64,000 bases of DNA from a phage. This document shows positions 1 through 64,000 of the stretch, piece by piece. The position numbers were made by a program, and so were the translations under genes. The stretch's first letter is position 1. Every line of letters starts with the position of its first letter. The notes below the pieces were generated by a model that did not search any database, had not been told where the DNA came from, and worked only from the letters and a program-made list of their open reading frames with translations. Location of the stretch: sequence record PZ452579.1; one strand, 5' to 3'.

Positions 1-768
1 TTTTTTAACTCCACTTGTAGTTGGAGTATAGCTAAATGTAGAGTTAGTTTCTCCACCAACTTGTGAATCATCTACATACCACTGATACGTAGCAGACGCT
101 CCAACTGGTTGAGAAGCTAAGGCAGCAGTAAATTGAACTGGGGTTCCAATTACTCCAGCTGAAGGACTATCAGGAGTTACTGCCAAAGTAGTTGTCTGTG
201 TCTTTTTATTAACAGTCAGTGACACTTCATTAGAAGTAACGCTTAGTGCGTCATAATCTGTTGCGGTTACTTGAGCCACACACTTAATTCTTTTTACCCC
301 GCTTTCGGCAGGAGTGTAATTGAACGTAGCGTTAGTTGCTTCGCCCACAGGAGAATCATCTACATACCACTGATACGTAGCGTTTGCGCCCGATGGCTGC
401 GAAGCTAAAGCGGCAGTAAATTCAATAGCTGTTCCGATTACTCCAGCGTCAGGGCTATTAGGAGTTACAGCTAAGGTGGTCGTTTGTGTCTTATTTTGAA
501 CTGTGATAGTTGTAGTAGCTTCTGCTGTTTCAGCATCAGTATCTGGAACTGTATTTGTTGCAACTACTTTAATAGTCTTTTGACCGGCAGGTCCTTTTAG
601 TACATAACTAAAAGTTGCTTCAGCTCCATCTTGTGGAACATCATCTACAGTCCAAGCATATGTAATAGGTCCATCCCCAGTTTGACCACTGGGTGTAGCA
701 GTAAACTGCTGAGTCTGATCTATAACTCCAGTAGGTGTTTTAGGAGTTATATCAACTGTAAAAGCCAT
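1..768 (-). CDS. hoc: Hoc (highly immunogenic outer capsid protein), N-terminal part; gene runs off the window start
   Basis: Minus-strand ORF with ATG at 768..766; translation MAFTVDITPKTPTGV... matches remembered T4 Hoc N-terminus; tandem Ig-like domain repeats visible at DNA level. Confidence 0.85.
   Translation of the reverse strand, partial: MAFTVDITPKTPTGVIDQTQQFTATPSGQTGDGPITYAWTVDDVPQDGAEATFSYVLKGPAGQKTIKVVATNTVPDTDAETAEATTTITVQNKTQTTTLAVTPNSPDAGVIGTAIEFTAALASQPSGANATYQWYVDDSPVGEATNATFNYTPAESGVKRIKCVAQVTATDYDALSVTSNEVSLTVNKKTQTTTLAVTPDSPSAGVIGTPVQFTAALASQPVGASATYQWYVDDSQVGGETNSTFSYTPTTSGVKK
60..560 (-). repeat. Tandem duplicated ~290-bp segments inside hoc (Ig-like domain repeats)
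   Basis: Motif catctacataccactgatacgtagc recurs at ~69-93 and ~358-382 with similar flanks. Confidence 0.6.
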
Positions 769-777
769 AAGTTATCC

Positions 778-1446
778 TTATTTTAATGTTACGAAAGAAG
801 AATTACGAGTTTCACGAATTAAAACTGATCCATCGCGATTAATGTAATAAATTAAGCTAAATAATGTTTGGTGAGCAGAAGCATGCACAAAACTAGTTGG
901 GCGAGATTTCCAATCTGGGGTTTCGGCTATCCATTGATAAATCCACCAAGGAACAGTAACATACCCTAGGCCTTTGCCTAATTTAATGAGTGTAGGACTA
1001 AAATTTTCAGGCAGAACAAATTTTACTTCTTTATTTACCTCTGTCTCAGGCTCTTTTTCAGATTCAACAACCTGAGTAATTGCTTCTTCGAATTTATCAT
1101 GGTCAAATTCTTTTTCTTGTTCGACAACTTCTAATACTTCAACTTGTTCTGTTGGAGAATCAAACAACAGAATAGCTTCTTCTTTAACTTCTTCGTTGGT
1201 GAAATTAACACCGTCCACATCATCTGCGGCAGTAATTAAATCGGTGATAGATAATCCATCAGTTTCAGGTAATGGTTCATCAGCCAGTGCGTTAAGAGCT
1301 TCTTCGATATCAATAACAATATTATCGAATGATTTTGTTTTCTTAACACTAATGCCAAATTGTTCCGCATATTCAAACAGTTTAGCTTTGGCTTCCTTTT
1401 TATCAGAAAGAGCACGTAACTCTTCAATATAGTCTTTATCGATCAT
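778..1446 (-). CDS. inh: Acidic 222-aa protein between hoc and uvsW; probable Inh (prohead protease inhibitor) by synteny
   Basis: Track ORF; position and size match T4 inh (~226 aa); GAGG RBS before ATG at 1446; sequence identity not confirmed from memory. Confidence 0.5.
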   Translation of the reverse strand: MIDKDYIEELRALSDKKEAKAKLFEYAEQFGISVKKTKSFDNIVIDIEEALNALADEPLPETDGLSITDLITAADDVDGVNFTNEEVKEEAILLFDSPTEQVEVLEVVEQEKEFDHDKFEEAITQVVESEKEPETEVNKEVKFVLPENFSPTLIKLGKGLGYVTVPWWIYQWIAETPDWKSRPTSFVHASAHQTLFSLIYYINRDGSVLIRETRNSSFVTLK

Positions 1447-1459
1447 GATATTTCCTCGT

Positions 1460-1467
1460 TATAAATA
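1460..1467 (+). promoter_or_regulatory. T4 late promoter TATAAATA upstream of uvsW
   Basis: Exact TATAAATA 30 nt upstream of uvsW ATG. Confidence 0.6.
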
Positions 1468-1496
1468 TAACTATATTTATTACATGGTAATTTGAC

Positions 1497-3011
1497 ATGA
1501 CTGACATTAAAGTACATTTTCATGATTTTAGTCACGTGCGCATTGAATGTGACGAAAGTACGTTTTACGAACTTCGTGACTTTTTTAGCTTTGAAGCTGA
1601 CGGGTATAAATTTAACCCAAAATATCGCTATGGGCAATGGGATGGTAGAATTCGACTTTTAGATTACAACCGTTTGTTACCATATGGACTTGTAGGACAA
1701 ATAAAAAAGTTCTGTAACAATATGAGTTATTCTGTATGGATTGACCCTAAAATCTTTGAGACTGAAGACCTTACCAGGGAAGATTTTGACGCATGGCTTT
1801 CTAAACAAGAAATTTATTCAGGCAACGCCAAAATCGAACCACATTGGTATCAAAAAGATGCAGTATATGAAGGACTAGTTAATCGTCGTCGAATTTTAAA
1901 CCTTCCGACATCAGCAGGTAAATCACTAATCCAAGCACTTTTAGCTCGGTATTATCTAGAGAACTATGAAGGTAAAATTCTCATTATCGTCCCTACAACA
2001 GCATTGACAACCCAGATGGCTAATGATTTTGTTGATTATCGCTTGTTTAGTCATTCGATGATTAAGAAAATTGGCGGTGGTGCTGATAAAGCGGACAAAT
2101 CTAAAAGCGATGCTCCAATTATTGTTGGCACATGGCAAACGGTAGTTAAGCAGCCTAAAGAATGGTTCTCTCAGTTCGGTATGATGATGAACGATGAATG
2201 CCACTTAGCAACAGGCAAAAGTATTTCTTCAATCATCTCAGGATTAAATAATTGCATGTTTAAATTCGGTTTATCTGGCTCATTAAGAGACGGAAAAGCC
2301 AATGTAATGCAGTATGTAGGCATGTTCGGCGAAATCTTCCGTCCTGTTAGCACGTCTAAATTAATGGAAGACGGACAGGTAACTGAGCTTAAGATTAATA
2401 GTATTTTCCTTCGTTATCCGGACGAATTCACCATTAAATTAAAAGGTAAAACATACCAAGAAGAAGTTAAAATTATTACCGGACTAAAACGTCGTACAAA
2501 GTGGATTGCTCAACTTTCGGTCAAATTGGCTAAGAAAGACGAGAACGCCTTTGTAATGTTTAAACACGTTACACACGGTAAAGAAATATTTGAAGCTATT
2601 AAAGAGCTTGGATATGAAAAAGTTTATTACGTATCAGGTGAAGTTGATACTGAAACACGTAACGCGCTTAAAGTCATGGCAGAAAATTGTAAAGGCATTA
2701 TTATTGTTGCATCATATGGAGTATTCTCTACTGGTATTTCAGTCAAGAATCTTCATCATGTTATTTTTGCCCATGGTGTTAAATCAAAAATTATCGTACT
2801 TCAAACCGTAGGTCGTGTGCTTCGTAAGCATGGTTCTAAAGCTGTTGCTACAGTTTGGGATCTCATAGATGACGCAGGTGTAAAACCTAAATCATTAAAT
2901 ACTAAAAAGAAGTATACTCATCTTAATTACTTGTTAAAACACGGTATTGATCGTATCCAACGTTACGCTGATGAGAAATTTAACTATGTAATGAAAACAA
3001 TTAATTTATAA
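1497..3011 (+). CDS. uvsW: UvsW recombination/repair DNA helicase
   Basis: 504 aa; near-identical over long stretches to remembered T4 UvsW (MTDIKVHFHDFSHVRI..., PTSAGKS Walker A, DECH box). Confidence 0.97.
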   Translation: MTDIKVHFHDFSHVRIECDESTFYELRDFFSFEADGYKFNPKYRYGQWDGRIRLLDYNRLLPYGLVGQIKKFCNNMSYSVWIDPKIFETEDLTREDFDAWLSKQEIYSGNAKIEPHWYQKDAVYEGLVNRRRILNLPTSAGKSLIQALLARYYLENYEGKILIIVPTTALTTQMANDFVDYRLFSHSMIKKIGGGADKADKSKSDAPIIVGTWQTVVKQPKEWFSQFGMMMNDECHLATGKSISSIISGLNNCMFKFGLSGSLRDGKANVMQYVGMFGEIFRPVSTSKLMEDGQVTELKINSIFLRYPDEFTIKLKGKTYQEEVKIITGLKRRTKWIAQLSVKLAKKDENAFVMFKHVTHGKEIFEAIKELGYEKVYYVSGEVDTETRNALKVMAENCKGIIIVASYGVFSTGISVKNLHHVIFAHGVKSKIIVLQTVGRVLRKHGSKAVATVWDLIDDAGVKPKSLNTKKKYTHLNYLLKHGIDRIQRYADEKFNYVMKTINL

Positions 3012-3023
3012 GGGCTTCGGCCC
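3012..3023 (+). other. Intercistronic GGGC-UUCG-GCCC tetraloop hairpin between uvsW and uvsW.1
   Basis: gggcttcggccc directly after uvsW stop; no U-tract; RBS of next gene follows. Confidence 0.55.
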
Positions 3024-3036
3024 TTAGGAGATAAAA

Positions 3037-3267
3037 ATGGTACTTGAATTTAAACAATTTTTATACGAAGCATCTATTGACGAATTCATGGGTAAAATTG
3101 CTAGTTGTCATACCTTAGAAGGGCTTGAAGAATTGGAAGCTTATTATAAGAAACGTATAAAAGAAACGGAATTAAAAGATACAGATGATATTTCTGTCAG
3201 GGATGCCTTAGCAGGTAAGCGTGCCGAACTTGAAGGCGATGATGAGGATGCGGAAGAAGACTTCTAA
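3037..3267 (+). CDS. uvsW.1: UvsW.1 small acidic protein
   Basis: 76-aa ORF immediately downstream of uvsW with AGGAG RBS; synteny with T4 uvsW.1. Confidence 0.8.
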   Translation: MVLEFKQFLYEASIDEFMGKIASCHTLEGLEELEAYYKKRIKETELKDTDDISVRDALAGKRAELEGDDEDAEEDF

Positions 3268-3270
3268 TTA

Positions 3271-3298
3271 AAAAAGGCCCGACCTTTTTGGAAGGGCC
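3271..3298. terminator. Probable bidirectional hairpin terminator between convergent uvsW.1 and uvsY.-2-like gene
   Basis: aaaaagg-cccga-ccttttt and ggccc...gggcc inverted repeats flanked by A/T runs. Confidence 0.45.
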
Positions 3299-3324
3299 AA
3301 AAACCATAGGCAAAAAAGGTAACA

Positions 3325-3492
3325 CTATAGTAAAAGTTGGGTTTCGTTCAATTGCTCTTCTGAACTTTCTGAAACCGGCAATTGTTGGACATAATTATAA
3401 CAAGGACCAGGATGTGCTGGACCTTTGTCTGTTTCAACAACCAATGCAGAATCGATTGGAGTTTTACAGACAACACAAATCTTATCTGACAT
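3325..3492 (-). CDS. Small CxxC protein (55 aa), uvsY.-2-like; absent from the ORF track
   Basis: Manual translation MSDKICVVCKTPIDSALVVETDKGPAHPGPCYNYVQQLPVSESSEEQLNETQLLL; late promoter motif just upstream. Confidence 0.45.
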   Translation of the reverse strand: MSDKICVVCKTPIDSALVVETDKGPAHPGPCYNYVQQLPVSESSEEQLNETQLLL

Positions 3493-3517
3493 GATTGTCT
3501 CCTCTGAATTATATATC

Positions 3518-3525
3518 TATTTATA
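3518..3525 (-). promoter_or_regulatory. T4 late promoter (TATAAATA on minus strand)
   Basis: tatttata on + strand 26 nt upstream of the 3492 start. Confidence 0.5.
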
Positions 3526-3629
3526 ACCCCATCTTAAAACGCATTTCTTGTACACGCTTTAAACATGCTTCCATTTCTGCTAAAAGTCTAAATACTTCTT
3601 TATAATTTGTCATATTTACCCCATATCTC

Positions 3630-3842
3630 TCATATGCATATCAATGCCCATATCTTTAGAATAAAAATATTCATCAAGATATCCGGCAAATTTTCCTTTA
3701 ATATAAAGGACATCTTCACCACACGGGTGGTCGTCAGGATACGAATATCCTGACGACGTAGACGATACTTTTCCATTAAGAATTTAATTTCAGTTTCAAA
3801 TTCTTCATCATTATTAAAGGCATCTTCAATTGAATAACGCAT
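3630..3842 (-). CDS. UvsY.-1-like small protein
   Basis: 70-aa ORF directly downstream of uvsY; synteny. Confidence 0.6.
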   Translation of the reverse strand: MRYSIEDAFNNDEEFETEIKFLMEKYRLRRQDIRILTTTRVVKMSFILKENLPDILMNIFILKIWALICI

Positions 3843-4255
3843 TATTGCCCCGCTTCAAATTCTCGCATATCCTGGATATGTTTAAGTGCAAAACTACGAG
3901 ACTTAACTGCGTCAAGTGCACCACTACAGAACTCAAGTAAAATTCCCCAGTATTGTAAAGTAGTCTCTATTTTAAGCACATCTTTATCTGCAGCCAGGAC
4001 AGTTTTCATTTCAGATTTCTCGTATCGGTCCATACTGAATTCATCACCATCACCTCGTCCCGAGTAGTAGTCTAATCTTGCTTTTAGAGCAGTTTTCTTC
4101 TGAGTCTCTATACGCAACATTTCTTTACGAATAAATGAGTGCTTACGTAGCCATTTGCTGTATAACTTAACATTATTCGCCGTCTCATATTGCAACTTTG
4201 TCGTATCAATAGCTAAGTCTGCGTCTAACTCTTCCTGTAAATCTTCCAGCTTCAT
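3842..4255 (-). CDS. uvsY: UvsY recombination mediator protein
   Basis: 137 aa from internal Met (MKLEDLQEEL...); matches remembered T4 UvsY (LQYWGILL, SGRGDGDEFSMDRYEKSEMKTV); track ORF extends further 5' through the upstream region. Confidence 0.93.
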   Translation of the reverse strand: MKLEDLQEELDADLAIDTTKLQYETANNVKLYSKWLRKHSFIRKEMLRIETQKKTALKARLDYYSGRGDGDEFSMDRYEKSEMKTVLAADKDVLKIETTLQYWGILLEFCSGALDAVKSRSFALKHIQDMREFEAGQ

Positions 4256-4310
4256 AATATTCTCTCTTTTAACTAATAATCTCCCGGCTGTATCGGAAGG
4301 ACCTAAAACC

Positions 4311-4335
4311 ATTATACATAGGTTGCCTTGAAGCA
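4311..4335 (-). promoter_or_regulatory. MotA-dependent middle promoter for uvsY
   Basis: Minus strand reads TGCTTCA - 12 nt - TATAAT, about 55 nt upstream of uvsY ATG. Confidence 0.5.
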
Positions 4336-4734
4336 TTACACTCTATTGCTTGACGCTAACTGAAGTTTAATTTGTTCAATATCGTCAGGGTTGTCTACGA
4401 CCGAAAATCTAATCTCTACTATAACCGTATAGTCGTCATATACTGGCGTTACACTTACAGAAAGTTTGTCGATGCGTGGCTCATAGTTACGAACAGCTGC
4501 CTGGATATTACGCTCAATCGTATCGGCTGTAAGTGGTGTCATGTTCTCGAAAAGTTCATCGACCAAATCGCATCCAAATTCAGGGTCGAAGGGGCGTGAG
4601 CCTTTTCTAGTTGTCACTATGCCAAGAAGACTATTTTTAATAGAACGAAGTCCTACAGAACGAGCAACGTCCTTGTTCCAATCCATACGCATTTCTGGGT
4701 CGATATCTGAATAAAGTTTATTGATATTAGACAT
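4336..4734 (-). CDS. 25: Baseplate wedge protein gp25
   Basis: 132 aa; MSNINKLYSDIDPEMRMDWNKD... matches T4 gp25; synteny. Confidence 0.93.
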   Translation of the reverse strand: MSNINKLYSDIDPEMRMDWNKDVARSVGLRSIKNSLLGIVTTRKGSRPFDPEFGCDLVDELFENMTPLTADTIERNIQAAVRNYEPRIDKLSVSVTPVYDDYTVIVEIRFSVVDNPDDIEQIKLQLASSNRV

Positions 4735-5360
4735 TATAGTAACTCAAAGAATTCTTTGAGGCCTCGTATTGTGTGAACGTGTGATGCCCCACATTTGGGA
4801 CATTTAATAGGGGTTGCCAGATAAATTGATGGCGATACCAAAAGATTTTTAATATTGATCATGTCATCTTCTGTTATAAGGCCGTAAAGGTCGTTTATTT
4901 CCGCTTCAGTTAAATCTTCAACAGGGATGGACTCTCCATTGACAAAAACAGCCTCAATACATGAAGCAATCATTAATGCGATATTTTTATCGTCAAATAA
5001 TTTAGGTTGACGGAACTTAATTTTAATACCACTAAACGAATACCAGGGATCGGCCTGTTCATCCAATTGAGTGTGCAATAAATTCATATAGACTTGAAAT
5101 GAATGCCCACAGGAACAATTCCAGGTGTGTTCTTGATTCACTTCACCTAACGAATGTGCCCACAGATTTACCAACAATAGCTCGGCTTCTTGTTTAGTCA
5201 AGTTTTTAGCATTAGAGCAATTAGTGATAATATTGTTCACTGCTGATTCAATAGTACCGGTAGCCAGCGCACCTATGAGTCCTAAATATTCTTTTAAAGT
5301 AAAGGCTCTACAATTCACTTCTTTATCGCCTAAACGTACGGTAAACGTATATTTGTACAT
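4734..5360 (-). CDS. 26: Baseplate hub protein gp26
   Basis: 208 aa as in T4; position between 25 and 51. Confidence 0.85.
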   Translation of the reverse strand: MYKYTFTVRLGDKEVNCRAFTLKEYLGLIGALATGTIESAVNNIITNCSNAKNLTKQEAELLLVNLWAHSLGEVNQEHTWNCSCGHSFQVYMNLLHTQLDEQADPWYSFSGIKIKFRQPKLFDDKNIALMIASCIEAVFVNGESIPVEDLTEAEINDLYGLITEDDMINIKNLLVSPSIYLATPIKCPKCGASHVHTIRGLKEFFELL

Positions 5361-5378
5361 GTTAACTCCTTTATTGTG

Positions 5379-5386
5379 TATTTATA
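5379..5386 (-). promoter_or_regulatory. T4 late promoter for genes 26-25 (overlaps the divergent gene 51 late promoter)
   Basis: tatttata on + strand, 19 nt upstream of gene 26 ATG. Confidence 0.6.
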
Positions 5387-5390
5387 AATA
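5383..5390 (+). promoter_or_regulatory. T4 late promoter for gene 51
   Basis: TATAAATA 18 nt upstream of gene 51 ATG. Confidence 0.6.
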
Positions 5391-5407
5391 ATAGAAAAGG
5401 AGTAATT

Positions 5408-6160
5408 ATGGCTAATATAATTCGTTGTAAATTACCGGATGGTGTTCATCGTTTCAAGCCGTTCACCGTGGCGGATTATAGAGACTTTTTACTAGTTAGA
5501 AATGATATCGAACATCGTTCGCCACAAGAACAAAAAGAAATAATTGCCGATCTGATTGATGATTATTTTAACGAATACCCTAAAACATGGCAACCATTTA
5601 TATTCCTGCAAGTTTTTGCAGGCTCTATAGGCAAAACAAAAGTTCCCGTTATTTTCACTTGCCCTAAATGCTCTAAAGAAAAAACTGCACCATTTGAGAT
5701 ATATCAAAAAGAACTAGTCGAACCTGAACTTGATGTTGCTGGTATAAAAATACGTTTTTCTTTCCCTGAAAAGTTTTATGACAACAAGGCATTAATGATA
5801 AGTGAAAACATAAAAGAAATATATTATAATGATGAATGGTACCCATGGAATGATTTGACTGAAGAGAACCAAATCCAAGTAATAGAAGCAATAGACATTG
5901 ACTCGCTCGAGAAGGTTATTGCTTCTATGAACCCTATTAATTTGACCCTTAGATTAGGTTGTTGTGAACGTCATGTTAAAACATATACTGATATCTTAGA
6001 GGTTTTTAAATTGTTAGTTAACCCTGATGAGATTTTTACATTCTATCAGATAAACCATTCACTAGTAAAGAGTCAATACACATTGGATTCTATTATGCAA
6101 ATGATTCCTGTTGAACGTGGTATTGCTTTAACATTAGTAGAAAAGGACCATAAAAAATGA
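5408..6160 (+). CDS. 51: Baseplate hub assembly protein gp51
   Basis: 250 aa; synteny and size match T4 gp51. Confidence 0.85.
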
Positions 6161-7329
6161 CAGTATTCCAACGTCCAGGATATCCTAACTTAAGCGTTAA
6201 ATTATATCAAGATTATTCGGCTTGGCAAGAAAATAGATACGTTGAACTCGCGGCAACAATAACAACTTTAACCATGCGAGATTCGCTATATGGAAGAAAT
6301 GAAGGGATTCTTCAATTTTATGACACTAAAAACATCCACACTAAAATGGATGGTAGACAGATAGTCCAAATCTCTGTTTCAAATTCAAACACACCTCTCC
6401 AAGTTAGAACTCGAATTTACGGATGTAGACATTATTCTGTGTCTGTGGACTCAAAAGGTGACAATATTATTGCAATTGAGCTTGGAACAATACATTCTAT
6501 AGAGAACCTTAAATTTGGGCGACCATTCTTCCCAGACGCAGGAGAATCTATACGTGAAATGTTAGGTGTCATATATAAAGACCGTACGTTAATTACTCCG
6601 CCAATAAACACTATTAATGCTTATGTTCCTGATATTCCTTGGACAAGCACATTTGATGATTATTTGGCATATGTCAGAGAATTAGGACTTGCTACAGCGA
6701 GTGATAAGTTCGTATTCGTATGGCAAGATATTTTAGGCGTAAACATGATTGACTACGATACTCTTATTGGTCAGGAAGGCATTAAGATGGTTGTAGGCGA
6801 GCCAAATACCGTAGGTCAGTATATTCAAGAGCTTGAGTATCCATTAGTATGGGATTTCACCTGGATGACTAAAGCTAACCAATTCACAAGAGACCCTATT
6901 AAAAACGCCACGATATTCGCCCATTCATTTTTAGATACATCTATTCCGGTTATTGTTACAGGCGATGGTGATAATGCTATTGTTGTGTCAAGATCCGGTG
7001 GATATTCCGAAATGACCTATCGTAATGGATTTGAAGAAGCAAGTCGTCTTCAGACAATGGCTCAATATGACGGATATGCTAAATGCACTACTACAGGTAA
7101 TTTTAACATAACGCCTGCTACTAAAATTATATTTGTTGACCAAAAGAACCAATTCAAATCCGAATTTTACGTCGATGAAGTTATTCATGAGTTATCAAAT
7201 AACAACTCACAAACTCATCTGTACATGTTTACCAACTCAATGGTGTTAGAACCTGTTAACCCAGTTAAGGTTAAAAATGAACTTAAATCTGATTCTACCT
7301 CTAAAGAAAATAATTCTACCACAGTCTAA
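6157..7329 (+). CDS. 27: Baseplate hub protein gp27
   Basis: 390 aa (T4 391 aa); synteny; start overlaps gene 51 stop. Confidence 0.9.
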
Positions 7330-7810
7330 TAAAAAGGTAATGATTCCAAAATTAGGGCTCAAACATTATAATCTTTTAAAGGACGTTAAAGGTCCTGACG
7401 AAAACATGAAAATCTTAGCTGATTCTATTTGTAAAAATATGAGTCCCGCAGATTTTGATTTTGCATGTCTACACATATTGGAATTTAATAACAAACTTAA
7501 GTCTGAAGTTGAAAAAGATGGATTCACTTATAAACTAGATGACGTCTATGTATGCCAACGAACAGAATTCCAATTTCAAGGTAATACTTTTTATTTTAGA
7601 CCCCCAGGCAAATTTGAACAATTCGCTACAATCAGTGAAATGCTATCAAATTGCTTAATAAAAGTTAATGACGAAGAGAAAGAAATTTCTTTCCTTGAGA
7701 TGCCTGCTTTTGTAATCAAATGGGCAGAAGACCTTTCGACAACTATTGCTATTCCAGGCCCTAATGGTCCTATTAAGGGTATAGCAGAAATTATTGGATT
7801 GCTTGAATGA
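7277..7810 (+). CDS. 28: Baseplate hub distal subunit gp28
   Basis: 177 aa as in T4; overlaps gp27 3' end by 53 nt; an alternative start at 7340 is possible. Confidence 0.8.
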
Positions 7811-9579
7811 AACCTGAAGAAATGAAATCCATGCGTAGAAATAAGGTCATTGCCGATAATAAACCACAAAAAGTAGCTGCAACAGCAGCTACCGATTCAT
7901 TAGAAGCATTGAATGACATTTCATCAAAACTAGACGATGTCCAAGCCGCGTCTGAACTCACATCACAAAGTGTAGAAGATAAAGGCAATGGAATTATTGA
8001 ATCAATTGGAGACTTAAAGAATTCGACAGATAATACTGCTGAAGGCACAGAGCTTATCGCAGAAGTTATTGAAAAACAAACTGAAGTCACTAAAAGTATA
8101 AACGAAGTTTCTAGTGCAATAAGCTCTAAGTTAGACCGATTAGCTACATTATTAGAGCAAAAATTACAAACATCTACCGCTATTCAAAATACAGGAGGCA
8201 CCTCTCTTGAAGTAATTGAGAACGCAATACCTGTTAAAGTGGTTGAGAATGAAACTTCTGACGAGTTGTTTAAAGCATTCCCTACACCTGAAAAGATTGA
8301 TAATAAGCCAGACGAAGATTTCTTCCCAGCCCCGGTTCAAGAAAGTGCTAATTCTACTTCCGATTCTAAAGGCGGAATTAGCTTTAAATTGAGCGATAAA
8401 ATTGCAATGCTCACCAAAACAGTTCAAACCGGGTTTAATAAATCAATATCAATTTCAGACAGAATTGCTGGGATGCTTTTCAAATACACTATAACGGCTG
8501 CTATTGAAGCAGCAAAAATGGCCGCACTTATTCTTGGTATTGTTATCGGTATTGATTTATTGATAGTCCATTTCAAATATTGGACAGACAAGTTCACTTC
8601 TGCCTGGGATTTATTTGATGAAAACTTTACTAAATTCTCCGATGAAGCTAAAGAGTGGGGTAAATTCTTAAGTGATATATTCACTTCTATTGACTCGATA
8701 AAACAATTGTGGGAAGCTGGAGACTGGGGTGGTTTAACCATTGCTATTGTCAAAGGTGTAGGAACAGCATTAATGAACTTAGGTGAACTAATTCAATTAG
8801 GAATGGCTAAACTCTCCGCGTCTATATTGCGTGCTATAGGTTTTGGTGATACCGCGGACGAAATAGAAGGACGTGCTTTGGAAGGATTCCAAGAAACTAC
8901 TGGGAACAAATTAAAGAAAGAAGACCAAGAGAAAGTCGCCAAATATCAAATGAAGCGTGACGGCGGGGAATTAGGAACCGTTTCTAAAGGTCTTGATATG
9001 TTACAACGCGGCAAAACATTCGTTACTAACTGGGTTCGTGGTAATGACAATAAAGAAGAGTTTAGTACAAGCGATGAGCGTGCTGCGGAATCGGCAAAAT
9101 TAAAAGAGTTACCTGAAGAGGAACGTAAAGAGGCATATATAAAAGCTAATGAAACTCGGGCAGCCTTAGTTAGATTTGAGGATTATATCGATAAAATCGA
9201 TATGACTAATCCGGAAAATGCTAAAAACGTTGAGAAGTCTTATGCCGATTTAAGTAAACTTATTAAAGACCCTGAACTTAATAAAACTCCTGTTGTTAAA
9301 AAGGAATTAGATGCTAGATTTGAAAAGCTAAATAATAAAATGGCTGAAGCCAAAAAAGCTCAGACAACAGTTAAGCCTGAATCTTCAACTAAATCTCCGG
9401 AAGCAAAACAAGTTCAGTCAATAGAGAAAGGACGTGCTTCTGAATCTAAACAACAGCAACCGGTAGCGACGATTAGTAATACAAATAATGTCGTCAAAAA
9501 GAATACCGTAGTCCAGAATATGACCCCTGTAACAAGTACAACGGCTCCTGGAATTTTCCATGCCACCGGTGTTAATTAA
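7807..9579 (+). CDS. 29: Baseplate hub / tail tube length determinator gp29
   Basis: 590 aa as in T4; ATGA overlap with gene 28. Confidence 0.9.
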   Translation: MKPEEMKSMRRNKVIADNKPQKVAATAATDSLEALNDISSKLDDVQAASELTSQSVEDKGNGIIESIGDLKNSTDNTAEGTELIAEVIEKQTEVTKSINEVSSAISSKLDRLATLLEQKLQTSTAIQNTGGTSLEVIENAIPVKVVENETSDELFKAFPTPEKIDNKPDEDFFPAPVQESANSTSDSKGGISFKLSDKIAMLTKTVQTGFNKSISISDRIAGMLFKYTITAAIEAAKMAALILGIVIGIDLLIVHFKYWTDKFTSAWDLFDENFTKFSDEAKEWGKFLSDIFTSIDSIKQLWEAGDWGGLTIAIVKGVGTALMNLGELIQLGMAKLSASILRAIGFGDTADEIEGRALEGFQETTGNKLKKEDQEKVAKYQMKRDGGELGTVSKGLDMLQRGKTFVTNWVRGNDNKEEFSTSDERAAESAKLKELPEEERKEAYIKANETRAALVRFEDYIDKIDMTNPENAKNVEKSYADLSKLIKDPELNKTPVVKKELDARFEKLNNKMAEAKKAQTTVKPESSTKSPEAKQVQSIEKGRASESKQQQPVATISNTNNVVKKNTVVQNMTPVTSTTAPGIFHATGVN

Positions 9580-9587
9580 GGATTATT

Positions 9588-10697
9588 ATGATTAGTGTAA
9601 AAGAAATAGTAGTAGATGCAAAGGATTTAAATAAAGCAATCCCAGTCTCAGAAAGTGCTGGGCAAAGCACTAAAACCGAAACAACTACTAAAACTTATGT
9701 TGCTCAATTTCCTACAGGAAGAGCAGCCGGAAATGACTCCACAGGAGACTTCCAGGTAACAGACCTTTATAAGAACGGATTATTATTTACCGCGTACAAT
9801 ATGTCTGCACGCGATTCAGGATCCCTAAGAAATTTACGTCCGGCATATGCCAGGACTTCATCTAATGGTATCTTATCAGATTTAACTGATAACGTGAAAG
9901 ATGCAGTGACTAAATTCTCAAGCGGATTGCTTCCTGCCGGAGCTAATAAATCTACTATAAATAAAACTCCTGTTGCCAATATCCTTTTGCCGCGTTCCAA
10001 ATCTGACGTTGATACAACTTCACATCGTTTTAATGATGTCGGTGATAGTCTTATTACTAAAGGTGGAGGTACTGCTACGGGTGTTTTAAGTAACATTGCT
10101 TCTACTGCAGTTTTTGGTGCATTAGATTCTATTACTCAAGGGCTTATGGCTGATAATAACGAACAGATTTATACGACTTCTCGTAGTATGTATGGCGGTG
10201 CTGAGAACCGTACCAAAGTCTTTACATGGGATTTAACTCCACGTTCAACTGAAGACCTTATGGCTATTATAAACATTTACCAATATTTTAACTATTTCTC
10301 ATATGGTGAGACAGGTAAATCACAATACGCCCAAGAGATTAAAAGTTATTTAGACGAATGGTACCGTTCAACGTTTATTGAGCCTATGACACCAGACGAT
10401 GCAGTAAAAAATAAGACACTGTTTGAAAAGATTACTGCGTCATTAACAAATGTATTAGTTGTAAGCAACCCTACAATTTGGATGGTTAAAAACTTTGGAC
10501 ACACGTCTAAATTTGACGGGTTAACTGATGTATTTGGCCCATGTCAAATTCAAAGCGTACGTTTTGATAAAACTCCAAATGGACAATTTAATGGTCTCGC
10601 TGTTGCTCCTAACTTACCATCGACATTTACGTTAGAGATAACAATGCGAGAAATTATTACATTAAACCGTTCTTCACTTTATGCGGGGACTTTCTAA
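9588..10697 (+). CDS. 48: Baseplate tail tube junction protein gp48
   Basis: 369 aa; synteny. Confidence 0.88.
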   Translation: MISVKEIVVDAKDLNKAIPVSESAGQSTKTETTTKTYVAQFPTGRAAGNDSTGDFQVTDLYKNGLLFTAYNMSARDSGSLRNLRPAYARTSSNGILSDLTDNVKDAVTKFSSGLLPAGANKSTINKTPVANILLPRSKSDVDTTSHRFNDVGDSLITKGGGTATGVLSNIASTAVFGALDSITQGLMADNNEQIYTTSRSMYGGAENRTKVFTWDLTPRSTEDLMAIINIYQYFNYFSYGETGKSQYAQEIKSYLDEWYRSTFIEPMTPDDAVKNKTLFEKITASLTNVLVVSNPTIWMVKNFGHTSKFDGLTDVFGPCQIQSVRFDKTPNGQFNGLAVAPNLPSTFTLEITMREIITLNRSSLYAGTF

Positions 10698-11659
10698 TGT
10701 ACTCTTTAGAAGAATTTAATAACCAAGCTATAAATGCAGATTTCCAACGAAACAATATGTTTAGTTGTGTATTTGCTACTACACCATCAACCAAATCGTC
10801 TTCACTAATTTCGTCAATTGGTAGTTTTGCTTATAATAACTTAGGGTTGGATTCAGATTGGCTAGGATTGACTCAAGGTGATATCAATCAGGGCGTAACA
10901 ACCCTGATTACAGCAGGAACACAGAAATTAATTCGAAAATCAGGTGTAAGTAAATATCTGATTGGAGCAATGAGTCAACGTACGGTACAAAGCTTGTTAG
11001 GTGAGTTCACAGTAGGAGCTTATCTGATAGACTTCTTCAATATGGCATATAATAATACAGGTTTAATGATTTATTCTGTAAAAATGCCTGAGAACCGATT
11101 ATCTTATGAAACAGATTTCAACTATAACTCACCGAACATCCGAATTACCGGCCGTGAAATGGACCCATTAGTAATAAGCTTTAGAATGGATTCCGAAGCA
11201 TCTAACTTTAGAGCAATGCAGGACTGGGTAAACTCAGTCCAAGACCCTGTAACAGGTCTTCGCGCTTTACCACAAGACGTCGAAGCAGATATTCAGGTTA
11301 ATTTACATGCACGAAATGGTTTACCACATACCGCTGTCATGTTCACCGGATGTATTCCTGTTAGTGTCTCTTCTCCTGAGTTAACGTATGATGGTGATAA
11401 TCAGATAACAGTTTTTGATGTAACATTTGCTTATCGCGTTATGCAATCAGGTGCTGTAAATAGACAGGCTGCTTTAGAATGGCTGGAATCAGGACTTATT
11501 AGTAGTGTTTCAGGAATGTTTGGAAATAATCAGAATGATTCTGGTCTAGGAAGTGCAGTATCAAGACTTTCTAGATTAGGTGGGACTGCTGGAGGTGTGT
11601 CTAATATAAACACATTGACAGGTGTGGTGAATTCTGCGTCAAGAGTTTTAGGACTATAA
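10697..11659 (+). CDS. 54: Baseplate tail tube initiator gp54
   Basis: 320 aa as in T4; synteny. Confidence 0.88.
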   Translation: MYSLEEFNNQAINADFQRNNMFSCVFATTPSTKSSSLISSIGSFAYNNLGLDSDWLGLTQGDINQGVTTLITAGTQKLIRKSGVSKYLIGAMSQRTVQSLLGEFTVGAYLIDFFNMAYNNTGLMIYSVKMPENRLSYETDFNYNSPNIRITGREMDPLVISFRMDSEASNFRAMQDWVNSVQDPVTGLRALPQDVEADIQVNLHARNGLPHTAVMFTGCIPVSVSSPELTYDGDNQITVFDVTFAYRVMQSGAVNRQAALEWLESGLISSVSGMFGNNQNDSGLGSAVSRLSRLGGTAGGVSNINTLTGVVNSASRVLGL

Positions 11660-11660
11660 G

Positions 11661-11690
11661 AAAAAAAAAGGGAGACAACGTCTCCCTTTA
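11661..11690. terminator. Bidirectional hairpin terminator between gene 54 and the alt operon
   Basis: A9 run - gggagac aacg tctccc - ttt; GC stem flanked by A-run and T-run between convergent genes. Confidence 0.65.
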
Positions 11691-11695
11691 GGGGT

Positions 11696-11989
11696 TTATT
11701 TACGGAATGAAAGGAATGCTGGTGCTCGGAATGGAGTATCATCTTTAGAGTATTTAACTAATACGACCATTGGTACCTCTGTTTCTAAATGACCTGTCAC
11801 TACACCGATAAAAATTTGATCAGTGTGCTCAGGGTCACGAAAGTTTTTAAGAGGTTCCATAGCAATATGGAATGCACCTGGGAATACTCGATTCAATTCG
11901 TCAATCACAGCTTCGTTAAAAACATCATCCGCTGGGATAGCATCTTCAACTACTAGTTCTTGACCATTAAAGCGAAGCATAGATTTCAT
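11696..11989 (-). CDS. Alt-downstream small protein (alt.-1/alt.-2 position)
   Basis: Start moved to in-frame Met (MKSMLRF...) with GAGG RBS, because an early promoter lies inside the longer track ORF. Confidence 0.6.
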   Translation of the reverse strand: MKSMLRFNGQELVVEDAIPADDVFNEAVIDELNRVFPGAFHIAMEPLKNFRDPEHTDQIFIGVVTGHLETEVPMVVLVKYSKDDTPFRAPAFLSFRK

Positions 11990-12018
11990 AACGTTTTCCT
12001 CATGTTGTTGATGGGATG

Positions 12019-12048
12019 ATAGTATCACACATCCATGTGTTTGTAAAC
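12019..12048 (-). promoter_or_regulatory. T4-type early promoter (minus): -35 GTTTACA, 17-nt spacer, -10 TACTAT
   Basis: + strand atagta...tgtaaac; followed by GAGG RBS and ATG at 11989. Confidence 0.55.
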
Positions 12049-14135
12049 TATCCTTGGACAAATTTAAACGGAACTGATTCTAAATCCATTAAAGATGCTA
12101 ACAATTTCAATCCTTTAGGAGCACTAGTTTTTTCTACAAATGAGGAGAACGATACCGGCTCATCTGATTCGATTTCACCTGTCATAGCAACCACCTCGCC
12201 TGTTTCCATGAGAACATCACCATCGTAAATGACAGCTTCATCCAACTGGTCTGAGGACATGACTTCAGCTTGAATAAATTTAAGGTTGGATTCTAAACCT
12301 GCACCAGTGTCAGATGACGCATCTGTAATTTTATTTATCTGCAAGAGAATGCCTCTAGGCAAAATAATTTCTTGCTCGTTAGGGTGATTACTCAACTGTC
12401 CTGGATAAATCACGTTAACTTTATGAGCGCCATCAATAGCCCATCCAACGTTAACACGGATTTGTTCTGGCGCATGCATAGCTGTTCTTACTTGACTAGG
12501 AGAAATAGTAACACCTTCGTCATTATTGTCAATGTTAAGCTCTTTGCGAACTTCTTCAGGAGCAAGTCCAAGGGCAACGTTCTCTTTAAACCCACCGAAA
12601 ATAATAGGAGCTAGTGAAGTGGAAACATAGTTTCTGAAGTAGAATACCTTATTTTTAACCATTGCTTCGTAAATAGGCATTCTGATAGACTGAGCTCTAT
12701 ATAACGTTAGTCCTTCAGGTAAACGGTCTCCATTTAAAAACGCCGAATCAAGACCATCAATAGCGCGTTTAACTTCATCTTCATCCGCAACATCGTAAAA
12801 ATCTGGTTTATAACGACCTAACAACATATTATTGATATCGGTATACGCAGAAGAGGCATATTCACTAATAGCTCGTTTTTCAGCAACAGAGTATTGTTTA
12901 GGGTCCCGATTCATTGTTATATTAAAGGTGCCTCTAGCCGATTCTCGTGCATAAGTATACATCACATTAGACAAGAACGCTGATTTACGTTGTTTCCAAG
13001 TTCTTTCAGATACTTCAGCTAAAACGTCGTCGGCCAGTTGGAAATTATCACGTCTAAAATCTTCAAACCATCCGTCTTTAATAGAGTCTGCAATTTCATT
13101 TGCAGCTTCAACAAAAGCAGCTAATGCTTTAACAGATGTTGTTTTTTCAGTTTTAATTTTCTTAGCAAACTTTTCTAAAGCCGGCTTAATAACACCACCA
13201 TAAGAAACTTCATCAGCAAATTTAAAGGATTCATCAATACGATTATAAATCTTATTTTCGATATCAGCAACTAAAGTGCCTTTTGCTGTGGACGATGCTT
13301 GGGCTAGTACTATTTCATATGCTTCAGGAAGTAATTCGGCTGTAGCTGGGCCACTAACTTCTTTAGCAGAATTTTCGTATTTCTGGAATAACTCACCTTC
13401 TTGTCGGTCCGCTTCTAAAGATTGACTTGCTGCAATAGCACGACGAGAAATTTTAGTACGAGCAATAACAGGCTTATCTTTACGTTTTTCTTCTACAGCA
13501 GCAATAGAACCAGCTATAGCCGTTTCTTTGGTGACCTTTTCGCCGGTCTTTTTACTCACATAAACTTCGCCAACATCAGAATCTACTTTAGTGTACAACT
13601 CTGTGTTAATGTTAGGGATGCCTTTAATATCTTCAATGTTGGCATTTTTACGAACCATCATCACATAGGTGTGTTTACCTGTGAATTGATACATTGCCGA
13701 CAATACTTTAAAACGACCACCTGTTTTAGTAGAAACTAAACGAGCAAGAAGAGTTTGAAGCTGCTGTCCACGTCCTTTCAATTTCTTGGTAGGGAATCGG
13801 AACAGAACTGCATCCATACGAAGAGCTTTAACCTGTTCATATACTGTATTGAAAATGGTGTTGATTGCATCAATAGGAGCAGGACCAAGGCCATTTTTCA
13901 ATTCAGCGAGATTACCCTTTTCAGATAGACTCATAATAACAACATGAGCGTATTTGTCGCCAAGTTTAACTTGTTTTACAGCATCACCTTCGGAAAGGTA
14001 AGAGAATAAGCGAACTACGATGTTTGTATCGATATCACCAATTTTCCAGACTTGTGGAACTTTAGCTTTAGGGTTCAAATTGACGACAGGAAGACTGCCT
14101 TCAGATTCAAACACTTCATTTAATTGTTCAGACAT
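12048..14135 (-). CDS. alt: Alt, packaged ADP-ribosyltransferase
   Basis: 695 aa; matches remembered T4 Alt including C-terminal ...KFVQG and RSE-type ART motifs (YRAQS, STS, QEIILPRG). Confidence 0.92.
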   Translation of the reverse strand: MSEQLNEVFESEGSLPVVNLNPKAKVPQVWKIGDIDTNIVVRLFSYLSEGDAVKQVKLGDKYAHVVIMSLSEKGNLAELKNGLGPAPIDAINTIFNTVYEQVKALRMDAVLFRFPTKKLKGRGQQLQTLLARLVSTKTGGRFKVLSAMYQFTGKHTYVMMVRKNANIEDIKGIPNINTELYTKVDSDVGEVYVSKKTGEKVTKETAIAGSIAAVEEKRKDKPVIARTKISRRAIAASQSLEADRQEGELFQKYENSAKEVSGPATAELLPEAYEIVLAQASSTAKGTLVADIENKIYNRIDESFKFADEVSYGGVIKPALEKFAKKIKTEKTTSVKALAAFVEAANEIADSIKDGWFEDFRRDNFQLADDVLAEVSERTWKQRKSAFLSNVMYTYARESARGTFNITMNRDPKQYSVAEKRAISEYASSAYTDINNMLLGRYKPDFYDVADEDEVKRAIDGLDSAFLNGDRLPEGLTLYRAQSIRMPIYEAMVKNKVFYFRNYVSTSLAPIIFGGFKENVALGLAPEEVRKELNIDNNDEGVTISPSQVRTAMHAPEQIRVNVGWAIDGAHKVNVIYPGQLSNHPNEQEIILPRGILLQINKITDASSDTGAGLESNLKFIQAEVMSSDQLDEAVIYDGDVLMETGEVVAMTGEIESDEPVSFSSFVEKTSAPKGLKLLASLMDLESVPFKFVQG

Positions 14136-14171
14136 AGTGTTTTCCTTTTAGTAATAATTTATATTTATGCC

Positions 14172-14191
14172 AAAAAGAGCCCGAAGGCTCT
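14172..14191 (-). terminator. UUCG-tetraloop hairpin terminator (minus strand)
   Basis: Minus RNA AGAGCC-UUCG-GGCUCU followed by UUUU. Confidence 0.55.
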
Positions 14192-14379
14192 TAATCCACA
14201 ATCCGGAGCAAAGTACGATAAACTTCAAAATTAGGGCCTTTTTCGTACTTATCAAAATTGTCCATAAAAATATGATAGGAATCGTTATTAGGAAAATCTA
14301 ATACAATTTGGGAACAAGAGGTGGAAACATCACCACCATCTTTATTAGCGACAACTACTGTTTCTAAATAAGCTTTCAT
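14191..14379 (-). CDS. Hypothetical small protein between ligase and alt
   Basis: 62-aa ORF; stop overlaps ligase start region. Confidence 0.5.
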   Translation of the reverse strand: MKAYLETVVVANKDGGDVSTSCSQIVLDFPNNDSYHIFMDNFDKYEKGPNFEVYRTLLRIVD

Positions 14380-15872
14380 TATAAACCCGTCTGGTCCCAG
14401 GACCCAAATACGTCTTCAAACGAATCCGCTTCTGTTTTATCAAAACGGAACCCTTTAATAATTGGAAGGAAAATACCTACAGTACCTTCACGGCCTTTAG
14501 AATGAACCCAACCATTACATTCACAATCAGCGATACGTCCAATCAATTTACCTTCACGAGCTTCGGACATTAATCGTTCACGGTCCAAATCATGACGCTC
14601 GTCTAAAGGAATAAGAACCTTTACACCGTCAACTGTTTTATGAGTTGTATCTTTAAAACCTGAACCACAATCAGTTGTAATACGACGACAACGTGATACG
14701 AGTTCGACACCACCCAATTTGTTAGGGTCTTTAGAGTGTTCATAGTATCCTACAACTTCTAAAGCGATATCAATAACTTCTTTAAATTTAATTAGGTTCT
14801 TAGAGCGTTTGTTTTCCCAATATGAATCACGGTTTTTAAGGATAATACCTTCAAGACCTTGGTCAACATATTTTTTATAAACCACTTTAGCTTCGTCAAG
14901 ATTACGAACTAACTGATTTTCAATTGGCTCAATTCGCTTAAAGCCTTCAGCCATATTTTCAAGAGCAGCAAAACGAACATCGTATTTCTGACCTTTAATT
15001 TTGCCATCAGAATAGACTTCATCTAAAGGAACATAGTCCCAGGCTTGAAGAACCATACCTTCAGCTTCTTTAGGAGAAATAGTCCCTTGAAGAGATTTAT
15101 TTGCTAAACCATTTGAAGTGCTACGGTCTGCAACCTGTACTTCTTCGGATTCTTCATTATCACCAAATAAGAACGACAGGCCATTTCCTGAGCTCACAGC
15201 CTTTTTAATATCAAATGAATGATAAACTAATTCGCCGTCGATTAAAACCCCATTAGGGTGTCTTTCACGAGCTTCTTTAGTCATTTCCATTAGTTCATCC
15301 GCTAATAGAGTAAGACCATGGTATTCGTTACCGGCACGAGAAAAGAATTGAACACCATCATCGCGAACTTCAGCGAAACAACGAGCACCATCGGCTTTTA
15401 ATTGAGCAAATGCAGGCCATTTAATATTTTTAGTAATCAATTTCTCATCATATGCAGATGCTAACATCTGTGGTTGCAATTGAATAAGTCCAGGCCACAC
15501 CTTATTCGCGATAGACACTGAAGCACCTACTTCAAGGTCGCGCATCATTACACGACGAAGGACTTCTACATCATCAGGTTTACCGTCAGCGATATAACCC
15601 ATGAGCTCTTTAATTGCAGCATTACCAGTGAGTTTACGAGTGGCTAATGTGAACTCAATAAAATCCAACATGTCATCTAATTCGAGAAGTCCATACGCTT
15701 GAGACCTTTCACCTGGTCCTGGCCATTTCTTAATATAATACTGGATACCACGTGCATATGTTAAACGATACACACGTTCAAGTAATTTGTTGTCCTTATT
15801 TTTCTTAAGGATTTCTTGTTTTGTTTTAGTAGAACCGATCGCAGCTATTTGGTTTAAAATATCTAAAATCAT
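14379..15872 (-). CDS. 30: ATP-dependent DNA ligase gp30
   Basis: 497 aa; matches T4 DNA ligase (MILDILNQIAAIGSTKTKQ..., KADG adenylation motif in QLKADGARCF, C-terminal FEDVFG). Confidence 0.96.
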   Translation of the reverse strand: MILDILNQIAAIGSTKTKQEILKKNKDNKLLERVYRLTYARGIQYYIKKWPGPGERSQAYGLLELDDMLDFIEFTLATRKLTGNAAIKELMGYIADGKPDDVEVLRRVMMRDLEVGASVSIANKVWPGLIQLQPQMLASAYDEKLITKNIKWPAFAQLKADGARCFAEVRDDGVQFFSRAGNEYHGLTLLADELMEMTKEARERHPNGVLIDGELVYHSFDIKKAVSSGNGLSFLFGDNEESEEVQVADRSTSNGLANKSLQGTISPKEAEGMVLQAWDYVPLDEVYSDGKIKGQKYDVRFAALENMAEGFKRIEPIENQLVRNLDEAKVVYKKYVDQGLEGIILKNRDSYWENKRSKNLIKFKEVIDIALEVVGYYEHSKDPNKLGGVELVSRCRRITTDCGSGFKDTTHKTVDGVKVLIPLDERHDLDRERLMSEAREGKLIGRIADCECNGWVHSKGREGTVGIFLPIIKGFRFDKTEADSFEDVFGSWDQTGL

Positions 15873-16138
15873 TTGATGTCCTCGATTTTGGTTACGGTTC
15901 TATTATAAGCCACTTCATCTAGAAGCGATTTCAGCGTTTTCTGATAAGTGGTAATCCATTTACCGAGCCCTTCAACATAGTATTCTGAAATGTAGATGAA
16001 CCCTTGTTCAACACACTCTTTAAATATTTCTGCGTCTTTTACTGAACGAAACAATGGCCAGTCTCGAAAGAACATGTTAACGTGACCGTAGTCACGCGTT
16101 GTGTTTTTACCATCTGTAATATCATGAACTACAAACAT
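15869..16138 (-). CDS. Hypothetical protein (30.1 position)
   Basis: 89-aa ORF upstream of ligase in the same operon. Confidence 0.6.
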   Translation of the reverse strand: MFVVHDITDGKNTTRDYGHVNMFFRDWPLFRSVKDAEIFKECVEQGFIYISEYYVEGLGKWITTYQKTLKSLLDEVAYNRTVTKIEDIK

Positions 16139-16147
16139 AATTATCCC

Positions 16148-16963
16148 TTAACAATTTATAGACCAAGTCCATTTAGACGAATCTAAAGGAAAGTTTTGAA
16201 TCGTCCACCACGGCTGCATATCGGTTGGACCTGGGGTTCGCCAGGTATACGGATTCGACGGAGCGCCAATTTGATTAGGCCATGCACCTGGACTTGTTGC
16301 ACCAGATTCTTTAAGCAAATCCGCCAATCGTTTTAAAAGGTCTTCATGATCTGAATCTGAATTATGCTCGGGTGGAACCAAACGAGATTCAATATCATCC
16401 CACGTGTGTACACGTTGTGCAGTGCGAGGAATATCATCACGTTCACCACGAGCCAACCAATAAATCGGTACATTAAGAATTTCTGCCGCATGGTCACAGT
16501 GATGAGCTAAATCGTCAACGTAACAAATCACGTTATATTTTGTTTTAGCTAGTTCGAATAATTGTTCCTTTGAAGAATCATGACCACACATCATTACTTC
16601 AGAGAAAGCGCCTGGGAACAAAGCATTCAAATTAAATTGTCTATTCAATCGAGCATCAATTGAATCACCTAGCGCCGTCACGGCTACAAAATTATAGTCT
16701 TCTTTTAGTTTATTGATAACTCGAAGAGCATCCGAATAAGGCGCTAAGTAACGAATAAAATCAGAGCGATTATATTTTTCTATTAATTGTTTACCAAGGT
16801 TATCGTCGGTATTGAACAGTTTACCAGGAGAAATAAATTTTTCGTCCTGAATCATTTTTAAAATATGTTCTAATGGAAGATTATATTTTTGGGCAAAATA
16901 AGGAAGACCAGATTGCCAGCTTAAACATACACCATCAATATCAGTCAAAATAGTAGGCTTCAT
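16148..16963 (-). CDS. HAD-superfamily hydrolase-like protein (30.2 position) with W/P-rich C-terminal tail
   Basis: N-terminal DxDGV motif (TDIDGVCL) typical of HAD phosphatases/nucleotidases; 271 aa. Confidence 0.6.
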   Translation of the reverse strand: MKPTILTDIDGVCLSWQSGLPYFAQKYNLPLEHILKMIQDEKFISPGKLFNTDDNLGKQLIEKYNRSDFIRYLAPYSDALRVINKLKEDYNFVAVTALGDSIDARLNRQFNLNALFPGAFSEVMMCGHDSSKEQLFELAKTKYNVICYVDDLAHHCDHAAEILNVPIYWLARGERDDIPRTAQRVHTWDDIESRLVPPEHNSDSDHEDLLKRLADLLKESGATSPGAWPNQIGAPSNPYTWRTPGPTDMQPWWTIQNFPLDSSKWTWSINC

Positions 16964-17418
16964 AAAGAGTCTCTTAATAGGTTTAACACATCAATAAATT
17001 CAGCTTCAGTTAGTATTGTATCATCTTTTGTTAGACCACTAGCCATGCTGTGCTTCAAAATTTTTCCTTTAGAGGCTTGTAAGGCATCACGAAACCCCTT
17101 GTTTTGGATCGCGGCTTCAAAATATGCATTTGTGTATAATTCTTTCCACGCTTCGGAGTATCTTGAAAATGGAACTCCTAACCAGAAGAGAGTCCCACGG
17201 TCCTGAGCTCTTGCATAAGACCTTCCTGCTTGCTGTGCAGCCAATCCAGACAACCCAAATATACGTCTTTGTTGTTCAACATTTTTCACCTTACATCCTT
17301 GGAGAAATCCTTCAAGACCTCCGAATTGAATACCATCCATAACAAAAGGCCATTGAGCAAAGTTACTTAATGCACATGACGGCCACTTGAAATTACTTCT
17401 TATTTCTAACTCAGGCAT
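16960..17418 (-). CDS. Hypothetical protein (30.3 position)
   Basis: 152-aa ORF, overlaps neighbours by 4 nt. Confidence 0.6.
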   Translation of the reverse strand: MPELEIRSNFKWPSCALSNFAQWPFVMDGIQFGGLEGFLQGCKVKNVEQQRRIFGLSGLAAQQAGRSYARAQDRGTLFWLGVPFSRYSEAWKELYTNAYFEAAIQNKGFRDALQASKGKILKHSMASGLTKDDTILTEAEFIDVLNLLRDSL

Positions 17419-17603
17419 TTTAAACCTTTAATAGGAGATAGTTCTTTACCCATACGTATGTCAGAAGTCCCATCAACCCATTGAACAGCATACGCTTCAT
17501 TGATAATTCCAGCGGCGGTTTTAAATTCATGGAGAACTTTAAAAATCATCCCAGGGATTCCAACACCTTTTAATTGGACTGTTTGTGCTATTAAAAATTT
17601 CAT
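17406..17603 (-). CDS. Hypothetical small protein
   Basis: 65-aa ORF with early promoter upstream. Confidence 0.5.
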   Translation of the reverse strand: MKFLIAQTVQLKGVGIPGMIFKVLHEFKTAAGIINEAYAVQWVDGTSDIRMGKELSPIKGLKCLS

Positions 17604-17627
17604 ATTTTTCCACTTACTAAAGAAATC

Positions 17628-17658
17628 ATTATACTCTAATCCGTCCTTGGATGTGAAC
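17628..17658 (-). promoter_or_regulatory. T4-type early promoter (minus): -10 TATAAT, -35 GTTCACA
   Basis: + strand attata - 17 nt - tgtgaac; member of the ccttgg subfamily. Confidence 0.45.
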
Positions 17659-18272
17659 TACTTAACGAAATTAATTTCTACCGGATGAACAACAGGTTGA
17701 GCAGTGATATATTGAGTAATTGCTTTCATGACTAGAGCTTCAGAACCAGGATTTTTCTCAACGAATTCACATGCTTGGTTATGAGCTTCAAGTTCACTTA
17801 GTAAACCACTTCGTTGGCATCCACGGTCTTGAGTACCCTGTTCAGATAAAAAGACGACGTTGTATTTTTCATCGTCATACGGTTTAGACGGTTGAGCAAA
17901 TGTTCCTTTACTTCCAAAAGGAGAGTTATGACGCCACATCACGCCGTGAGGAGTTTCAACCTTCGTATATTCATGCGGGCCATTTTTCTTAGTTTCTTGA
18001 TGTGGAACTTCGTAGACCTTAGGGTTAGGACATTCAATAAAATGCTCATCTAAATCAGTCGAGAATATTAAAGAAAAACAATTACTGAATTTACCAACAC
18101 CTGCCTGATAAATTTTACCTTCAGAAGTTCTAATTTCACAAACCGAGCCGGCATCAGTAACTTCTAAAACTTCAAAAGGCTCAATAAGGTCATATGAGAA
18201 CATGTTTTTAAGGCGTGGAGTAATATCCCCATTTTTAAAATTCATTTTATAAAAAGTATTAACTTTAAACAT
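17658..18272 (-). CDS. Hypothetical protein (30.x region)
   Basis: 204-aa ORF. Confidence 0.6.
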   Translation of the reverse strand: MFKVNTFYKMNFKNGDITPRLKNMFSYDLIEPFEVLEVTDAGSVCEIRTSEGKIYQAGVGKFSNCFSLIFSTDLDEHFIECPNPKVYEVPHQETKKNGPHEYTKVETPHGVMWRHNSPFGSKGTFAQPSKPYDDEKYNVVFLSEQGTQDRGCQRSGLLSELEAHNQACEFVEKNPGSEALVMKAITQYITAQPVVHPVEINFVK

Positions 18273-18284
18273 AATTTCCTCAGT

Positions 18285-18300
18285 GGGAGCCGAAGCTCCC
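18285..18300 (-). other. Intercistronic UUCG-tetraloop hairpin
   Basis: gggagc cgaa gctccc between two co-oriented ORFs, directly upstream of RBS. Confidence 0.5.
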
Positions 18301-18307
18301 AGTTAAA

Positions 18308-18673
18308 TTAGATATCGAATTCGTTAAGAACTACATCAAAGATTGCTTCGAGATGTTCAGGTTTAGCTCGGTTACTCAGGATACGACGAATCCAAGTTTT
18401 AACCAGAAGTTTACGATTAACACCGTTCCAGCAAGGATGAGTACCTAAATCACGCTGACGGAAATCATCATCTAATGCAATTTTGAAGTTGGAACCTTCC
18501 ATCGTGATTGAAACCGTGATGCCATTTTCAAATCGCATATAAACGTAATTAGGAGTCATATACTGCTCAATTTCACATACTGTACCGTTTTCGTGTTTCC
18601 ATAAGCAAATAACTTCAGAAGAACCAGCGATACCGTTAGAAACATATTTACGTTCGAAGTTGATGTAGTTCAT
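18308..18673 (-). CDS. Hypothetical protein (30.x region)
   Basis: 121-aa ORF, GGAG RBS. Confidence 0.6.
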   Translation of the reverse strand: MNYINFERKYVSNGIAGSSEVICLWKHENGTVCEIEQYMTPNYVYMRFENGITVSITMEGSNFKIALDDDFRQRDLGTHPCWNGVNRKLLVKTWIRRILSNRAKPEHLEAIFDVVLNEFDI

Positions 18674-18714
18674 TTTATTCTCCAGATGTTTAGGTTGTTT
18701 GTTGATACAGGTCT

Positions 18715-18744
18715 ATAATAACATAACCTGTACCAAAGTAAACT
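18715..18744 (-). promoter_or_regulatory. T4-type early promoter (minus)
   Basis: + strand ataata - 17 nt - agtaaac, within a gttgatacaggtctataata PeSL-like context. Confidence 0.5.
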
Positions 18745-18747
18745 GTT

Positions 18748-19116
18748 TTATGCAACTTTAATCCAATTGTCTAAATTTAAAACACCTTTGGCTTTCATTT
18801 TTTCGATCAGGTTATCTGCTGTAATGCGTCCATTTTGATACCATGTAACATCTTCAGAGTAACCAGTTTCTTCGTCAACATATGTTTCTGAACGAATTTT
18901 ACCGGTAATAATAGTTTTTAATTCGTATGTGTCACCTGTGAAAAAGTTTGCTAACACAATTTTCCAAGAGAAATCATTTGAAGGACCTTCAGGGGTCATA
19001 CAACCTACGAACTCAAATTGCTCTTTGTATAACATCCACTGGAATTCTTTAATTTCGATAGCTTTATAACCGTCGTGGTCTTTACATTTGATGTATGAGT
19101 TCAGATTGATTTTCAT
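18748..19116 (-). CDS. Hypothetical protein (30.x region)
   Basis: 122-aa ORF, GGAG RBS. Confidence 0.6.
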   Translation of the reverse strand: MKINLNSYIKCKDHDGYKAIEIKEFQWMLYKEQFEFVGCMTPEGPSNDFSWKIVLANFFTGDTYELKTIITGKIRSETYVDEETGYSEDVTWYQNGRITADNLIEKMKAKGVLNLDNWIKVA

Positions 19117-19156
19117 TTTGTTCTCCGGTTTGTTTTATCGATTAGGTGGTACAAGT

Positions 19157-19187
19157 CTATAGTAACACATCCTACAGGAGAGTAAAC
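19157..19187 (-). promoter_or_regulatory. T4-type early promoter (minus)
   Basis: + strand ctatagta...agtaaac. Confidence 0.45.
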
Positions 19188-19217
19188 ATCTTTTTAAACT
19201 TTTTCTGCCCTAAACGC

Positions 19218-19241
19218 ACAAAAGGGAGACCGAAGTCTCCC
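19218..19241 (-). terminator. UUCG-tetraloop hairpin terminator (minus)
   Basis: gggagac cgaa gtctccc; minus RNA hairpin followed by U-rich tract; identical stem-loop to the gene 32 terminator. Confidence 0.55.
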
Positions 19242-19246
19242 TAAAA

Positions 19247-19426
19247 TTATGCAACAACCTTTCCAAAACGAGAAGCATCATCTCGAAGAACTGCACGTGC
19301 TCTGCGCATGATCTTCTCAACTGTTTGATTAATACGAGAGTTCGACCCACGCTTGTATCCAGCGCGTTTAGAGGTACCATCAACTTTCTTTTCAACTGCT
19401 TTCTTTGCTTTAGCTTGTTTTGCCAT
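19247..19426 (-). CDS. Small basic protein (59 aa), 30.9 position; absent from the ORF track
   Basis: Manual translation MAKQAKAKKAVEKKVDGTSKRAGYKRGSNSRINQTVEKIMRRARAVLRDDASRFGKVVA; terminator hairpin follows. Confidence 0.55.
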   Translation of the reverse strand: MAKQAKAKKAVEKKVDGTSKRAGYKRGSNSRINQTVEKIMRRARAVLRDDASRFGKVVA

Positions 19427-19720
19427 TATAAATTCTCTTTAAATGAAAATGCAGGACTTATTGACATTGCCTGCGCAAGCCCTCAATGGGAACATAGGTT
19501 TTGGATATTTAACGACAGGATAACCATAAACCCGTCATCATACCAACCACGACTTAGACAGATAACCTTTTTCTGACGCGTGATAGTACAAAATACATTC
19601 AAGAGGTACACCGTAAAACTGCCGGGGTCTTAAAACTATAATGATTCGCAAATCATTAATCAGACAGTTCGACGGCTCCTCGATTTTCTAGCCGCACTAA
19701 GGTAGCGAATCACCTAAAAC

Positions 19721-19969
19721 TTATTTAAGGGTAATAACAAAATGACGTACTGCTTTACGAGCTGCAGAAGCCAAAGGCTTAGCATATTTCAGTTCATCTT
19801 TTGCTTCCAGTTCAGAGGCCAAAGCCGCCTGTACCGGGTTCAGATGTTTGAAATAACGCAGGATTTCCAGTGCTTCGGCTTCAACATCAATTGACGCGCC
19901 GTAGTTTTCATGACCGTTATTCCATGCGTTGCGTTGCAGTTCAAGAGCGTGTTGTAATTGTTTAATCAT
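19721..19969 (-). CDS. rIII: rIII lysis inhibition accessory protein
   Basis: 82 aa; near-identical to remembered T4 rIII (MIKQLQHALELQRNAWNNGHENYGASIDVEAEALEILRYFKHLNP...). Confidence 0.93.
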   Translation of the reverse strand: MIKQLQHALELQRNAWNNGHENYGASIDVEAEALEILRYFKHLNPVQAALASELEAKDELKYAKPLASAARKAVRHFVITLK

Positions 19970-20085
19970 TTTAAATTCTCAATTCGAGATAATATTTAGT
20001 AGCCACGTTCGTCTGAATTTCACCTTCTTTCGACAAGTCTCTCAGTTGTAGGCTACCGCTTAGAAGAGTGTTCTCTTCATATAGT

Positions 20086-20093
20086 TATTTATA
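20086..20093 (-). promoter_or_regulatory. T4 late promoter TATAAATA (minus) upstream of rIII
   Basis: tatttata on + strand ~117 nt upstream of rIII ATG. Confidence 0.4.
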
Positions 20094-20426
20094 TCACTTA
20101 TAAAGACACGGAATAGCTTTATAGTGGCATGTTACGAATTTCTGTTTAATTTCTTTAGGTTGTTTAAGTCCTAAAGCCACAAATGGATGTGGAACATTTC
20201 GAATTTGTCCAACTGGTAGTGGAGTCAAATCACCGACTTCAACAAAACCTTCAGGAACATCAGGACCTACAGAATGAACTACACATAGTTCAGGAACTTC
20301 ACCTTGAACACGTTTACCAATCACAAGTCCTGATTCGGTAACTTCTTCATCACCTGCTTGAGCGGGTTCAGAAACCAGAATGACATATTCACCAACAGCA
20401 CGAATTGGGAGTTGTACTTCAGACAT
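20094..20426 (-). CDS. 31: gp31 co-chaperonin (GroES analogue for capsid folding)
   Basis: 110 aa; matches T4 gp31 ([29 protein letters not shown]...KAIPCLYK). Confidence 0.95.
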
Positions 20427-20456
20427 CTTATTTCCTTGTTGTTTGACGATAGATTA

Positions 20457-20481
20457 ATAATACCATACTATTCGTAAAGCA
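20457..20481 (-). promoter_or_regulatory. MotA-dependent middle promoter for gene 31
   Basis: Minus strand TGCTTTA - 12 nt - TATTAT, then AAGGA RBS. Confidence 0.5.
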
Positions 20482-20483
20482 TA

Positions 20484-20792
20484 TTACATAAGAAGCAAAC
20501 GTTCTACCGGAGTACCATCAACCGAAATTACTTTATCAAGGCGGAAAGAACGCCACTGACCTAACTCGGTATCAAATGCTCGAACTGATTCGCGAGGTTC
20601 AGAACGAACTTCTGTTGCCGGATTTCTATTTTCATATTTGACCTCAAGTTCATCGCGGGAGGCAAACATCGTACGAATATCACCGTTAGCCTTTTCAAAT
20701 ACAACACAATGAACGCCTACAGACAGAATAGTTTTAATACGTTCACGAAGAACCATAGTTTCTTGTTCAGTTAAAATCATATTATTCACCAC
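20484..20792 (-). CDS. Hypothetical protein (31.1 position)
   Basis: 102-aa ORF between cd and 31. Confidence 0.6.
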   Translation of the reverse strand: MVNNMILTEQETMVLRERIKTILSVGVHCVVFEKANGDIRTMFASRDELEVKYENRNPATEVRSEPRESVRAFDTELGQWRSFRLDKVISVDGTPVERLLLM

Positions 20793-21363
20793 AAAAGTTT
20801 CGGATTTGTTCCCAATTCAGAGAACGAAGATTATTACGAGAGTACTGAATTACTTCAATACCAGCTTGTTTTAGAATGTCAGCCCAATTTTCAGGAGATC
20901 TGTCATATAATTCTGCGTATACAACCTTTTTAATACCTGACTGTGTAATAGCTTTAGTGCAATCAGGACATGGAGAAAGCGTCGTATATAACGTAGCACC
21001 TTCAATAGAATTACCTTTACGAGCTGCAAACAAAATTGCATTCAATTCTGCATGGATTTCATTATTAGCAGACCATGCACTATGAGCGGCCCGATGTTCT
21101 TTAGCCAAAACAAAATTATCTGCCCGTCCAAATGCTGTAGTGCCTTCTTTATGACCAGCAACGATGACCGGGCTTGGTTTATTCTTCAACCAGCCGTTTT
21201 CGGATGCATGTTCGCAACAGTTAACACCACCTGAAGGAGAGCCATTATAACCTGTAGAAATAATGCGTCCATCTTTTTCAATGACCGCACCTACTTTCCA
21301 TGAACAACATTTTGATTCTTGAGAAATCAAATAAGCAATTTGAAGATATGTGCTAGCTTTCAT
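20782..21363 (-). CDS. cd: dCMP deaminase
   Basis: 193 aa; zinc deaminase motifs HAELNAI and PCPDCTKAI; synteny. Confidence 0.93.
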   Translation of the reverse strand: MKASTYLQIAYLISQESKCCSWKVGAVIEKDGRIISTGYNGSPSGGVNCCEHASENGWLKNKPSPVIVAGHKEGTTAFGRADNFVLAKEHRAAHSAWSANNEIHAELNAILFAARKGNSIEGATLYTTLSPCPDCTKAITQSGIKKVVYAELYDRSPENWADILKQAGIEVIQYSRNNLRSLNWEQIRNFCGE

Positions 21364-21599
21364 TATAGTGTTCCGTATACGCGAGTTGCTTCAACTAAAC
21401 CGTCACTGCCTAATTTAAGGCTAGTAATCTGGTCACCATCTTTAGGATTAACAATTATGAGAAAAGAACGTGGAGATTCTTGAATAACTCGTAATGTTGC
21501 ATCCTGGAAACGTTCAGACACTTTATTTATGAGTGCTTGAGCAAATTCTTTTACTTTAATCTGAAATTCGTGCACTGTAATTGGGTTTTCACTTAGCAT
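21363..21599 (-). CDS. Hypothetical protein (cd.x)
   Basis: 78-aa ORF with GAGG RBS and early promoter upstream. Confidence 0.6.
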   Translation of the reverse strand: MLSENPITVHEFQIKVKEFAQALINKVSERFQDATLRVIQESPRSFLIIVNPKDGDQITSLKLGSDGLVEATRVYGTL

Positions 21600-21628
21600 T
21601 TCGATTTCCTCATTGTGTTGGTAGAGTC

Positions 21629-21658
21629 ATAGTATCACAACTCCACCATGTTGTAAAC
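21629..21658 (-). promoter_or_regulatory. T4-type early promoter (minus): -35 GTTTACA, -10 TACTAT
   Basis: + strand atagta - 17 nt - tgtaaac. Confidence 0.55.
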
Positions 21659-21660
21659 CA

Positions 21661-21936
21661 TTAAATTGCTTTGCATTCAATTTTTTGTGTACCGAAATTG
21701 ATATCACATTGGATAACTAAATCGCCGTCAAGATCAAATACCACGATGACGTGTGCAGACCCAGGGAGAAGAGTAATAGCAATAGAATCTACTTGGTCCG
21801 GGAGCAAAGCATTGAGTACATGAGTTACTTGAGCATGAACTCTGAGTTCGGCTGCATTATCAAGCACTTCAAACATATTATTAGCAATAATCTGACTGAA
21901 GACTACCTTTACAATTTCAGAATAAGTTGGGAACAT
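21661..21936 (-). CDS. Hypothetical protein (cd.x)
   Basis: 91-aa ORF. Confidence 0.55.
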   Translation of the reverse strand: MFPTYSEIVKVVFSQIIANNMFEVLDNAAELRVHAQVTHVLNALLPDQVDSIAITLLPGSAHVIVVFDLDGDLVIQCDINFGTQKIECKAI

Positions 21937-21943
21937 AATTACC

Positions 21944-22168
21944 TCAGTGTACAGTATTTACTTTAACTCGAACAACAAATTGCTCGGTCGGTTCGCCTAC
22001 AGGAACAAACTCTACATGATATTCGCCTTTGTAACGAGTATTCAGGTCGTTACGAATTTCGGTAAGCTTGTTGATTAATGTAGAACTCATATTAAGTCCC
22101 ACTAGTTTACGAAGCATTTTGTATGCTTCATCTTCGATTTCATGATGTTTATCGTACATAGTTTTCAT
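21944..22168 (-). CDS. Hypothetical protein (cd.x)
   Basis: 74-aa ORF. Confidence 0.55.
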   Translation of the reverse strand: MKTMYDKHHEIEDEAYKMLRKLVGLNMSSTLINKLTEIRNDLNTRYKGEYHVEFVPVGEPTEQFVVRVKVNTVH

Positions 22169-22339
22169 TTAACCATTCAATTGCTTGGACGACGTTATCA
22201 AATATACCGCCGCCCAAACGTTCTTCATGCTCATAGTCCAGCACATCAATACCGAACTGTCCATTTACTAAAGGCCAGGCTACAAACAAATATTCTTTAT
22301 GCTGTTCGATGGCCTCAATCACTTCATATAATCGTTTCA

Positions 22340-22340
<1 letters not shown>
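22149..22340 (-). CDS. Hypothetical protein (cd.x)
   Basis: 63-aa ORF. Confidence 0.5.
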
Positions 22341-23426
<1,086 letters not shown>

Positions 23427-23427
<1 letters not shown>

Positions 23428-23726
23428 TATTTTATTCCTAAGAAAGTTTCAAGAATACGAATGTTATGCTCGCGCCGGTCTTTATTAATTTCAGCAACGT
23501 TTTTATTAATTGACGTACTTCTAACGTTTGAAGAAATAAATTTAATCATATGACTTTTGAGTTGTTGCAAATCCAAACCTTTTTCTTTAGCAGCTTTACG
23601 AAGAGCTTTACCTGCTTCATCTAGGGCCTTTGCTGCATCTTTATCATAATTGACAAGTGACATTCCACGGCAGATATCAATATACTCATCTGACCGTTTG
23701 ATGTAATTCTCTAGTAATATTTTCAT
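23427..23726 (-). CDS. Hypothetical protein
   Basis: 99-aa ORF with GAGG RBS and early promoter upstream. Confidence 0.55.
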
Positions 23727-23754
23727 TTAGATTTCCTCAATTATCCATGGGAGC

Positions 23755-23784
23755 ATTATACTCTGCTCCCGAGAGTTTGTAAAC
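23755..23784 (-). promoter_or_regulatory. T4-type early promoter (minus) with -10 inside a 7-bp inverted repeat (PeSL-like)
   Basis: + strand gggagca ttatactc tgctccc gagagtt tgtaaac; minus reads GTTTACA - 17 nt - TATAAT. Confidence 0.6.
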
Positions 23785-24008
23785 TATTTTACTAAAGATT
23801 CGATATACTCATGAAGAGCTTTAGTCGCTACTGCCCACTTGTTCTGATATTCATTTTTCAGATTAGCACGAGACTGAACTAACAAGCGGTCGTTAGTCGG
23901 AGGCAAAGATTCTAATCGTTGAATCTGACGGCCATAAATCATAGCCGCCATTTCAGAGTCATAGATAAGTCCTTTAAGGTATTCATGCTGTTCTTTAGTC
24001 ATTGACAT
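23784..24008 (-). CDS. Hypothetical protein
   Basis: 74-aa ORF. Confidence 0.5.
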   Translation of the reverse strand: MSMTKEQHEYLKGLIYDSEMAAMIYGRQIQRLESLPPTNDRLLVQSRANLKNEYQNKWAVATKALHEYIESLVK

Positions 24009-24289
24009 TTTTCCTCTTTTAAACCACTACGATAATAACATAACATAGTCTTCTGGTCATGTACATATCTTTTTACGTCGTTTAACCAGATACGAAATTC
24101 TTGAGAGTCTTCAAATGGCATTCCAACCCACGGATTACCATCGATAACTTTTACTTGCCATTTCTGACTATATTCAACAATAGATTCAGGCCACGGCGGA
24201 TGTAAAGTTTCTTTAGGGCTTAAGGGCACATCCTGGGCACATCCAGCCAAAATGCCAATAGATAATACAACTGCGGTTAATTTAATCAT
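23999..24289 (-). CDS. pseT.2: Outer-membrane spanin (o-spanin lipoprotein)
   Basis: 96 aa; signal peptide with lipobox LAGC; adjacent to i-spanin as in T4. Confidence 0.7.
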   Translation of the reverse strand: MIKLTAVVLSIGILAGCAQDVPLSPKETLHPPWPESIVEYSQKWQVKVIDGNPWVGMPFEDSQEFRIWLNDVKRYVHDQKTMLCYYRSGLKEEKCQ

Positions 24290-24642
24290 TCTGAGAGCTT
24301 CCTGAGGTCTTCCGCAAAGGAATCGAAGGACCTGTTGATTTGTTTTTCGACCAATCCTGGTTTACTTGCCACCACGTTCTTCTTCTTCGAATCCTTACGG
24401 AGCTTTTCATTTTCGGCCTTAAGTTGGTCAACTAAAACACGGTTCTTATAAGTCATTTCTTCGATTGACTGATATTGAACCTTGAAGTCGTCTAATACTT
24501 TAGCATTGTTTTTAGCGGTCTCTTTGACAGAAGCTAATTCAGTATTCAACGAATCAACTTTGTTGTTTAAGACAACTATTGTTACCGTAGAAACTAGAGC
24601 AAAAGCTGCTACTATAGCATAAATCGGATTTACTTTAAGCAT
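24286..24642 (-). CDS. pseT.3: Inner-membrane spanin (i-spanin)
   Basis: 118 aa; N-terminal TM helix then coiled-coil region; overlaps o-spanin start. Confidence 0.7.
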   Translation of the reverse strand: MLKVNPIYAIVAAFALVSTVTIVVLNNKVDSLNTELASVKETAKNNAKVLDDFKVQYQSIEEMTYKNRVLVDQLKAENEKLRKDSKKKNVVASKPGLVEKQINRSFDSFAEDLRKLSE

Positions 24643-25130
24643 GTTTTAATAATCTCAATGATTTCATCTCGGGATAATCCATTGATAAGAACGGTTTTCA
24701 AACCATCACACTGGATTTTGTACGATTCAAACAATACACACAACTCTTCTGCTGTATGATACGGGCTTGAAATTCCGAGGCGGTTGAATTTGTCGGTAAG
24801 AGGGTCGCAAATGATGTAGAATTTTATACCTGCGATATGTACGTTTGGTTGACTAATATTAATGAACACATTAGCGTCGTATTTAGTCAAATTGTTTTGA
24901 AGAAATTCTACCATGGCATTAACTGCTTCCGGCATCGCTTCGCGTTTCTCTTCAGCGTATCGGGTGGAATACTCTTTTTGTTTTACTTTCTTTTTAAGAT
25001 TTTTGGCCAGTGTAACACGGAGGTCAGTAAGATAACCAACTGGACGTCCTTTCTTAAAGACTCGGATTCCGTCGGTTGTGTCTCCAAAAGCTGTTACGAC
25101 CATATCGTTAGTAATCAATTGCATATTCAT
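24630..25130 (-). CDS. alc: Alc (inhibitor of host transcription on cytosine DNA), by synteny
   Basis: 166 aa from internal Met with GGAG RBS (T4 Alc 167 aa); lies between rnlA and the spanins. Confidence 0.55.
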   Translation of the reverse strand: MNMQLITNDMVVTAFGDTTDGIRVFKKGRPVGYLTDLRVTLAKNLKKKVKQKEYSTRYAEEKREAMPEAVNAMVEFLQNNLTKYDANVFINISQPNVHIAGIKFYIICDPLTDKFNRLGISSPYHTAEELCVLFESYKIQCDGLKTVLINGLSRDEIIEIIKTCLK

Positions 25131-25160
25131 AATTTTCTCCTCGGGTTGTTGATAAAAGCC

Positions 25161-25190
25161 ATAGTAACACCTTCCTTGGTGTTTGTAAAC
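25161..25190 (-). promoter_or_regulatory. T4-type early promoter (minus)
   Basis: + strand atagta - 17 nt - tgtaaac. Confidence 0.55.
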
Positions 25191-25192
25191 CA

Positions 25193-26326
<1,134 letters not shown>

Positions 26327-26343
26327 TCAGTTAGTTTTTTTAA

Positions 26344-26373
26344 ATTGTACCACAATCCTTGTGGTATGTAAAC
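26344..26373 (-). promoter_or_regulatory. T4-type early promoter (minus): -35 GTTTACA, -10 TACAAT
   Basis: + strand attgta - 17 nt - tgtaaac upstream of rnlA. Confidence 0.5.
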
Positions 26374-26783
26374 TACTTTTTCTTATGTTGGATATTCCAA
26401 GGCGGGTTGAACTTTTTGATAAAAAGTGGTTCTTCAAGGTCCATTGTTGCGATGGTCATTGAACCAAGTTCGTTGGTGACTGAAAGGTCAAAACATTGGC
26501 GGGCCCAGAATTCAACCTTTTTGCCTTGCATTAAGGCATCCAAAATCATAAGTGATTTTCTTGAATCTGAAGTCTGGTCTTTTCGATTTATGGCTGTTCG
26601 ATAATAGTTAATGCGTTTCTTTAAATTCTTGGTTTTACCAATATACACAAGTTCGTCATCTATAGCAATAGCATATATAACATTTTTCTTATTAGGGGCA
26701 TCAATGGTTTTAATTGTTGCATCTTCTAATAGCTCCAATTCTATATATTTAATAAAGGAATATTCGGCGGCAATATCTTTCAT
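26373..26783 (-). CDS. denA: Endonuclease II (GIY-YIG family)
   Basis: 136 aa; near-identical to T4 EndoII (VIYAIAI..VYIGKTKNL..RINYYRTAINRKD). Confidence 0.93.
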   Translation of the reverse strand: MKDIAAEYSFIKYIELELLEDATIKTIDAPNKKNVIYAIAIDDELVYIGKTKNLKKRINYYRTAINRKDQTSDSRKSLMILDALMQGKKVEFWARQCFDLSVTNELGSMTIATMDLEEPLFIKKFNPPWNIQHKKK

Positions 26784-26791
26784 AATAAAGT

Positions 26792-26805
26792 GGGACCGAA
26801 GTCCC
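26792..26805 (-). other. Intercistronic UUCG-tetraloop hairpin between nrdB and denA
   Basis: gggac cgaa gtccc. Confidence 0.45.
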
Positions 26806-26809
26806 GTCC

Positions 26810-27985
26810 TTAGAAATATTTTTTGTATGAATTGATTACATTTTGGTCTACATCATTATCAATTTGTGCAACAAGATAAGAACTGATTTCAACTTCCTGA
26901 GGAGCTGCTTGAACTAAATCAGAGTTCAGATATTCACGAATCCAAGGATAAGGATGTTTTGACGGAGCATCAGTAATTGGACACGGCAAACCACACTGTT
27001 TCATACGAGACACAGTCAAGTAATCAACAAAAGCACACATACTCTGTGTATTGATACCTGGACATGTACCGTCTTTAAAGAGGTGTGCAGCCCATTCCTT
27101 CTCTTGACTATTTACTTCCATAAAAATGTCAACTGCTTCTTGTTCACATTCTTTAGCAATTTGAACCCACTCATCGCCATCAGTACCAGATTGAAGTTGA
27201 CGGATAATGTACTGAGTACCCTTGAGATGGAGTTGTTCGTCACGAGCAATGAACTTCATAATCTTTGCATTGCCTTCCATAATTTCCATATTTTTATGGA
27301 AGTTGAAAGTACATGCAAATGATACGTAAAAACGAATAGCTTCTAAGGCGTTGATAACATGCAAACAGAGATAAAGAGACTTCATTAAATCACGCTTGGC
27401 GTTAAACATTATTTCTTCGTACATCTCAATATCATTCTGCTGACATGAGCCTATTGAACACTCATAAACTTCCTTAGCATTTTCCCAATGACGAGTCTTG
27501 ACTAGAACATCATCGTAATATTTACCTATTGATTCAGCTCGTTTCATGATTGCTTCGTCTAATACAATCTCATCAAATACTTTGGATGGATCGGTATAAA
27601 GATTTCGCATAATATGAGTATATGAACGAGAGTGAATAGTTTCACTGAATGTCCATGTTGCAACCCACGTATCTAATGAAGGGTCGGAAAGCAGTGCCAT
27701 AAGTACCGCAGATGGGGCCCTGCCTTGGATAGAATCCAATAATGATTGATACTTAAGATTGTTTGTAAAGATGTCCTGTTGGAACTGAGGAAGCTTATTG
27801 AACTGTGCAGAGTCCAACATCAAGTTTACCTCTTCGGGGCGCCAGAAAAATGACAAGGATTTTTCTATAAGTTCTTCAAAAACTTTATGACGCTGAATAT
27901 CATACCGTGCAAGACCAAGACCAGAACCAAAGAACATCGGTTCATTCAAAACATCGACTTGTTGTGTGTTAAAAACTGTACTCAT
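26810..27985 (-). CDS. nrdB: Ribonucleotide reductase small subunit (intron-less)
   Basis: 391-aa single ORF with R2 di-iron ligand motifs; no group I intron or I-TevIII ORF. Confidence 0.93.
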   Translation of the reverse strand: MSTVFNTQQVDVLNEPMFFGSGLGLARYDIQRHKVFEELIEKSLSFFWRPEEVNLMLDSAQFNKLPQFQQDIFTNNLKYQSLLDSIQGRAPSAVLMALLSDPSLDTWVATWTFSETIHSRSYTHIMRNLYTDPSKVFDEIVLDEAIMKRAESIGKYYDDVLVKTRHWENAKEVYECSIGSCQQNDIEMYEEIMFNAKRDLMKSLYLCLHVINALEAIRFYVSFACTFNFHKNMEIMEGNAKIMKFIARDEQLHLKGTQYIIRQLQSGTDGDEWVQIAKECEQEAVDIFMEVNSQEKEWAAHLFKDGTCPGINTQSMCAFVDYLTVSRMKQCGLPCPITDAPSKHPYPWIREYLNSDLVQAAPQEVEISSYLVAQIDNDVDQNVINSYKKYF

Positions 27986-28040
27986 TATATTTTCTCACTT
28001 AGTTATTAACTCATCCATGAGTAAATTATAATCAAAAGTC

Positions 28041-30296
28041 TTAAAGCTTACAAGCAGAACAATCTTCAGCTTTAGGTGTTTCTAATTCATAGTCATCTGT
28101 ACCTGACCCATCACGGGTGTTATGATAGTAGAGGTTTTTTCCGCCAAAGTACCAGAAGTAAAGCAGATCGTCAAGCATTACTGACATTGGCACTTTACCT
28201 TTCTCAAATACCGCAGGGTCATAATAAGTATTAGCAGAAGCAGATTGGCACACCCATTTCAACATGATAGCAACTTGGGTCAAATAAGGTTTATTACCTT
28301 TCTTAGCAAGTTTCCACGCGTAGTCGTAAAGACTCATGTTATGTTCGATATTAGGAACAACCTGTCGGAAGTTGCCTTCTTTAGATTCTTTAATACTTAC
28401 AGGTCCACGAGGTGGTTCTATACCATTTGTGCTATTTGAGACTTGACTGCTTGATTCACATGGCATGAGAGCACTAAGTGTACTGTTACGAATTCCATGT
28501 TCTTTGAGTTCAGCTCGAAGTTCTTCCCAGTCACAGACGTAGTTCGGGGCCGCGATTTGGTCAATCTTTTTATTGTACCAGTCGATAGGTAATTCGCCTC
28601 TAGACCATTTAGTGTCTGAATAATACTCACAAGGTCCTTTTTCTTTGGCGAGTTTGATTGAAGCTTTGATAAGGCCATATTGCAATCTCTCGAACAATTC
28701 ATGAGTCAAATCGTTAGCGTCTTCATATGAAGCAAAGTTAGAAGCTAACCATGCAGCATAGTTCGTCACACCGACACCGAGATTTCGACGCTTTTTAGCT
28801 TTTAAAGCTTCTGGAACCGGATAATCTTGATAGTCTAACAGGTTATCAAGTGCACGTACTTGTACTTCAGCAAGTTCATTAATTTTATCTTGGTCTTGCC
28901 AATCAAATTTATCTAATACAAAAGCAGATAACGTGCATAAACCAATTTCAGCATCAGGACCATTCACATCATTAGTTGGAATAGCGATTTCACAACATAA
29001 GTTACTCTGACGAATTGGAGCTTTTTCACGAATAAACGGAGTGTAGTTATTCGTGTTATCAACAAACTGTGGATAAATTCGAGCAGTACCAGAACGTTCA
29101 GTCATGAACAATTCAAAGAGTTCTAGTGCTTTGATTCTTTTCTTTCTGATTGTTGGGTCTTTTTCAGCTTTCTCATAAAGCTCACGGAATTTATCTTGAT
29201 CTTCAAAGAATGAGTAATATAGTTCGCCTGACATTTCGTGAGGGCTAAATAAAGTAATATAATCATTTTTACCAAGGCGTTCCATCATGAGGTCATTAAT
29301 CTGAATTCCGTAGTCCATATGTCGAATACGGTTTTCATCCACGCCTTTGTTATTTTTCAGAACTAATAGGTTCTCTACTTCTAAGTGCCACATCGGATAA
29401 TACGCTGTAGCAGCACCACCACGAATACCACCTTGAGAACAAGATTTTACTGCAGTTTGGAAATGTTTCCAGAATGGAATAACACCCGTATGTCGAACTT
29501 CACCCATACCGATCTTAGAACCTTCTGCACGAAGCATACCAACGTTGATACCAATACCAGCTCGTTTAGAAATATATTCAATAATTGATGCTGAAGTTTT
29601 GTTAATAGATTTTAACGAATCACCGGCTTCAATAACTACACAACTAGAGAACTGGCGAGTTGGAGTACGAGCACCTGCCATAATTGGGGTTGGCAATGAA
29701 ACTTGATGAGTAGAAACGGCATCATAAAAACGAATAATATGTTTCAAACGGTCATGAGTTTCGTCTTGGTGTAAGGCCATACCAATAGCCATGATAGCAA
29801 ACTGGGGAGTTTCATAAATCTTCCCAGTTGTTTTATCTTTAACCAGGTATTTTTCTTTAAGCTGCATAGCACCAGCATAAGTCAGGTCAAAATCTCGCTC
29901 ATGTTTAATCCGAGAATCAAGATAAATGATTTCTTCTGCAGAATATCTAGACAACAGCTCAGGGTCATATTTGCCTTCATTAACACAATAAGAAATATGG
30001 TCGATAAAAGCAGGCGGTTCAAACTGCCCGTATACATCTTTACGAAGTGCAAACATTAGCCCTTTGGCGGCGACATACTGATAATCAGGTTCTTCGACAG
30101 AAATCGAGTTAGCTGCAACTTTAATACAAATCTTCTGGATATCTTTGGTGCTCATCCCATCGACAAGATGGGTCTTAATTTCTTCGTACAATTCATATGG
30201 GTCAATTTGTGTTCCTTCACATTGCCAAGTTAAGACTTGAATAATTTTCTGTGCATCAAAATTTTGGGATACACCACTGCTCTTAGTTACTTGCAT
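28041..30296 (-). CDS. nrdA: Ribonucleotide reductase large subunit
   Basis: 751 aa; active-site NLCCEI and C-terminal CSAC pair. Confidence 0.95.
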   Translation of the reverse strand: MQVTKSSGVSQNFDAQKIIQVLTWQCEGTQIDPYELYEEIKTHLVDGMSTKDIQKICIKVAANSISVEEPDYQYVAAKGLMFALRKDVYGQFEPPAFIDHISYCVNEGKYDPELLSRYSAEEIIYLDSRIKHERDFDLTYAGAMQLKEKYLVKDKTTGKIYETPQFAIMAIGMALHQDETHDRLKHIIRFYDAVSTHQVSLPTPIMAGARTPTRQFSSCVVIEAGDSLKSINKTSASIIEYISKRAGIGINVGMLRAEGSKIGMGEVRHTGVIPFWKHFQTAVKSCSQGGIRGGAATAYYPMWHLEVENLLVLKNNKGVDENRIRHMDYGIQINDLMMERLGKNDYITLFSPHEMSGELYYSFFEDQDKFRELYEKAEKDPTIRKKRIKALELFELFMTERSGTARIYPQFVDNTNNYTPFIREKAPIRQSNLCCEIAIPTNDVNGPDAEIGLCTLSAFVLDKFDWQDQDKINELAEVQVRALDNLLDYQDYPVPEALKAKKRRNLGVGVTNYAAWLASNFASYEDANDLTHELFERLQYGLIKASIKLAKEKGPCEYYSDTKWSRGELPIDWYNKKIDQIAAPNYVCDWEELRAELKEHGIRNSTLSALMPCESSSQVSNSTNGIEPPRGPVSIKESKEGNFRQVVPNIEHNMSLYDYAWKLAKKGNKPYLTQVAIMLKWVCQSASANTYYDPAVFEKGKVPMSVMLDDLLYFWYFGGKNLYYHNTRDGSGTDDYELETPKAEDCSACKL

Positions 30297-30337
30297 ATAT
30301 TCCTCAGTATAGGTTGATAGACATTACTCCAAACGGG

Positions 30338-30367
30338 ATAGTATTTATCCCGTTAATTTATTATACA
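30338..30367 (-). promoter_or_regulatory. Possible early promoter within a 7-bp inverted repeat (PeSL-like) upstream of nrdA
   Basis: aacggga tagtattta tcccgtt; -35 match is weak. Confidence 0.35.
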
Positions 30368-30383
30368 CTTTTAAACTGAAGCG

Positions 30384-30638
30384 TTAATTATCCTTAGCAA
30401 TAATTTCTTCGTATTCTTTAGGTGTCAAGACTGTGATATTGAAATAAACCAATGGTTCTTTTTCCATACCGAATCCACCACAGAATTCACGATATTCATA
30501 AATTCGTTCGTGTGAATAGCAAATGAATCGTTCACCTTTAACTGTGATTTCACTATTCGGTGAAGGGATATCCAGTTCGGTAGGATTTTTCATTTCAAAA
30601 ATTGTGGTGCCATATGAATTAATAAAACGTAAAATCAT
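30384..30638 (-). CDS. Hypothetical protein (nrdA.1 position)
   Basis: 84-aa ORF between td and nrdA. Confidence 0.6.
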   Translation of the reverse strand: MILRFINSYGTTIFEMKNPTELDIPSPNSEITVKGERFICYSHERIYEYREFCGGFGMEKEPLVYFNITVLTPKEYEEIIAKDN

Positions 30639-30639
30639 T

Positions 30640-31500
30640 TTATACCGCCATTTTAGCTTTGATAGCTGGATGTGATTCGTAATTTTTAAGAACGAAATCA
30701 GAATGTGTCATTGTTCCAGTAACCCAGTCCATTTGGATTTTTGTAGGCCAATTCTCAAAATTACTAGGCCAATTAATTTCAAGAGAACATAACTCTTTAG
30801 GTTCACGACGAAGAACTTCTTTGCATTGTTCTACATGATTGCTGTAGATATGCGTGTTGCCGCCTGAGAACACTAAATCACCCGGGATAAGGTTACACAT
30901 CTTCGCTACAATATGCGTCAAAGCAGCGTACGAGGCAATGTTGAACGGCAGGCCCAAGAAAACATCTACACTGCGTTGATACCATTGTAAATCAAGATGT
31001 CCATTACGCACATTAAATTGATAGAACATATGACAAGGAGGAAGAGCCATTTGGTCAATTTCGGCTGGGTTCCATGCAGAAACTATTTGACGACGATCAT
31101 TAGGAAGAGCTTTAATACGGTCGATAGTTTTGACCAATTGGTCTACACCACCAAAATCACGCCATTGCTTACCATAAATAGGACCAAGTTCGCCGCTATG
31201 ATATCCAAGGTCTTTTGCCTGATTTTCATAGTTGTCGTCCCAAATAGTTTTACCTTGAATAAGACTACCATGAGTACGAATACGCAAATCATTAACATTG
31301 GTAGAACCAGACATGAACCATAATAGCTCGGCAATACAAGCTTTCCATGCAAGCTTCTTGGTTGTTACTGCAGGAAATCCTTTAGTAAGGTCCCATCGCA
31401 ATTTAGTTCCGAATAGAGCAATAGTGCCGGTACCTGTACGGTCGTCTGTTTCGTAGCCATTTTCTAAGATATCTTTAATCAAATCTTGATATTGTTTCAT
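30640..31500 (-). CDS. td: Thymidylate synthase (intron-less)
   Basis: 286-aa single ORF; active-site PCH (LPPCHMFYQF); no group I intron or I-TevI. Confidence 0.95.
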   Translation of the reverse strand: MKQYQDLIKDILENGYETDDRTGTGTIALFGTKLRWDLTKGFPAVTTKKLAWKACIAELLWFMSGSTNVNDLRIRTHGSLIQGKTIWDDNYENQAKDLGYHSGELGPIYGKQWRDFGGVDQLVKTIDRIKALPNDRRQIVSAWNPAEIDQMALPPCHMFYQFNVRNGHLDLQWYQRSVDVFLGLPFNIASYAALTHIVAKMCNLIPGDLVFSGGNTHIYSNHVEQCKEVLRREPKELCSLEINWPSNFENWPTKIQMDWVTGTMTHSDFVLKNYESHPAIKAKMAV

Positions 31501-31515
31501 TTAACACCTATATAA

Positions 31516-31863
31516 TCAATACGGTTTAGCATCAAATTTTCTTTCAATTTCAGGCGTGAAATATAATTCTTTACCACGCTTAGAAAAGCGACCGATAATA
31601 TGATAATTATTTTCGTCGAACGTGATATTACCGAGGTCCATAGCTTTTAACCAATCATCAATACTTCTGTGCAGTTTTATATCAAAATTCCAGTATTGAG
31701 AACTATTACCGCGGATACTACAAGCAGATTCAGTAAAACAACTACTATAAATCTTGTCTTTAGGAACTACTAATTGATAAACACCTTTAATAAACTGAGG
31801 ACCTTGCCACTTTGGCTGTTTCGCATCTTCTTCTAATAGAATAGGGTAATAATTAAAATTCAT
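31516..31863 (-). CDS. Hypothetical protein inserted between frd and td
   Basis: 115-aa ORF; in T4 frd and td abut, so this is extra relative to T4. Confidence 0.6.
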   Translation of the reverse strand: MNFNYYPILLEEDAKQPKWQGPQFIKGVYQLVVPKDKIYSSCFTESACSIRGNSSQYWNFDIKLHRSIDDWLKAMDLGNITFDENNYHIIGRFSKRGKELYFTPEIERKFDAKPY

Positions 31864-32447
31864 TTATATACACTCTCAGTAATTTCGGTGAGTTCATCGA
31901 TTCTGTAGTAATGAGATTCTACCATAGAACGTTGAAGCATAATATCTTGGATGAAATCTTTATCAAGTTGAACATCTGAATTAACACGACATTTCTTAAT
32001 GATTTTAGTCATCACGATTTCATCGGCATAAGGCAGGGCTTGTTTTAATAGAGCAGGGCCACCAATAACAGATACATCAACATGTTCAGTAGAAAGTTTA
32101 AACGGTACGTCAGTTGCAGGGCTAAACAGGTTAATTTCACCACCCATTACCAAGGTAATAAATTCAGATTGGGTGATATAGAAATGCGCAAATTCGTTGG
32201 TTTTGGACCTAGGCAGTTTTCTGGCCATATCAGTGACAACCACATGAGTACGATCTGGGAGTAGACGAGGTAATGATGCAAAAGTCTTAGCACCCATAAC
32301 CATTACAGTGTTTTTAGTGCGAGCAACAAAGTTACTCATATCTTGTTTGATATGCTTCCATGGAAGTCCATCACCTAATCCAAAAGCATATTCCAGTTTA
32401 TCATCAACTGTTTTAGACGGTGCGCATGCGAATACTAATTTAAGCAT
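31860..32447 (-). CDS. frd: Dihydrofolate reductase
   Basis: 195 aa; DHFR motifs GLGDGLPW and MGAKTFASLP; matches T4 Frd. Confidence 0.93.
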   Translation of the reverse strand: MLKLVFACAPSKTVDDKLEYAFGLGDGLPWKHIKQDMSNFVARTKNTVMVMGAKTFASLPRLLPDRTHVVVTDMARKLPRSKTNEFAHFYITQSEFITLVMGGEINLFSPATDVPFKLSTEHVDVSVIGGPALLKQALPYADEIVMTKIIKKCRVNSDVQLDKDFIQDIMLQRSMVESHYYRIDELTEITESVYK

Positions 32448-32688
32448 TTTTAAGTCCTTTAATAACTTTTTGGATTTGTGATTTAGACGAAACTAGTTCT
32501 GTCTGAATTTCCCAACCATCGGTTTGGTCAAATGTTGTAACACAAACACGAGGTTTTGTTGTGTATCGTCCAGACAAATCAAATGCATCACCAATGAATT
32601 CGGCCAAATCCGGATGGTCTAAATTAACTGAAGTATAAACTTCATATCCGACATCAGCGCCTTGAGAGTATTCAACAACAACATTCAT
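32440..32688 (-). CDS. Hypothetical protein (frd.1 position)
   Basis: 82-aa ORF. Confidence 0.55.
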   Translation of the reverse strand: MNVVVEYSQGADVGYEVYTSVNLDHPDLAEFIGDAFDLSGRYTTKPRVCVTTFDQTDGWEIQTELVSSKSQIQKVIKGLKNA

Positions 32689-32690
32689 AA

Positions 32691-32939
32691 TTATTTCCTC
32701 AGATTTTTCTTAACAACTTTCCAATCAGCTTTAAACGATTCAACATCAGAGTGGTGAATCCAGAATCCTGCACTTTCACCATCTTCGTAGAGTGGACATC
32801 CATCACATTCTTCGTTCCAACCCATTTCACGTAAAGCTTCTTCAGCTTGTTCAAGGAGTTCAGCGTCTTTACCAACGATGTTGAAGTACCATTTACCTCT
32901 AACTTCAGAATCTTTGATGCTCTGGCGTTGCAATCTCAT
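32691..32939 (-). CDS. Hypothetical protein (frd.2 position)
   Basis: Start set at ATG 32939 (MRLQRQS...) with GGAG RBS; the track start at 32954 corresponds to a GTG codon. Confidence 0.55.
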   Translation of the reverse strand: MRLQRQSIKDSEVRGKWYFNIVGKDAELLEQAEEALREMGWNEECDGCPLYEDGESAGFWIHHSDVESFKADWKVVKKNLRK

Positions 32940-33000
32940 TTTATTCTCCTTCACTTTTATTTGATAGGGCTATGTTATAGTAGCCCTATCTTGTTATAAA

Positions 33001-33393
33001 CTACTTTTTAAAAGTTTTTTGCAAAAGTTTGATGATTTCGTCGACGTTGGTTTCATCTACGATACAATGGATTTTTGTTACACCTAAAGTTATACCTTCG
33101 TTAGTAGGTTGAGGCTTTACTAAATCTACCTCAGTAAAGTATTTGAACTCATCATAATAAATCTCAAAATAAGTTTCAATTTCACCACCAGCAGAACATA
33201 CAGTACCATCTTCCATAGTTACACTTACTACGTTTGACGTATCGCTATCATAATCAGGTTCCATTCCGTTTACAACAAAACTAGGCCCGTGGAGTTCAAT
33301 CAATTTTAACATCTTAGCGTTATTGTGTGGTGCTTCTTGAACAAAGTCGTCTTTAAATAAAGGGTTAATGATATAAGATTTTCCGATTTCCAT
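33001..33393 (-). CDS. Hypothetical protein (frd.3 position)
   Basis: 130-aa ORF. Confidence 0.6.
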   Translation of the reverse strand: MEIGKSYIINPLFKDDFVQEAPHNNAKMLKLIELHGPSFVVNGMEPDYDSDTSNVVSVTMEDGTVCSAGGEIETYFEIYYDEFKYFTEVDLVKPQPTNEGITLGVTKIHCIVDETNVDEIIKLLQKTFKK

Positions 33394-33421
33394 TTTGATT
33401 TCCTCATGTTGTTGATAGGTC

Positions 33422-33451
33422 TATACTAACACATCCAGGGAAGAAGTAAAC
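33422..33451 (-). promoter_or_regulatory. T4-type early promoter (minus) in a gataggtctata PeSL-like context
   Basis: + strand tatact...agtaaac. Confidence 0.45.
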
Positions 33452-33482
33452 AACTTTTTCGGCAATTTACAGATACTCAAAA

Positions 33483-33500
33483 GGGAGACCGAAGTCTCCC
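33483..33500 (-). terminator. Gene 32 transcription terminator (UUCG-tetraloop hairpin plus U-tract)
   Basis: gggagac cgaa gtctccc 7 nt after the gene 32 stop; minus RNA has UUCG loop and downstream U-rich tract. Confidence 0.7.
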
Positions 33501-33506
33501 GATTTA

Positions 33507-34409
33507 TTATAGACCAGCTAACAGGTCATCGAGGTCGCCATCATCAGAGGATGAGGTAGAGCTCATGAAGTCATCTTCAGTTTTTGCAGAACTAAAGGCT
33601 TCCATGTCTTTATCAAAATCGTCAAGGTCAGAAGCAACTTTATCTGCAACAGAAGCTGCTGCGGCTGCTGCACCACCAAGAGCGGCAGTACCAAGAACCT
33701 TAGCGAAAGATTCATTTAATTTTTCAAAGGATTTGAACTGGTCTTTAGCCGTCAAAGTAGTAAGGTCTACCATCTGGTCATATAGTTCTTTCTGGAATGC
33801 TTCGTCATTAATACGAGGAATTTCAGATTGACCCAAGAATTTAGATTCGTCATAGTTACTAAAACCGGAAACCTGCTTAGCTTTCAGAACGAAGTTAGCA
33901 CCTTCAAACGGACAAGTAACATCAACTGGAGTTTCACCCATTTCGGTATCAACAGCAATCATTGCATTGATTTTGTCCCAAATCTTTTTGCCGAAACGAT
34001 ATTTAAATACTTTACCTTCGTTATCTGGAGCTTGAGGGTCTTTAACAACCAGAATATTAGCCCAATAAGAAGTTTTACGTTTCAGTTGAGAATATTCAGT
34101 TTTGTTGGTATTGTACAGGTCATTTTTACTAATGTACTGACATACAGGACAAGAGTCATAATCACCATGTGTAGAAGAGCAATTTTCAATATACCATTTA
34201 CCATTTTTCTTGAAACCGTGGTTAACAAGAATTGCAAATGGTAGTGCATCATCAGTTTTTGCTGGCAAGAAACGAATTACCGCTTGACCATTACCGGATG
34301 CATCTAGCTTCAGCTTCCATTCGCCTTTATCTTCTGAAGAGAAACCTTTGTTACCATTCAGTTTAGCCATTTGAGCAGCGAGGTCAGCAGTAGATTTACG
34401 TTTAAACAT
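33507..34409 (-). CDS. 32: Single-stranded DNA-binding protein gp32
   Basis: 300 aa; matches T4 gp32 ([23 protein letters not shown]..., acidic C-terminus DDLLAGL). Confidence 0.96.
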
Positions 34410-34480
34410 TATATTTACCTTTATTTAGATTATTTAATTTATTTACAGTTGGTTGCTACGACACTTATACCTCGTAGCTG
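34410..34480 (-). promoter_or_regulatory. Gene 32 translational operator: hairpin/pseudoknot region followed by an unstructured A/U-rich leader
   Basis: Minus-strand leader gcuacgagguauaagugucguagc hairpin then repeated UAAAUA elements up to the AUG, as in the T4 gp32 autoregulatory site. Confidence 0.5.
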
Positions 34481-34488
34481 GTATGATT

Positions 34489-34496
34489 TATTTATA
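34489..34496 (-). promoter_or_regulatory. T4 late promoter TATAAATA (minus) upstream of gene 32
   Basis: tatttata on + strand ~80 nt upstream of ATG. Confidence 0.5.
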
Positions 34497-34524
34497 AAGT
34501 AATTTTAACACACAAGAATAAAGC

Positions 34525-35178
34525 TTAATACTTACATGATTTGATTGTTTCTATGAACAATTTCTTAGCAGCATTTCCATCGATTTGAAGTATTTTTCGA
34601 TATGCCTTTAATTTGGTAGAATAATTTTGCCAGACTAAGTTATCGGTGAGTTCGTCGTGCTTATCTATAATATTCAAAAACGAGTCCAACAATAAGAAAG
34701 TTTCAAATGAAATTATATTGCTTTGTAGCAATTTAAATATGTAGCTCGACTGAACGTTGTTATTATAATCAAATATATCTTGAAGCGCACTAACTTCAAC
34801 TTTCTTACTGAAATAGTAGATGTTACGTACATCTTCAGCAAACGTCTCCTTGGCTTGTTTGAGACGTCCAATATATTCCCTATAGAAAACTAATGCATCA
34901 GCGTCCGATATCTCACCAATCCATGCGTCTTGGTTAGCAACTAAGTTGCTTATGAATATCAAGGTGAGTTCCTTCAATTTATATTTCTCTGCTAGTTTTT
35001 CAAAGAAATATTTATCTCGGCGTTTTTGATACGCATTATCCGAAACACGCATGCACCAGTTATATTTGATTACGTCATACCGACCATTAAAATGTTGTTT
35101 GCACATCAAGTATAGTTTGTATACCGATTTTCCGTTAATATAACGTTCTCCATCAGGAGGCATGCGTATTTTAATCAT
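34525..35178 (-). CDS. 59: gp59 helicase loader
   Basis: 217 aa; strong match to T4 gp59 (MIKIRMPPDGERYINGKSVYKLYLM...). Confidence 0.95.
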   Translation of the reverse strand: MIKIRMPPDGERYINGKSVYKLYLMCKQHFNGRYDVIKYNWCMRVSDNAYQKRRDKYFFEKLAEKYKLKELTLIFISNLVANQDAWIGEISDADALVFYREYIGRLKQAKETFAEDVRNIYYFSKKVEVSALQDIFDYNNNVQSSYIFKLLQSNIISFETFLLLDSFLNIIDKHDELTDNLVWQNYSTKLKAYRKILQIDGNAAKKLFIETIKSCKY

Positions 35179-35513
35179 AATAAGAAATCTAACGTATTAG
35201 TTTTTTCGCCACGAGCAACTGATGGGCGAAGCATGTTTTCGTCAATTGCTTCGCTTGTAATTTTTTCAACAATTCCTGTAGGAATAAATTTAGCAAATTG
35301 TGTTTCTGGAATAGAATTTTCTTCCAAGAAAGCAGTTGTTGCTTCTAAATAAGACATACCAAATTGTTCAACCATGGATTCGATAATGAATCCGTTTTCT
35401 TGACGGTCAAGCAATTTAGCGATATCATCTTTATCGTGTTTTACTGCTAATTCTTGTTCAGATAAACCGGTCTCATCAACCGGTTTAATATCACTTAGTG
35501 AAAACTGTGTCAT
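35175..35513 (-). CDS. 33: gp33 late transcription co-activator
   Basis: 112 aa; matches T4 gp33 (MTQFSLSDIKPVDETGLSE...DFLL). Confidence 0.95.
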   Translation of the reverse strand: MTQFSLSDIKPVDETGLSEQELAVKHDKDDIAKLLDRQENGFIIESMVEQFGMSYLEATTAFLEENSIPETQFAKFIPTGIVEKITSEAIDENMLRPSVARGEKTNTLDFLL

Positions 35514-35760
35514 AAAGCTCGACTACCTCTTCGTTTTCAGCTTCAAATTGGTCACGAGCATCTTTATGATAAAGAGCTAACAAACGATTAAACATTTTTC
35601 CATCAACGCCAAGCTCTTCTTTAGCACGAGTACGAATGTCTTTAATCAGTTCATTATAACCAGAAATTTTAAGTTTGTTATCGGAAGCTTCCTTGACTAG
35701 TTTAGCCAGTTCTTCACCATGCACATCTTGATTAAATTCAACTGCTTCTTTCTTAGCCAT
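35491..35760 (-). CDS. dsbA: DsbA double-stranded DNA-binding protein
   Basis: 89 aa from internal Met MAKKEAVEF...; matches T4 DsbA; overlaps gene 33 start. Confidence 0.9.
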   Translation of the reverse strand: MAKKEAVEFNQDVHGEELAKLVKEASDNKLKISGYNELIKDIRTRAKEELGVDGKMFNRLLALYHKDARDQFEAENEEVVELYDTVFTK

Positions 35761-35767
35761 GTTTACC

Positions 35768-36685
35768 TCAGAATTCATTAATTACACTTGTTAATTTAGA
35801 AAGACCAGATTTTACAAAGTATGAATAAATCTTGCCTTTAGGTTGTGGTTGATATGAGTTATAATACTCTATAATGGTTGAAGCAATATTATCAGGGATA
35901 TAATCAAAATCAATGAGAACCAAATTTTCTTGGTACCGTTTATATTCTTCTGCACTTAATAATACTTCAGCTTGAGAACGATCATTGGCAATTGCTTCAA
36001 TGATCGTTGTTTTCATGCTTGGAGTTCGTTCGCCTTCAACTCGAGTAAACCAGAAATCACCACGAACTCGAACAGACGCAACACCATCTTTACGGTCGCC
36101 TTTAAGAATTTTAGTCATGCAATCAATTTCGGCAGAACCATTCTTAATTTTAACCCATTTTTTCTGCGGTGGCGACCACTGTTTAACGTTAGGATATTTG
36201 TGTAATTGTGTAAAGTCACCATCTGATGCAACAATACATACCTTATGACCAGCTAATGACAAATATTTAGTTAATACACCGATATGGTCGTCCGCTTCAT
36301 ACTTGTCAATATCCATTACAACGTATGGCATGTATTTCTTAATCTCATCAACAACTTGATGGAGTGCAGTAAAATATCCTTCCCAATCCCACTTTGAAGC
36401 TTCACGATCAGTTTTACGATTTTTCTTGTAGTAGTAAGCAAAGTCGCGTCGCCAATACCCAGAAGTAGCGTTATCCATGCACAATACAAATTTTGTATAA
36501 CCTTGCTTACGGAACATCACTACGTTTTTACGAATTGAATTCAAGACTACATGACGAACCATCGGAACGGTAATTTTATCACCATCTTCAAAGTTGTTTA
36601 ATGCAGCTGCCAATGCAATGTTACTAAAGTCTGCAAGCGCAATACCTTCTTTGTAATCTTCATCCAACATCATTTCTAAATCCAT
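35768..36685 (-). CDS. rnh: RNase H (5'-3' exonuclease, FEN-1 family)
   Basis: 305 aa; matches T4 RNase H (MDLEMMLDEDYKEG...SINEF). Confidence 0.95.
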   Translation of the reverse strand: MDLEMMLDEDYKEGIALADFSNIALAAALNNFEDGDKITVPMVRHVVLNSIRKNVVMFRKQGYTKFVLCMDNATSGYWRRDFAYYYKKNRKTDREASKWDWEGYFTALHQVVDEIKKYMPYVVMDIDKYEADDHIGVLTKYLSLAGHKVCIVASDGDFTQLHKYPNVKQWSPPQKKWVKIKNGSAEIDCMTKILKGDRKDGVASVRVRGDFWFTRVEGERTPSMKTTIIEAIANDRSQAEVLLSAEEYKRYQENLVLIDFDYIPDNIASTIIEYYNSYQPQPKGKIYSYFVKSGLSKLTSVINEF

Positions 36686-36718
36686 ATGAACCTCTTGTTC
36701 AGTTAGTCAACTTGGACT

Positions 36719-36748
36719 ATAGTAACATACTAGTTCGAAAGCGTAAAT
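36719..36748 (-). promoter_or_regulatory. T4-type early promoter (minus) upstream of rnh
   Basis: + strand atagta - 17 nt - cgtaaat. Confidence 0.5.
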
Positions 36749-36763
36749 AGTCTTTTACTCATT

Positions 36764-36771
36764 TATAAATA
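36764..36771 (+). promoter_or_regulatory. T4 late promoter for gene 34
   Basis: TATAAATA 34 nt upstream of gene 34 ATG. Confidence 0.6.
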
Positions 36772-36805
36772 GTAAAATAGAACACATAATGATAAGAGGA
36801 CTACC

Positions 36806-39800
36806 ATGGTTGACATCAAACGTAAGTTCAGGGCCGAAGATGGTCTTGACGCAGGCGGTGATAAGATAGTTAACGTTGCGCTTGCTGACCGCACAGTTGG
36901 CACCGATGGCGTGAACGTTGACTTTTTGGTGCAAGAAAACACCGTACAGAATTATGACGAGACGCGCGCGTATACAAAAGATTTTATTGTTCTTTATGAT
37001 AATCGTTTTTATCAAGCTTTAAGCGATATTCCAGCTCCGGCGGGCCCTTTCTCTTTGGCTAAATGGAAGGCAACTCGTACAGATGCAGAATGGATTACAG
37101 TTCAAGGCGGAGATTTCCAATTATCAGTAGGTAACTCTATTGCGGTTGATACTTCAGCTGGCACTGATATTAATTTCACTTTGCCTCAAAATCCTTTAGA
37201 TGGCGATACAGTTATTTTGTCTGATATTGGCGGTAGAGTAGGCTATGTAAAAGTTCAAATTACTGCAGCGGCTCAAAGTATTGTAAACTTTAGAGGACAA
37301 CAGGTTCGTTCAGTTTTAATGACGCACCCAAAATCTAAAATGGTCTTCATTTTTAGCAACCGCCTATGGCAAATGTATGTTTCTGATTACGAACGTAATG
37401 CAGTCACAGTAACTCCTGCTACGCCATATCAAGCGCAACCTAATGATTTTATCATTCGACGTTTTACATCAGCCGCTCCTATTAATATTACATTGCCTCG
37501 TAATGCTAATAATGGCGATATTATTAATTTAGTGGATTTAGACAAATTAAACCCATTATATCACACAATTGTCAAAACTTACGATGATACAACTTCTATA
37601 CGAGAAGCTGGTGTTCATGTAGCAGAAGGACGTAATACTGCGGAAGCATTCTTTGTTTATGATTCTGCCAATAGTTTATGGCGTGTTTGGGAAGGTGACC
37701 AGAAATCTCGTTTACGTATAGTTCGTAATGATACTGATTTACGCCCTAATGAAGAAGTTCTTGTTTTTGGAACTAATAATGATACAATCTCGACGGTAAA
37801 TCTTACTTTGCCTACAGATATTTTGTCTGGCGATACTGTTAAAATATCGTTGAATTATATGCGTAAAGGGCAAACTGTAAAAATTAAAGCTGCTGAAGGC
37901 GATACAATTGCTAGCAGTATTTCTTTATTACAGTTCCCAAAACGTTCGGAGTATCCACCTGATGCACAATGGGTTTCTGTTAGTGAGCTGGAATTTAATG
38001 GTGATACTTCGTATGTACCTGTACTTGAGTTAGCTTATATAGAAGATTATTCATCTGAAACAAAATATTGGGTAGTTCAACAAAACACCGTAACCGTCGA
38101 ACGAGTCGATGCATCGAGCAATAACACTCGAGCTCGTTTAGGTGTTATTGCTCTTGCTTCTCAAGCGCAAGCAAATGTCGATTTAGAAAATGCTCCTGGT
38201 AAAGAACTGGCTATTACTCCGGAAACATTAGCAAATCGTACAGCAACTGAAACTCGTCGTGGTATTGCTCGTATTGCAACAACTGCACAAGTTAACCAGA
38301 ATACCGATTTTGCATTCCAAGACGACTTGATTATTTCTCCTAAGAAATTGAACGAACGTACAGCAACTGAAACCCGTAGAGGTGTTGCTGAAGTTGCAAC
38401 TCAGGCTGAAACTAATGCTGGCACAGATGATACCACTATTATTACTCCTAAGAAATTGGATGCCCGTCAAGGTTCTGAAGTTTTATCTGGTATTGTAAAA
38501 TACACATCTACGACTGGTACTACAGCTGCTACTATTCGTGGTAATGCTGGGACTAACGTTTATAACAAAGCCGTAGATAATTTAACTATTTCTCCAAAGG
38601 CTCTTGACCAGTATAAAGCTACCCCTACTCAGCAGGGTGCAGTAATTCTTGCTATTGAAAGTGAAGTTATCGCTGGCGAATCACAAGCTGGTTGGGCTAA
38701 TGCTGTAGTGACCCCTGAAACTCTGCATAAGAAAACTTCTACTGATGGACGTATTGGTTTAATTGAAATTGCTACGCAAGCAGAAACTAACACTGGAACT
38801 GATTATACTAGAGCAGTAACGCCTAAGACGTTAAATGATAGGAAAGCTACGGAAGGATTATCTGGCATAGCCGAAATTGCTACGCAAGTTGAATTTGATA
38901 CTGGAACTGACGATACTCGTATCTCGTCTCCACTGAAAATTAAAACTCATTTTGATTCTTCTGGCCGTACTAGTGTTAATTCTGATTCCGGACTTATTGA
39001 AGAAGGAACCTTGTGGAACCATTATACTCTTGATATTTCTAAAGCAAATGAAACACAACGCGGTACACTTCGCGTAGCGACCCAGGCAGAATCTAATGCA
39101 GGAACTTTAGATGATGTTCTTATTACTCCTAAAAAGCTTTTAGGGACTAAGTCCACTGAAACGTCTGAAGGCGTAATTAAGGTTGCTACTCAGGCTGAAA
39201 CTGTAACAGGAACTTCTGCTAATACTGCTGTATCACCTAAGAATTTAAAATGGATTGTTCAATCAGAACCATCATGGACTGCTACTACGGCAATTCGTGG
39301 ATTCGTTAAAACTTCATCTGGTTCTATTACATTTGTCGGTGACGATACTCAAGGTAATACCCAGGATTTGAATCTTTATGAGAAAAATAGTTATGCTATT
39401 TCTCCATATGAATTAAACCGTGTACTTGCTAACTACTTACCGTTGAAAGCTAAAGCAGCTGATAGTAATTTGTTAGATGGTCTAGATTCTCTTCAGTTCA
39501 TCCGTAGAGACATCGACCAAACGGTTAATGGTTCTTTAAGTCTTACTAAACAGACCAACCTGAGTGCTCCTTTAGTATCTACAAGCACCGCTTCTTTTGG
39601 TTCCGAAGCATCTGTTACTCGTAGATTAACTCTTAATGACTCTAGCGGTTCCGAAATAGTTTTCACTAAAGGAACCCAATCTCTTAGTAATAAAGAGAAT
39701 TTCGTTGTTAGAGCATGGGGTAATAGCGCTACAGATGGTGACCGTGATACAGTATTTGAAGCGGGTGACGAAACCGGATACCATTTCTATTCTCAGCGCG

Positions 39801-40639
39801 CTGCTGATAATAAAGTATCATTTAATATTAATGGAACACTTTATTCAACAGGCATTGTTTCTACAAATGGATTAAATGTTACAGGTGTTTCTACCTTTAC
39901 CGGGCCTATTAGTGCTACAGGCGAAATTGTTTCTAGTTCTCCTATTGCATTCAGAGCTATTAACGGTAACTATGGTGTTATGCTTTATAACGCTGGTAAC
40001 AGTTCTTATATTGCATTAACTAACTCAGGTGACCAGACCGGGACGTTTAATAACTTACGCCCGATCACGATTAACAACGCCACAGGCTTAGTTCGTCTTG
40101 ACAATGGTGTTCAAATCACAAGTGGTGCAACAATAACTACCGGTGGGTTAACTGTAAATAACAGAATTATTTCTAACGGCGTTAAAACTGCCACTGTTTA
40201 TACCGATAAACCAACAGCTTCTACTGTAGGTTTTTGGTCTATTGACATTAACGATTCTGCTGTATATAGCCAATTCCCTGGATACTGGACGCGTGATAAC
40301 AAAGGTAACCGTGACCAAGAAATTAAATATCCTGGTACTTTGACTCAATTCGGCAATAGCTTAGATTCGCTTTATCAGGATTGGATTTGTTATCCTACAG
40401 GTGCAAATGGTGGTAGCATTCGATATACTCGTACCTGGCAGAAAAATAAAGATGCTTGGACTTCATTTGCAATGGTATTTGATAGTGGCAACCCACCTTC
40501 ACCTAGCGATGTCGGTGCTATCCCATCTGATAATGCTGTTATTGGAAACCTTACTATTCGAGACTTCTTACAATTAGGAAATGTGAGAATTGTTCCAGAC
40601 CCGGTTAACAAAACAGTTAAATTTATATGGGTTGAATAA
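36806..40639 (+). CDS. 34: Long tail fiber proximal subunit gp34
   Basis: 1277 aa (T4 1289 aa); internal phage fibre repeats; synteny 34-35-36-37. Confidence 0.93.
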   Translation: MVDIKRKFRAEDGLDAGGDKIVNVALADRTVGTDGVNVDFLVQENTVQNYDETRAYTKDFIVLYDNRFYQALSDIPAPAGPFSLAKWKATRTDAEWITVQGGDFQLSVGNSIAVDTSAGTDINFTLPQNPLDGDTVILSDIGGRVGYVKVQITAAAQSIVNFRGQQVRSVLMTHPKSKMVFIFSNRLWQMYVSDYERNAVTVTPATPYQAQPNDFIIRRFTSAAPINITLPRNANNGDIINLVDLDKLNPLYHTIVKTYDDTTSIREAGVHVAEGRNTAEAFFVYDSANSLWRVWEGDQKSRLRIVRNDTDLRPNEEVLVFGTNNDTISTVNLTLPTDILSGDTVKISLNYMRKGQTVKIKAAEGDTIASSISLLQFPKRSEYPPDAQWVSVSELEFNGDTSYVPVLELAYIEDYSSETKYWVVQQNTVTVERVDASSNNTRARLGVIALASQAQANVDLENAPGKELAITPETLANRTATETRRGIARIATTAQVNQNTDFAFQDDLIISPKKLNERTATETRRGVAEVATQAETNAGTDDTTIITPKKLDARQGSEVLSGIVKYTSTTGTTAATIRGNAGTNVYNKAVDNLTISPKALDQYKATPTQQGAVILAIESEVIAGESQAGWANAVVTPETLHKKTSTDGRIGLIEIATQAETNTGTDYTRAVTPKTLNDRKATEGLSGIAEIATQVEFDTGTDDTRISSPLKIKTHFDSSGRTSVNSDSGLIEEGTLWNHYTLDISKANETQRGTLRVATQAESNAGTLDDVLITPKKLLGTKSTETSEGVIKVATQAETVTGTSANTAVSPKNLKWIVQSEPSWTATTAIRGFVKTSSGSITFVGDDTQGNTQDLNLYEKNSYAISPYELNRVLANYLPLKAKAADSNLLDGLDSLQFIRRDIDQTVNGSLSLTKQTNLSAPLVSTSTASFGSEASVTRRLTLNDSSGSEIVFTKGTQSLSNKENFVVRAWGNSATDGDRDTVFEAGDETGYHFYSQRAADNKVSFNINGTLYSTGIVSTNGLNVTGVSTFTGPISATGEIVSSSPIAFRAINGNYGVMLYNAGNSSYIALTNSGDQTGTFNNLRPITINNATGLVRLDNGVQITSGATITTGGLTVNNRIISNGVKTATVYTDKPTASTVGFWSIDINDSAVYSQFPGYWTRDNKGNRDQEIKYPGTLTQFGNSLDSLYQDWICYPTGANGGSIRYTRTWQKNKDAWTSFAMVFDSGNPPSPSDVGAIPSDNAVIGNLTIRDFLQLGNVRIVPDPVNKTVKFIWVE
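38236..39250 (+). repeat. Tandem phage tail-fibre peptide repeats within gene 34
   Basis: Recurring ~35-aa units of type ATETRRG(I/V)A.(I/V)ATQAE.N.GTDDT..ITPKKL. Confidence 0.7.
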
Positions 40640-40647
40640 GAGGTTAT

Positions 40648-41772
40648 ATGGAAAAATTTATGGCAAGGTTTGGACAGGGATACGTCCAAACGCCGTTTTT
40701 ATCGGAAAGCAATTCAGTTAGATTTAAGCTAAGTATAGCGGGTTCATGCCCGCTTTCAACAACTAATCCGTATATTTTGTTCCAAAACGAGCCTTTAGGG
40801 TTGCAGTCTTTTGGTATTGGACTAAATGTTAGGGTAATAAATCCGGAAAATGGAACTATAGTTGATAGTAAATTATACAATTTTGCGCCTACAAATAATG
40901 CAACTTCAGCTGCATTTATTTCGTTTGTTAATACATACGCAGATAATTTCATTTTCGCATTTATTTCTAATAACAAATTTAATTTGCCGCCAGAAATAAT
41001 TGAATGGTTTAAAGCTGCTGGGAGTTCAGTTATACCGTCAATTGAAGTTGCTAGTCTTGTTGATATTTCATATTCAGCGTTTTATGTTTCAGGTAAAAAT
41101 ACTATTGCATTAGAACACATAAAATACAGTAATAAGAAAACAATTTCTGATTACGCAACTCCATTAGATATTGTATATGACTCTATTGCTGATATAGGTG
41201 CTACCGGCTATCCTAGACGTACATATGAAGCTCTAGAAACGTTTTTATCTCCTGTTGGAGGAACTAACAATGAAATAAAAAGGATGCCTACATCATCCCT
41301 TGTTACTCCTATCGCAAACTATGGATTAAAACCTACAGATTTTCTTTATTTGAAATTTCAATTAATGGCTGATGAAGAATTATTAGAGGAAGGAACCACA
41401 AGACTTTCAATTCGTTTCTTTAAGACTCCATCTAGCTCTCCTATATCATCTAAAGATATAAACTTTGATGGAACTGCCGGGGAGTGGAAGTTATATGAAG
41501 AATACGTTGAAATACCAGCTGAAGCTGATGGCTTTACAGTATATTGTTACCGTACGGCCTCAGTCGGTCAAGGTGGACTAAGAAATGTTATTTTCACTGA
41601 AGTATCATGTAACGGAAGTATAGCAAAACCCGCCGAGTTTGGTATAAACGGTATTCGTGTTAATTACATTGATGAATCATTAACCGGTAATGATATAATG
41701 GACTTGCCTACTCAGTTATCTAACGACACAGGTAAGGTATTTGGGCAGGAATTTAAAGAGTACACAGAATAA
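40648..41772 (+). CDS. 35: Long tail fiber hinge protein gp35
   Basis: 374 aa (T4 372 aa); synteny. Confidence 0.88.
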   Translation: MEKFMARFGQGYVQTPFLSESNSVRFKLSIAGSCPLSTTNPYILFQNEPLGLQSFGIGLNVRVINPENGTIVDSKLYNFAPTNNATSAAFISFVNTYADNFIFAFISNNKFNLPPEIIEWFKAAGSSVIPSIEVASLVDISYSAFYVSGKNTIALEHIKYSNKKTISDYATPLDIVYDSIADIGATGYPRRTYEALETFLSPVGGTNNEIKRMPTSSLVTPIANYGLKPTDFLYLKFQLMADEELLEEGTTRLSIRFFKTPSSSPISSKDINFDGTAGEWKLYEEYVEIPAEADGFTVYCYRTASVGQGGLRNVIFTEVSCNGSIAKPAEFGINGIRVNYIDESLTGNDIMDLPTQLSNDTGKVFGQEFKEYTE

Positions 41773-41773
41773 A

Positions 41774-41793
41774 GGAGACTTCGGTCTCCTTTT
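41774..41793 (+). terminator. UUCG-tetraloop hairpin terminator after gene 35 (plus strand)
   Basis: ggagac ttcg gtctcc followed by tttt. Confidence 0.65.
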
Positions 41794-41797
41794 CGCG

Positions 41798-41805
41798 TAT
41801 AAATA
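41798..41805 (+). promoter_or_regulatory. T4 late promoter for genes 36-37-38
   Basis: TATAAATA 26 nt upstream of gene 36 ATG. Confidence 0.6.
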
Positions 41806-41831
41806 CTTTAATATTAATAAGGAGACACGAA

Positions 41832-42488
41832 ATGGCCGATTTAAAAGCCGGAAGTACAGTTGGTGGTTCCGTCATATGGCATCAAGGCAATTTTCCTTTA
41901 ATGCCAGCTGGCGATGACATCCTATATAAAACATTTAAATTATATACCGAATATAACAAGCCAAAAGCGGCTGATAACGATTTCGTATCTAAAGCAAATG
42001 GTGGGACATATCTCAAAAAGGTAATCTTTAACGAAGGTGTTGCAGTCAAAACAGCAGATGACCAAACGAATGGTATTTTTTCTGGTGGTGGTGACGCCGC
42101 GACATTCGACCAAACAAACATGGATATTGTTTCGTGGTATGGTATTGGGTTTAAATCATCTCAAGGTACAGGTGAAAGAACTGTTGTAATTGATACTCGC
42201 ACCGGTAATATAAGTTCTAAAGGCATTATTGAAGCATCTCAATTCAGAGCCACAACGTTAGCACCTTTAAATAATTACGACCTTACTCGCAAAGATTATG
42301 TTGATAGTCAAATAAATACAGTTAATGCTAATGCAAACAGTCGTGTACTCCGTTCAGGAGATACGATGACCGGCGCGCTAACCGCCCCAAACTTTTTCTC
42401 ACAGAATCCTGCATCTCAACCCTCGCATGTTCCACGATTTGACCAAATTGTTATTAAGGATTCTGTTCAAGATTTCGGCTATTATTAA
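41832..42488 (+). CDS. 36: Long tail fiber distal connector gp36
   Basis: 218 aa (T4 221 aa); synteny. Confidence 0.88.
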   Translation: MADLKAGSTVGGSVIWHQGNFPLMPAGDDILYKTFKLYTEYNKPKAADNDFVSKANGGTYLKKVIFNEGVAVKTADDQTNGIFSGGGDAATFDQTNMDIVSWYGIGFKSSQGTGERTVVIDTRTGNISSKGIIEASQFRATTLAPLNNYDLTRKDYVDSQINTVNANANSRVLRSGDTMTGALTAPNFFSQNPASQPSHVPRFDQIVIKDSVQDFGYY

Positions 42489-42496
42489 GAGGACTT

Positions 42497-45400
42497 ATGG
42501 CTACTTTAAAACAAATACAATTTAAAAGAAGCAAAACTGCAGGAGCACGTCCTGCCGCTTCAGTATTAGCCGAAGGTGAATTGGCTATAAACTTAAAAGA
42601 CCGTGTACTTTTTACTAAAGATGACCAAGGAAATATTATTGATCTGGGTTTTGCTAAAGGCGGTAGTATTGACGGGAATGTTATTCATACAGGCAATTAT
42701 AACCAAACTGGCGATTATACTTTAAATGGCGTCTTCACCCAGACTGGTAATTTTAATTTAACTGGTATTGCTCGAGTAACTCGCGATATTATTGCCGCTG
42801 GGCAGATTATGACTGAAGGCGGAGAACTTATTACAAAAAGTTCAGGTACAGCACATGTTCGTTTTCATGATTCGGCTGATCGTGAACGTGGCATTATTTA
42901 TGCACCGGCTAATGATGGATTAACTACGCAAGTAGTTAATATCCGCGTTAAAGACTACGCCGCTGGTGATGAAAGCACCTATGCATTTTCGGGCAGTGGA
43001 CTATTTACTTCACCTGAAGTGTCAGCATGGAAATCTATGTCAACTCCTCAGATTTTGACAAATAGAGTTATTACTAATAATAAATCTACGAGCGATTATG
43101 ACATTTATTCTATGGCAGACAACGTTCCATTGTCTGAAAGCACTACTGCTATTAATCATCTCCGTGTTATGCGCAATGCTGTAGGCGCTGGTGTATTCCA
43201 TGAAGTTAAAGATAATGATGGAATAACTTGGTATACTGGAGATGGCTTAGACACTTATCTTTGGTCGTTTACCTGGTCCGGTGGATTGAAAGCAGGCCAT
43301 TCTATTTCTGTTGGTACTCCTGGTGGCAATAAAGGATACTCTGAATTAGGGACTGCTTCAATTTCTCTTGGCGATAATGATACCGGGCTAAAATGGCATC
43401 AGGATGGATATTATTTCAGCGTCAATAATGGAACGAAAACATTTTTATTTAGTCCCAACGAAACAACTAGCCTAAGAAAATTTGTAGCTGGATATTCTAC
43501 TACCGGAACCGATTTAACTACTCCTCCAACTGAAAACTATGCTTTGGCCACTGTTGTTACTTACCATGATAATAACGCGTTTGGAGACGGTCAGACTCTT
43601 TTAGGATATTATCAAGGCGGTAACTATCATCATTATTTTCGCGGTAAGGGTACTACAAACATTAATACTCACGGCGGTTTGTTAGTTACTCCAGGTAATA
43701 TTGATGTTATTGGCGGTTCTGTTAATATCGATGGTAGAAATAATGCTTCTACACTGATGTTTAGAGGTAACACAACTGGTAGTAGTTCAGTTGATAATAT
43801 GACAATTTCTGTGTGGGGTAATACGTTTACTAATCCTAGTGTAGGTGATCGTAAAAACGTCATGGAAATTTCTGATGCAACTGGTTGGATGAGCTATATT
43901 CAAAGACTTACAACAGGTGAAGTAGAAATGAACGTTAACGGTTCATTTGAATCATCTGGTGTTACTGCTGGAAATAGAGGAGTTCACACAACAGGTGAAA
44001 TTTCATCTGGAGCAGTGAATGCGCTTCGCATTTGGAATGCAGATTATGGAGCTATTTTTAGACGTTCAGAAGGAAGTCTTCATATTATTCCAACTGCTTA
44101 TGGTGAAGGCAAAAATGGTGATATCGGTCCACTTCGCCCGTTTAGTATGGCTTTAGATACCGGTAAAGTTACTATTCCAGATTTACAATCAAGTTACAAT
44201 ACGTTCGCTGCGAACGGCTATATTAAATTTGTTGGTCATGGAGCGGGTGCCGGCGGTTATGACATTCAATATGCTCAAGCGGCTCCTATTTTCCAGGAAA
44301 TTGATGACGATGCTGTAAGCAAATATTATCCGATTGTTAAGCAGAAGTTTTTAAACGGTAAAGCAGTTTGGTCTTTAGGTACTGAAATTAATTCGGGTAC
44401 ATTCGTTATTCATCATCTGAAAGAAGATGGTTCACAAGGACATACATCTCGTTTTAATCAAGACGGTACAGTTAATTTCCCTGATAATGTTCAGGTTGGT
44501 GGTGGTGAAGCTACTATTGCTCGCAACGGTAATATTTTCTCTGATATTTGGAAAACGTTTACTTCTGCAGGTGATGTAACTAATACCCATGACGCTATTG
44601 CTACTCGTGTTGCCAAAGAAGGTGATACGATGACCGGGCGCTTAACTCTTAATGCAAACTCGGATGCTATTGTTATTAACAGTGCTGCAACCGAATCTGG
44701 TTATGTGAAAGGACAAAAAGCAGGCGTTGATAACTGGTATGTAGGTAATGGTGGGGCTGATAATGCTATATCGTTTTATAGTTTCCGAACTAATTCAGGC
44801 ATATATGTTAATAATGGCGGTGATATTGCTTTAAACCCGGAAGGGTCTGCTACTTTTAATTTTAATAGGGATCGAATTTATATAAATGGGTCAGTCTGGA
44901 CCGCACACCAGGCTGGCGATTGGGGAAATCAATGGCGCCAGGAAGCTCCTGTATTTGTGGATTTTGGTAATGTCGGTAATGATAGTTATTATCCTATTAT
45001 TAAAGGAAAATCTGGTATTACTAATGAAGGTTATATATCTGGTGTAGATTTTGGTATGCGCCGTATCACTAATACATGGGCACAAGGTATTATTCGTGTA
45101 GGCAACCAGGAAGGCGATTCTGACCCACAAGCGATCTATGAATTCCACCACAATGGAGTTATGTATGTTCCTAACATGGTTAAAACCGGAGCAAGATTAT
45201 CGGCTGGCGGTGGTGACCCGGTGTGGACTGGACCATGTCTTGTTATTGGTGATAATGATACCGGATTAGTTCATGGTGGTGATGGGCGAATTAACATGGT
45301 TGCAAATGGAGTGCATATTGCTTCGTGGTCTTCATCTTATCATTCTCATCCTGGCCTTTGGGATTCAAACGGTGCTTTGTGGACAGAAGTTGGCAAAGCA

Positions 45401-45808
45401 GTTATTTCTCATGGTCATTTAGTTCAGGCGAATGACAACTATTCAACATATGTCCGCGATGTTTATGTCCGCTCTGATATTCGTGTTAAAAAGAACCTCG
45501 TTAAATTTGAAAATGCTTCTGAGAAGCTTTCTAAAATTAACGGTTACACTTATATACAGAAGCGAGGCCTAGATGAAGAAGGTAATCAGAAATGGGAACC
45601 AAACGCTGGGTTAATTGCTCAAGAAGTTCAAGCTATTTTACCTGAATTAGTTGAAGGTGATCAGGATGGTGAAGCTTTACTTCGTTTGAACTATAACGGT
45701 GTAATTGGTTTAAATACAGCTGCAATCAATGAGCATACTGCAGAAATTGCAGAACTTAAGTCAGAGATTGAAGAGCTTAAAAAATTAGTTAAATCATTGT
45801 TAAAATAA
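42497..45808 (+). CDS. 37: Long tail fiber distal subunit gp37 with C-terminal intramolecular chaperone domain
   Basis: 1103 aa; C-terminal ~110 aa carry an S|DxRxK autoproteolysis motif ([10 protein letters not shown]) and coiled-coil tail, as in T2-type gp37. Confidence 0.9.
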
Positions 45809-45813
45809 TAAGA

Positions 45814-45827
45814 GGGGCTTCGGCCCC
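45814..45827 (+). other. Intercistronic GGGGC-UUCG-GCCCC hairpin between genes 37 and 38
   Basis: ggggcttcggcccc directly before the GGAGG RBS of gene 38. Confidence 0.55.
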
Positions 45828-45839
45828 TTGGAGGTTTAT

Positions 45840-46613
45840 ATGGCAGTTGAAGGACCGTGGGTAGGATGGTCTGCAAGGGTACAGACTGGAGATCCTTGGA
45901 TGGGTGGTGCCGCACAGAGATTGAGAATGGGAATTCCGTTTTGGATGAGTAATATGATAGGTCGATCTGTTGAAGTAATTCACACACTTGGAGCAGACCA
46001 TAACTTCAATGGTCAATGGTTCCGAGATAGATGTTTTGAGGCAGGTAGTGCACCTATAGTGTTTAATATCACTGGAAATTTAGTATCATATAGTAAAGAT
46101 GTTCCATTATTCTTTATGTATGGCGATACACCAAATGAATATGTTACTTTGAATATTCACGGTGGAGTTCATATGTGGGGACGAGGTGGTAACGGTACTG
46201 TAAACGGAAACCCAGGCACAAATGGCGGCGATGTAATCCAAAATGATATCGGCGGAAGACTTCGTATTTGGAACTATGGCGTTATTGCATCAGGCGGCGG
46301 CGGTGGTGGTGCAATGTCGTTACAGAATAGCTGGGCGCCAAATGCTACAGCAGGTGGCGGTGGTGGTAGACCATTTGGCCTCGGCGGAGGCGGCGTTAAT
46401 TGGCCGGGTGGTAATGCTAGTTATGACGCCCCGGGCGGTGCCGGTTACACTTCCCAATTCGGCGGAGGCAATGGCGGTGATGCTGGAGGTCGTGGCGGAG
46501 ACGGATGGGGTAATCACTTATCTAGATCTGGCGGTGGTGCTCCTGGCAGAGCAGTATTCGGAAGTTCACCGTCATGGGGTGCTACAGGCACAATCTACGG
46601 CTCCTGGATTTAA
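45840..46613 (+). CDS. 38: gp38 receptor-recognizing adhesin (T2/T6 type) with glycine-rich motifs
   Basis: 257 aa from ATG at 45840 (GGAGG RBS); conserved N-terminus ([35 protein letters not shown]) and poly-Gly islands separating variable segments. Confidence 0.9.
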
Positions 46614-46631
46614 ACGATAATACCTCTCAAT

Positions 46632-46639
46632 TATAAATA
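46632..46639 (+). promoter_or_regulatory. T4 late promoter for holin gene t
   Basis: TATAAATA 8 nt upstream of the t RBS. Confidence 0.6.
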
Positions 46640-46646
46640 TTGATAA

Positions 46647-47318
46647 ATGGGAGGTAATATGGCAGCACCAAAAGTATCATTTTCGCCTAGTGATATTTTA
46701 TTTGGGTTGCTAGACCGCATTTTCAAAGATAACGCCTCTGGAAATATTCTTATTTCAAGAGTTGCTGTTGTAGTTCTTTTGTTCCTAATGGCACTAATAT
46801 GGTACAAAGGGAATATTTTTATGGATTATTACGTGAGGTCGAAATATGATACTTACACAGAAGTAATTCAAAAAGAAAGAAATACACGATTTGAATCTGC
46901 GGCTTTAGAACAACTACAAATAGTCCACGTCACATCAAGGGCGGATTTTAGTTCGGTGTATTCTTTCAGACCTAAAAATCTAAATTATTTCGTCGACCTT
47001 ATTGCGTATGAAGGTAAGTTACCTAGCACAGTAACTGAAAAATCTATGGGAGGATTTCCTGTTGATAAAACGACAGCAGAATATTCGGTCCATTTAAGTG
47101 GACTTCACTTTACTTCTAAAACAGATTTTGCTTTCTTACCTACCAAATCAAAAACTCCGGAACTGGCGTATATGTATAGTTGTCCTTACTTCAATTTGGA
47201 TAACATATATGCGGGAACTGTTTCTATGTATTGGTATAAGGGGTCGGATGTGTTAAATGAAGAACGCTTGGCTGCAATATGCAACCAAGCAGCAAGGATA
47301 TTAGGGCGGGCTAAATAA
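46647..47318 (+). CDS. t: Holin T
   Basis: 223 aa; strong identity to T4 holin (MAAPKVSFSPSDILFG..., single N-terminal TM, C-terminal ARILGRAK). Confidence 0.95.
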   Translation: MGGNMAAPKVSFSPSDILFGLLDRIFKDNASGNILISRVAVVVLLFLMALIWYKGNIFMDYYVRSKYDTYTEVIQKERNTRFESAALEQLQIVHVTSRADFSSVYSFRPKNLNYFVDLIAYEGKLPSTVTEKSMGGFPVDKTTAEYSVHLSGLHFTSKTDFAFLPTKSKTPELAYMYSCPYFNLDNIYAGTVSMYWYKGSDVLNEERLAAICNQAARILGRAK

Positions 47319-47591
47319 TTAGTTGTTAGAATACATCGTCAAATGGCGATAAATATTTTCAAAACCTTCATTGAATTCACTAATCAGTGTTTTCTTTTCT
47401 TCGGCAGTTAAATTTGTAATTAGTTTTCTGAACGAATTCTGATTTAGCTGCCGACCATCTTTTTTAATTCCAATCTCATTCAAGAATCCGATGAAATTTG
47501 CTCGGTCTTCAACAATATCTTCCCTCGAGAATTTAATCAAAATAGAAGCAACCGTAATAATTTCACGTACAATTTCAATATCTTTATTCAT
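47319..47591 (-). CDS. asiA: AsiA anti-sigma70 factor
   Basis: 90 aa; near-identical to T4 AsiA (MNKDIEIVREIITVASILIKFSREDIVE...). Confidence 0.95.
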   Translation of the reverse strand: MNKDIEIVREIITVASILIKFSREDIVEDRANFIGFLNEIGIKKDGRQLNQNSFRKLITNLTAEEKKTLISEFNEGFENIYRHLTMYSNN

Positions 47592-47625
47592 AACGTTTTA
47601 TTCATTCCATTTGGTTGATATGAGT

Positions 47626-47655
47626 ATAGTACCATTATCAGTGTTGATTGTAAAC
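47626..47655 (-). promoter_or_regulatory. T4-type early promoter (minus) for asiA
   Basis: + strand atagta - 17 nt - tgtaaac. Confidence 0.55.
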
Positions 47656-47799
47656 AGCTTTTTCTACACTTTTAACGTAATCAGTGTAGTCTTCCTGTTC
47701 ATACGAGTGTAAGGCCAAGAATGTGGCTAATAGTTCATTATAGACTAAAGCCTCACGCTCACGTTCTGCCTCTACTACGTTCTGAAGATTATGGCTCAT
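47638..47799 (-). CDS. Hypothetical small protein (asiA.1 position)
   Basis: 53 aa from internal Met to avoid a 53-nt overlap with arn; low support. Confidence 0.4.
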   Translation of the reverse strand: MSHNLQNVVEAEREREALVYNELLATFLALHSYEQEDYTDYVKSVEKAVYNQH

Positions 47800-47800
47800 A

Positions 47801-48088
47801 TCATTCCTTATAACTATCAATGTAGTCCTGTATGTCAAAGAATGACATTTCATATTCTAGGGCGTTAAGAGCCCGTTCTTCAGTATAGTCAGAACCAAAG
47901 ACGATAGTGATTTCACCAGGCTTCATGTGATTGAAATCAACACTAAAAGGAATACGAGAACATACTTCGTCTGCCATATCTACGATAACACTACGACACA
48001 CTTCTCGGTTAACCTGATAAAGCTCTGCAAGTTCTTCGCAACGAATAACAAGTTCAGTGGCAGGATTTTCTTTTATTTTAGTAAGCAT
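47801..48088 (-). CDS. arn: Probable Arn (anti-restriction nuclease) by synteny
   Basis: 95-aa acidic protein immediately upstream of asiA as in T4. Confidence 0.6.
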   Translation of the reverse strand: MLTKIKENPATELVIRCEELAELYQVNREVCRSVIVDMADEVCSRIPFSVDFNHMKPGEITIVFGSDYTEERALNALEYEMSFFDIQDYIDSYKE

Positions 48089-48162
48089 AGTCTTTACCCT
48101 TATGTTTTTGTTTACGTTTAGATTGAAGTTCCGATTTCTTCTTGTCCTTATGGACAGAAGCC

Positions 48163-48390
48163 TTATTGAAATCGTGTTTTGCTACAAGATTGTTCATAAT
48201 GATTTATAACCTCATTTAAACATTTATAGGTAAAAGAAAACTTTTTAGCCACAGAACATTCGATGATGTGTTCTTTCAAATCTTTAGAGTCAGTATAACC
48301 CATCTCAGTAATAAAGTGGCGAATTAAAGCTTTATTCTTATCATTAACAGAATTAAAATAATCTGCTTTAGAATCAATTATTCTCATCAT
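48163..48390 (-). CDS. Hypothetical protein (arn-motA islet)
   Basis: 75-aa ORF. Confidence 0.55.
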   Translation of the reverse strand: MMRIIDSKADYFNSVNDKNKALIRHFITEMGYTDSKDLKEHIIECSVAKKFSFTYKCLNEVINHYEQSCSKTRFQ

Positions 48391-48655
48391 CTAATTTCCT
48401 TAATTGATATTGCAACGAGCTAATAATTTCTTCGTTCATTTTAATATACATGTCGCGCAAGAAAGGTTTTAACCCATCACGAATAATTGCTAACGTATCA
48501 CCTTTACATAAATTAACCAAATAAGGATGGTCTAAAGCATCCCAACCAGGCTGATTAGCATACATACCATAGTTTTCTTCCATCATATGATTAAGACGTT
48601 TGATATCTTGGATACGTGATTCAATAGCATCTTTCTGGAGTTGTTTAATATTCAT
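48374..48655 (-). CDS. Hypothetical protein (arn-motA islet)
   Basis: 93-aa ORF. Confidence 0.55.
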   Translation of the reverse strand: MNIKQLQKDAIESRIQDIKRLNHMMEENYGMYANQPGWDALDHPYLVNLCKGDTLAIIRDGLKPFLRDMYIKMNEEIISSLQYQLRKLDDENN

Positions 48656-49116
48656 TAATAAAGGTCCTCTGAATAAAGTTCTTTCTCACTTCCGCCACGT
48701 TCAATACGTACCTGTCCAGCATATGTTGCAATAATCATTGCTTCTTCACGAGTCCAGTAATTAGAGTATTGGTCGATAAAGCCTTGGTCGTCGCCACAAA
48801 CTTGTTGCGAGACTAATTGAGGACCAACTATATCAAGTACTTCAGCCATATCTTTAGAGTAATGACGAACTCCAGGAATAACCAGAGTTCCACCGCTCTT
48901 CAATTTAAACCTATTAGCTGCACATACTATAACACGTTGAACTTTTTGGTCATTATTCCAATAGCACGTTTGCCAACAGATTTCAGGAACTTCATTTATT
49001 ACATCATCAACAGAATAATTATAACCGTAGGACTGGAATTTTTCTGCTAGACTTTCAGGAGTCTCACGAGACAAGGCTAAATCTAATAACTCTAAACGTT
49101 CTTTAAATGATTTCAT
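48655..49116 (-). CDS. Hypothetical protein (arn-motA islet)
   Basis: 153-aa ORF, overlapping stop/start with neighbours. Confidence 0.6.
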
Positions 49117-49442
49117 TTAAACCATTCCTTAATACGTTGCCAAATAGATTTTTGTGCTTGTTTATTTACACCAATCGAACGAATAACCGGTTGTGACTGC
49201 TGGTATTCTTTATAATCTTCTTTATAAATTTCGTAAGCTGCATCAACAAATGAACTGATCGCTGCCATGTAGTTTTTACGAAGGCCAAATGGCGCGTCAT
49301 TATTTTCACGAATAACCGTATATTGGCCTGCTTTAATCTTTACAATTGTCCCTAAATAAGCCCCGTGGTACCAAATATCCCATCCTTCCTGAGTAGGTTC
49401 TGCACATTTACGAAGTTCGTTAATAATATTCAGCTTATTCAT
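49113..49442 (-). CDS. Hypothetical protein (motA.1 position)
   Basis: 109-aa ORF. Confidence 0.6.
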
Positions 49443-49452
49443 TATGTATTCC

Positions 49453-50085
49453 TCACAGTACGTTAGTTACAAGGGTAATGATTTCTTTGGACACATTAGG
49501 GAAGTCAATATAAGTATATTTACCACCGATCTTAATCTTAACATCATTTTCAAGAGAAGTAAACAGCTTTGATTCAGTTTCTGACATGTTGTATGCAAAG
49601 ATTCTAAGAGCGCCATCTCGACGAATTTCGATCTGACGAATACCTAGAACTCGTTTTGCAAATCGAACTTCCAAGTTACTACGGTTTTCACCAATTTCCT
49701 TAACTTCAACTTTATCTTTAATATTTTCAAAAACAAAGTTTGCTAATTCATGCATTTCAGGAGTAACTCCACGTGCTTTTCTAGTGTTACGTTTCTGAAG
49801 AAGTTCTGGAGCGTTTTCTTGGGCAAAGAGGTCTGCAGCTTTTTGGATAATATCCATTGCTTCGCCTGTTGCTACAAGTCCATCACCGGATTTTTCGACT
49901 AAACCTTTCTTAATCAATACACCAATGTTAGAGTTAACAACTGATGCATTGTATTCCGCTTCCAGAGCTTCACGGACATTGGCAGCAGTGGTGAAGTTGT
50001 TCTTAATGATATAAACCATTATTGCAGCAGTTTTTTCATTCAGAGCGTTTTCAGAAGCTTTGATGATGTAAGTAACTTTAGACAT
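49453..50085 (-). CDS. motA: MotA middle-transcription activator
   Basis: 210 aa; matches T4 MotA (MSKVTYIIKAS...VLIKKGLVEKSGDGL...). Confidence 0.95.
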   Translation of the reverse strand: MSKVTYIIKASENALNEKTAAIMVYIIKNNFTTAANVREALEAEYNASVVNSNIGVLIKKGLVEKSGDGLVATGEAMDIIQKAADLFAQENAPELLQKRNTRKARGVTPEMHELANFVFENIKDKVEVKEIGENRSNLEVRFAKRVLGIRQIEIRRDGALRIFAYNMSETESKLFTSLENDVKIKIGGKYTYIDFPNVSKEIITLVTNVL

Positions 50086-50123
50086 TTTATTTCTCCAATT
50101 TGGTTGTTTTGTTTTGATAGGTC

Positions 50124-50153
50124 TATAATATCATGTTTGAAGCACATGTAAAC
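50124..50153 (-). promoter_or_regulatory. T4-type early promoter (minus) for motA in a gataggtctata PeSL-like context
   Basis: + strand tataat/ataata - 16-17 nt - tgtaaac. Confidence 0.55.
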
Positions 50154-50170
50154 TGTTTTGTGAGAAAAAT

Positions 50171-50194
50171 GCACAAAAGGGAGCCGAAGCTCCC
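50171..50194 (-). terminator. UUCG-tetraloop hairpin terminator downstream of gene 52
   Basis: gggagc cgaa gctccc; minus RNA hairpin followed by UUUUGUGC. Confidence 0.55.
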
Positions 50195-50270
50195 TAATCA
50201 TGTTTGTCCAACCAATACAGCCAAATCACTAGTGCAGCTATTGCACTGAGAAATCCTAAGGCTAGGGCAC

Positions 50271-51596
50271 TCAAAGTGCCTCCAAGTCTTTAGTGTACTC
50301 TGTCACAACATCAGTAGACTTCCAATACTCATTTTCTTCTTTCTTAGCTTTAGCTTCTTCTGCCAGTTTACGTGCTTCGTCGGAAGTGATATGGAAGATG
50401 TTAAGACCTACCAGTTTATCGACATGTTCTTTATACATTTCGATTTGTGCTAGCTCTTCAGTCAAAGCTTTACGAGTCTTGCCCTGAATCACAATTTCGC
50501 CACTGATAACTTTTTTGATGAAGTGTGCCTTAGCAAAAGCAAGTTTAAATGCTTTTTCAGATTCAAGGATTTTGTTGTCAATACGTTTCTGAACGTAAGT
50601 CTTACGGACTTCAACAAAATCTTTGATTAAGTCCACTACGTTATCGTAGACCGCTAATTTACCCTTTTCATTAATCACTGTGATGTTTTGTGAACGACGT
50701 TCGATGAGACTGAAATCTTTCATGATTTTTTCATGACGTAGCTCTTCATCATCAGGAAGCGAGTACTCTTTACGGAACTTCACCTTAAACCCAAAGCCGT
50801 GTTCACCGCAATCATCTTCCCATGAGATTAGACCTTTATCTTCCAACGGGTCGAGAACCTTACTCACATACGTTTCACGGTCGAATTTATATGGGATTTC
50901 AGTTATCTGCATTTGAGTGCGAGATGTGAACTTATATGTTCCGTGAATCTCATAACGCCCATCAACTTCATGTACTTCACCACGGAATTCCGGGAATTCA
51001 ACTTTTGGCTTAGTGACATTTTTACCTTGAAGAGCTTGTAATACAGCCTTTTTGACTGATTTAAAACTATGAGGCAGAATATTTGTTGCGTAACCGGTTG
51101 CAATACCAGAGACACCATTCAAAAGAACTGTCGGAATAATAGGAAGATAGAATTTTGGTGGAATATGTTCTTTATCTTCATGAGCTGGAGCATATTCAGT
51201 ATCTTTATATACGTTATAGAAATTTTTACTTACACGAGCAAAAATATAACGAGATGCTGCAGCTTTTTGGACTGTTCTAGAACCAAAGTTGCCTTGGCCA
51301 TCTAACAGTGGATAGTTGTTGTTCCATGTGTTAGCCATTAATGCACCTGCATCTTGTGCAGAAGATTCACCATGGTGATAACCTAAATCTGCAACACCGC
51401 CTGCAATTGACGCAAGTTTATGAAATTTTTCTTTATTACCACGAGCCAAATCTAACGCACGATGAACCACAAAACGTTGAACCGGCTTAAATCCATCAAT
51501 CATGTTTGGGATTGCACGGTTTTCAACGGTGTACATCGCATATGCTAAGGCTTCGTTATCAATAATACTTTTTAGATTACGAGAATTCAATTGCAT
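50271..51596 (-). CDS. 52: DNA topoisomerase II medium subunit gp52 (GyrA-like)
   Basis: 441 aa (T4 442 aa); GyrA-type N-terminal domain; synteny. Confidence 0.93.
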   Translation of the reverse strand: MQLNSRNLKSIIDNEALAYAMYTVENRAIPNMIDGFKPVQRFVVHRALDLARGNKEKFHKLASIAGGVADLGYHHGESSAQDAGALMANTWNNNYPLLDGQGNFGSRTVQKAAASRYIFARVSKNFYNVYKDTEYAPAHEDKEHIPPKFYLPIIPTVLLNGVSGIATGYATNILPHSFKSVKKAVLQALQGKNVTKPKVEFPEFRGEVHEVDGRYEIHGTYKFTSRTQMQITEIPYKFDRETYVSKVLDPLEDKGLISWEDDCGEHGFGFKVKFRKEYSLPDDEELRHEKIMKDFSLIERRSQNITVINEKGKLAVYDNVVDLIKDFVEVRKTYVQKRIDNKILESEKAFKLAFAKAHFIKKVISGEIVIQGKTRKALTEELAQIEMYKEHVDKLVGLNIFHITSDEARKLAEEAKAKKEENEYWKSTDVVTEYTKDLEAL

Positions 51597-51600
51597 ATTT

Positions 51601-51741
51601 TCACCATATTAATGAACGAATAACCATTATAACATCTGAAATGAAAAGCACTACTTGGATTAGTCCAAACATCACACCATAGTACAGAACCGTAAGCAAC
51701 AACAAGAGCCCGAAGGCTCCTGCTAAGATTTTCTTAAACAT
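51601..51741 (-). CDS. Small hydrophobic membrane protein (46 aa), 52.1/ac/stp region; absent from track
   Basis: Manual translation MFKKILAGAFGLLLLLTVLYYGVMFGLIQVVLFISDVIMVIRSLIW; stop 4 nt before gene 52 ATG. Confidence 0.45.
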   Translation of the reverse strand: MFKKILAGAFGLLLLLTVLYYGVMFGLIQVVLFISDVIMVIRSLIW

Positions 51742-51887
51742 TACTCGCCTTTTAATACGTTAAGAAGAGCTAAGACCGCTAAGGTACCTTGTGATACGGC
51801 CTGTTGAAATACTGTTGTTTCGCCTGTAACTAAAGTGTTAACGAATAAAAACGACCAACACAGCAATGCAATAATCCATGCTACCAT
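51741..51887 (-). CDS. Small hydrophobic membrane protein (48 aa), possibly ac-like; absent from track
   Basis: Manual translation MVAWIIALLCWSFLFVNTLVTGETTVFQQAVSQGTLAVLALLNVLKGE; TAATG overlap with the next ORF. Confidence 0.45.
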   Translation of the reverse strand: MVAWIIALLCWSFLFVNTLVTGETTVFQQAVSQGTLAVLALLNVLKGE

Positions 51888-51939
51888 TTTAATTACCTCA
51901 AAAATAAATTAAAGGCCTATTAAGCTAGGCCTATATAAA

Positions 51940-52386
51940 TTAGTAACTCTGCAGAATGAATTTGAAATTATCTGCCAGAAGACGGTTCATTTCAGTGAGT
52001 GTTTGATATTCTGATGTATGATTGCGAGTGAATGCCAGAGCCAATTGTCCTTTACCGTAACCAGTAGTCAGGGGTTTCATGTTCTTAGCTGCAACAAAGA
52101 TTACATCATATTCAATATTGTTAGTGCCCATGGTACGGGCTAGTTGCGAACGGCCTTGACGAATGTGAGAAAGAATTGCATCCAACCCTTGTTTAGAACG
52201 TTGACGTCCTACAAAGAATCGTGCTGCTACTTGTCGCCAATCAGATGAACCTTTAACAAAGAAGTAAAAACCTTCACGAGAACGAAACTCTTTAGAAACT
52301 TCAGAACCGTATTCACCATTACGAACTACTGCAACAACTTCACCACCAACTGCCAGAAGGTCTTTACGAGTTAAATATTTGGACAT
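51940..52386 (-). CDS. ndd: Ndd nucleoid disruption protein
   Basis: 148 aa; matches T4 Ndd (NQRSKQG...[51 protein letters not shown]). Confidence 0.92.
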
Positions 52387-52430
52387 ACTAATTTCCTCAA
52401 TTGATTAATGTTTTTGTAATCCATGAGAGC

Positions 52431-52460
52431 ATTATACTCTGCTCTCAAGAGTTTGTACAA
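52431..52460 (-). promoter_or_regulatory. T4-type early promoter (minus) for ndd; near-copy of the promoter at 23755
   Basis: + strand gagagca ttatactc tgctctc aagagtt tgtacaa; -10 TATAAT inside an inverted repeat. Confidence 0.6.
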
Positions 52461-52462
52461 TT

Positions 52463-52663
52463 TTATTCGGTCATATCAGAACGTTCAAAAAGCTCTTCAA
52501 CAGTTAAACATTCGGTGTCATCCTCAATAAAGAATCGGGTCCAACACGTTGGGGCGATGCAGTTATGAGTTTGTCCGGCTATAGAAGCTACACGAATAAG
52601 CTGCTGACCATTATTCAGGACAAATTTTTCACCAATTTCAACATCTTTAAAAAGCTTAGCCAT
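52463..52663 (-). CDS. Hypothetical protein (ndd.x region)
   Basis: 66-aa ORF. Confidence 0.55.
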   Translation of the reverse strand: MAKLFKDVEIGEKFVLNNGQQLIRVASIAGQTHNCIAPTCWTRFFIEDDTECLTVEELFERSDMTE

Positions 52664-52692
52664 TTTGATTTCCTCATGTTGTTGATAGGACT

Positions 52693-52722
52693 ACTATACC
52701 ATAATCCTACCTTGATGTAAAC
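52693..52722 (-). promoter_or_regulatory. T4-type early promoter (minus): -10 TATAGT, -35 GTTTACA
   Basis: + strand actata - 17 nt - tgtaaac, gataggactacta context. Confidence 0.55.
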
Positions 52723-52914
52723 AATTAAATTACATTAAAATATGTTAAAGCCAACCATGTTCCAGTGAACGAACATGCGATGTAAAAACCCGTATCACAA
52801 ATTGTTCTTAGTACAATAAGAAGTGCATTTTTCATAAGTACCTCAATACAATTGAAAATATTATACAAATCATAGGGATACTAAGCAACCATATTCCGAT
52901 CCACATTTTAGAGC

Positions 52915-53178
52915 TCATATCTCAACTTCCGCGAGTTCCATATATCCTTTGTTGATAACCTCTTTAAGGTCTTTAGAAAGAATAACACTAAAATGGTCGT
53001 TCATATGTCCATTAACTAAACGAGTTATTTCGGCTTCAGATGACATATAAGGCACGTCTGAGTCCCAATGAGATAGACCTAAATGGGTATAAATCATCCC
53101 TTCGTCGTCTGCAGTGTTGTACATTGAAACAAATTCGCCTGTTACTTTATGTTTTGCGTAGAAAAATTTAAATTTCAT
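52915..53178 (-). CDS. Hypothetical protein (ndd.x region)
   Basis: 87-aa ORF. Confidence 0.55.
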   Translation of the reverse strand: MKFKFFYAKHKVTGEFVSMYNTADDEGMIYTHLGLSHWDSDVPYMSSEAEITRLVNGHMNDHFSVILSKDLKEVINKGYMELAEVEI

Positions 53179-53204
53179 GATGTTATCCTCTTTTAGATAG
53201 GACT

Positions 53205-53234
53205 ACTATATCATAGTCCTACTTAGTTGTAAAC
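53205..53234 (-). promoter_or_regulatory. T4-type early promoter (minus) with aggacta/tagtcct inverted repeat
   Basis: + strand actata - 17 nt - tgtaaac. Confidence 0.55.
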
Positions 53235-53246
53235 ACTTTTATGAAA

Positions 53247-53867
53247 TTAAAGATGAAGATACCACCCGTTGTAGTTGCTCTTGCGGACGATTTTCTTTAG
53301 GTCTTCATGGTCTCCCACGAACTTTATAGAATAAGAGAAGACGTCAGGTGAGGTTTCTTTGACATCTAATATAATAATGCAATCTGCGACTCGATGGTTC
53401 AAGAAGGGCCCTATATTGATTCCATTACCACCAGGATAATCACCACTGTATCCTGTGGTAACCGAAATCCATTTAGAATCTATCTGGTGCGTCTTGACTT
53501 CGACACGCAACCCGCAGTATTTAGGATGAGCTAACACGTCCCATGCATACGTGTACGGGTCTTCTACGTCTTCATTACCTTTATTAACATATCCGTCTAG
53601 CCAATTTGCTACTACATACTCTGCAAAGACTGCAACCTTACAACGTCGAACAACGTCTTCTTTTATTTGACCTGGATCTTGTTTCAACGAGTACCGAGCA
53701 GTATCAGCGATCTTAACCTTCATTTCGCTAGTCAAAAACTCATTCGACAGGATAAATGTCGGAAGACTCTTCAGCCTCAACAGCCCCAAGTTCGTCTTTA
53801 CCATAGATACCTCTGATGTGTAGTTCACCAAAATAAATGCGGTCACCTTCTTCAAGATATTCTGCAT
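53247..53867 (-). CDS. Possible endonuclease IV (denB) by position; start uncertain
   Basis: 206-aa ORF; the internal Met at 53804 would give 185 aa, the T4 DenB length; sequence not verified from memory. Confidence 0.4.
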   Translation of the reverse strand: MQNILKKVTAFILVNYTSEVSMVKTNLGLLRLKSLPTFILSNEFLTSEMKVKIADTARYSLKQDPGQIKEDVVRRCKVAVFAEYVVANWLDGYVNKGNEDVEDPYTYAWDVLAHPKYCGLRVEVKTHQIDSKWISVTTGYSGDYPGGNGINIGPFLNHRVADCIIILDVKETSPDVFSYSIKFVGDHEDLKKIVRKSNYNGWYLHL

Positions 53868-54027
53868 CTACAGGCGGAATTTCAATAACAACTTCGTCGC
53901 ATTCTAACCAGCCGTAGTGTGCATCGCCAGGATGTTTTACCAATTTAGCACAATAAACTGATTTACACTTATGATGACCACGAAGATTAGCAATTTTGGA
54001 TTCTGATACGTCAAATGGATGAATCAT
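53740..54027 (-). CDS. Hypothetical protein between rIIB and the denB-like ORF
   Basis: 95-aa ORF; overlaps the longest version of the downstream ORF. Confidence 0.5.
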   Translation of the reverse strand: MIHPFDVSESKIANLRGHHKCKSVYCAKLVKHPGDAHYGWLECDEVVIEIPPVDAEYLEEGDRIYFGELHIRGIYGKDELGAVEAEESSDIYPVE

Positions 54028-54041
54028 AATTACCCCTAAAG

Positions 54042-54063
54042 AAAAAAGGGGGCCGAAGTCCCC
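54042..54063 (-). terminator. Hairpin terminator downstream of rIIB
   Basis: gggggccgaagtcccc preceded on + strand by an A6 run (U-tract on minus RNA). Confidence 0.5.
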
Positions 54064-54068
54064 AATTA

Positions 54069-55004
54069 TTATTCTGCAAATAATTCAGTAACGTCTGAAA
54101 TTACTTCGTAACGACAAGTACGCATCTTAGCATCACCATAGTCAACTGGGATAGACACAACATCACGTGGATGAACTTTAACCTTAACAACTTTATCTGA
54201 GCTAGAACCAAAGTAACGAATATATGATTTAGCACAAACATGTAGACCACGTGAGCAGGTTTGAGTATCATCATCGTTAACACGAGTACGAGGCATTGAA
54301 ACAACTTTACCAGGCGAGTTATCAAATGTGCCGCTATAGCAATCTAAATAGTCTTTACGAACTACTTTCCACGCATAGAAATGCCCATCTTCAGTGATTT
54401 CAATATCATTTGCAACCAAGAAGTCGAATAAACGTTGTACAGCTTTTTCGCTTGGGTTTTCTAACAGGTTTTCAAGGAACGGCAGATAGAATTTAAAGTC
54501 TTCGCCTTTTTCCATAGAATCAATAATACGATTAACCAGTCCTGAACGAATTTCTATACCTTGATAAAATAAACTACCACCTTCAATAGTAACATTACCG
54601 TCAACAAACTTAGTAATAGCTTTCTTGATGTTAATAAGTTCGACAGCTTTACTAAGGTTTCCTGCGACCAAATTAGCTTTAATTTCTTCAAAATTTGCAT
54701 GACTTGATGGGGTCGCATTGTATGCTACGCGTCCTTCAATGATTGAAATAAATTTAGATGACGCGTTCCATACGATTTCTGGACGATGACCGGTAATAAT
54801 AGGTTCATTATTTTCTGGGACCTGTTCTTCGTCTTCAAATTCAGCTGCTTTCTCTTCATCTTTAAAATTCTTAACAATCTTACGAAGAGTATCTGTTGAA
54901 ATGTCGAAGTAATCGGCAATTTCTTTACGAGTCCATTTGCCCGATTCAACCAGGCCGTAAGCTTCTAACTGTTCTTCTTGGGACAAGCATTTGATATTGT
55001 ACAT
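54069..55004 (-). CDS. rIIB: rIIB membrane-associated protein
   Basis: 311 aa; strong identity to T4 rIIB (MYNIKCL..., C-terminal PRTRVNDDDTQTCSRGLHVCAKSYIRYFGSSSD). Confidence 0.95.
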   Translation of the reverse strand: MYNIKCLSQEEQLEAYGLVESGKWTRKEIADYFDISTDTLRKIVKNFKDEEKAAEFEDEEQVPENNEPIITGHRPEIVWNASSKFISIIEGRVAYNATPSSHANFEEIKANLVAGNLSKAVELINIKKAITKFVDGNVTIEGGSLFYQGIEIRSGLVNRIIDSMEKGEDFKFYLPFLENLLENPSEKAVQRLFDFLVANDIEITEDGHFYAWKVVRKDYLDCYSGTFDNSPGKVVSMPRTRVNDDDTQTCSRGLHVCAKSYIRYFGSSSDKVVKVKVHPRDVVSIPVDYGDAKMRTCRYEVISDVTELFAE

Positions 55005-55013
55005 AATGTTTCC

Positions 55014-57227
55014 TTATTTGGCCGCTTCCACGGCCTTCATGAATTTAACGATTTGAGCGACTTGTTCTTTAGAAAGAGTACCACGTCGTCCCATGTAGTC
55101 TGACACAATATGATAATTGGTTTCGAATTCAATAACCATTTTATCATCATTATCGTAAGCATTATCTTTAAGCTTATCGAAAATTTTAGCACACAATTCT
55201 AACTTCCTGTTCAGGTCTCTGTTATCAGCACCTGCGAATCGATTCCATCCCCAACGATTATTTACTGTTGAAAGTTTTGCAAAATCTTTACTTATTTCTT
55301 TGTTCTTAGAGCTAAAATACTTACTAAGGAAGTTAAGCTCTTCATTACGAGTAATATGATTCAAATAAGGCTGTGCTCTACGACTTGGTGATACATACTC
55401 ATCATAATCCACTTTATCAATTAGCGTAATATAGTCATTAATTGATTTTTCGAACAAGCATTCTACTTCACCAAGTTTACGAACTTTCTTAGCAATCTGT
55501 GGACGGACTACAGTGAACTCTTTAATACCTGACAAATCAGCGATGCGGGTCAAGAAATTAGAATCATAGTTCAACCAACCTTTATCTGCGTCAAGACATT
55601 CAGCGTTAGAACGATTACGAATTACAACATAACCTTGAATCTCATCAGCTTCACTCGCTGGAATAAAGAGATCTTCTGATACCCAAACATCGTTTTCATT
55701 CTTAAAGAACCGATGAGCGCTTGGGGATTTAGGACGAGGCTGCGATGAACGTTCTTTAACTTCAATCCATGGTTTAACTAATGCAAGAATTTCAGAGGTC
55801 TTATAAAATTTAAGGCTATCACCAGCGAAAATAACCTTTAATCGTTCCAGAAGTTTCATTGCAACTTCATCTTCCGGGTTAATGAATAATACGCTACTAC
55901 CCAGTCCGGAAGGAACCTTATCAACGAGTGTTGATGCATCCGTGGAAGTCAAAGCATCATTCAGAGCACGCATCATTGGTACTCGGCCTTTCACATCGTC
56001 AATAACAATATCAATATGCTTACGACTAATACCTAGCAGGCTATTAATTGAAATAGTTGCAGACGAGCTTCCGCTTTCACGAATACGACGAAGTCGTGGG
56101 TCTGAAACGATATCGTATACAACACCAAGGTTGCACCATTCGGGACCCATTTTAAACCGTTTGTACAACTCAGAATAAGTTAGCTGTTCTTTAGAATATT
56201 TCAGTGATTCAATATTAGAACCAGCTTTTTCCATGTATTTACGAGCAGAGTAACCAAGAGAATCGATTTCACGGAATACATGACGTGGATATTCACAATC
56301 AATCCATTTCTTAGAATCTTCAGCAAATAATTTTGCATCAATTTCTGCAACACGTTTATGGATATTTGCTACTGTACGTTTATCAAATGACAATGCTTCA
56401 CGAGACGGAGCTACATCTAGTTCACCCATAGGGAATTTAATATAAGCTGTAGTGCATCGCGTCATCATCCATGTTTGTTCTTTAATAACACTTCCGATTG
56501 GATATACAATACCACCATAAACAGCCATGATATTACCACGTTCACCCCATGGAGCTTCCTTGGCTAAATAAACATCATCGAATTCCGGGAAGTATTTGAT
56601 ATCTTTAACACCACGAACTTCTGCAATATCGCCGAGAGGACGCATAACATAAGCAATTTCGGATGCGAACTTTTCAAAATCTTCTGGGTTAACAGGCACA
56701 ACTACTTCAACGCCGGTTCGGTCATCAGGACCCATCTTATCTACGAAGGTTGGCTTAATTTGTGGACCTGTGTCATCTTGGTAGATTACGTAACCACGAA
56801 CTTCACCGTTGTGATAAGACGTAAGGTTAAATGTATCGGTATATGCTAGTGGAGCTTTAGAGCCGAGTCCGAATCCACCAATGAAATCGTTACTCGATGT
56901 TTTAGTTGAAGCAAAATATGAATTATAGATTCCTGGCTCTTCGTCATTACCTCGAATAGTGAAATCACTCATACCAGGACCAAAGTCTCGAACTACAAAA
57001 CGTGGGTCTAAACGACCTGGAGCCTGAACAATAAACTTATCAGTGCAACCATTAAGAATTTGTCCATCGATACAGTTTGTGATTAATTCACGTACACAAG
57101 CCAATTCTTTGTTTGTATAAAGGTCATTAGACAAAATCTTATAAACTTTGCTATTGCCTTGAATAGTGAATGCTGTGCTCTTACCGCCTGAACCAATAAT
57201 CGTTTCTTTAGCCGTTTCAATAATCAT
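55014..57227 (-). CDS. rIIA: rIIA protein
   Basis: 737 aa (T4 725 aa); N-terminal MIIETAKETI...; synteny with rIIB. Confidence 0.93.
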   Translation of the reverse strand: MIIETAKETIIGSGGKSTAFTIQGNSKVYKILSNDLYTNKELACVRELITNCIDGQILNGCTDKFIVQAPGRLDPRFVVRDFGPGMSDFTIRGNDEEPGIYNSYFASTKTSSNDFIGGFGLGSKAPLAYTDTFNLTSYHNGEVRGYVIYQDDTGPQIKPTFVDKMGPDDRTGVEVVVPVNPEDFEKFASEIAYVMRPLGDIAEVRGVKDIKYFPEFDDVYLAKEAPWGERGNIMAVYGGIVYPIGSVIKEQTWMMTRCTTAYIKFPMGELDVAPSREALSFDKRTVANIHKRVAEIDAKLFAEDSKKWIDCEYPRHVFREIDSLGYSARKYMEKAGSNIESLKYSKEQLTYSELYKRFKMGPEWCNLGVVYDIVSDPRLRRIRESGSSSATISINSLLGISRKHIDIVIDDVKGRVPMMRALNDALTSTDASTLVDKVPSGLGSSVLFINPEDEVAMKLLERLKVIFAGDSLKFYKTSEILALVKPWIEVKERSSQPRPKSPSAHRFFKNENDVWVSEDLFIPASEADEIQGYVVIRNRSNAECLDADKGWLNYDSNFLTRIADLSGIKEFTVVRPQIAKKVRKLGEVECLFEKSINDYITLIDKVDYDEYVSPSRRAQPYLNHITRNEELNFLSKYFSSKNKEISKDFAKLSTVNNRWGWNRFAGADNRDLNRKLELCAKIFDKLKDNAYDNDDKMVIEFETNYHIVSDYMGRRGTLSKEQVAQIVKFMKAVEAAK

Positions 57228-57239
57228 ATTTTTCTCTCA

Positions 57240-57440
57240 TCACAAGTTACGTTTAAAAATTTCTGCTACTTCAAGAAGTTCTTCTTTAGTAGCTGTATCG
57301 GTTTGTATTTTATATCGAATTTCTTTAAAGCGTTCTTTAAAGGACTCTGCTGATTCGATATCAAAAAATCTTTGGATAAGCCGGAATTCCCGGAGCACTG
57401 CTTTATCAAAAAGTTCCAAGTCCACGTTATATGTTCTCAT
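57240..57440 (-). CDS. rIIA.1: rIIA.1 small protein
   Basis: 66-aa ORF immediately upstream of rIIA. Confidence 0.7.
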   Translation of the reverse strand: MRTYNVDLELFDKAVLREFRLIQRFFDIESAESFKERFKEIRYKIQTDTATKEELLEVAEIFKRNL

Positions 57441-57458
57441 AATATTCTCTTCAGTAGA

Positions 57459-57527
57459 TTCCTAGGGCACTATTACTAAAGACCATATAATCTATCATCT
57501 TATGTGTAATAGTGCCTCAGGCTATTC
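57459..57527. repeat. Inverted repeat (about 12-bp arms, ~30-nt spacer) between rIIA.1 and the glycosyltransferase-like gene
   Basis: gggcactattac ... gtaatagtgcc with a TATAAT-containing spacer. Confidence 0.5.
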
Positions 57528-57532
57528 AGGAT

Positions 57533-58633
57533 TTACGCTGTGAAGATTTTATCCCACATCGCAACAACTGCATCTCGGTTATACTTCTTCCATACTGCTT
57601 CAGCACGTTTAACTCGAGCTTCGTACGTGTCAGTGAATTCTAATACAGCTTTTGTGTAAAGCGCAACTACTTCTTTCTTAGGAGTAGAGGAATCAATTTC
57701 TACACGCACAGTATCTGGGTCGTATTCAAATGTCGCATGAGGATAATCCTTAAAAACTAACTGGATTACAGGGACACCTTTAGAGATGGCTTCAATAGAA
57801 CTATTCTCTACCGTACCTGTGTCAGGACACGTATTAATAAGTGCTTTAGCTGTTTTAAGACGTTCCATGATTTCACTGTGTGGAGCATCAATAATAACAG
57901 GATACTTAGCCGGTGGTGCCCATTTGCTTGGACAATAACCAATACCATTTTCGCCTAGTGCTTTAATCGCTTCAAGAGCAACATCAGTACGACGCATTTT
58001 AGTGTCATAACGTTGTGCACTAATAATCAGATCAGTCGCCGGAAGAACTTCAGGTTTCTCATTCAAACAAATAACCGGATAATCTTCGGCTTCAAACAAC
58101 GGATTTGCTCGCCAATAATCATAATCAATTTTGTCAGTCAGACCTGAAGTCATATGACAATATTTGCGTTCAAATTCACGGAAGGCTTTAGTAGGAGCAT
58201 AACTCTTACCACCATTCTTATGAATTTGAATAGTCTGGTCCCAAATTTGAACAATGCCACGAGATACCGGTTCAAATGGTGTTGCCATAAAATTCTTATG
58301 AACTTTAGAGAGACCTGCGTCTTTAATTGCCTGAACGGTTAGTTTAGTCGGTTCCATAGTAACAACAAAATCGTATTCATGGATGCCGGCTAGTTCAACA
58401 ATCTTACGAGCCATAGTATAACTCATACCTAGACTGAATTTAGTCAGATGACCAACAGGATGATGATTAACTTTCCAATCACCAAATGTGTCATTATCAA
58501 AACCGATATAATCAATATCGGCACCAATAGAAACTAAATATTTCAACACATTTAAATGTACTGCTTCAAGACCACCTTGTACACGGTCAGGATTAAATGG
58601 GACTGCACGAGATGGGATAAACATAACTTTCAT
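57533..58633 (-). CDS. Putative GT-B fold glycosyltransferase (GT4-like), inserted between rIIA.1 and gene 39
   Basis: 366 aa; N-terminal MKVMFIPSRAVPFNPDRVQGGLE and C-terminal ENSSIEAISKGVPVIQL resembling GT4 donor-binding motifs; fold assignment is motif-based only. Confidence 0.55.
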   Translation of the reverse strand: MKVMFIPSRAVPFNPDRVQGGLEAVHLNVLKYLVSIGADIDYIGFDNDTFGDWKVNHHPVGHLTKFSLGMSYTMARKIVELAGIHEYDFVVTMEPTKLTVQAIKDAGLSKVHKNFMATPFEPVSRGIVQIWDQTIQIHKNGGKSYAPTKAFREFERKYCHMTSGLTDKIDYDYWRANPLFEAEDYPVICLNEKPEVLPATDLIISAQRYDTKMRRTDVALEAIKALGENGIGYCPSKWAPPAKYPVIIDAPHSEIMERLKTAKALINTCPDTGTVENSSIEAISKGVPVIQLVFKDYPHATFEYDPDTVRVEIDSSTPKKEVVALYTKAVLEFTDTYEARVKRAEAVWKKYNRDAVVAMWDKIFTA

Positions 58634-58659
58634 AATTAAGCCTTATTAAAATTAAAATG

Positions 58660-58677
58660 AAGCTCCCGAAGGAGCTT
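58660..58677 (-). other. UUCG-tetraloop hairpin overlapping the gene 39 stop codon
   Basis: aagctcc cgaa ggagctt. Confidence 0.5.
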
Positions 58678-60493
58678 AGGACATCCATTCTTTACGAAGT
58701 TCTGAATCATCACCCATCAACATTTCAAAGAGTTCTTTCCAATTTTCAGGAAGTTTAACTACGTCGTACACAGGGTTCTGAATCATTTCACGATATTCTG
58801 ACTTTTCAAGGGAGCCTAATCCCTTGATGTATCGAATACTATGCTTAGGAAGCGTATCTTTAACTTCTTCATACTCAGCTACAGTATAAAACCATTTTTG
58901 AGTTTTGCCAATTTGTGCAATAATTACAGGTGTTTTAACAAAGCGAATACGTCCTTGTTCAAACAATTCAGGCCAATTACTAAAGAAAGCAAGCAAAGCC
59001 GGATAGATACTTCCAAGACCGTCATGATCGGCATCGGTCATAATTGCAATATTACGATAGTTCGTATTCTCTGCCTTTTCACCAAGAATAAGACCCGTGA
59101 TAGCACAGATATCAAAGAGCTCTTTGTTCTTCATCATATCAGCATATGACATACCCCAGCTATTCATCACCTTACCACGTAATGGGAATCCACCGTGTAG
59201 TTCACGGTCACGAACATCAATGAGATAACCAATTGCCGAATCACCTTCTGTTAAGAACAATGTCGTATCTGCATCTTTACCACATTGGTTAGCTTTAATA
59301 TGCTTATGAACCTTAGCTTTAGTTGCCTTTTTAGCTGCTTTAGTTTCTGCAGCCTTTTCTGCCGCCAATTTACGAGCTAATGCGGCTTCAACAATAGGCA
59401 TAATCAAGGCTTCGTTTTTAAGAAGTGCCTGAGCAATTTTCTTAGCATCTAATTGGATATGATTACGAATATCACCATACGTTGACGTTAAACGTTCTTT
59501 AGTCTGAGAATCAAAACGCATGTTGCTCATGTCTCTAATAAACATCAACATTGTGAGACATTCTTTAACACGAGCTTTAGTGACTTCAATACCCTTATAT
59601 TTCTTTTTAATACCGGGCAAAAGATGTTCGCAGATATCATCCATTACACATTCAACATGATGACCACCATTTTTAGTATGGATGTTATTCACATAAGTTA
59701 AATGACGGAAGCCATCTGGTGATGTTGTGAATGCTATAGAGACTTTATCATTTTCTTGAATGATGTTATCTTCACCAAATTGTTTAGCAAATCGTTTAAA
59801 ATTACCATCAACCTTTTTACCATTAAATGTGAACTTGATATCAGGATAAACGACTGCCAATGTTTGAAGTCGGTCTAAAGTAATATCTAAATAAATTTGA
59901 GATAAATTATGCTCTTCAAATGAAGTGAAATCAGGAGTGAAGATTACTTTAGTGCCTTTACCTTTAGATTTCTTAGAAGACCATGATTTGTTTTCCATTC
60001 CGTTTGAACAGTTAACAGTGATTTCATTTTCGCCATCTGACGTGATGCCTGTAAACAACGTAGAGAAGATATTAGTTAAACTACTCCCGACGCCGTTCAT
60101 ACCACCAGTCTTGCGTTCAGAGTCATCACCAAAGTTACCACCGGCCTTTGGAATAGTCCAGGCTGCTACAGGCCCAGGAATTTGTTCACCTGTTTGGTCG
60201 GTAACTAAACCTTGAGGAATACCACGTCCGTTATCTTCCACCGAAACTTGATTATTTTTAATTTGCACATCAATTTTATTTGCAAACTTAAATGACGTAC
60301 GAATAGCTTCATCAACCGAGTTGTCAATAATCTCATCGATTAATTTAACCAGACCAGGAACATATTCAACTTGTTGATATTTACCAAACAAAAAACGCTC
60401 ATGTGCTTCTTTAGCAGAAGAACCAATATACATACCACTACGTTTCTTAATATGTTCTACATCTGATAATACCTTAATTTCATTTTTAATCAT
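58676..60493 (-). CDS. 39: DNA topoisomerase II large subunit gp39, uninterrupted GyrB-like form
   Basis: 605 aa; GHKL ATPase motif IIDNSVDEA, TOPRIM EGDSA and DADHDG; full length in one ORF with no gene 60 or bypass element. Confidence 0.95.
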   Translation of the reverse strand: MIKNEIKVLSDVEHIKKRSGMYIGSSAKEAHERFLFGKYQQVEYVPGLVKLIDEIIDNSVDEAIRTSFKFANKIDVQIKNNQVSVEDNGRGIPQGLVTDQTGEQIPGPVAAWTIPKAGGNFGDDSERKTGGMNGVGSSLTNIFSTLFTGITSDGENEITVNCSNGMENKSWSSKKSKGKGTKVIFTPDFTSFEEHNLSQIYLDITLDRLQTLAVVYPDIKFTFNGKKVDGNFKRFAKQFGEDNIIQENDKVSIAFTTSPDGFRHLTYVNNIHTKNGGHHVECVMDDICEHLLPGIKKKYKGIEVTKARVKECLTMLMFIRDMSNMRFDSQTKERLTSTYGDIRNHIQLDAKKIAQALLKNEALIMPIVEAALARKLAAEKAAETKAAKKATKAKVHKHIKANQCGKDADTTLFLTEGDSAIGYLIDVRDRELHGGFPLRGKVMNSWGMSYADMMKNKELFDICAITGLILGEKAENTNYRNIAIMTDADHDGLGSIYPALLAFFSNWPELFEQGRIRFVKTPVIIAQIGKTQKWFYTVAEYEEVKDTLPKHSIRYIKGLGSLEKSEYREMIQNPVYDVVKLPENWKELFEMLMGDDSELRKEWMS

Positions 60494-60515
60494 GTTGTCT
60501 CCTCGTTATGAAGGT

Positions 60516-60540
60516 ATTCTATCATCCGAAATCTAAAGCA
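60516..60540 (-). promoter_or_regulatory. MotA-dependent middle promoter for gene 39
   Basis: Minus strand TGCTTTA - 12 nt - TAGAAT, then GAGGAG RBS. Confidence 0.5.
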
Positions 60541-60556
60541 AAAAGGGCCGAAGCCC
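60541..60556 (-). terminator. UUCG-tetraloop hairpin terminator upstream of the gene 39 promoter
   Basis: gggc cgaa gccc; minus RNA hairpin followed by UUUU. Confidence 0.55.
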
Positions 60557-60982
60557 TTATTTAAATTTAATTTTCTGAAGTGCATCAATTGCAGCCAAAC
60601 GCCCTTGTTCACTTTTAACTGTAATGACTACATCGCCTGATACGATCACCGAACCATCAACAAATTCTATAGAGCCTTTTTTGAAATCGACAGCTGTATC
60701 TGGTTCCGGAACTTCTTCAAAGAATTTAAATTCTGCACCATAAAGCAGAATATCACCTTGCATACTATGAATAGTTCGGCCGTAATCGCCTACGGCTTCT
60801 ACAGCAATAATCGAAACGCCGTAACCAATCATCTCTTCCACAATAAAATCTTTGGACAATAAAGTAGTATGCAGATTAGTATTAAGACGTTTACCAGTCG
60901 TATTAAGAATTCTCAAGAAATTATCTTCCTGTCCTTTGATAATACGATATTTCTTACCAACTTCAAAACCTTTAAAAGCCAT
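60557..60982 (-). CDS. Hypothetical protein (39.1/39.2 position)
   Basis: 141-aa ORF. Confidence 0.6.
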   Translation of the reverse strand: MAFKGFEVGKKYRIIKGQEDNFLRILNTTGKRLNTNLHTTLLSKDFIVEEMIGYGVSIIAVEAVGDYGRTIHSMQGDILLYGAEFKFFEEVPEPDTAVDFKKGSIEFVDGSVIVSGDVVITVKSEQGRLAAIDALQKIKFK

Positions 60983-60984
60983 AA

Positions 60985-61164
60985 TTAACCCTTCTTAAGT
61001 AAGTCGTAAAAACCACCGTTCACATGTTTAGGAGCAGAAACCCGACGAGTAGACAGACGATGACATTCAGGGCAAACATCGTTTTCTCGTTCAGAAATTC
61101 TTTTAATTTTTTCATATTCATGACCACAATCTTCAGATTGGCATTTATAGTCGTATAACGGCAT
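60985..61164 (-). CDS. FmdB-type zinc-ribbon protein (59 aa); absent from track
   Basis: Manual translation MPLYDYKCQSEDCGHEYEKIKRISERENDVCPECHRLSTRRVSAPKHVNGGFYDLLKKG with two CxxC pairs. Confidence 0.6.
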   Translation of the reverse strand: MPLYDYKCQSEDCGHEYEKIKRISERENDVCPECHRLSTRRVSAPKHVNGGFYDLLKKG

Positions 61165-61166
61165 TA

Positions 61167-61595
61167 TTATTCCTTAAAATGTGCTTTCAACATTTGATAC
61201 AAAGACCATGCCTGGTCATTATTTTTGATAGTAATCGTCATCACAGGAAATTCAGACAATTCATCAAGTTCACCAGAATCTTGCTCTTCGGACGCTTGAT
61301 ACGGATTTCCAACTTCGTCAAAGAACTCTGCTTCATTCGTGGAAAGCCAGATAAAGTTTTCATCAAGGATATCACCGCCTGTTGCGTATCCAACCATGCC
61401 AGTAGATGTCACAATTTTAGTAGGACGTCCAAGATGGTCAACATCTAATACTTTAAATGGTTCCATGCCAAGACGTCGTGCATAAATCCCATTATCAGTG
61501 TGGTCTTTAATAAACTCTTCTTGGGCACGTTTATCTTTAAATTGGTACCATGAGTTAACGCGGAATTTATTAGCCATTAGTAAGTTTCCTTCCAA
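61167..61595 (-). CDS. Hypothetical protein (goF/comC-alpha position)
   Basis: 142-aa ORF; T4 goF is 141 aa at the equivalent position; identity not verified. Confidence 0.5.
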
Positions 61596-61849
61596 TAAGT
61601 TGTACCGTTTTCAGTGATTTCACGGAAGATACCATAGATAGGCATTTCATCACCGAGTTTTTCGTAAACGTAAACCACTTCGGTGTAGCATAAAAATTCG
61701 GTCCAGTTTTTCTGTACAACAACTAAATCAGGATTAAACAGAACATCTTCAAACTCATCGATGTTTGAATCAGTAGTTACGTTTTTAATGATTTGACGTT
61801 TCATAATATTCTCCTCTTGTTTTGATAGGTCTATAGTATCATAGACCAT
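61577..61849 (-). CDS. Hypothetical protein
   Basis: 90-aa ORF with AGGAG RBS and early promoter upstream. Confidence 0.55.
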
Positions 61850-61862
61850 AGTTGTTGTACAT
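61833..61862 (-). promoter_or_regulatory. T4-type early promoter (minus) with ggtctat/atagacc inverted repeat (PeSL-like)
   Basis: + strand ggtctatagtatcatagacc ... tgtacat. Confidence 0.45.
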
Positions 61863-62386
61863 CATTTTAGCAAAATAAAATCAACTTGTTCTGCCAATGA
61901 ACGTCTGAACATTAATTGACAACTTCCGAGGATGAAATCAGGTGCTTCATAGACCGCGATGTAGTATCCTTTAGCTTTCAAGAGTTCAACATCCACCTGG
62001 TCATCAAACCATGCATAAACCGCGTCAACACTTTCAAATCCAAAATAGAACCCTTGAGCCCAATCTTCACTCAATTCAAATGTATGCTCAATTCTATAGT
62101 ATCTTAAGATATTTTGTTCAAGGAGTTTGTCTTCATTTACTGTAGGACGATTAGGGACATTATAGTTGTCGCCGTGATGGTAGAAGTTACCTGAGAGTAT
62201 TCCATGCTTATCAAGGAACTCCCATGTTTCTTCAGAGTTGTCGGTGCCCGACCAACCGTATGGCGAACGAGGTTCTTTATTCCAAGAGGTTTCCCAAATT
62301 CTGACGGCTTTACCGTCTTCGATAGCAATTCCTGGTAATGATTCACGTTGAGTACAAAAACTACGTTCTACGCGGTAAACTAACAT
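61862..62386 (-). CDS. Hypothetical protein
   Basis: 174-aa ORF. Confidence 0.6.
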   Translation of the reverse strand: MLVYRVERSFCTQRESLPGIAIEDGKAVRIWETSWNKEPRSPYGWSGTDNSEETWEFLDKHGILSGNFYHHGDNYNVPNRPTVNEDKLLEQNILRYYRIEHTFELSEDWAQGFYFGFESVDAVYAWFDDQVDVELLKAKGYYIAVYEAPDFILGSCQLMFRRSLAEQVDFILLK

Positions 62387-62397
62387 ATTATTCTCCT

Positions 62398-62441
62398 CTG
62401 GTTGATATGGTTATAATATCAAAACCAGAGGAGAAGTAAAC
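62398..62441 (-). promoter_or_regulatory. T4-type early promoter with -10 in the loop of a perfect 13-bp stem (PeSL-like)
   Basis: ttctcctctggtt gatatggttataatatcaa aaccagaggagaa gtaaac; the stem includes the RBS complement. Confidence 0.6.
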
Positions 62442-62445
62442 AACT

Positions 62446-62865
62446 TTATGCGAAAGCAGCTGGGCTATATTTTTTAATTTGGAATTCAGGAACTACCATG
62501 AACTGTCCAGCGAAAACGATGTTATAAAGCTTAACACCATCTTCTACCCAACGGTCGCTAATAAATCCGGCGATTTGCTTAGTTTTCCACGGTGTTCCAT
62601 CAGTTGCCGCAGCAATAGTAAATTCATGGTCTTTTTCAACAGAAACTGATCTGCATAGTCCCCATTTGAACGCTTTTTCTTCTGGTTCAATGAATTGGCT
62701 TGAGACATAACCAATGTTACCATCAGCGTCACGAACTTTAACTTCGTTACGTCCAAAAACCGGATCACTCACAGAAAGAACTTCAACCAACTTCCCGGCA
62801 ACTTTAGAGCGAGAAGCAACGGATACATATACGTAATCACCTGTAGAGAGATTTACAATATTCAT
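62446..62865 (-). CDS. Paralog family member A (139 aa)
   Basis: Shares FKWGLC and GFISDRWVEDG.KLYNIVF.G.F.VV motifs with the next two ORFs. Confidence 0.65.
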   Translation of the reverse strand: MNIVNLSTGDYVYVSVASRSKVAGKLVEVLSVSDPVFGRNEVKVRDADGNIGYVSSQFIEPEEKAFKWGLCRSVSVEKDHEFTIAAATDGTPWKTKQIAGFISDRWVEDGVKLYNIVFAGQFMVVPEFQIKKYSPAAFA

Positions 62866-62874
62866 AATAATTCC

Positions 62875-63393
62875 TTAAGCTTTACGAGGAGACACGTAGC
62901 GAGTGATTTCAGATTCTTTAACAACTCGGAAGTCACCTAAGAATACGATATTGTATAACTTTTCACCATCTTCAACCCATTGGTCACTAATGAAGCCACA
63001 CATAGTATCAGTTTTGCTTGGATAACCGTATTCATCGATGAAGTCAAATTCTTTATCAGTCTGGAATTCAACACCTTTGCAAAGGGCCCATTTGAACTGT
63101 ACATTAGGTTCAGTAGAAGCAAAATGAGCGCTCACATGAGTTTCCAAGAATTTAGGACTTACGTAAGCGTACTGAGTTTCAGTTTTTCCAGAACTAGGAA
63201 TGATTCGAACTTTAACTTCTTTAACACGACCAGTACCATTAGTACGAAGTCCTACCACTTCAACTAGACGACCTGCAGCTTTAGAACGAGATGCAGACGA
63301 TACACGCTTAATTTCACCAATAGTAATCATAATTTCTCTCTCTTTGTTTAAATTGAATTCACTATACTCCATCCATCCTTGGATGTACAACAT
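62875..63393 (-). CDS. Paralog family member B (172 aa)
   Basis: FKWALCKGV and GFISDQWVEDGEKLYNIVFLGDFRVV motifs. Confidence 0.65.
   Translation of the reverse strand: MLYIQGWMEYSEFNLNKEREIMITIGEIKRVSSASRSKAAGRLVEVVGLRTNGTGRVKEVKVRIIPSSGKTETQYAYVSPKFLETHVSAHFASTEPNVQFKWALCKGVEFQTDKEFDFIDEYGYPSKTDTMCGFISDQWVEDGEKLYNIVFLGDFRVVKESEITRYVSPRKA
63361..63391 (-). promoter_or_regulatory. T4-type early promoter (minus), ccttgg subfamily
   Basis: + strand actatactccatccatccttggatgtacaa. Confidence 0.45.
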
Positions 63394-63887
63394 TAATTAA
63401 GGATATTAACCACAGCACTACGTGGAACTACACTAAAATCACCTGCATGAACAACGTTCAGAAGTTCAACACCGTCTTCAATCCACTGATCGGTTACCCA
63501 TCCACTCACTGGTCCTGCGAACGGACGTCGAATTGAAACAGCTTTACACAACAAATCAGTAGGCTCAATAGGCTTAATCAGAGTACCGTACATACAAGCG
63601 ATATCCATATCAATACAGATGTCTTTAACGGGTTCTACTTCTTCAATCAACAGTTCAAAGTCGGTGTTTGGAAGGGCGGTAGTAGAAATTGTACCGTATG
63701 AATTTTTAATTTCTAAGAATAACCAAGGGCCTTCAGCTTGTTTGATGAAGTTAACAATAGTGAAACTATTACCTTGAGTGGCGCCTAAAATTTCACAAAA
63801 CTTTTCATACGCTCGCACTGAAGCACCGTACCAGTTGATTTGTTTTTCGTCTTTCAGGATGTAAGTAGCCGTAGTATTGATATTCAT
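63393..63887 (-). CDS. Paralog family member C (164 aa); possibly MotB-like by position
   Basis: GWVTDQWIEDGVELLNVVHAGDFSVV motif; size close to T4 MotB (162 aa), identity not verified. Confidence 0.6.
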   Translation of the reverse strand: MNINTTATYILKDEKQINWYGASVRAYEKFCEILGATQGNSFTIVNFIKQAEGPWLFLEIKNSYGTISTTALPNTDFELLIEEVEPVKDICIDMDIACMYGTLIKPIEPTDLLCKAVSIRRPFAGPVSGWVTDQWIEDGVELLNVVHAGDFSVVPRSAVVNILN

Positions 63888-63918
63888 AATGTTTTTCCTG
63901 TTTGGTTAAGATAGAAAG

Positions 63919-63948
63919 ATTATACTCCAACCATCCTTGGTTGTAAAC
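63919..63948 (-). promoter_or_regulatory. T4-type early promoter (minus): -35 GTTTACA, -10 TATAAT
   Basis: + strand attata ctccaaccatccttggt tgtaaac. Confidence 0.55.
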
Positions 63949-64000
63949 TGGTTTTATCGCTGTTTTACACTTAACGGGTCAGGATTCTCAGGGACATCTT

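Follow-up and report, generated by a model that had tools for sequence, protein, structure and literature searches.

The region from 45476 to 46613 of the window (the whole stretch of 64,000 nucleotides of phage DNA that was analyzed, sequence record PZ452579.1) encodes, with a probability of about 0.92, the distal tip of a T2/S16-type long tail fiber in its RB69 allele. The window shares 97% nucleotide identity with phage RB69 over 25 kb and comes from an RB69-like Mosigvirus, in which the tail fiber genes are arranged in the order g35-g36-g37-g38-t, as in RB69. The original prediction had proposed a T2-type adhesin module, in which a self-cleaving chaperone tail on gp37 is followed by a gp38 with glycine islands. 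This was borne out by Pfam, PHROG and PDB matches and by the RB69 gene order, and all of the sequence features described were found where they had been placed. The comparisons were based on solved structures and 840 phage records. The reading is directly supported by the gene structure, by family membership, by the conservation of catalytic and docking residues and by the near-identity of the specificity domain to those of OmpF-dependent phages. The module is an already known and well-characterized kind of receptor-binding tip. Its biology is not new: crystal structures have been solved for the family (S16, PP01), its genetics goes back decades (T2, Ox2, T6), and its receptors have recently been mapped on a large scale.

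Table 1. Positions of the features of the gp37-gp38 fiber tip in the window, with the basis of each assignment.
Feature	Coordinates	Strand	Basis
g37 (1103 aa)	42497..45808	+	ORF; 3312 nt, length as in RB69
Predicted mature distal long-tail-fiber subunit, aa 1-992	42497..45472	+	ORF; Pfam Gp34_trimer and gp37_trimer matches
Ac3-like recombinant patch in gp37 tip, about aa 818-985	44950..45450	+	Best megablast match phage Ac3, 96.4%
Intramolecular chaperone (IMC) domain of gp37, aa 993-1103 (111 aa), predicted release after trimerization	45473..45805	+	Pfam PF13884; 6F45_A; profile matches; PHROG long-tail-fiber families
Ser993 codon, predicted catalytic nucleophile; predicted scissile bond R992/S993 just upstream	45473..45475	+	First Pfam position; invariant in 23 T2-type tails
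Lys998 codon, predicted general base of Ser-Lys dyad (Ser+5)	45488..45490	+	Invariant K in 23 homologues
C-terminal heptad helix, aa 1077-1103, predicted trimeric coiled coil of IMC	45725..45805	+	Four heptads; a = I,I,I,V, d = H,L,L,L
g37 double stop TAATAA	45806..45811	+	Sequence
Intergenic GC hairpin GAGGGGC-UUCG-GCCCCUU, between g37 stop and g38 Shine-Dalgarno	45812..45829	+	-13 kcal/mol
Shine-Dalgarno GGAGG of g38	45830..45834	+	5 nt before ATG; kept in relatives
g38, T2/S16-type tail-fiber tip adhesin, 257 aa + stop (774 nt)	45840..46613	+	Pfam, PHROG, PDB
N-terminal attachment domain, aa 1-40, RB69/S16 subtype, with Trp7, Trp20, Trp35	45840..45959	+	Pfam Gp38_N
Linker and first beta-helix part, aa 41-114	45960..46181	+	92.6% identical to PP01 RBD crystal construct
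Specificity region, aa 115-240, glycine-rich motifs alternating with hypervariable loops (predicted polyglycine-II sandwich)	46182..46559	+	S16 and PP01 alignment
Loop A, aa 120-125, TVNGNP	46197..46214	+	Mapped from PP01 loop A (W119-I124)
Met159 codon, private V159M between first poly-Gly helix and loop B	46314..46316	+	Alignment of relatives
Loop B, aa 161-170, [10 protein letters not shown]	46320..46349	+	Mapped from PP01 loop B; identical in RB69, Bas47, fPS-90
Loop C, aa 184-188, GGVNW	46389..46403	+	Mapped from PP01 loop C
Loop D, aa 203-207, YTSQF, including Gln206 (CAA, 46455-46457)	46446..46460	+	Mapped from PP01 loop D
Loop E, aa 221-229, DGWGNHLSR	46500..46526	+	Mapped from PP01 loop E
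Conserved C-terminal segment, aa 241-257, back to beta-helix	46560..46610	+	Motif [22 protein letters not shown], all relatives

The C-terminus of gp37 was assigned to the S74 family of intramolecular chaperones. Pfam Peptidase_S74 (PF13884) matched residues 993-1052 with an E value of 7.2e-13 (49.1 bits, cutoff 22) over profile positions 1-57 of 58, and the match begins exactly at Ser993. Residues 990-999 of gp37 ([10 protein letters not shown]) hold the motif S-D-x-R-x-K. The codon of Asp994 lies at 45476, the start of the region originally described, and 110 residues follow Ser993 up to the double stop. Serine, aspartate, arginine and lysine of the motif are invariant in 23 of 23 T2-type gp37 tails, including those of T2, T6 and S16, and Ser993 and Lys998 correspond to S911/K916 of endoNF, S587/K592 of MyRF and S1264/K1269 of T5 pb1. 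Homology links the gp37 tip to S16 gp37 of PDB entry 6F45 (chain 6F45_A; E 6e-44 for the C-terminus), and the S74 domain occupies the extreme C-terminus, after residues homologous to the beta-helix of that chain. The S74 chaperones of endosialidase K1F (endoNF), T5 pb1, the GA-1/phi29 appendages and MyRF share with the window gp37 a Ser-Lys dyad with the lysine at Ser+5, a location where a trimeric beta-helix ends and, as predicted for gp37, a triple coiled coil at the terminus, but they are distant in sequence: a profile of seven tails matched MyRF ICA 7dc3 (4e-10), the tail fiber 8jov (2e-7) and the GA-1 IMC 3gud (3e-3). In T5 and endoNF it is the receptor-binding or enzymatic end that cleavage bares, whereas in the window gp37 the bared end would be the place where a second protein docks. 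NCBIfam gave no family match for gp37 or gp38.

The position of the predicted cleavage follows from homologues. T5 pb1 is cleaved at T1263/S1264 (PMC4690869), MyRF at P586/S587, as mapped by mass spectrometry (PMC8326128), and S16 within DLNVS^SDRRIKK (PMC7917993). Since these cuts all lie N-terminal of the catalytic serine, the predicted scissile bond of the window protein is R992/S993 and not the bond between serine and aspartate, and the released tail would comprise 111 aa encoded from 45473. The cleavage motif named in the original prediction is thus present, but the bar marking the cut had probably been placed one residue too far downstream. For T2 and T6, Trojet 2011, citing Drexler 1986, describes gp37 cleavage followed by capping with gp38. 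In T2, the namesake of the module (Drexler et al. 1986, Riede et al. 1985), it is at the C-terminus that gp37 is proteolytically processed. T2 gp37 carries a SDIRLK motif and an IMC as in the window, although the T2 IMC comprises 99 aa.

The tail of about 110 aa had also been taken for a coiled coil over its whole length. This does not hold, as only the last ~27 aa give clean coiled-coil heptads. A 21-nt period in the DNA, detected by TRF at 45741-45780, matches these heptads, and T5 pb1 and MyRF also carry a terminal coiled-coil element (PMC4690869; PMC8326128). The AF2 single-sequence model of gp37 residues 963-1103 reached a mean pLDDT of 58, which is too low to assign the IMC fold of tentacle hairpins and a mixed alpha/beta part; only the terminal helix is credible in it, and the heptad helix falls within that model's only helix whose final residues reach pLDDT 80-90. 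From its heptad pattern, the terminal helix is predicted to be capable of forming a triple coiled coil.

Compared to RB69, gp37 differs in 51 of 1103 residues, which are concentrated in aa ~850-981, and the IMC differs in two. In 100-nt bins the Ac3-like patch shows 92-100% identity to phage Ac3 vs 73-88% to RB69, and the remaining g37 is RB69-like. The amino acid differences from RB69 cluster in this patch. RB69 shares with the window the gene order, the lengths of g37 (3312 nt) and g38 (774 nt) and the intergenic hairpin, but lacks the Ac3-like segment. The exact sequences of gp37 and gp38 were both absent from a collection of 15 billion proteins.

The protein encoded by g38 matched Pfam GP38 (PF05268) with an E value of 4.4e-83 (278.9 bits, cutoff 25) at aa 45-257 over the full profile length, and Gp38_N (PF21721) with an E value of 6.5e-20 (71.3 bits, cutoff 25) at aa 1-40. 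It also matched PHROG 2056 (E 1.5e-106) and the solved adhesins of PP01 (9V85, 2e-74) and S16 (6F45_D, 1e-47). With 99.2% amino acid identity it differs from RB69 gp38 in two of 257 residues, namely M159 (V in RB69) and L181 (I in RB69). The holin gene t follows at 46647 (Pfam Phage_holin_T, E 5.6e-89). The homologues from S16, PP01 and T6 are known to mediate adsorption as a gp38 monomer at the fiber tip. The architecture predicted for the window tip is that of S16 gp37(3)-gp38 (PDB 6F45; Dunne et al. 2018), where a trimeric gp37 beta-helix with an autocleaved C-terminal SDxRxK IMC is combined with a gp38 monomer that has three Trp residues in its attachment domain and also contains a beta-helix and a polyglycine-II sandwich. 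The N-terminal subtype (MAV.GPWVG) is also shared, and Trp7, Trp20 and Trp35 align with W7, W20 and W36 of S16, whereas amino acid identity of the attachment domain to the T6/Bas47 subtype is only ~53%. S16 differs by an amino acid identity of ~50% in gp38, by other loops, with loop B 5 residues shorter, by a much shorter gp37 and by Salmonella OmpC as its reported receptor.

The glycine-rich motifs (GRMs) in gp38 are collinear with those of S16, PP01, T2 and T6, and in the alignment variation is confined to five loops. Poly-Gly tracts are located at aa 152-157 (GGGGGG), 172-176 (GGGGG) and 182-185 (GGGG), in addition to twelve shorter GG or GGG runs; glycine accounts for 25% of gp38 as a whole and 36.5% of aa 115-240, vs 12.5% of gp37. 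This confirms the conserved N-terminus and the poly-Gly tracts between variable segments that had been described, and the further reading that these segments set receptor specificity was upheld too. The layout of GRMs and HVSs is the same in T2 gp38, which is 44% identical overall to the window protein and belongs to a phage with FadL and OmpF as receptors. A return to the beta-helix at the C-terminus, as assigned here, has been described for S16 gp38. The AF2 single-sequence model of gp38 had a mean pLDDT of 31, as expected for a polyglycine-II protein; a polyglycine-II sandwich is suggested by 56-93% identity to the crystallized PP01 RBD. Two alternative-frame ORFs at 46243-46620 (+ strand, 125 aa) and 46320-46517 (- strand, 65 aa) were rejected as Ala/Val-rich shadows of g38, by-products of stop-poor GGN-rich DNA.

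The receptor of this gp38 is almost certainly the E. coli porin OmpF, as judged from sequence comparison. Aligning the variable segments with gp38 proteins of known receptor, as had been proposed, gave a clear answer: aa 115-257 are 98.6% identical to Bas47 and fPS-90, and loops A-E are identical in RB69, Bas47 and fPS-90. Among the OmpF-specific alleles of Bas47 (AlbertHofmann), fPS-90/fPS-2, RB51 and FL31 the specificity domain is 98-99% identical to that of the window, and all five loops, where aligned, are identical in Bas47, fPS-90 and FL31. OmpF dependence of Bas47 has been genetically complemented, as has that of fPS-90 and fPS-2, and RB69 and RB51 require OmpF (Trojet 2011). OmpF can be predicted as the primary receptor from sequence alone, since genetically characterized phages carry the same five loops. 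However, RB69 additionally needs FhuA and a full LPS core (Trojet 2011), so that OmpF alone may not describe adsorption. In Bas47 and fPS-90 the specificity domain is fused to a T6-like attachment domain (~53% identity in aa 1-45) and is paired with other gp37 tips and IMC subtypes, which means that the same adhesin head occurs on different fibers.

An otherwise identical module with a receptor other than OmpF, either OmpC as in PP01 or OmpW or another porin by way of V159M, is quite improbable. The closest solved structure by sequence is the PP01 gp38 RBD (PDB 9V85), which has the same order of glycine-rich motifs and comes from an E. coli O157 phage that binds O157 OmpC via loops D and E; yet the 92.6% identity in the beta-helix drops to 56% in aa 115-257, and none of the five loops agrees with its counterpart in the window, where the loops instead equal those of the OmpF-dependent phages. 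A single substitution, Q206L, switched this very allele from OmpF to OmpW in RB51/RB68 (bioRxiv 10.64898/2026.04.02.716166), but Gln206 is kept in the window protein. V159M was found in none of 80 database records, the best of which is 116/117 identical over aa 141-257, and the aligned relatives with the OmpF-type specificity domain have valine at this position, except one locus (L002) with glycine. Nevertheless, the change from valine to methionine is conservative, and residue 159 is located at the base of loop B rather than at its tip. The OmpF dependence of FL31 amounts to only about one log: EOP fell by only one log on the deletion mutants of ompF and tolC, a drop under the threshold of that study. 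Barely credible is a T4-type arrangement, in which gp38 is an assembly chaperone absent from the virion and the C-terminus of gp37 binds the receptor. The RB69 record AY303349 does name the near-identical gene 'distal long tail fiber assembly catalyst', and according to some authors gp38 of the T2 type may also aid gp37 assembly before staying attached. However, a note in the same record describes the unrelated 'gp38' of the T2 subfamily as an adhesin, and RefSeq renames the gene 'tail fiber protein; host specificity'. T4 gp38, a fiber assembly chaperone, shares the name and the position between g37 and t but is an unrelated protein; Pfam searches of the window gp38 (E<=0.01) gave matches to the two adhesin families alone and NCBIfam gave none, with no T4-type gp38/Tfa-like chaperone family among the matches, and the structural matches are the solved adhesins 9V85 and 6F45_D. 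In addition, T4 gp37 bears the adhesin itself in its needle tip and has no S74 tail, whereas the window gp37 ends in a removable S74 chaperone and not in a T4-like needle domain.

It had further been suggested that the GGC/GGT-rich DNA at 46287-46520 is a substrate for slippage or recombination that changes host range. That this tract is slippage-prone or hypermutable and alters host range through expansion or contraction of glycine runs is very improbable. The composition is extreme, with 61% G+C vs 37.8% for the whole window, and a repeat search found direct repeats in it, but these are only short, imperfect GGY repeats of 10-25 nt that are expected from glycine codons. TRF at score 30 detected no tandem array in the Gly-coding DNA, its only hits being the 21-nt heptad period of g37 and a trivial 7-mer. 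The longest run of one perfectly repeated triplet there has three units, owing to the mixing of GGC, GGT and GGA. Among the 60 matches listed with this specificity domain, aa 141-257 span exactly 351 nt in 59, and a change in Gly-tract length was found in none. SQ17 does carry a 6-nt tandem duplication in g38, but the duplicated unit is TCTAGA (SR) in loop E and not in a Gly tract. The poly-Gly runs of T2, T6, S16, PP01 and RB69-type proteins differ by substitutions at their ends, not by indels, and deletion of GRMs in T6 yielded no viable phage (Trojet 2011). The slippage part of the suggestion is therefore unsupported. Recombination is documented as a source of diversity for g38 (Trojet 2011), and the comparison with 13 IMG/VR loci and singly added GenBank records gave mosaic nucleotide identity profiles. 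Mosaicism of the gene was thus found, but the joints that could be located, at codon ~48 and codons ~100-120, lie outside 46287-46520.

For the T2/S16-type tip, homologues point to a sequence of events in which cleavage and its exact bond, a 3:1 stoichiometry, the fold and OmpF binding would be as follows. Synthesized as a precursor of 1103 aa, gp37 would use its final 111 residues as an S74-family intramolecular chaperone, whose C-terminal heptad helix would gather three chains while the remainder of the domain would template the last turns of the trimeric beta-helix. After correct folding of the trimer, the Ser993-Lys998 dyad of each chain would cut R992-S993 and the chaperone would depart, baring the hydrophobic end of the fiber. 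One gp38 would then dock on this end via the three-helix domain at its N-terminus, Trp7, Trp20 and Trp35 serving as prongs. The rest of gp38 would form a beta-helix with a polyglycine-II sandwich, in which the glycine-rich motifs may build up a rigid lattice, and the five intervening segments may act as distal loops that touch the receptor, presumably OmpF for this allele. Diversity at the locus probably arises from swaps of modules, namely the gp37 tip and, in gp38, the attachment domain and the specificity domain, together with point changes in the loops. For annotation, this means that g38 should be named an adhesin here instead of keeping the 'assembly catalyst' label from the old record of RB69, and that the virion product of gp37 should terminate at Arg992. 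For phage engineering, the fiber tip is again seen as three swappable cassettes: one comprises the gp37 tip together with the chaperone, and the other two are the attachment domain and the specificity domain of gp38.

At the junction of the two genes, a TTG at 45828 was rejected as the start of g38, as it lies upstream of the Shine-Dalgarno sequence and all relatives begin at the ATG. The search of Rfam with 45600-46700 (E<=1) gave no match for the intergenic hairpin or its surroundings. As the MAFFT alignment of the intergenic region is not structure-aware, each variant was folded separately instead. A hairpin of 6-8 bp was found at the same place in 10 of 10 distinct intergenic variants, with differing stem sequences; that of RB69 is identical to the hairpin of the window. 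An intrinsic terminator on the plus strand was rejected as its function, because no T-run follows on this strand and a terminator-like score was obtained for the minus strand only. A tentative and rather unlikely proposal combines two ideas: that the hairpin may set the amount of gp38 relative to gp37, with one cap per three chains, and that V159M and the Ac3-like gp37 tip may shift host range. Since Q206L alone re-targets this adhesin allele, such a shift could result from V159M or the Ac3-like tip. The hairpin itself could, for example, act as a boundary for mRNA processing or stability, or it could slow ribosomes that re-initiate at g38.

The original prediction of a T2-type adhesin module, in which a chaperone-tailed gp37 is followed by a glycine-island gp38, is supported by matches to Pfam, PDB and RB69. 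In gp37, Ser993-Asp-Ile-Arg-Val-Lys998 is followed by 105 residues and a TAATAA double stop, and the Pfam Peptidase_S74 match begins exactly at Ser993 (49 bits, cutoff 22). For gp38, the profiles Gp38_N (E 6.5e-20) and GP38 (E 4.4e-83) are both hit along their whole lengths. Because of these three matches and the agreement of the PHROGs with them, the features of the gp37 tail and gp38 are not due to chance. NCBIfam yielded no match for either protein, Rfam none in the region, and single-sequence AlphaFold models of the gp37 tail and gp38 were too poor in quality for use. At every level the module was known before: RB69 has these genes, crystal structures exist for the family, the mechanism of the chaperone is established, and several phages have had the receptor of this allele mapped genetically. 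Neither gp37 nor gp38 occurs in exactly this form in a collection of 15 billion proteins; they differ from known ones solely by an apparently recombinant patch and two substitutions.

Genes around the adhesin locus and receptor loops of gp38 (loops placed by the PP01 loop definitions)
Feature	Position	Strand	Sequence	Remark
gp35 (hinge connector)	40648-41772	+		late gene run
gp36	41832-42488	+		late gene run
gp37, 1103 aa	42497-45808	+		late gene run
gp38, 257 aa	45840-46613	+		late gene run; end is last base of stop codon
holin t	46647-47318	+		late gene run
loop A	gp38 aa 120-125		TVNGNP	PP01 mapping
loop B	gp38 aa 161-170		not shown	PP01 mapping
loop C	gp38 aa 184-188		GGVNW	PP01 mapping
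loop D	gp38 aa 203-207		YTSQF	PP01 mapping
loop E	gp38 aa 221-229		DGWGNHLSR	PP01 mapping

The last 210 residues of gp37, including the part after the motif, match S16 gp37 of the 6F45 tip complex (E 6e-44). Together with the Peptidase_S74 match this bears out the proposed SDxRxK motif and a chaperone tail of the self-cleaving type, the cleavage itself being predicted. Among 23 aligned T2-type gp37 tails from IMG/VR loci, GenBank records (RB69, T2, T6, Bas47, fPS-90, FL31, SQ17, HY01 and KRT47) and the S16 PDB entry, the motif residues S, D, R and K are invariant, while the remaining sequence forms several subtypes. Searching with a profile built from seven tails linked them to the solved ICA domain of MyRF (4e-10), to a further phage tail fibre, 8jov (2e-7), and to the GA-1 chaperone 3gud (3e-3), whose chain starts at the serine. 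Cleavage had been proposed between Ser and Asp. However, T5 pb1 is cut at T1263|S1264, so that the serine departs with the chaperone (PMC4690869), MyRF at P586|S587, as determined by mass spectrometry (PMC8326128), and S16 at DLNVS^SDRRIKK, fPS phages having a proposed R^S site that aligns with it (PMC7917993). As these proteins are cut N-terminal of the catalytic serine, R992|S993 is the predicted scissile bond, which would yield a mature gp37 of aa 1-992 and a freed fragment of 111 aa encoded from nt 45473. For T2 and T6, cleavage of gp37 and subsequent capping by gp38 are established (Trojet 2011, citing Drexler 1986). The suggested coiled coil of ~110 aa shrinks to aa 1077-1103, the only clean heptads (n=4; a = I,I,I,V; d = H,L,L,L), which are visible in the DNA as a 21-nt period and resemble the terminal triple coiled coil, likewise short, of T5 pb1 and MyRF. 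In the IMG/VR copy of vB_EcoM_005 (L003) the g37 frame is broken within the chaperone-coding part (…CAGAAACGCTGGAACTGACG…), separating this domain from the fibre, and the GenBank record carries an extra 'hypothetical protein' at the 3' break; either an error in sequencing or true disruption of the chaperone may account for this.

The conserved N-terminus and the poly-Gly tracts expected of gp38 are all present, with glycine runs of 6 (aa 152-157), 5 (aa 172-176) and 4 (aa 182-185) residues besides twelve shorter ones. Glycine accounts for 36.5% of gp38 aa 115-240, compared to 12.5% of gp37. In the PDB, gp38 has sequence matches to the crystallised PP01 gp38 receptor-binding domain (9V85, E 2e-74) and to S16 gp38 in full length (6F45_D, E 1e-47). 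The S16 structure comprises a three-helix attachment domain carrying three Trp prongs, a beta-helix and a polyglycine-II sandwich, with the connecting hypervariable loops toward the receptor. Trp7, Trp20 and Trp35 align with these prongs, and the glycine-rich motifs are collinear with those of S16, PP01, T2 and T6. Many database records, those of RB69 (AY303349, gene 38) and several other phages among them, call the adhesin 'distal long tail fiber assembly catalyst/chaperone', a role that belongs to T4 gp38, an unrelated protein. The misannotation continues to spread, and the RB69 record's own note concedes the discrepancy.

Comparison of the variable segments with gp38 proteins of known receptor gave a clear answer, the OmpF group. 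PP01, the closest solved structure, binds OmpC but has no loop in common and is only 56% identical over aa 115-257, whereas Bas47 and fPS-90 match this part at 98.6% identity, and loops A-E are identical in RB69, Bas47 and fPS-90. Genetic complementation showed that Bas47 (AlbertHofmann) depends on OmpF (PMC8594841) and that fPS-90 and fPS-2 use Yersinia OmpF (PMC7917993). RB69 and RB51 require OmpF, reportedly along with FhuA and a complete LPS core (PMC3157838). For FL31, plating efficiency fell by only one log on ompF and tolC deletion mutants, below the study threshold (PMC12032242). The specificity part (aa 141-257) is found at 95-99% identity in ~50 database phages among the matches listed, the best of 80 listed records having 116 of 117 identical residues. 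We thus predict OmpF as the receptor, with modest uncertainty since single residues matter and a private V159M occurs. In the same allele Q206L (RB51 vs RB68) is necessary and sufficient for a change from OmpF to OmpW (2026 preprint, bioRxiv 10.64898/2026.04.02.716166); Gln206 is retained here (CAA, 46455-46457). Met159 (46314-46316) lies between the first poly-Gly helix and loop B, a position occupied by Val in every aligned relative with this OmpF-type domain except L002 (Gly). Though conservative, V159M could merit testing, since Q206L alone re-targets the allele.

The residues and domains are seen in the window, and the following steps are inferred from S16, T5, endoNF and MyRF. Through its terminal heptad helix the chaperone domain would put the gp37 chains in register, and it would template the final beta-helix turns. 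Correct trimer geometry would activate Ser993/Lys998, the R992-S993 bonds would be cut, and dissociation of the chaperone would expose a hydrophobic end, at which one gp38 could dock by three Trp-tipped helices. The polyglycine lattice would hold the five loops for reversible engagement of OmpF, with short tail fibres binding the LPS core afterwards.

The glycine-rich DNA had also been proposed as a substrate for recombination or slippage. The locus is visibly mosaic and module exchange is real, but the joints lie outside 46287-46520, where none was found in the sampled relatives. Identity of g38 to Bas47, SQ17 and fPS-90 is ~55% over the first 45 codons and rises to 90-100% at about codon 46 and beyond, with a sharp switch at codons 48-49 (nt ~45984) in SQ17. 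Identity to the PP01-like HY01 is 76-100% up to about codon 100 and ~50% past about codon 120, with the conserved GRGGNG motif in the transition zone. Recombination near conserved motifs (PMC3157838) and an engineered exchange from the hypervariable segment HVS2 onward (bioRxiv 10.64898/2026.04.02.716166) have been reported. In the compared loci each gp38 attachment subtype is paired with the matching gp37 tip and chaperone subtype, a lock-and-key pairing likewise noted by Trojet et al. Nucleotides 44950-45450 of g37 (aa ~818-985), directly upstream of the predicted cleavage site, are 92-100% identical to Tequatrovirus Ac3 vs 73-88% to RB69, and the remainder of g37 and the genome is RB69-like; this stretch looks like a recombinant patch. 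Slippage in the glycine codons is unsupported. Although 46287-46520 has 61% G+C vs 37.8% in the window, it contains no tandem array, and perfect triplet runs reach only 3 units because GGC, GGT and GGA alternate. This specificity domain has exactly the same length in 59 of its 60 listed records, and poly-Gly runs of distant alleles differ by end substitutions without indels. The sole length change, in SQ17 (L020), comes from 6 nt (TCTAGA) duplicated in tandem within loop E, giving HLSRSRSGGG instead of HLSRSGGG (46512-46526). Thus the slippage idea, like the cleavage bond and coiled-coil extent, needs correction.

The surrounding 25 kb are 97.3% identical to Escherichia phage RB69 (Mosigvirus), which has the same gene set and gene lengths. 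The region opens at 45476 with the Asp codon of the SDxRxK-motif region and closes with the g38 stop. The g38 ATG, 5 bases past GGAGG, is used in every relative; an ORF call starting at TTG 45828 is artefactual. Matches to the T4 late-promoter consensus TATAAATA stand just before g36 (41798-41805) and t (46632-46639), and within 40001-48000 none precedes g37 or g38. Therefore g38 would be co-transcribed with g36 and g37, presumably as one late transcription unit. In gp35, aa 58-131 match Pfam ILEI (PF15711, FAM3/interleukin-like EMT inducer; 30.3 bits, cutoff 27), an unexpected family name for a fibre hinge protein. A GC-rich hairpin (GAGGGGC-UUCG-GCCCCUU, 45812-45829, -13 kcal/mol) occupies the stretch from the double stop of g37 to the Shine-Dalgarno sequence of g38; it has no Rfam match and scored as terminator-like solely on the minus strand. 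All 10 distinct intergenic variants (RB69, T2, T6, Bas47 and SQ17 lineages; loci L001-L022) fold into a hairpin of 6-8 bp in this position, and its stem sequence varies, e.g. GGGCC/GGCCC, AGAGGGC/GCCCUCU and GGGGGC/GCCCCC. Thus structure rather than sequence is conserved, and the hairpin may have a role in mRNA stability or processing.

Follow-up and report, generated by a model that had tools for sequence, protein, structure and literature searches.

Orthologues of arn.1 to arn.4 in the putative early motA-asiA operon of an RB69-like phage and their possible role in counter-defence or host takeover

Four small open reading frames (ORFs) directly downstream of motA in the phage sequence record PZ452579.1 are identified by sequence comparison as the annotated arn.1 to arn.4 genes of RB69 and T4; they are already known rather than new. 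These orthologues lie in a putative early operon and would most likely serve counter-defence or host takeover, a reading to which a probability of roughly 0.55 is assigned. Such a role is plausible because the genes are dispensable, restricted to one host lineage, and apparently co-transcribed with a homologue of the restriction inhibitor Arn and with AsiA. The window referred to below is the whole stretch of 64,000 nucleotides that was analysed, and all features described lie on its minus strand.

Organization of the motA-asiA interval

Positions 48163 to 49442 contain exactly four ORFs, of 109, 153, 93, and 75 aa, and the ORF listing gives the same limits as the first-pass annotation. The first gene of the array, motA (49453..50085), encodes the activator of middle transcription and ends 10 nt upstream of arn.4. 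Its product matches the Pfam families MotA_activ (E = 2.4e-39) and MotCF (E = 2e-8) and shows 51% identity with T4 MotA in BLASTP. The arn.4 orthologue (49113..49442) encodes a protein of 109 aa, 12.8 kDa, and pI 9.2, with a precomputed Pfam assignment to PF26821 on 99%-identical relatives. The arn.3 orthologue (48655..49116) encodes 153 aa (17.6 kDa, pI 4.7) with a core assigned to T4_Y16D, and the arn.2 orthologue (48374..48655) encodes 93 aa (11.0 kDa, pI 5.3), with PF26819 precomputed on a 91%-identical relative. The arn.1 orthologue (48163..48390) is present in a full-length form of 75 aa (8.9 kDa, pI 8.5). The tight packing with overlapping stop and start codons described earlier is borne out at all three junctions: arn.4 and arn.3 overlap by 4 nt (ATGA), arn.3 and arn.2 by 1 nt (TAATG), and arn.2 and arn.1 by 17 nt. 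A Shine-Dalgarno-like GAGG/AAGGA motif precedes each of the four start codons.

The block was originally placed between arn and motA. This holds on the motA side; on the other side it holds by way of a remote Arn link, but a fifth gene of the block intervenes. This gene (48078..48197) encodes a highly basic protein of 39 aa (pI 10.1) that matches Pfam DUF7230 (E = 5.4e-13) and PHROG family phrog_1359 (E = 3.8e-22). It overlaps the 3' end of arn.1 by 35 nt and sits between arn.1 and the Arn-like gene. The protein is conserved in T4 (79%), VR20 (82%), and Hyena (69%) and occurs also in myPSH1140, CGG4-1, and EcS1; its gene is usually unannotated, as in the RB69 and T4 reference records. The Arn-like gene that follows (47801..48088) corresponds to RB69ORF259c and encodes an acidic protein of 95 aa with a net charge of -11. 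Next to it lies a small asiA.1-like ORF (47638..47799; 53 aa from an MSHNL start), which shows 100% identity with RB69ORF258c and weak similarity to T4 AsiA.1 in BLASTP and belongs to PHROG family 5245. The last gene of the array is asiA (47319..47591), encoding the anti-sigma-70 factor (Pfam AsiA, E = 3e-33; 75% identity with T4 AsiA).

A promoter-like site of the early sigma-70 type is found upstream of motA (50125..50152; TTTACA-16-TATTAT with an extended -10 TG); with 10 of 12 matches it scores highest of all scanned sites and is likely to be the start of a transcript covering the arn block. A terminator-like hairpin of 12 pairs followed by a T-rich run lies just 3' of asiA (47265..47291) and likely marks the 3' end of the transcription unit. 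No match to the MotA-box consensus of middle promoters is found between 47000 and 50300, and hence none inside the arn block. The sole match of an Rfam scan is a chance miRNA (E = 0.07), and the base composition of arn.1 to arn.4 shows no GC anomaly compared to the flanks.

Identity of the four genes

The region shows 97 to 98.7% nucleotide identity with RB69-like phages, and the RB69 record carries annotated arn.1 to arn.4 genes at the matching positions. In BLASTP the four products show 97 to 99% identity with Arn.1 to Arn.4 of RB69 and 41 to 79% with the T4 orthologues (E values of 8e-22 to 4e-89). Arn.2 is 99% identical to its RB69 counterpart and 41% identical to that of T4, and Arn.1 shows 99% identity with RB69 Arn.1 and 79% with T4 Arn.1 over 38 aa. 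Gene order and strand between motA and arn/asiA are the same as in the annotated RB69 and T4 regions. The T4 and RB69 genes, known under the older names asiA.2 to asiA.7 and motA.-5 to motA.-1, fall into PHROG families common to T4 and the window.

The four ORFs are real genes rather than chance frames because each has a full-length match to a PHROG family (E values of 1e-40 to 2e-69) and hundreds of tblastn relatives, down to ∼30% identity, and because substitutions relative to T4, VR20, and CGG4-1 fall mostly on third codon positions. For Arn.3 compared to T4, the substitutions at codon positions 1, 2, and 3 number 30, 12, and 69. All four genes are under purifying selection. The genes arn.1 to arn.4 entered the RB69 and T4 annotations two decades ago, and both Pfam and PHROG already contain their families; the finding as first stated adds nothing new.

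The PHROG families of the four proteins are listed with function unknown, apart from a name-derived label of phrog_4452. No informative relatives of Arn.4, Arn.2, or Arn.1 were found. A BLASTP hint of paralogy between Arn.2 and Arn.4 (E ∼0.08) was rejected, with an hhalign probability of 4.8%.

The Arn homologue and the anti-restriction label

The 95-aa protein encoded next to the block shows no BLASTP similarity to T4 Arn. A profile of its positional family nevertheless matches PDB entry 3wx4 (T4 Arn) over nearly the full length with an E value of 2e-4, and hhalign relates the family to T4 Arn with a probability of 88% (E = 3e-6). The two proteins have a C-terminal D-x-x-D-Y motif and an acidic charge in common. 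By these comparisons the gene is assigned as a divergent homologue of T4 Arn, the McrBC inhibitor, recognisable only at the profile level.

This relationship does not extend to the four genes of the block. None of the four ORFs matches T4 Arn by BLASTP, by phmmer against the PDB, or, for Arn.2 to Arn.4, by profile searches against the PDB, where the four proteins and three alignments give nothing below E = 0.07. The structure models of Arn.3 and Arn.4 show no fold resemblance to T4 Arn (3WX4). The strongly acidic character of T4 Arn as a DNA mimic is not found in Arn.1 to Arn.4 either: the net charges are +4 for Arn.4, -8 for Arn.3, -3 for Arn.2, and +2 for Arn.1, compared to -9 for T4 Arn and -9 to -15 for the proteins of the Arn slot (85 to 98 aa). 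Many Arn.1 to Arn.4 proteins are labelled "anti-restriction nuclease" in GenBank, UniRef, and PHROG; this label has no basis and is taken over from the gene name. Against the characterised anti-defence families in Pfam and PHROGs the four proteins give no match, the Pfam results being sub-threshold noise.

Arn.3 and the T4_Y16D domain

Arn.3 is built from a helical N-terminus specific for T-even phages (residues 1 to 45) and a core assigned to T4_Y16D (PF26092), which covers approximately residues 55 to 153. The PF26092 assignment is precomputed on a 96%-identical relative and on 118 of the 119 other listed relatives, and PHROG family 839, the equivalent of PF26092, matches Arn.3 with an E value of 1.9e-69. 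Among the matches of the Arn.3 family, the domain is placed C-terminally in 259 of 273. The invariant polar residues comprise R84-H85, Q111-G-F-x-D115, R123, Q135, and the terminal S149-E150-x-L-Y153-COOH, so that the protein ends in an invariant S-E-x-L-Y sequence. Such residues would fit a small enzyme, or else a ligand-binding pocket that the C-terminal tail closes.

Alone among the four proteins, Arn.3 has a wide family, which is very large and restricted to phages, with thousands of sequence clusters. Many large lytic phages that are unrelated to each other carry the domain, among them jumbo phages, Ackermannviridae, and Vequintavirus-like phages. A search of bacteria and archaea, with one genome for each of 185,579 species, yields 13 loci in total. 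The one locus examined in detail lies among prophage genes, and a second is directly adjacent to a phage integrase. The neighbours at the 13 loci include only single cases of Tad6 (a Thoeris inhibitor), an integrase, YopX, and a DpdA-like protein; single examples of the family stand beside DpdA-like and PAPS-reductase-like genes of DNA modification. In 35 distinct viral contigs there is no recurrent partner, with eight neighbour families appearing once each, and the associations with anti-defence genes are therefore anecdotes. Two metagenomic contigs show no informative neighbours, and a plasmid search returns one match with an uninformative context. The longest family members (244 to 434 aa, among the best 150 profile matches) carry no additional domains detectable with Pfam or PHROGs.

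The confident structure model of Arn.3 matches no solved fold. In Foldseek, the core matches weakly inside three proteins of 767 to 1354 aa (E values of 5e-3 to 3e-2; 19 to 26% identity), which bear the name "Large polyvalent protein associated domain-containing" proteins. Nothing relevant was found in the literature on PF26092, DUF7230, or Y16D. As a large, phage-only family without a known fold, the Arn.3 domain merits biochemical work.

Dispensability and possible role

The genes arn.1 to arn.4 are dispensable for T4 on laboratory E. coli. All four T4 orthologues are classified as "Not Fit" in the genome-wide CRISPRi-ART screen and as "Non-essential" in HIDEN-SEQ, with an insertion at nearly every TA site. 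The HIDEN-SEQ challenges of T4 with RexAB, RnlAB, CBASS, DarTG1, DarTG2, minimal medium, and clinical isolates return other genes as hits; the text of that study names tk.4 as the single significant hit of the DarTG2 challenge. A comparison of two independently made T4 libraries is described there as giving no significant gene besides dmd. In one of the HIDEN-SEQ comparison tables, the arn genes show log2 fold changes of -0.05 to 0.75 with an adjusted p value of 1.

The early unit on the minus strand would run from the promoter through motA, arn.4, arn.3, arn.2, arn.1, the 39-aa ORF, the Arn homologue, and the asiA.1-like ORF to asiA; a single transcript of this kind is suggested by the sequence taken together with the T2 data discussed below. 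Within it, arn.1 to arn.4 would form the promoter-distal part of a tightly packed and apparently translationally coupled unit, and their products would be small, soluble, cytoplasmic proteins made as infection starts. Arn.1 to Arn.4 may target components found specifically in enterobacterial hosts. Their contribution would then be to counter-defence or host takeover, like that of Arn against McrBC and of AsiA against sigma-70, and not to phage replication or assembly. More tentatively, the Arn.3 core could be an unrecognised enzyme or a small-molecule sponge by which a widespread immune signal or effector of bacteria is neutralised. Arn.4, Arn.2, Arn.1, and the 39-aa protein might then be partners specific to enterobacteria or might counter defences independently, expressed from the same early operon as Arn.

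The counter-defence reading is weakened by the near-universal conservation, which is unusual for anti-defence cargo with its normally quick turnover, and by the HIDEN-SEQ challenges, in which the hits were other genes. No homology or fold match assigning a function to any of the four proteins was found. The strongest alternative is that they serve the programme of the phage itself, as modulators of the passage from early to middle expression together with MotA and AsiA or as auxiliary factors of nucleic-acid or nucleotide metabolism, with no part in overcoming immunity. The invariable linkage and apparent co-transcription with motA and asiA would agree with such a function, as would the degree of conservation, which exceeds the usual level for anti-defence genes. 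A general metabolic helper would be in keeping with the spread of the Arn.3 domain over many unrelated large lytic phages, and the basic Arn.4 and 39-aa proteins would suit nucleic-acid binding. Acinetobacter and Aeromonas phages, however, possess MotA without the block, and in the former AsiA adjoins MotA. The two T4 screens show no fitness effect, and the four proteins are unlike any known family of transcription, replication, or nucleotide metabolism. A phage-internal function is considered rather doubtful. The role of arn.1 to arn.4 is a small question of T-even biology, posed by genes that are conserved, expressed early, located in one operon with a known restriction inhibitor, and not needed under laboratory conditions.

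Conservation and variability of the block

The first-pass annotation described the four ORFs as an accessory islet in a variable part of T-even genomes. The term accessory is appropriate insofar as it refers to the dispensability seen in the two T4 screens, and inappropriate insofar as it implies a variable islet. By tblastn, Arn.4 is found in 1004 phage records, Arn.2 in 943, and Arn.1 in 807, compared to 1144 for MotA; among Escherichia phage records the numbers are 551, 553, and 489, compared to 550 for MotA. The arn genes thus occur in 71 to 88% of the MotA-carrying phage records and are nearly complete in phages of Escherichia, Shigella, and Yersinia, and the order of arn.1 to arn.4 is kept in seven genera of the Tevenvirinae (the RB69 and T4 regions and five further genera). 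These record counts point to a co-inheritance of arn.1 to arn.4 with the core genome. Counts and synteny across the Tevenvirinae, together with the uniform base composition, describe a block conserved in nearly all T-even phages of Enterobacteriaceae. Little variability is found across relatives, and homology to housekeeping proteins is not.

The real variability sits at the edges of the block and between deep lineages. The variable parts are the arn slot, arn.1, occasional inserted ORFs, and the spacer between motA and gene 52. VR20 carries an extra ORF of 112 aa and lacks arn.1, and CGG4-1 carries an extra ORF of 55 aa and a degenerate, truncated Arn.3 and lacks Arn.2. In Acinetobacter phage AbTZA1 motA abuts asiA and the block is absent; Aeromonas phage avDM3 has MotA and no arn block. 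Both MotA and AsiA are retained in the Acinetobacter and Aeromonas relatives. Arn.1 is found also in one T5-like Serratia phage. Such differences in the motA-asiA interval, along with Arn-slot proteins that are related only at the profile level, are what a hotspot exchanging recently acquired anti-defence cargo between T-even phages would produce. The presence of the genes in most MotA-carrying records and in essentially all of those from Escherichia, Shigella, and Yersinia, the constant gene order, and the normal GC content make this explanation improbable. The genes have, moreover, diverged along with the genomes (41 to 79% amino acid identity between Mosigvirus and Tequatrovirus), and within RB69-like phages the motA-asiA interval is collinear, with the sole indel located outside it between motA and gene 52.

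Truncated annotations in T4

The annotated Arn.1 of T4 has 43 aa compared to 75 aa in the window and in RB69, and the annotated Arn.4 has 68 aa compared to 109 aa; the T4 reference genes arn.1 and arn.4 lack the ATG start present in the window. The annotated T4 Arn.1 is only the C-terminal part of the full-length form. The T4 sequence upstream of it, regarded as intergenic, aligns in frame with residues 1 to 29, with TTG in T4 at the position of the ATG in the window. Decaying or non-functional frames, kept by operon position alone, could account for these missing starts, for the truncated Arn.3 of CGG4-1, and for the lack of a fitness effect in the T4 screens, but are very improbable given the strong third-position excess in all four genes, their full-length conservation down to 30 to 35% identity across genera, and the fact that the "truncated" parts in T4 are still open and conserved in frame.

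Comparison with known systems

T4 Arn, the DNA-mimic inhibitor of McrBC (PDB 3WX4), is an operon neighbour of the four genes, whose products are unlike it in sequence. Most members of PF26092 consist of the bare domain of 85 to 130 aa, to which the Arn.3 proteins of T-even phages add the 45-residue helical N-terminus. Large polyvalent proteins of phages contain conflict or anti-restriction modules that are delivered with the DNA. Their domains are parts of packaged giant proteins, whereas Arn.3 is a stand-alone protein that would be expressed early.

A closely related system is the arn operon of T2, in which arn.4-arn.3-arn.2-arn.1-arn is reported to form one abundant transcript, protected from RNase E by ArcZ, an sRNA of the host (Collins et al., bioRxiv 10.64898/2026.06.19.733364). 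Those authors suggest counter-defence for Arn.1 to Arn.4 without data. The window contains the same five-gene array with a much diverged Arn as the last gene. The complement of the ArcZ seed, CCAGGGAAA, which lies at the 3' end of arn.2 in T4 and T2, is absent at up to 2 mismatches from the coding strand of 48163 to 49442. This search replaced the folding of duplexes between the whole 56-nt 3' fragment of ArcZ and the operon, which yields meaningless long duplexes. The non-coding spacer of ∼70 nt with the RNase E motif GCAUU between arn.2 and arn.1 is likewise absent, its place being taken by the 17-nt overlap. The ArcZ/RNase E control described for T2 has no counterpart in this phage. The annotations of T4 and T2 leave 70 nt between arn.2 and arn.1, whereas the two genes overlap in the window; the GCAUU motif of T2 corresponds to CCACU in the homologous sequence, which here forms codons 1 to 29 of arn.1. 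The intact arn.1 indicates that the "intergenic region" of T2 and T4 is coding, which bears on the reading of the published ArcZ/RNase E model.

Identity and organization of the arn.1-4 genes

The minus-strand interval 48163-49442 encodes four ORFs of 109, 153, 93 and 75 aa (49113-49442, 48655-49116, 48374-48655 and 48163-48390, respectively). The first-pass annotation described them as tightly packed with overlapping stop and start codons, and the ORF listing reproduces all four exactly. The first junction is ATGA with a 4-nt overlap, the second is TAATG with a 1-nt overlap, and the third is an overlap of 17 nt; a Shine-Dalgarno-like motif lies 6 to 12 nt 5' of every start codon. [quoted passage not shown] The surrounding 47.3 to 50.3 kb is 97 to 98.7% identical in nucleotide sequence to RB69-like phages (genus Mosigvirus, Tevenvirinae), FL31 and RB69 included. 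[quoted passage not shown]

All four proteins are soluble, with a hydrophobic segment in none of them, and no PDB match is found for Arn.1-4 by sequence or for Arn.2-4 by profile. The predicted model of Arn.4 (pLDDT 80.7) shows a small alpha/beta domain and, detached from it, an amphipathic helix at the C terminus. Profile comparison with hhalign rejects Arn.2 and Arn.4 as paralogues. Many GenBank and UniRef records, as well as phrog_4452, label Arn.1, Arn.2, Arn.3 or Arn.4 as "anti-restriction nuclease"; none of the four shows any resemblance to Arn, and the label derives from the gene names alone.

Proposed transcription unit and flanking genes

The genes belong to one tight array on the minus strand, transcribed from right to left on plus-strand coordinates. 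The region's best site in the promoter scan, a sigma-70-type sequence (TTTACA-16-TATTAT with TG, 50152-50125), precedes motA (50085-49453), which opens the array ahead of arn.4. Behind arn.1 follow a 39-aa ORF, the 95-aa acidic ORF in the arn slot (48088-47801; RB69ORF259c, "hypothetical"), a 53-aa asiA.1-like ORF and finally asiA (47591-47319), with a terminator-like hairpin (47291-47265) on its 3' side. A perfect GC-rich palindromic hairpin, AGGGAGCCGAAGCTCCCT (50178-50195), separates gene 52 from the motA promoter; it is followed by a T-rich stretch on the minus strand and is likely a terminator insulating the motA unit. No MotA-box middle-promoter consensus occurs between promoter and terminator, compared to 13 elsewhere in the window; the region gives no Rfam family match, and its GC content of 33 to 37% equals that of the flanks. 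From this layout, we infer that motA through asiA are transcribed together as one early unit and that their translation is coupled. For T2, a single abundant transcript spanning arn.4 to arn has been reported (bioRxiv 10.64898/2026.06.19.733364).

The 39-aa ORF (48078-48197, minus strand; MNNLVAKHDFNKASVHKDKKK...) overlaps both arn.1 and the Arn homologue and shares the final 35 nt of the interval 48163-49442. Its product is very basic (pI 10.1), matches Pfam DUF7230 (E=5e-13) and phrog_1359, and is conserved in T4 (79%), VR20 (82%) and Hyena (69%) as well as in myPSH1140, CGG4-1 and EcS1. The gene is encoded yet unannotated in T4, RB69, VR20 and Hyena.

The proposed flanks were arn and motA; motA is confirmed, and the arn slot contains a protein without BLASTP similarity to T4 Arn. 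Arn-slot proteins from six phages share strong acidity and a C-terminal D-x-x-D-Y motif, with occupants of different genera related to each other at the profile level only. Their profile finds PDB 3wx4 (T4 Arn) as its best match (E=2e-4, almost full length; hhalign probability, 88%), a match driven by members closer to T4 Arn, so that for the window protein itself we infer the homology. The two matches make the 95-aa ORF a probable, much diverged and remote Arn homologue.

Conservation of the block

A tblastn search of 50,697 phage records finds MotA in 1144 (Escherichia, 550; Klebsiella, 164; Shigella, 79), Arn.4 in 1004 (551, 164 and 78), Arn.2 in 943 (553, 139 and 78), Arn.1 in 807 (489, 108 and 74) and Arn.3 in 1604 (690, 242 and 85); Arn.4 is full length in 995 of its 1004 records. 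The annotated loci compared cover seven Tevenvirinae genera: Arn.4 and Arn.3 occur in every one, Arn.2 in six, and Arn.1 is detected in Mosigvirus and Tequatrovirus only, to which tblastn adds many Klebsiella phage records. Extra ORFs occur occasionally, in VR20 and the Salmonella phage CGG4-1. In CGG4-1, Arn.3 is a degenerate 75-aa remnant (L013 3830-4057) devoid of the CAANR...RH segment and the SE-x-LY terminus, and both Arn.2 and Arn.1 are missing, an example of block decay in Gelderlandvirus. On these counts and loci, the block is not the variable islet proposed earlier; turnover occurs at its edges, and arn.1-4 form a conserved unit particular to T-even phages that infect Enterobacteriaceae. 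In the Acinetobacter phage AbTZA1, the block is absent and asiA directly adjoins motA; the Aeromonas phage avDM3 also lacks it. Substitutions relative to T4 at the three codon positions (17/11/48 for Arn.4 and 30/12/69 for Arn.3) reflect purifying selection, which acts on all four genes.

The only indel across the 3-kb query among RB69-like phages falls between motA and gene 52, outside the block, and it is in this spacer that the neighbourhood varies. In many RB69-like phages, LF82-9 and Shf125875 among them, the spacer is extended by ∼320 bases that include a 71-aa ORF (L002 3287-3791 in an RB69-like relative), an insert lacking at window 50086-50270. Outside the Straboviridae, an Arn.1 homologue (38% identity) is found near a DNA ligase gene in the T5-like Serratia phage Kamaji (Demerecviridae; L031 2417-2701).

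The Arn.3 domain family

Relatives of Arn.3 carry the precomputed Pfam assignment PF26092 (T4_Y16D), and a profile run against 1.84 billion cluster representatives yields 5105 members at E<=1e-3. The domain comprises ∼95 residues with the signature RRIVCAANR...G-x-RH-x-D...QGFIDQ...REEA...AGQI...LFSE-x-LY, and its end coincides with the protein C terminus in 259 of 273 matches. Its invariant residues (Arg-His, Gln-Gly-Phe-x-Asp, Arg and, at the terminus, Ser-Glu-x-Leu-Tyr) suggest a role in catalysis or in the binding of a ligand. Longer members contain no extra recognisable domain. Matches in BFVD are uncharacterised phage proteins, together with three weak ones that fall within "large polyvalent protein" sequences. 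With only 13 bacterial or archaeal loci in 185,579 species (one genome each), the family is essentially restricted to phages; L022, the sole bacterial locus examined in detail, has prophage genes as flanks, and a different one adjoins a phage integrase.

Gene neighbours are heterogeneous, with no recurrent partner across 35 distinct viral contigs. The T4_Y16D gene of the Paraferrimonas prophage (L022 5995-8199) overlaps the 5' end of a PAPS-reductase-like gene, behind which comes a gene resembling queuine tRNA-ribosyltransferase (DpdA); on a contig from a Bacteroidetes MAG (L027 6001-7204), the domain gene lies ∼320 nt upstream of a homologue of Tad6, a type I Thoeris inhibitor. These neighbourhoods are single cases and not a pattern.

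Possible roles

Two genome-wide T4 screens classify arn.1-4 as "Not Fit" (CRISPRi-ART) and "Non-essential" (HIDEN-SEQ, with 13/13, 21/22, 33/34 and 16/16 sites hit in arn.1, arn.2, arn.3 and arn.4), which supports "accessory" in the sense of dispensable. One of the HIDEN-SEQ comparison tables gives the arn genes without significant change, and the hits that the study names for its defence-system challenges and clinical-isolate infections are other genes. The authors of the T2 arn operon study describe the functions of Arn.1-4 as unknown and "conceivably" counter-defence (bioRxiv 10.64898/2026.06.19.733364).

Arn.1-4 may be early-expressed, host-directed factors serving counter-defence or takeover, a tentative reading with a probability of roughly 0.4. 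Such a role would explain their retention in nature despite neutrality on laboratory K-12, as well as the absence of the block from relatives infecting other bacterial families. The main rival, which is less likely, would make them non-essential aids to the phage's own early programme or to nucleotide metabolism; in its favour are the unusually high conservation of the block and the occurrence of the Arn.3 domain in diverse, unrelated large lytic phages. The original interpretation is supported in part: the genes are dispensable and may be host-directed, yet they are not variable, and they are already known. What remains of value is the role of this conserved early operon, together with a large Arn.3 family without a solved structural relative.

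Comparison with T4 and the T2 ArcZ model

The T4 arn.4 gene is annotated as 68 aa, and 41 open, conserved codons 5' of it match the N terminus of the window protein (L003, the T4 locus, 3335-3457, versus window 49320-49442, minus strand); where the window has ATG, the T4 reference reads ATA.

In T2, the host sRNA ArcZ stabilises the arn operon: it pairs at the 3' end of arn.2 and works against an RNase E site within the 70-nt arn.2-arn.1 "intergenic region" (bioRxiv 10.64898/2026.06.19.733364). T4 carries CCAGGGAAA at this 3' end, complementary to the ArcZ seed UUUCCCUGG, whereas the four-ORF interval of the window contains no seed complement with up to two mismatches. The RNase E motif reported as GCAUU for T2 is CCACU in the window, and the ArcZ/RNase E module therefore is not carried over to this phage. 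The T4/T2 "intergenic region", RNase E site included, gives an in-frame, stop-free alignment with codons 1 to 29 of the window arn.1 (48304-48390, minus strand, versus L003 2307-2393), and the extended T4 frame shows 71% identity over 72 codons. The annotated 43-aa T4 Arn.1 is probably a truncated call. T4 has TTG at the position of the window ATG, so the ArcZ site CCAGGGAAA covers codons 2 to 4 of the extended frame. Instead of occupying a spacer, the T2/T4 ArcZ module may sit at the beginning of a longer arn.1.

Follow-up and report, generated by a model that had tools for sequence, protein, structure and literature searches.

The gene named here aat, on the minus strand at positions 57533-58633 of the window (the whole 64,000-nucleotide stretch of phage DNA analysed, record PZ452579.1), most probably encodes a chain-extending DNA arabinosyltransferase that adds a second arabinose to 5-hydroxycytosine and serves a counter-defence role. 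The gene has already been described, its structure has been solved and its function has been assigned, by a proposal in 2018 and a re-assignment in 2025-26; the reading given here is correct but known. The open reading frame, its conservation, the GT-B fold, the near-identity to a UDP-bound crystal structure and the phyletic pattern were established here, whereas the second-sugar step, the use of DNA as acceptor and of arabinose as donor, and the part played against host defences are deduced from published work and homology. The value of the present analysis lies in a clean annotation and in the correction of a common mislabel of aat.

The aat gene and its product

The aat open reading frame is intact, begins with ATG and encodes 366 amino acids. 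The N-terminus of the product, MKVMFIPS...GGLE, and a C-terminal segment containing SIEAISKGVPVIQL had been quoted in the initial annotation, and both were found in the sequence. The ORF call together with homology identifies the gene as the orthologue of RB69 ORF003c (gp3), a GT-B DNA arabinosyltransferase with a proposed second-arabinose step. A Shine-Dalgarno-like AAGG, read from the sequence and presumed to be functional, lies at 58641-58644 on the minus strand, 7 nt upstream of the ATG. The upstream neighbour, gene 39 (58676-60493, minus strand), encodes the large subunit of topoisomerase II and was identified by its ORF and the annotation of Bas46, HY126 and ime09; the downstream neighbour, rIIA.1 (57240-57440, minus strand; 66 aa), was identified by its ORF and the annotation of relatives. 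The ORFs of rIIA (55014-57227) and rIIB (54069-55004) follow, and all of these genes share the strand of aat. Gene 39 and aat are separated by a spacer of 42 nt, and the stop codon of aat and the start of rIIA.1 by one of 92 nt; a search of the coding strand of both spacers gave no sigma-70-type promoter for aat or rIIA.1. Since the 42-nt spacer before aat contains a ribosome-binding site but nothing recognisable as a promoter, aat is probably co-transcribed with gene 39 and rIIA, which share its strand. The last 14 kb of the window are 96-97.5% identical to genomes of the RB69-like genus Mosigvirus (PHB12, Bas47 AlbertHofmann, Bas46 ChristianSchoenbein and others), and local BLAST against Bas46 covered most of the window at 93-98% identity.

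Over all 366 residues the aat protein is 99% identical to the chains of PDB entries 9IQZ and 9IR0, released on 2025-07-16, which are 'phage HY126 glycosyltransferase' in the apo form and with UDP, respectively. The crystallised sequence differs from the window protein by four substitutions (N55T, G164A, I231V and S315F), none of which falls in a family-invariant column, and the same four distinguishing residues are carried by the copy in the HY126 genome. This GenBank copy is 98% identical to the aat protein and likewise lies between gene 39 and rIIA.1. Equal length and synteny also make aat the orthologue of RB69 ORF003c/gp3 and of Bas46 bas46_0103, and the Bas46 gene has 98.3% DNA identity to the window copy. 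The name 'Aat' reportedly stands for the enzymes that put on the second and third arabinose, and the 'Aat' deleted in Bas46 is presumably the orthologue of the window gene.

Residues 1-366 matched PHROG 8302, a family of 'unknown function' (E 4e-223). No Pfam family was found for the protein at E <= 10, nor was any NCBIfam family. Among PDB sequences, the family-profile HMM matched 9IQZ/9IR0 and nothing else at E <= 10, and a single-sequence search likewise gave no further family. The AlphaFold2 model was of modest quality (pLDDT 60.7, pTM 0.56), a consequence of the shallow alignment afforded by few homologues (5 clusters, 12 representatives), and was used for fold-level matching only. Its best matches were 9IR0 and 9IQZ (TM 0.71); the next matches, with E values of 1e-8 to 1e-6, were to GT-B enzymes only (PimA, tetrahydrobiopterin glucosyltransferase, BshA, WaaG and GT1 enzymes). 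The initial annotation had called the product a GT-B/GT4-like glycosyltransferase and had named structure prediction as a check; the fold matches obtained, and the crystallisation of a 99%-identical protein with UDP, bear out the call. The protein has the GT-B fold of two Rossmann-like domains with an inter-domain cleft, an assignment carried mainly by the 99%-identical crystal structure, and from the same database structure it is taken to bind a UDP-linked donor.

The relation to GT4 was less direct. One protein, P0015, matched the family profile marginally, with E 1.7e-4 and a full-length hhalign probability of 94.6%. It contains the Pfam domain Glyco_transf_4 (PF13439; 31.9 bits, cutoff 28.5) and so provides a weak, indirect sequence bridge between the aat family and GT4. 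In the alignment to P0015, GGLE of aat corresponds to the Gly-Gly loop of GT4 enzymes, R208 and R214 to the basic pair after the first strand of the C-terminal domain, and the invariant E281 followed by AISKGVPVI to the second Glu and the G-x-P-V segment. The two signatures singled out in the initial annotation, GGLE and E-A-x-x-x-G-x-P-V-I, are thus aligned with the Gly-Gly loop and second-Glu region of a GT4-positive protein. Where the first Glu of EX7E would stand, the aat family has an invariant glycine (G273), with an invariant glutamate (E276) three residues later. On two tests of GT4 membership, the profile threshold and the EX7E motif, the aat protein fell outside, so that it appears to resemble a GT4-type GT-B enzyme while standing outside the criteria for GT4.

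The family is small. A word-indexed search of 5.8 billion proteins gave 5 clusters, and an exhaustive profile search of 1.84 billion proteins gave 12 representatives, 8 of them with E < 1e-30; judged by these searches, the family appears to be essentially restricted to phages. The gene itself was found at 90-99% DNA identity in 164 phage records. Among the best 30 of these 164, it was called 'hypothetical protein' or left unannotated in 26, 'DNA alpha-glucosyltransferase' in one (HX01) and 'ATP-binding protein' in one; in Bas46 and Bas47 it is labelled 'putative hmC-arabinosyltransferase'. The pN/pS ratio was 0.13 against Bas46 and 0.09 against HY126. The gene is under purifying selection and is fixed in Mosigvirus.

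The junction between rIIA.1 and gene 39

The initial annotation described gene 39 as uninterrupted and knew of no glycosyltransferase at this locus in T4, and was right on both points. Gene 39 of the window is unsplit and, at 605 aa, equal in length to the fused 'gp60plus39' of phage ime09. The further suggestion that aat takes the slot of gene 60 plus mobA was mistaken, since gene 60 of T4 encodes the C-terminal portion of the gene 39 topoisomerase subunit, with 60.1/mobA located within the split gene (T4 annotation); the slot itself is empty in T4. Its counterpart in T4 and ime09 is a spacer of ~55 nt, from the topoisomerase stop to rIIA.1, with an early promoter (GTTTAC-N17-TATAAT), and on reading the sequences no similarity was seen between this promoter-bearing spacer and the two spacers flanking aat. 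In a distant BLAST comparison, Tequatroviruses matched both flanks of a 2.7-kb aat query over a span of 1527 bp, compared with 2701 bp in the window, which makes aat a clean insertion of ~1.17 kb. In other genera the rIIA.1-39 junction holds unrelated small ORFs, and phiC120 has an added homing endonuclease. The junction is plastic, and nothing in it marks aat as a mobile cassette.

Two RNA elements flank the gene, as the initial annotation had noted. Upstream of aat, a UUCG hairpin with a 7-bp stem (AAGCUCC-UUCG-GGAGCUU) followed by the U-rich CAUUUUAAUU lies at 58660-58677 on the minus strand and overlaps the stop codon of gene 39. This was the sole terminator-like site found by a terminator scan of 57100-58900, and it is predicted to be a terminator-like or mRNA-stabilising intercistronic element. 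It is kept in Bas46 and in HY126, where the loop is UUCU. Hairpins of this kind are common in the window: 19 with a UUCG loop and a stem of at least 5 bp were counted, compared with 3.6 in shuffled sequences, and they are mostly G+C-rich and located at gene ends. The class of UUCG intercistronic hairpins has long been familiar from T4. Downstream of aat, the reported 12-bp inverted repeat is present and is better described as an imperfect repeat at 57461-57521 (minus strand; repeat scan) with 16-nt arms (57461-57476 and 57506-57521) around a 29-nt loop, the arms being 88% complementary with an 11-bp perfect core, GGCACTATTAC. Folded as RNA, the aat/rIIA.1 spacer forms a stable stem-loop (-28.6 kcal/mol; z = -4.6 relative to shuffled sequences), and the inverted repeat is nearly identical in Bas46 and HY126.

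From these two elements the initial annotation had suggested a cassette, that is, that aat is a mobile unit bounded by the hairpin and the inverted repeat. The clean insertion of ~1.17 kb relative to the Tequatroviruses would fit such a unit, as would the differing small genes or homing endonuclease at the junction in other phages and the perfect 503-bp tandem duplication, taking in the spacer, in JK45. The hairpin proposed as one boundary is, however, of a common class, in that UUCG hairpins mark gene ends throughout the genome at more than the expected frequency (19 against 3.6). Moreover, the flanks of aat are unrelated to each other and each is unique in the window, and no recombinase or homing endonuclease adjoins the gene here. 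The gene also occurs at this site, nearly always with 95-99% DNA identity, in the 153 phage records that cover 80% or more of the locus query, and it is fixed in the genus with pN/pS of ~0.1. The mobile cassette was therefore rejected as very unlikely.

DNA arabinosylation and the proposed second-sugar step

Arabinose was detected in RB69 DNA by Thomas et al. 2018 (PMC6024577), where ORF003c (366 aa) was proposed as the arabinosyltransferase from HHpred and Phyre2 predictions. Studies of 2025-26 identified the gp42 homologue as a flavin-dependent 5-hydroxy-dCMP synthase and placed the sugar, arabinofuranose, on the C5 oxygen in an ether linkage (PMC13326640, PMC13390438). RB69 DNA contains beta-D-Araf-(1->3)-alpha-D-Araf-5-hydroxy-dC together with the mono form (PMC13326640), the mono and di forms stand at 1:4 in Mosigvirus NP (PMC13390438), and the DNA of Bas46 and Bas47 is doubly arabinosylated (PMC12923530). 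In PMC13326640, the proposed 'beta-arabinosyltransferase 2' is RB69p003 (gp3), and the proposed first transferase is gp46:47, encoded in the arabinose cluster. The position of the Mosigvirus gene between rIIA.1 and gene 39 is given in PMC13390438 as well. The idea, put forward in the initial annotation, of an extra DNA sugar transferase with an anti-restriction role is in line with this literature, which assigns the RB69 orthologue to DNA arabinosylation. The same annotation had pointed to a hydroxymethylcytosine (hmC) pathway; cd, td, frd and nrdAB are indeed located in the window (confirmed through the Bas46 annotation), but hmC is wrong for the genus, in which the gp42 homologue makes 5-hydroxy-dCMP.

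The remainder of the pathway is probably encoded beyond the window. In Bas46, genes 0140-0148, between uvsX and the DNA polymerase gene, comprise the 5-hydroxy-dCMP synthase, UDP-arabinose genes and the first transferase. This cluster lies ~20 kb from aat, corresponding to the region beyond the end of the window, and neither agt nor bgt is annotated in Bas46.

The distributions of the two transferases differ. In tblastn searches the aat protein of the window matched 212 phage records, with one copy of the family in Mosigvirus-type coliphages and Shigella phages and two in Acinetobacter phages; one Tegunavirus was also matched. The first transferase (Bas46_0141) matched 349 phage records of many genera, including 154 Mosigvirus-type records at >=95% identity and, in addition, phages of Klebsiella, Serratia, Enterobacter, Proteus, Yersinia, Edwardsiella and Pectobacterium. 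At E <= 1e-3, the aat family was not found in the Klebsiella, Serratia, Enterobacter and Proteus phages that have the first transferase. The difference between 212 and 349 records suggests that the aat family is an add-on in a subset of arabinosylating phages, and this pattern, with the first transferase far more widespread, makes a chain-extending role the best reading of aat.

Copy number points the same way. The Acinetobacter phage DLP3 has two full-length relatives, gp77 and gp76, with 43% and 41% identity to the aat protein, and no similarity was detectable between the aat protein and the first transferase of that phage, gp79. DLP3, the single Acinetobacter phage with measured DNA sugars, is tri-arabinosylated (PMC13326640), and Thanatos is reported to be mono-arabinosylated. 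Indeed, where the sugars have been measured, 0, 1 or 2 copies of the aat family match the number found: mono in Thanatos, which gave no match, di in the Mosigviruses (RB69, NP, Bas46/47) and tri in DLP3. In vitro, gp76 and gp77 of DLP3 added a third arabinose to RB69 DNA from UDP-Araf and were active only together (PMC13326640). With regard to defence, a passage in PMC13216743, citing Mahler et al. 2025, reports that deletion of Aat made Bas46 sensitive to a plasmid-borne defence.

Three other functions were weighed against this reading. The aat product might be the first transferase, whose arabinose is joined to the modified cytosine itself, as was proposed for ORF003c under the name 'ara-hmC arabinosyltransferase' by Thomas et al. 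2018 (PMC6024577) and as the BASEL annotation of Bas46 and Bas47, 'putative hmC-arabinosyltransferase', also implies. This is improbable: the base is 5-hydroxycytosine and not hmC, it is a different transferase that adjoins the 5-hydroxy-dCMP synthase, present in 349 records that include genera without any aat, and the copy number of the aat family tracks the number of extra sugars. [quoted passage not shown] However, neither T4 enzyme (AGT, BGT) was found at E <= 10 when all PDB sequences were searched with the family-profile HMM, and the DNA of RB69 and NP contains arabinose and neither glucose nor hmC (PMC6024577, PMC13326640, PMC13390438), which leaves this function extremely unlikely.

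We give hardly any credence to the third function, modification of a host surface glycan (LPS or capsule), for instance in superinfection exclusion, instead of DNA. The initial annotation had offered a host glycan-modifying enzyme as an alternative, and the presence of the lipid and LPS glycosyltransferases PimA and WaaG among the nearest folds would agree with it. By contrast, the only relatives by sequence are phage proteins encoded within DNA-arabinosylation clusters, among them two with in vitro activity on DNA. The family is essentially confined to phages (the 12 representatives among 1.84 billion proteins), and aat itself stands amid early DNA-metabolism genes. The alternative was found to be without support.

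The chain-extending model would operate as follows. In Mosigviruses 5-hydroxycytosine replaces cytosine, and the first transferase, from the UDP-arabinose cluster ~20 kb away, would place alpha-arabinofuranose on the 5-oxygen. The aat product, as a soluble, UDP-sugar-dependent GT-B enzyme working on phage DNA after replication, would then add to this sugar a further arabinofuranose, in a linkage reported as beta-1,3, and so produce the di-arabinosyl cytosine that predominates in virion DNA. The thicker sugar coat would protect the DNA against nucleases of the host and further defences directed at DNA.

Two observations complicate this model. If, as presumed, UDP-D-Araf is alpha-linked, a beta-linked product requires inversion; the closest relatives by sequence (GT4) are retaining enzymes, and this counts against the reading. 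Because gp76 and gp77 of DLP3 are needed jointly, one enzyme by itself may be insufficient or may behave differently. The aat enzyme might also be mechanistically unusual for the GT4-like lineage: an inverting beta-1,3-arabinofuranosyltransferase in which the first Glu of EX7E has been lost, which recognises a sugar already present on duplex DNA and may depend on a partner, as gp76 and gp77 do. Separately, the very stable and conserved aat/rIIA.1 stem-loop might be an RNA element that regulates rIIA.1 and rIIA. Both suggestions are doubtful.

Comparison with known systems

Which host defences a phage evades or triggers, among them restriction enzymes, CRISPR-Cas, DNA glycosylases and type IV nucleases, depends in part on how many arabinoses its cytosines carry. 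As a genomic marker, aat and its copy number are therefore of practical use in predicting the DNA chemistry of therapeutic Mosigvirus and Acinetobacter phages and their sensitivity to defences.

Among known systems, the HY126 glycosyltransferase (9IQZ/9IR0) belongs to the same protein family and agrees with the window protein in locus and length, the two being four substitutions apart. RB69 gp3 and the Aat of Bas46 (bas46_0103) and Bas47 show no substantive difference from the window aat, and the 'hmC' in their label is chemically outdated. The DLP3 proteins gp77 and gp76 have all motif residues in common with aat, including GGLE, AQR...R and TGTVEN.S.EAIS.G.PV. In DLP3, however, two paralogues lie inside the arabinose cluster and both are needed for the third sugar, whereas the window phage has a single aat, predicted to lie ~20 kb from the cluster.

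The bacterial GT4 enzymes (PimA, BshA and WaaG; Pfam Glyco_transf_4 and Glycos_transf_1) have in common with aat the GT-B fold and the N-terminal Gly-Gly loop, and also the basic residues after the first strand of the C-terminal domain, the second Glu and G-x-P-V. They differ in that aat has no Pfam match, lacks the first Glu of EX7E, uses DNA as the putative acceptor and has a reported product linkage that is beta. For the T4-type alpha-glucosyltransferase (GT72) and beta-glucosyltransferase (GT63), similarity to aat at the HHpred level is the most that has been reported (PMC6024577).

The second glucose of T2 and T6, as is generally known and also given in PMC13390438, forms gentiobiosyl-hmC. 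The beta-alpha-glucosyltransferase responsible has no detectable sequence relationship to aat, and the sugar is glucose there and arabinofuranose here, the base hmC there and 5-hydroxycytosine here. In function, the T2/T6 enzyme is nevertheless the analogue of the proposed aat enzyme, since it lengthens a sugar already present on a modified cytosine.

The junction between rIIA.1 and gene 39

Comparison by BLAST of the 2.7 kb around aat, the 366-residue GT-B ORF predicted to encode a DNA arabinosyltransferase (57533-58633, minus strand), with phage genomes identified the junction between rIIA.1 and gene 39 as a variable spot across the Tevenvirinae. Nothing was inserted at this position in the Tequatroviruses; WG01, SP18 and Yersinia P8 carried approximately 0.5 kb containing other small ORFs, the Klebsiella phages carried approximately 0.2 kb of additional DNA, and a homing endonuclease was found in phiC120 and vB_EcoM_F1. 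Orthologues of aat were labelled inconsistently in public records, including as 'hypothetical protein', 'DNA alpha-glucosyltransferase', 'ATP-binding protein', 'putative glycosyl transferase' and 'putative hmC-arabinosyltransferase'. A putative distant homologue was present in one Tegunavirus record.

In Shigella phage JK45 (MK962757), a perfect tandem duplication with a period of 503 bp was observed at positions 1307-2109 of the locus excerpt. The duplicated unit comprised the 3′ part of aat and the 92-nt spacer, the counterpart of window positions 57441-57940. The duplication adds an ORF of 136 aa between aat and rIIA.1 and could be of recent origin or an artefact of assembly.

Predicted RNA structures in the aat-rIIA.1 spacer and across the window

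Folding and conservation analyses of the aat-rIIA.1 spacer (57441-57532, minus strand) predicted an RNA stem-loop that is conserved and unusually stable, with a folding energy of -28.6 kcal/mol (z = -4.6 against shuffled sequences); no U-tract follows it. Whereas the spacer at the equivalent position in T4 contains an early promoter, no sigma-70-like promoter was found in this one. The stem-loop may influence how rIIA.1 and rIIA are expressed. Window-wide, 19 hairpins of the stem-UUCG-stem form were detected, compared with 3.6 in shuffled sequences, among them those at 3009-3026, 14175-14192, 18284-18301, 19223-19242, 33483-33500, 41771-41792, 50178-50195 and 60543-60558. About a dozen of the 19 were of the G+C-rich C(UUCG)G type, and U-runs followed several.

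Differences from Bas46

Local BLAST against the annotated Mosigvirus relative Bas46 revealed further differences in gene content. In Bas46, frd and td overlap by 4 bp, whereas in the window they are separated by a 355-bp insertion holding a 115-aa ORF (31516-31863, minus strand) that has no Bas46 counterpart. Conversely, approximately 1.1 kb beside the dCMP deaminase gene (cd) of Bas46, including bas46_0048 ('putative aldolase'), is missing from the window at the cd-gene junction (~21348-21366); this segment is a presence/absence polymorphism within Mosigvirus. Two stretches, 17426-18265 and 44505-45919, had no BLAST match to Bas46. In the first, among small early genes, lies a 204-aa ORF (17658-18272, minus strand). 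The second, judging from the flanking Bas46 matches, would correspond to the region encoding the distal long tail fibre, gp37, and the adhesin gp38, and its divergence from Bas46 likely represents a difference in host range.

What the first reader, a model, noticed from the sequence alone, without database searches (positions are those of the whole stretch)
58676..60540. Gene 39 is intact and T2-like: no gene 60, no translational bypass element, no mobA
One 605-aa ORF encodes the complete GyrB-like subunit (GHKL ATPase plus TOPRIM). In T4 the equivalent coding sequence is split into 39 and 60 with an inserted mobA homing endonuclease gene and a 50-nt bypass element. This points to the ancestral, uninvaded arrangement and to T2/T6-type lineage. 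A MotA box plus -10 sits directly upstream.
Basis: partly seen in the sequence, partly recalled or inferred. Interest (0 to 1): 0.45.

Follow-up and report, generated by a model that had tools for sequence, protein, structure and literature searches.

The report
Ordinary unsplit phage topoisomerase gene 39
This is the normal, unsplit gene for the large subunit of a T4-like phage's DNA topoisomerase II, preceded by its usual middle-stage promoter; the split form in phage T4 is the rare exception, and this phage is an RB69-type (Mosigvirus), not a T2/T6-type.

Summary
A single 605-aa ORF on the minus strand (58676-60493) encodes a complete GyrB-like topoisomerase II large subunit. Residues 1-474 match T4 gp39 (79% identity) and residues 473-605 match T4 gp60 (87%). 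There is no gap, no mobA gene, no 50-nt bypass insert, and no leftover T4-type extension peptides.

A consensus MotA box (TTTTGCTTTA), a 12-nt spacer and a -10 element (TAGAAT) lie upstream. They occupy the same position as the experimentally mapped T4 middle promoter P39.

The lineage inference is wrong. The gene is 97.6% identical in DNA to RB69 gene 39 and only 75.7% identical to T2. The window is 98-99% identical to Mosigvirus genomes and carries the RB69-specific putative arabinosyltransferase gene next to gene 39.

An unsplit gene 39 is not a lineage marker. The junction region is contiguous in 1931 of 2011 phage records, while the T4 cassette is present in 41. RB69's GenBank note already states the comparison with T4, and T6/T4 enzyme structures are solved.

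The finding is already known and of low interest.

One side observation is mildly interesting. Some relatives carry a different Mob-family HNH endonuclease at the last codons of gene 39, with a flanking sequence tract shared across genera. This window has that site empty.

The parts
58676..60493 (-). Gene 39: unsplit topoisomerase II large subunit, 605 aa (GHKL ATPase, transducer, TOPRIM)
   Evidence: ORF list. Pfam domains. Full-length match to the solved T6 gp39 structure 8ylu_C. Colinear with T4 gp39+gp60 and T2 gp39.
59924..60355 (-). GHKL ATP-binding domain (aa 47-190), with N-box E54/N58, DNGRG at 87 and GMNGVG at 131
   Evidence: Pfam HATPase_c, E 3e-11. Motif positions.
59339..59749 (-). 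Transducer domain (aa 249-385), with the QTK loop at aa 330
   Evidence: Pfam DNA_gyraseB, E 2.7e-14. Motif position.
59234..59248 (-). Toprim EGDSA motif (aa 416-420)
   Evidence: Motif search. PDB alignments to ParE, GyrB and Topo II Toprim domains over aa 400-604.
59021..59035 (-). Toprim DxDxD motif DADHD (aa 487-491). In T4 this motif is encoded on gp60, just before the bypass take-off codon.
59018..59073 (-). Unoccupied equivalent of the T4 MobA-cassette insertion interval. The 5' break falls after gene nt 1421. The 3' junction lies between codon 492 (GGT) and codon 493 (CTT), where T4 has the 50-nt gap.
   Evidence: Codon-level comparison with T2 gene 39 and T4 gene 60. Insertion limits as described in bioRxiv 10.1101/2022.08.31.505936.
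58682..58936 (-). C-terminal region associated with TOPRIM (aa 520-604), homologous to the C-terminal part of T4 gp60
   Evidence: Pfam TOPRIM_C, 28.0 bits against a 29-bit cut-off. 87% identity to gp60.
60534..60543 (-). MotA box TTTTGCTTTA, a perfect match to the consensus (a/t)(a/t)(a/t)TGCTTtA
   Evidence: Sequence. Pattern enrichment. Consensus definition (PMC2988021). Identical in RB69, F27 and ChristianSchoenbein, and positionally equivalent to T4 P39.
60516..60521 (-). [quoted passage not shown]
   Evidence: T4 P39 start site 5349 lies 7 nt after its TATAAT (PMC2988021 Table 1). The start site in this phage is inferred, not measured.
60499..60504 (-). Shine-Dalgarno GAGGAG, 5 nt before the ATG
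   Evidence: Read directly from the sequence.
60543..60558 (-). UUCG-loop hairpin plus T-run after the upstream ORF (60557-60982). It is terminator-like, and its T-run overlaps the A/T part of the MotA box.
   Evidence: Terminator scan. Fold -9.4 kcal/mol, z -1.46, so weak on its own. The same layout occurs in T4 and T2.
58660..58677 (-). UUCG-loop hairpin overlapping the gene 39 stop codon (terminator-like or RNA-stabilising)
   Evidence: Terminator scan. Fold -11.4 kcal/mol, z -2.03.
58679..58687 (-). Unoccupied site (TGG ATG | TCC) where 28 other phage records carry a 265-aa Mob-family HNH/NUMOD3 homing endonuclease gene
   Evidence: Junction comparison with vB_Eco_F27. Distribution. Allele comparison.
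50271..51596 (-). Gene 52: the GyrA-like partner subunit (441 aa) needed to form the holoenzyme
   Evidence: Pfam DNA_topoisoIV, E 6.5e-78. Annotated as the medium subunit in the collinear relative.
49453..50085 (-). motA, the activator that would read the MotA box
   Evidence: Pfam MotA_activ and MotCF.
47319..47591 (-). asiA, the co-activator for sigma appropriation at middle promoters
   Evidence: Pfam AsiA, E 3e-33.

Best explanation
The region is gene 39 of an RB69-type (Mosigvirus) T4-like coliphage. It encodes the unsplit large subunit of the phage type IIA DNA topoisomerase.

The 605-aa protein carries the ATP-binding GHKL domain, the transducer and the metal-binding TOPRIM domain. By homology it pairs with the GyrA-like gp52, encoded 7 kb away in the same window, to form an A2B2 enzyme. 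That enzyme passes one DNA duplex through a transient break in another, using ATP.

Transcription is most likely driven in the middle phase by host RNA polymerase redirected by the phage AsiA and MotA proteins, both encoded in the window. They would act at a consensus MotA box and -10 element 24-53 nt upstream of the ATG. Read-through from upstream genes would be partly limited by a hairpin.

The gene has never acquired, or at least retains no trace of, the MobA homing-endonuclease and bypass cassette that splits the T4 gene into 39 and 60.

Shown here: the ORF, its domains and motifs, its colinearity with relatives, the absence of cassette sequences, the promoter sequence and its conservation, and the lineage. 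Inferred: enzymatic activity, subunit assembly, promoter use and the transcription start.
For: - ORF and domains.
- End-to-end match to the solved T6 gp39, and a two-stretch match to the T4 gp39-gp60 fusion.
- Colinearity with T4 gp39+gp60 and T2 gp39.
- Uninterrupted codons 492/493 at the bypass position.
- No MobA, extension-peptide or cassette similarity in the window.
- Mosigvirus identity: 98-99% to many Mosigvirus genomes; 97.6% nt to RB69 gene 39 against 75.7% to T2; RB69 gene order; neighbouring gene 99.2% identical to RB69 ORF003c.
- Partner gp52, MotA and AsiA are encoded in the window.
- The MotA box and -10 match the published consensus and spacing. They are identical in four Mosigvirus genomes and positionally equivalent to T4 P39, whose start site is mapped at 5349.
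- The unsplit junction is the norm: contiguous in 1931 of 2011 records. The T4 cassette is at least 80% present in only 41 of 50,697 records.
- T6 and T4 enzymes are active and structurally characterised (PMC11461880).
Against: No evidence found here contradicts this. The limits are:
- Pfam TOPRIM_C is 1 bit below its curated cut-off, and the Pfam Toprim model itself did not hit at E<=0.001. The Toprim assignment therefore rests on motifs and PDB alignments.
- Promoter activity and the start site were not measured in this phage.
- The upstream hairpin is not significantly more stable than shuffled sequence (z -1.46).
- Only 64 kb of the genome could be examined for mobA-like genes.
Confidence: 0.95

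Rival explanations
1. One reading: the unsplit gene 39 marks the phage as belonging to the T2/T6 lineage.
For: The protein has the same length as T2 gp39 (605 aa) and is colinear with it at 82.3% identity.
Against: - DNA identity to T2 gene 39 is 75.7%, against 97.6% to RB69. T2 and T4 are 98.3% identical over gp39 residues 1-473.
- All best genome matches are Mosigvirus.
- The RB69-specific ORF003c sits next to the gene and has no counterpart in the rIIA-39 regions fetched from T2 and T4.
- The unsplit state is found in about 96% of records across many genera.
Confidence: 0.02
2. Hit and run: the lineage once carried the MobA cassette and later lost it precisely, or was repaired from an uninvaded relative. 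On this reading the intact state is derived rather than ancestral.
For: Loss of the endonuclease and re-fusion has been reported for an Aeromonas phage clade (bioRxiv 10.1101/2022.08.31.505936). Clean gene conversion from a naive allele would leave no trace.
Against: - The Aeromonas cases retain sequences from the cassette's C-terminal and N-terminal extensions. None are present here.
- Residues 470-492 align without indels to T2.
- No Mosigvirus is among the cassette-bearing records listed.
- The six cassette-bearing genomic clades the preprint names by host list Salmonella, Shewanella, Proteus, Acinetobacter, Aeromonas and close relatives of T4, and the text never mentions RB69 or Mosigvirus.
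Confidence: 0.04
3. The upstream MotA box and -10 are a consensus match with no promoter function, and gene 39 is expressed only by read-through from upstream promoters.
For: Consensus matches are not proof of function. One of the 11 matches in the window lies inside a coding region on the opposite strand (61943-61967). T4 prereplicative genes are also transcribed by extension of early transcripts (PMC2988021).
Against: - The match to the box, spacer and -10 is perfect.
- It lies in an intergenic position 24-53 nt before the ATG.
- It is identical in four Mosigvirus genomes and sits at the same position as T4 P39, whose start site is mapped.
- motA and asiA are present.
- The pattern is about six-fold enriched over shuffles.
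Confidence: 0.08

Closest known systems
RB69 gp39 (NP_861694, DNA topoisomerase II large subunit) and its Mosigvirus orthologues (APCEc01, PhAPEC2, vB_Eco_F31, ChristianSchoenbein)
   Same: - 97.6% nt and 96.2% aa identity to RB69; 98-99% nt to other Mosigvirus genomes.
- Same neighbours: rIIA, rIIA.1, ORF003c, 39, a 141-aa ORF, a 59-aa ORF, goF.
- Identical promoter region.
- RB69's GenBank note already records that T4 splits this subunit.
   Different: The RB69 reference protein differs in residues 13-47. This is due to a cluster of small indels and substitutions in the first ~140 nt of the 2003 record. The window agrees with the other Mosigvirus sequences, so these differences look like record errors.
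T2 / T6 gp39 (T6 enzyme solved by cryo-EM, PDB 8ylu and others; PMC11461880)
   Same: Unsplit two-subunit architecture (gp39 + gp52), 605 aa, all catalytic motifs at equivalent positions, and a full-length alignment.
   Different: Only 82.3% aa and 75.7% nt identity. It belongs to a different genus (Tequatrovirus), and no ORF003c homologue lies between rIIA.1 and gene 39.
T4 gp39 + gp60 with the MobA / 50-nt translational bypass cassette
   Same: The same enzyme. gp39 residues 1-473 and gp60 residues 27-159 align to the window protein. The middle promoter P39 is homologous, with a hairpin, MotA box and -10 in the same layout.
   Different: T4 carries a ~1.05-1.1 kb insertion with four parts: a 43-aa C-terminal extension on gp39, mobA (a pseudogene in lab T4, intact and 272 aa in RB55), a 30-aa N-terminal extension plus a homologous replacement region on gp60, and the 50-nt untranslated gap after GGA-TAG. 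None of these is present here. The T4 MotA box core is AGCTTTA rather than TGCTTTA.
Cellular type IIA topoisomerase B subunits (GyrB, ParE) and eukaryotic Topo II N-terminal halves
   Same: GHKL + transducer + TOPRIM order. Significant alignments to human Topo II alpha and beta (E 1e-60 to 1e-61), yeast Topo II, ParE and GyrB.
   Different: Much shorter than GyrB. By sequence it is closer to eukaryotic Topo II than to gyrase, as the structural paper also reports (PMC11461880).

Membership tests
Type IIA topoisomerase ATPase/TOPRIM subunit (GyrB / ParE / phage gp39) | GHKL ATP-binding fold with N-box, G1 and G2 motifs | tested here: met
   Pfam HATPase_c, E 3e-11. EIIDNSVDE at 54, DNGRG at 87, GMNGVG at 131.
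Type IIA topoisomerase ATPase/TOPRIM subunit (GyrB / ParE / phage gp39) | Transducer domain with the QTK loop lysine | tested here: met
   Pfam DNA_gyraseB, E 2.7e-14. QTK at 330.
Type IIA topoisomerase ATPase/TOPRIM subunit (GyrB / ParE / phage gp39) | TOPRIM domain with a conserved Glu (EGDSA) and a DxD cluster | tested here: met
   EGDSA at 416 and DADHD at 487. PDB Toprim alignments over aa 400-604. Pfam TOPRIM_C scores 28.0 bits, just under the 29-bit cut-off.
Type IIA topoisomerase ATPase/TOPRIM subunit (GyrB / ParE / phage gp39) | A cognate GyrA-like DNA-cleavage subunit encoded by the same genome | tested here: met
   ORF 50271-51596, Pfam DNA_topoisoIV, E 6.5e-78.
Type IIA topoisomerase ATPase/TOPRIM subunit (GyrB / ParE / phage gp39) | ATP-dependent strand-passage activity | not testable with these tools
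   Inferred from 82% identity to T2 gp39 and a full-length match to the solved T6 gp39. The T6 enzyme was shown to be active (PMC11461880).
T4-type split gene 39/60 with the MobA bypass cassette | Large-subunit ORF split in two at about aa 466-491 | tested here: not met
   One continuous ORF. Residues 470-505 align codon for codon with T2.
T4-type split gene 39/60 with the MobA bypass cassette | mobA HNH endonuclease gene or pseudogene between the two halves | tested here: not met
   tblastn and phmmer with RB55 MobA: best E above 1 anywhere in the window. blastn with the cassette finds only the native region homologous to homR.
T4-type split gene 39/60 with the MobA bypass cassette | Cassette-derived C-terminal extension on gp39 and N-terminal extension on gp60 | tested here: not met
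   tblastn with both peptides gives only noise (best E 0.14, and not at the locus).
T4-type split gene 39/60 with the MobA bypass cassette | 50-nt coding gap with matched GGA take-off and landing codons and a stop after take-off | tested here: not met
   Codon 492 is GGT, followed directly by CTT GGA AGT. There is no GGATAG in the gene.
Tequatrovirus (T2/T4/T6 lineage) | High nucleotide identity to T2/T4/T6 at this locus, and a T2-type gene order with rIIA.1 directly followed by gene 39 | tested here: not met
   75.7% nt identity to T2. An ORF003c homologue is inserted between rIIA.1 and gene 39.
Mosigvirus (RB69 lineage) | High nucleotide identity and collinearity with Mosigvirus genomes, and presence of the RB69 ORF003c putative ara-hmC transferase | tested here: met
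   98-99% identity over 2.7 kb to many Mosigvirus records. The 64-kb window is collinear with ChristianSchoenbein at 88-98%. The ORF003c homologue is 99.2% identical.
T4-type MotA-dependent middle promoter | MotA box (a/t)(a/t)(a/t)TGCTTtA placed 12 +/- 1 bp upstream of a sigma-70 -10 element TAnnnT | tested here: met
   TTTTGCTTTA, 12 nt, TAGAAT. Definition from PMC2988021.
T4-type MotA-dependent middle promoter | motA and asiA encoded by the phage | tested here: met
   Pfam MotA_activ/MotCF and AsiA hits at 49453-50085 and 47319-47591.
T4-type MotA-dependent middle promoter | MotA/AsiA-dependent transcription start about 7 nt after the -10 | not testable with these tools
   Supported only by positional homology to T4 P39, whose start is at 5349.

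The most novel reading that the evidence does not exclude
Gene 39 of this phage is a doubly naive homing target. It has an empty MobA site (codons ~474-492). It also has an empty site at its last codons, where 28 other phages carry a different Mob-family HNH/NUMOD3 endonuclease.

That second element appears to have carried about 400 nt of Mosigvirus-type gene 39 sequence into at least one Tequatrovirus genome (fPS-90). This would mean homing-driven exchange between ara-hmC and glucosyl-hmC phage lineages that are thought not to recombine.

If so, this window's allele would be a natural recipient substrate for testing cross-genus homing.
Probability: 0.45. Interest if true: 0.3.

Novelty: already known. 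Interest (0 to 1): 0.1.

Why it matters
It matters little as a discovery. An unsplit gene 39 is the standard arrangement in T4-like phages and is already annotated as such in RB69 and its relatives. The enzyme's structure and activity are published for T6 and T4.

The useful outcomes are corrective:
- The window is an RB69-type Mosigvirus, not a T2/T6-type phage.
- Absence of the MobA cassette should not be used as a lineage marker.

The locus also gives a clean uninvaded reference allele for two different Mob-family homing endonucleases that target this gene in other phages.

Tried and rejected
- A six-sequence MAFFT alignment of gene 39 with the T4 and RB55 39-mobA-60 regions placed the ~1.07-kb gap about 170 nt too far downstream and misaligned the cassette's C-terminal extension against native sequence. 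I replaced it with a codon-level comparison of the junctions.
- Pfam did not report the Toprim model and put TOPRIM_C just under threshold. I relied on motifs and PDB alignments instead.
- I looked for homing endonucleases among 19 window ORFs of unknown function using Pfam, and re-scanned 8 of them plus two further ORFs using PHROGs. None was found.
- The 99-aa ORF at 23427-23726, whose orthologue is annotated 'putative homing endonuclease' in a relative, has no HNH or GIY-YIG signal and falls in a PHROG of unknown function.
- GIY-YIG and other endonuclease classes were not searched exhaustively across all ORFs.
- I did not use the large protein-database searches, structure prediction or metagenome scans. 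Solved structures and hundreds of annotated near-identical genomes already answer the question.
- I considered secondary loss of the cassette and found no supporting relics.
Full report
**What is there.** The interval contains one long ORF on the minus strand, 58676..60493. It starts with ATG at 60493-60491 and encodes 605 aa.

Pfam assigns HATPase_c (aa 47-190), DNA_gyraseB (aa 249-385) and TOPRIM_C (aa 520-604; 28.0 bits against a 29-bit cut-off). All diagnostic motifs of a type IIA topoisomerase B subunit are present:
- GHKL N-box EIIDNSVDE at 54
- DNGRG at 87
- GMNGVG at 131
- QTK loop at 330
- Toprim EGDSA at 416
- Toprim DADHD at 487

Against the PDB, the protein aligns end to end with T6 gp39 (8ylu_C, 1161 bits). 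It aligns in two stretches with the engineered T4 gp39-gp60 fusion (8yo3_C). Weaker matches follow to human and yeast Topo II, ParE and GyrB.

**Comparison with T4, T2 and RB69.** I fetched the annotated rIIA-39 regions of T4, T2, RB69 and RB55. The blastp results are:

| Window residues | Matches | Identity |
|---|---|---|
| 1-474 | T4 gp39 1-473 | 79.1% |
| 473-605 | T4 gp60 27-159 | 87.2% (E 5e-85) |
| 1-605 | T2 gp39 (605 aa, one gap) | 82.3% |

At codon level, the window reads ...ATG ACC GAT GCC GAT CAT GAC GGT | CTT GGA AGT... (codons 485-495). T4 gene 60 has ...GAT CAC GAT GGA, then TAG and the rest of the 50-nt gap, then TTA GGT TCT. The window has no gap, no GGATAG, and no in-frame interruption.

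T4 and RB55 carry roughly 1.05-1.1 kb of extra DNA here. That DNA comprises the gp39 C-terminal extension, mobA, the gp60 N-terminal extension and the bypass.

Several searches of the whole window found only noise: RB55 MobA (272 aa), a related endonuclease from vB_Eco_F27, the T4 extension peptides, and the T4 cassette DNA. The one exception is the expected 45-nt similarity between the cassette's homologous replacement region and the native gene at 59063-59019.

Pfam scans of 19 unknown-function ORFs in the window found no HNH or GIY-YIG domains, and PHROGs scans of 8 of them plus two further ORFs found no endonuclease family.

**Lineage.**
- The 2.7-kb region is 98-99% identical to many Mosigvirus genomes, including vB_Eco_F31, APCEc01, PhAPEC2 and ChristianSchoenbein.
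- Gene 39 is 97.6% identical in DNA to RB69 and 75.7% to T2. T2 and T4 are 98.3% identical over gp39 residues 1-473.
- The whole window is collinear with Mosigvirus ChristianSchoenbein.
- Between rIIA.1 and gene 39 lies a 366-aa gene that is 99.2% identical to RB69 ORF003c. This is the proposed arabinosyl-hmC transferase characteristic of RB69-type phages (PMC6024577). It has no counterpart in the rIIA-39 regions fetched from T2 and T4.

**How common the unsplit state is.** A 110-aa peptide spanning the junction matches 2011 phage records. In 1931 of them the match is contiguous. The T4 cassette is at least 80% present in only 41 of 50,697 records, all T4 or close relatives. Shorter, more divergent matches occur in Salmonella, Proteus and Acinetobacter phages.

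This agrees with Manning and Atkins (bioRxiv 10.1101/2022.08.31.505936). They describe independent MobA insertions in six clades, each with near-identical uninvaded 'parental' relatives. The unsplit arrangement is therefore the shared default and not a marker of any lineage.

A 'hit and run' history cannot be formally excluded, but it has left no relics of the kind reported for Aeromonas phages.

**Promoter.** On the gene strand the upstream region reads:

TAA-AAGGGC-TTCG-GCCCTT-TTTGCTTTA-GATTTCGGATGA-TAGAAT-ACCTTCATAAC-GAGGAG-ACAAC-ATG

- TTTTGCTTTA (60543-60534) is a perfect match to the MotA-box consensus (a/t)(a/t)(a/t)TGCTTtA.
- It lies 12 nt from TAGAAT (60521-60516), which fits the published rule of 12 +/- 1 bp from a TAnnnT -10 element (PMC2988021).
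- The pattern occurs 11 times in the window against 1.74 expected.
- The region is identical in RB69, F27 and ChristianSchoenbein. T4 and T2 have the same layout: a UUCG hairpin, then TTTAGCTTTA, then TATAAT.
- T4's middle promoter P39 has a mapped start at position 5349 (PMC2988021 Table 1). That is 7 nt after the T4 TATAAT, so the window element is its positional homologue. The start site here is probably near 60509 (inferred).
- motA, asiA and the partner subunit gene 52 are all in the window.
- UUCG-loop hairpins flank the gene on both sides.

**Mechanism.** By homology with the T6 and T4 enzymes (PMC11461880), gp39 dimerises through its ATPase domains. It supplies the metal-binding TOPRIM half of the cleavage site and assembles with gp52 into an A2B2 type IIA topoisomerase. 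Nothing in the sequence suggests a departure from this. The activity is inferred, not tested.

**Side observations.**
- In vB_Eco_F27 and 27 other records, a 265-aa Mob-family HNH/NUMOD3 endonuclease gene sits at the extreme 3' end of gene 39. Its first 71 aa are 60.6% identical to MobA.
- The insertion lies between TGGATG and TCCTAA. Endonuclease-positive alleles end ...LQRDEYKE...GNDPELRKDWMLG instead of ...LEKSEYRE...GDDSELRKEWMS.
- In the Tequatrovirus fPS-90, the first ~1400 nt of gene 39 are T2-like and the last ~400 nt are 97-100% identical to Mosigvirus F27. This looks like a co-conversion tract moved across genera. The window carries the empty allele.
- Relative to ChristianSchoenbein, the window lacks a 330-aa 'putative aldolase' gene and has an extra 115-aa ORF between td and frd.
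- The RB69 reference record has a cluster of small indels and substitutions in the first ~140 nt of gene 39 that garble residues 13-47.

**Verdict.** The feature is already known and ordinary.

Noticed in passing
window 58679-58687; L002 (vB_Eco_F27) 1877-2674; L009 (fPS-90) 2201-2998; L010 (phi25-307) 2201-2998: A 265-aa Mob-family HNH/NUMOD3 homing endonuclease occupies the last codons of gene 39 in 28 phage records from both Mosigvirus and Tequatrovirus. Its N-terminal 71 aa are 60.6% identical to MobA. It is linked to a recoded gp39 C-terminus (...LQRDEYKE...GNDPELRKDWMLG). The window has the empty allele.
   Followed up: partly
L009 (Yersinia phage fPS-90) 384-2201, compared with L003 (T2) and L002 (F27): Gene 39 of the Tequatrovirus fPS-90 is chimeric. 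About 1400 nt at the 5' end are T2-like (97-100%). The last ~400 nt are 97-100% identical to Mosigvirus F27. This looks like a co-conversion tract carried across genera with the endonuclease.
   Followed up: partly
window 57533-58633 (-): The gene immediately downstream of gene 39 is 99.2% identical to RB69 ORF003c, the proposed arabinosyl-hmC transferase. It has no Pfam hit and falls in phrog_8302. It marks the phage as RB69-type with probable ara-hmC DNA.
   Followed up: partly
window ~21348-21366, against L005 (ChristianSchoenbein) 21200-22192: The window lacks the 330-aa 'putative aldolase' gene that the relative carries next to dCMP deaminase. There is no tblastn hit anywhere in the window.
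   Followed up: partly
window 31516-31863 (-): There is an extra 115-aa ORF between thymidylate synthase and dihydrofolate reductase that is absent from ChristianSchoenbein. It falls in phrog_1928 (unknown function) and has no Pfam hit.
   Followed up: partly
window 17432-18266 and 43059-45920: These segments diverge from ChristianSchoenbein. The first holds a 204-aa ORF (17658-18272, phrog_17531, unknown function). The second is the distal part of the long tail fibre gene 37, which either finds no megablast match or reaches only 88% identity. That is consistent with host-range variation.
   Followed up: no
L004 (RB69 NC_004928) 5340-5483: The RB69 reference record has a cluster of small indels and substitutions in the first ~140 nt of gene 39. 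They give an aberrant residue 13-47 stretch relative to the window and F27, and are probably errors in the old record.
   Followed up: partly
window 23427-23726 (-): This 99-aa ORF has an orthologue annotated 'putative homing endonuclease' in ChristianSchoenbein. It shows no HNH or GIY-YIG Pfam signal and falls in a PHROG of unknown function (phrog_2364), so the annotation looks unsupported.
   Followed up: partly
window 60557-60982 (-) and 17658-18272 (-): The 141-aa ORF upstream of gene 39 (phrog_622) has a weak C-terminal match to a goF-annotated family (phrog_13003). The 204-aa ORF at 17658-18272 also weakly hits phrog_622. This suggests a small paralogous family of unknown function.
   Followed up: no
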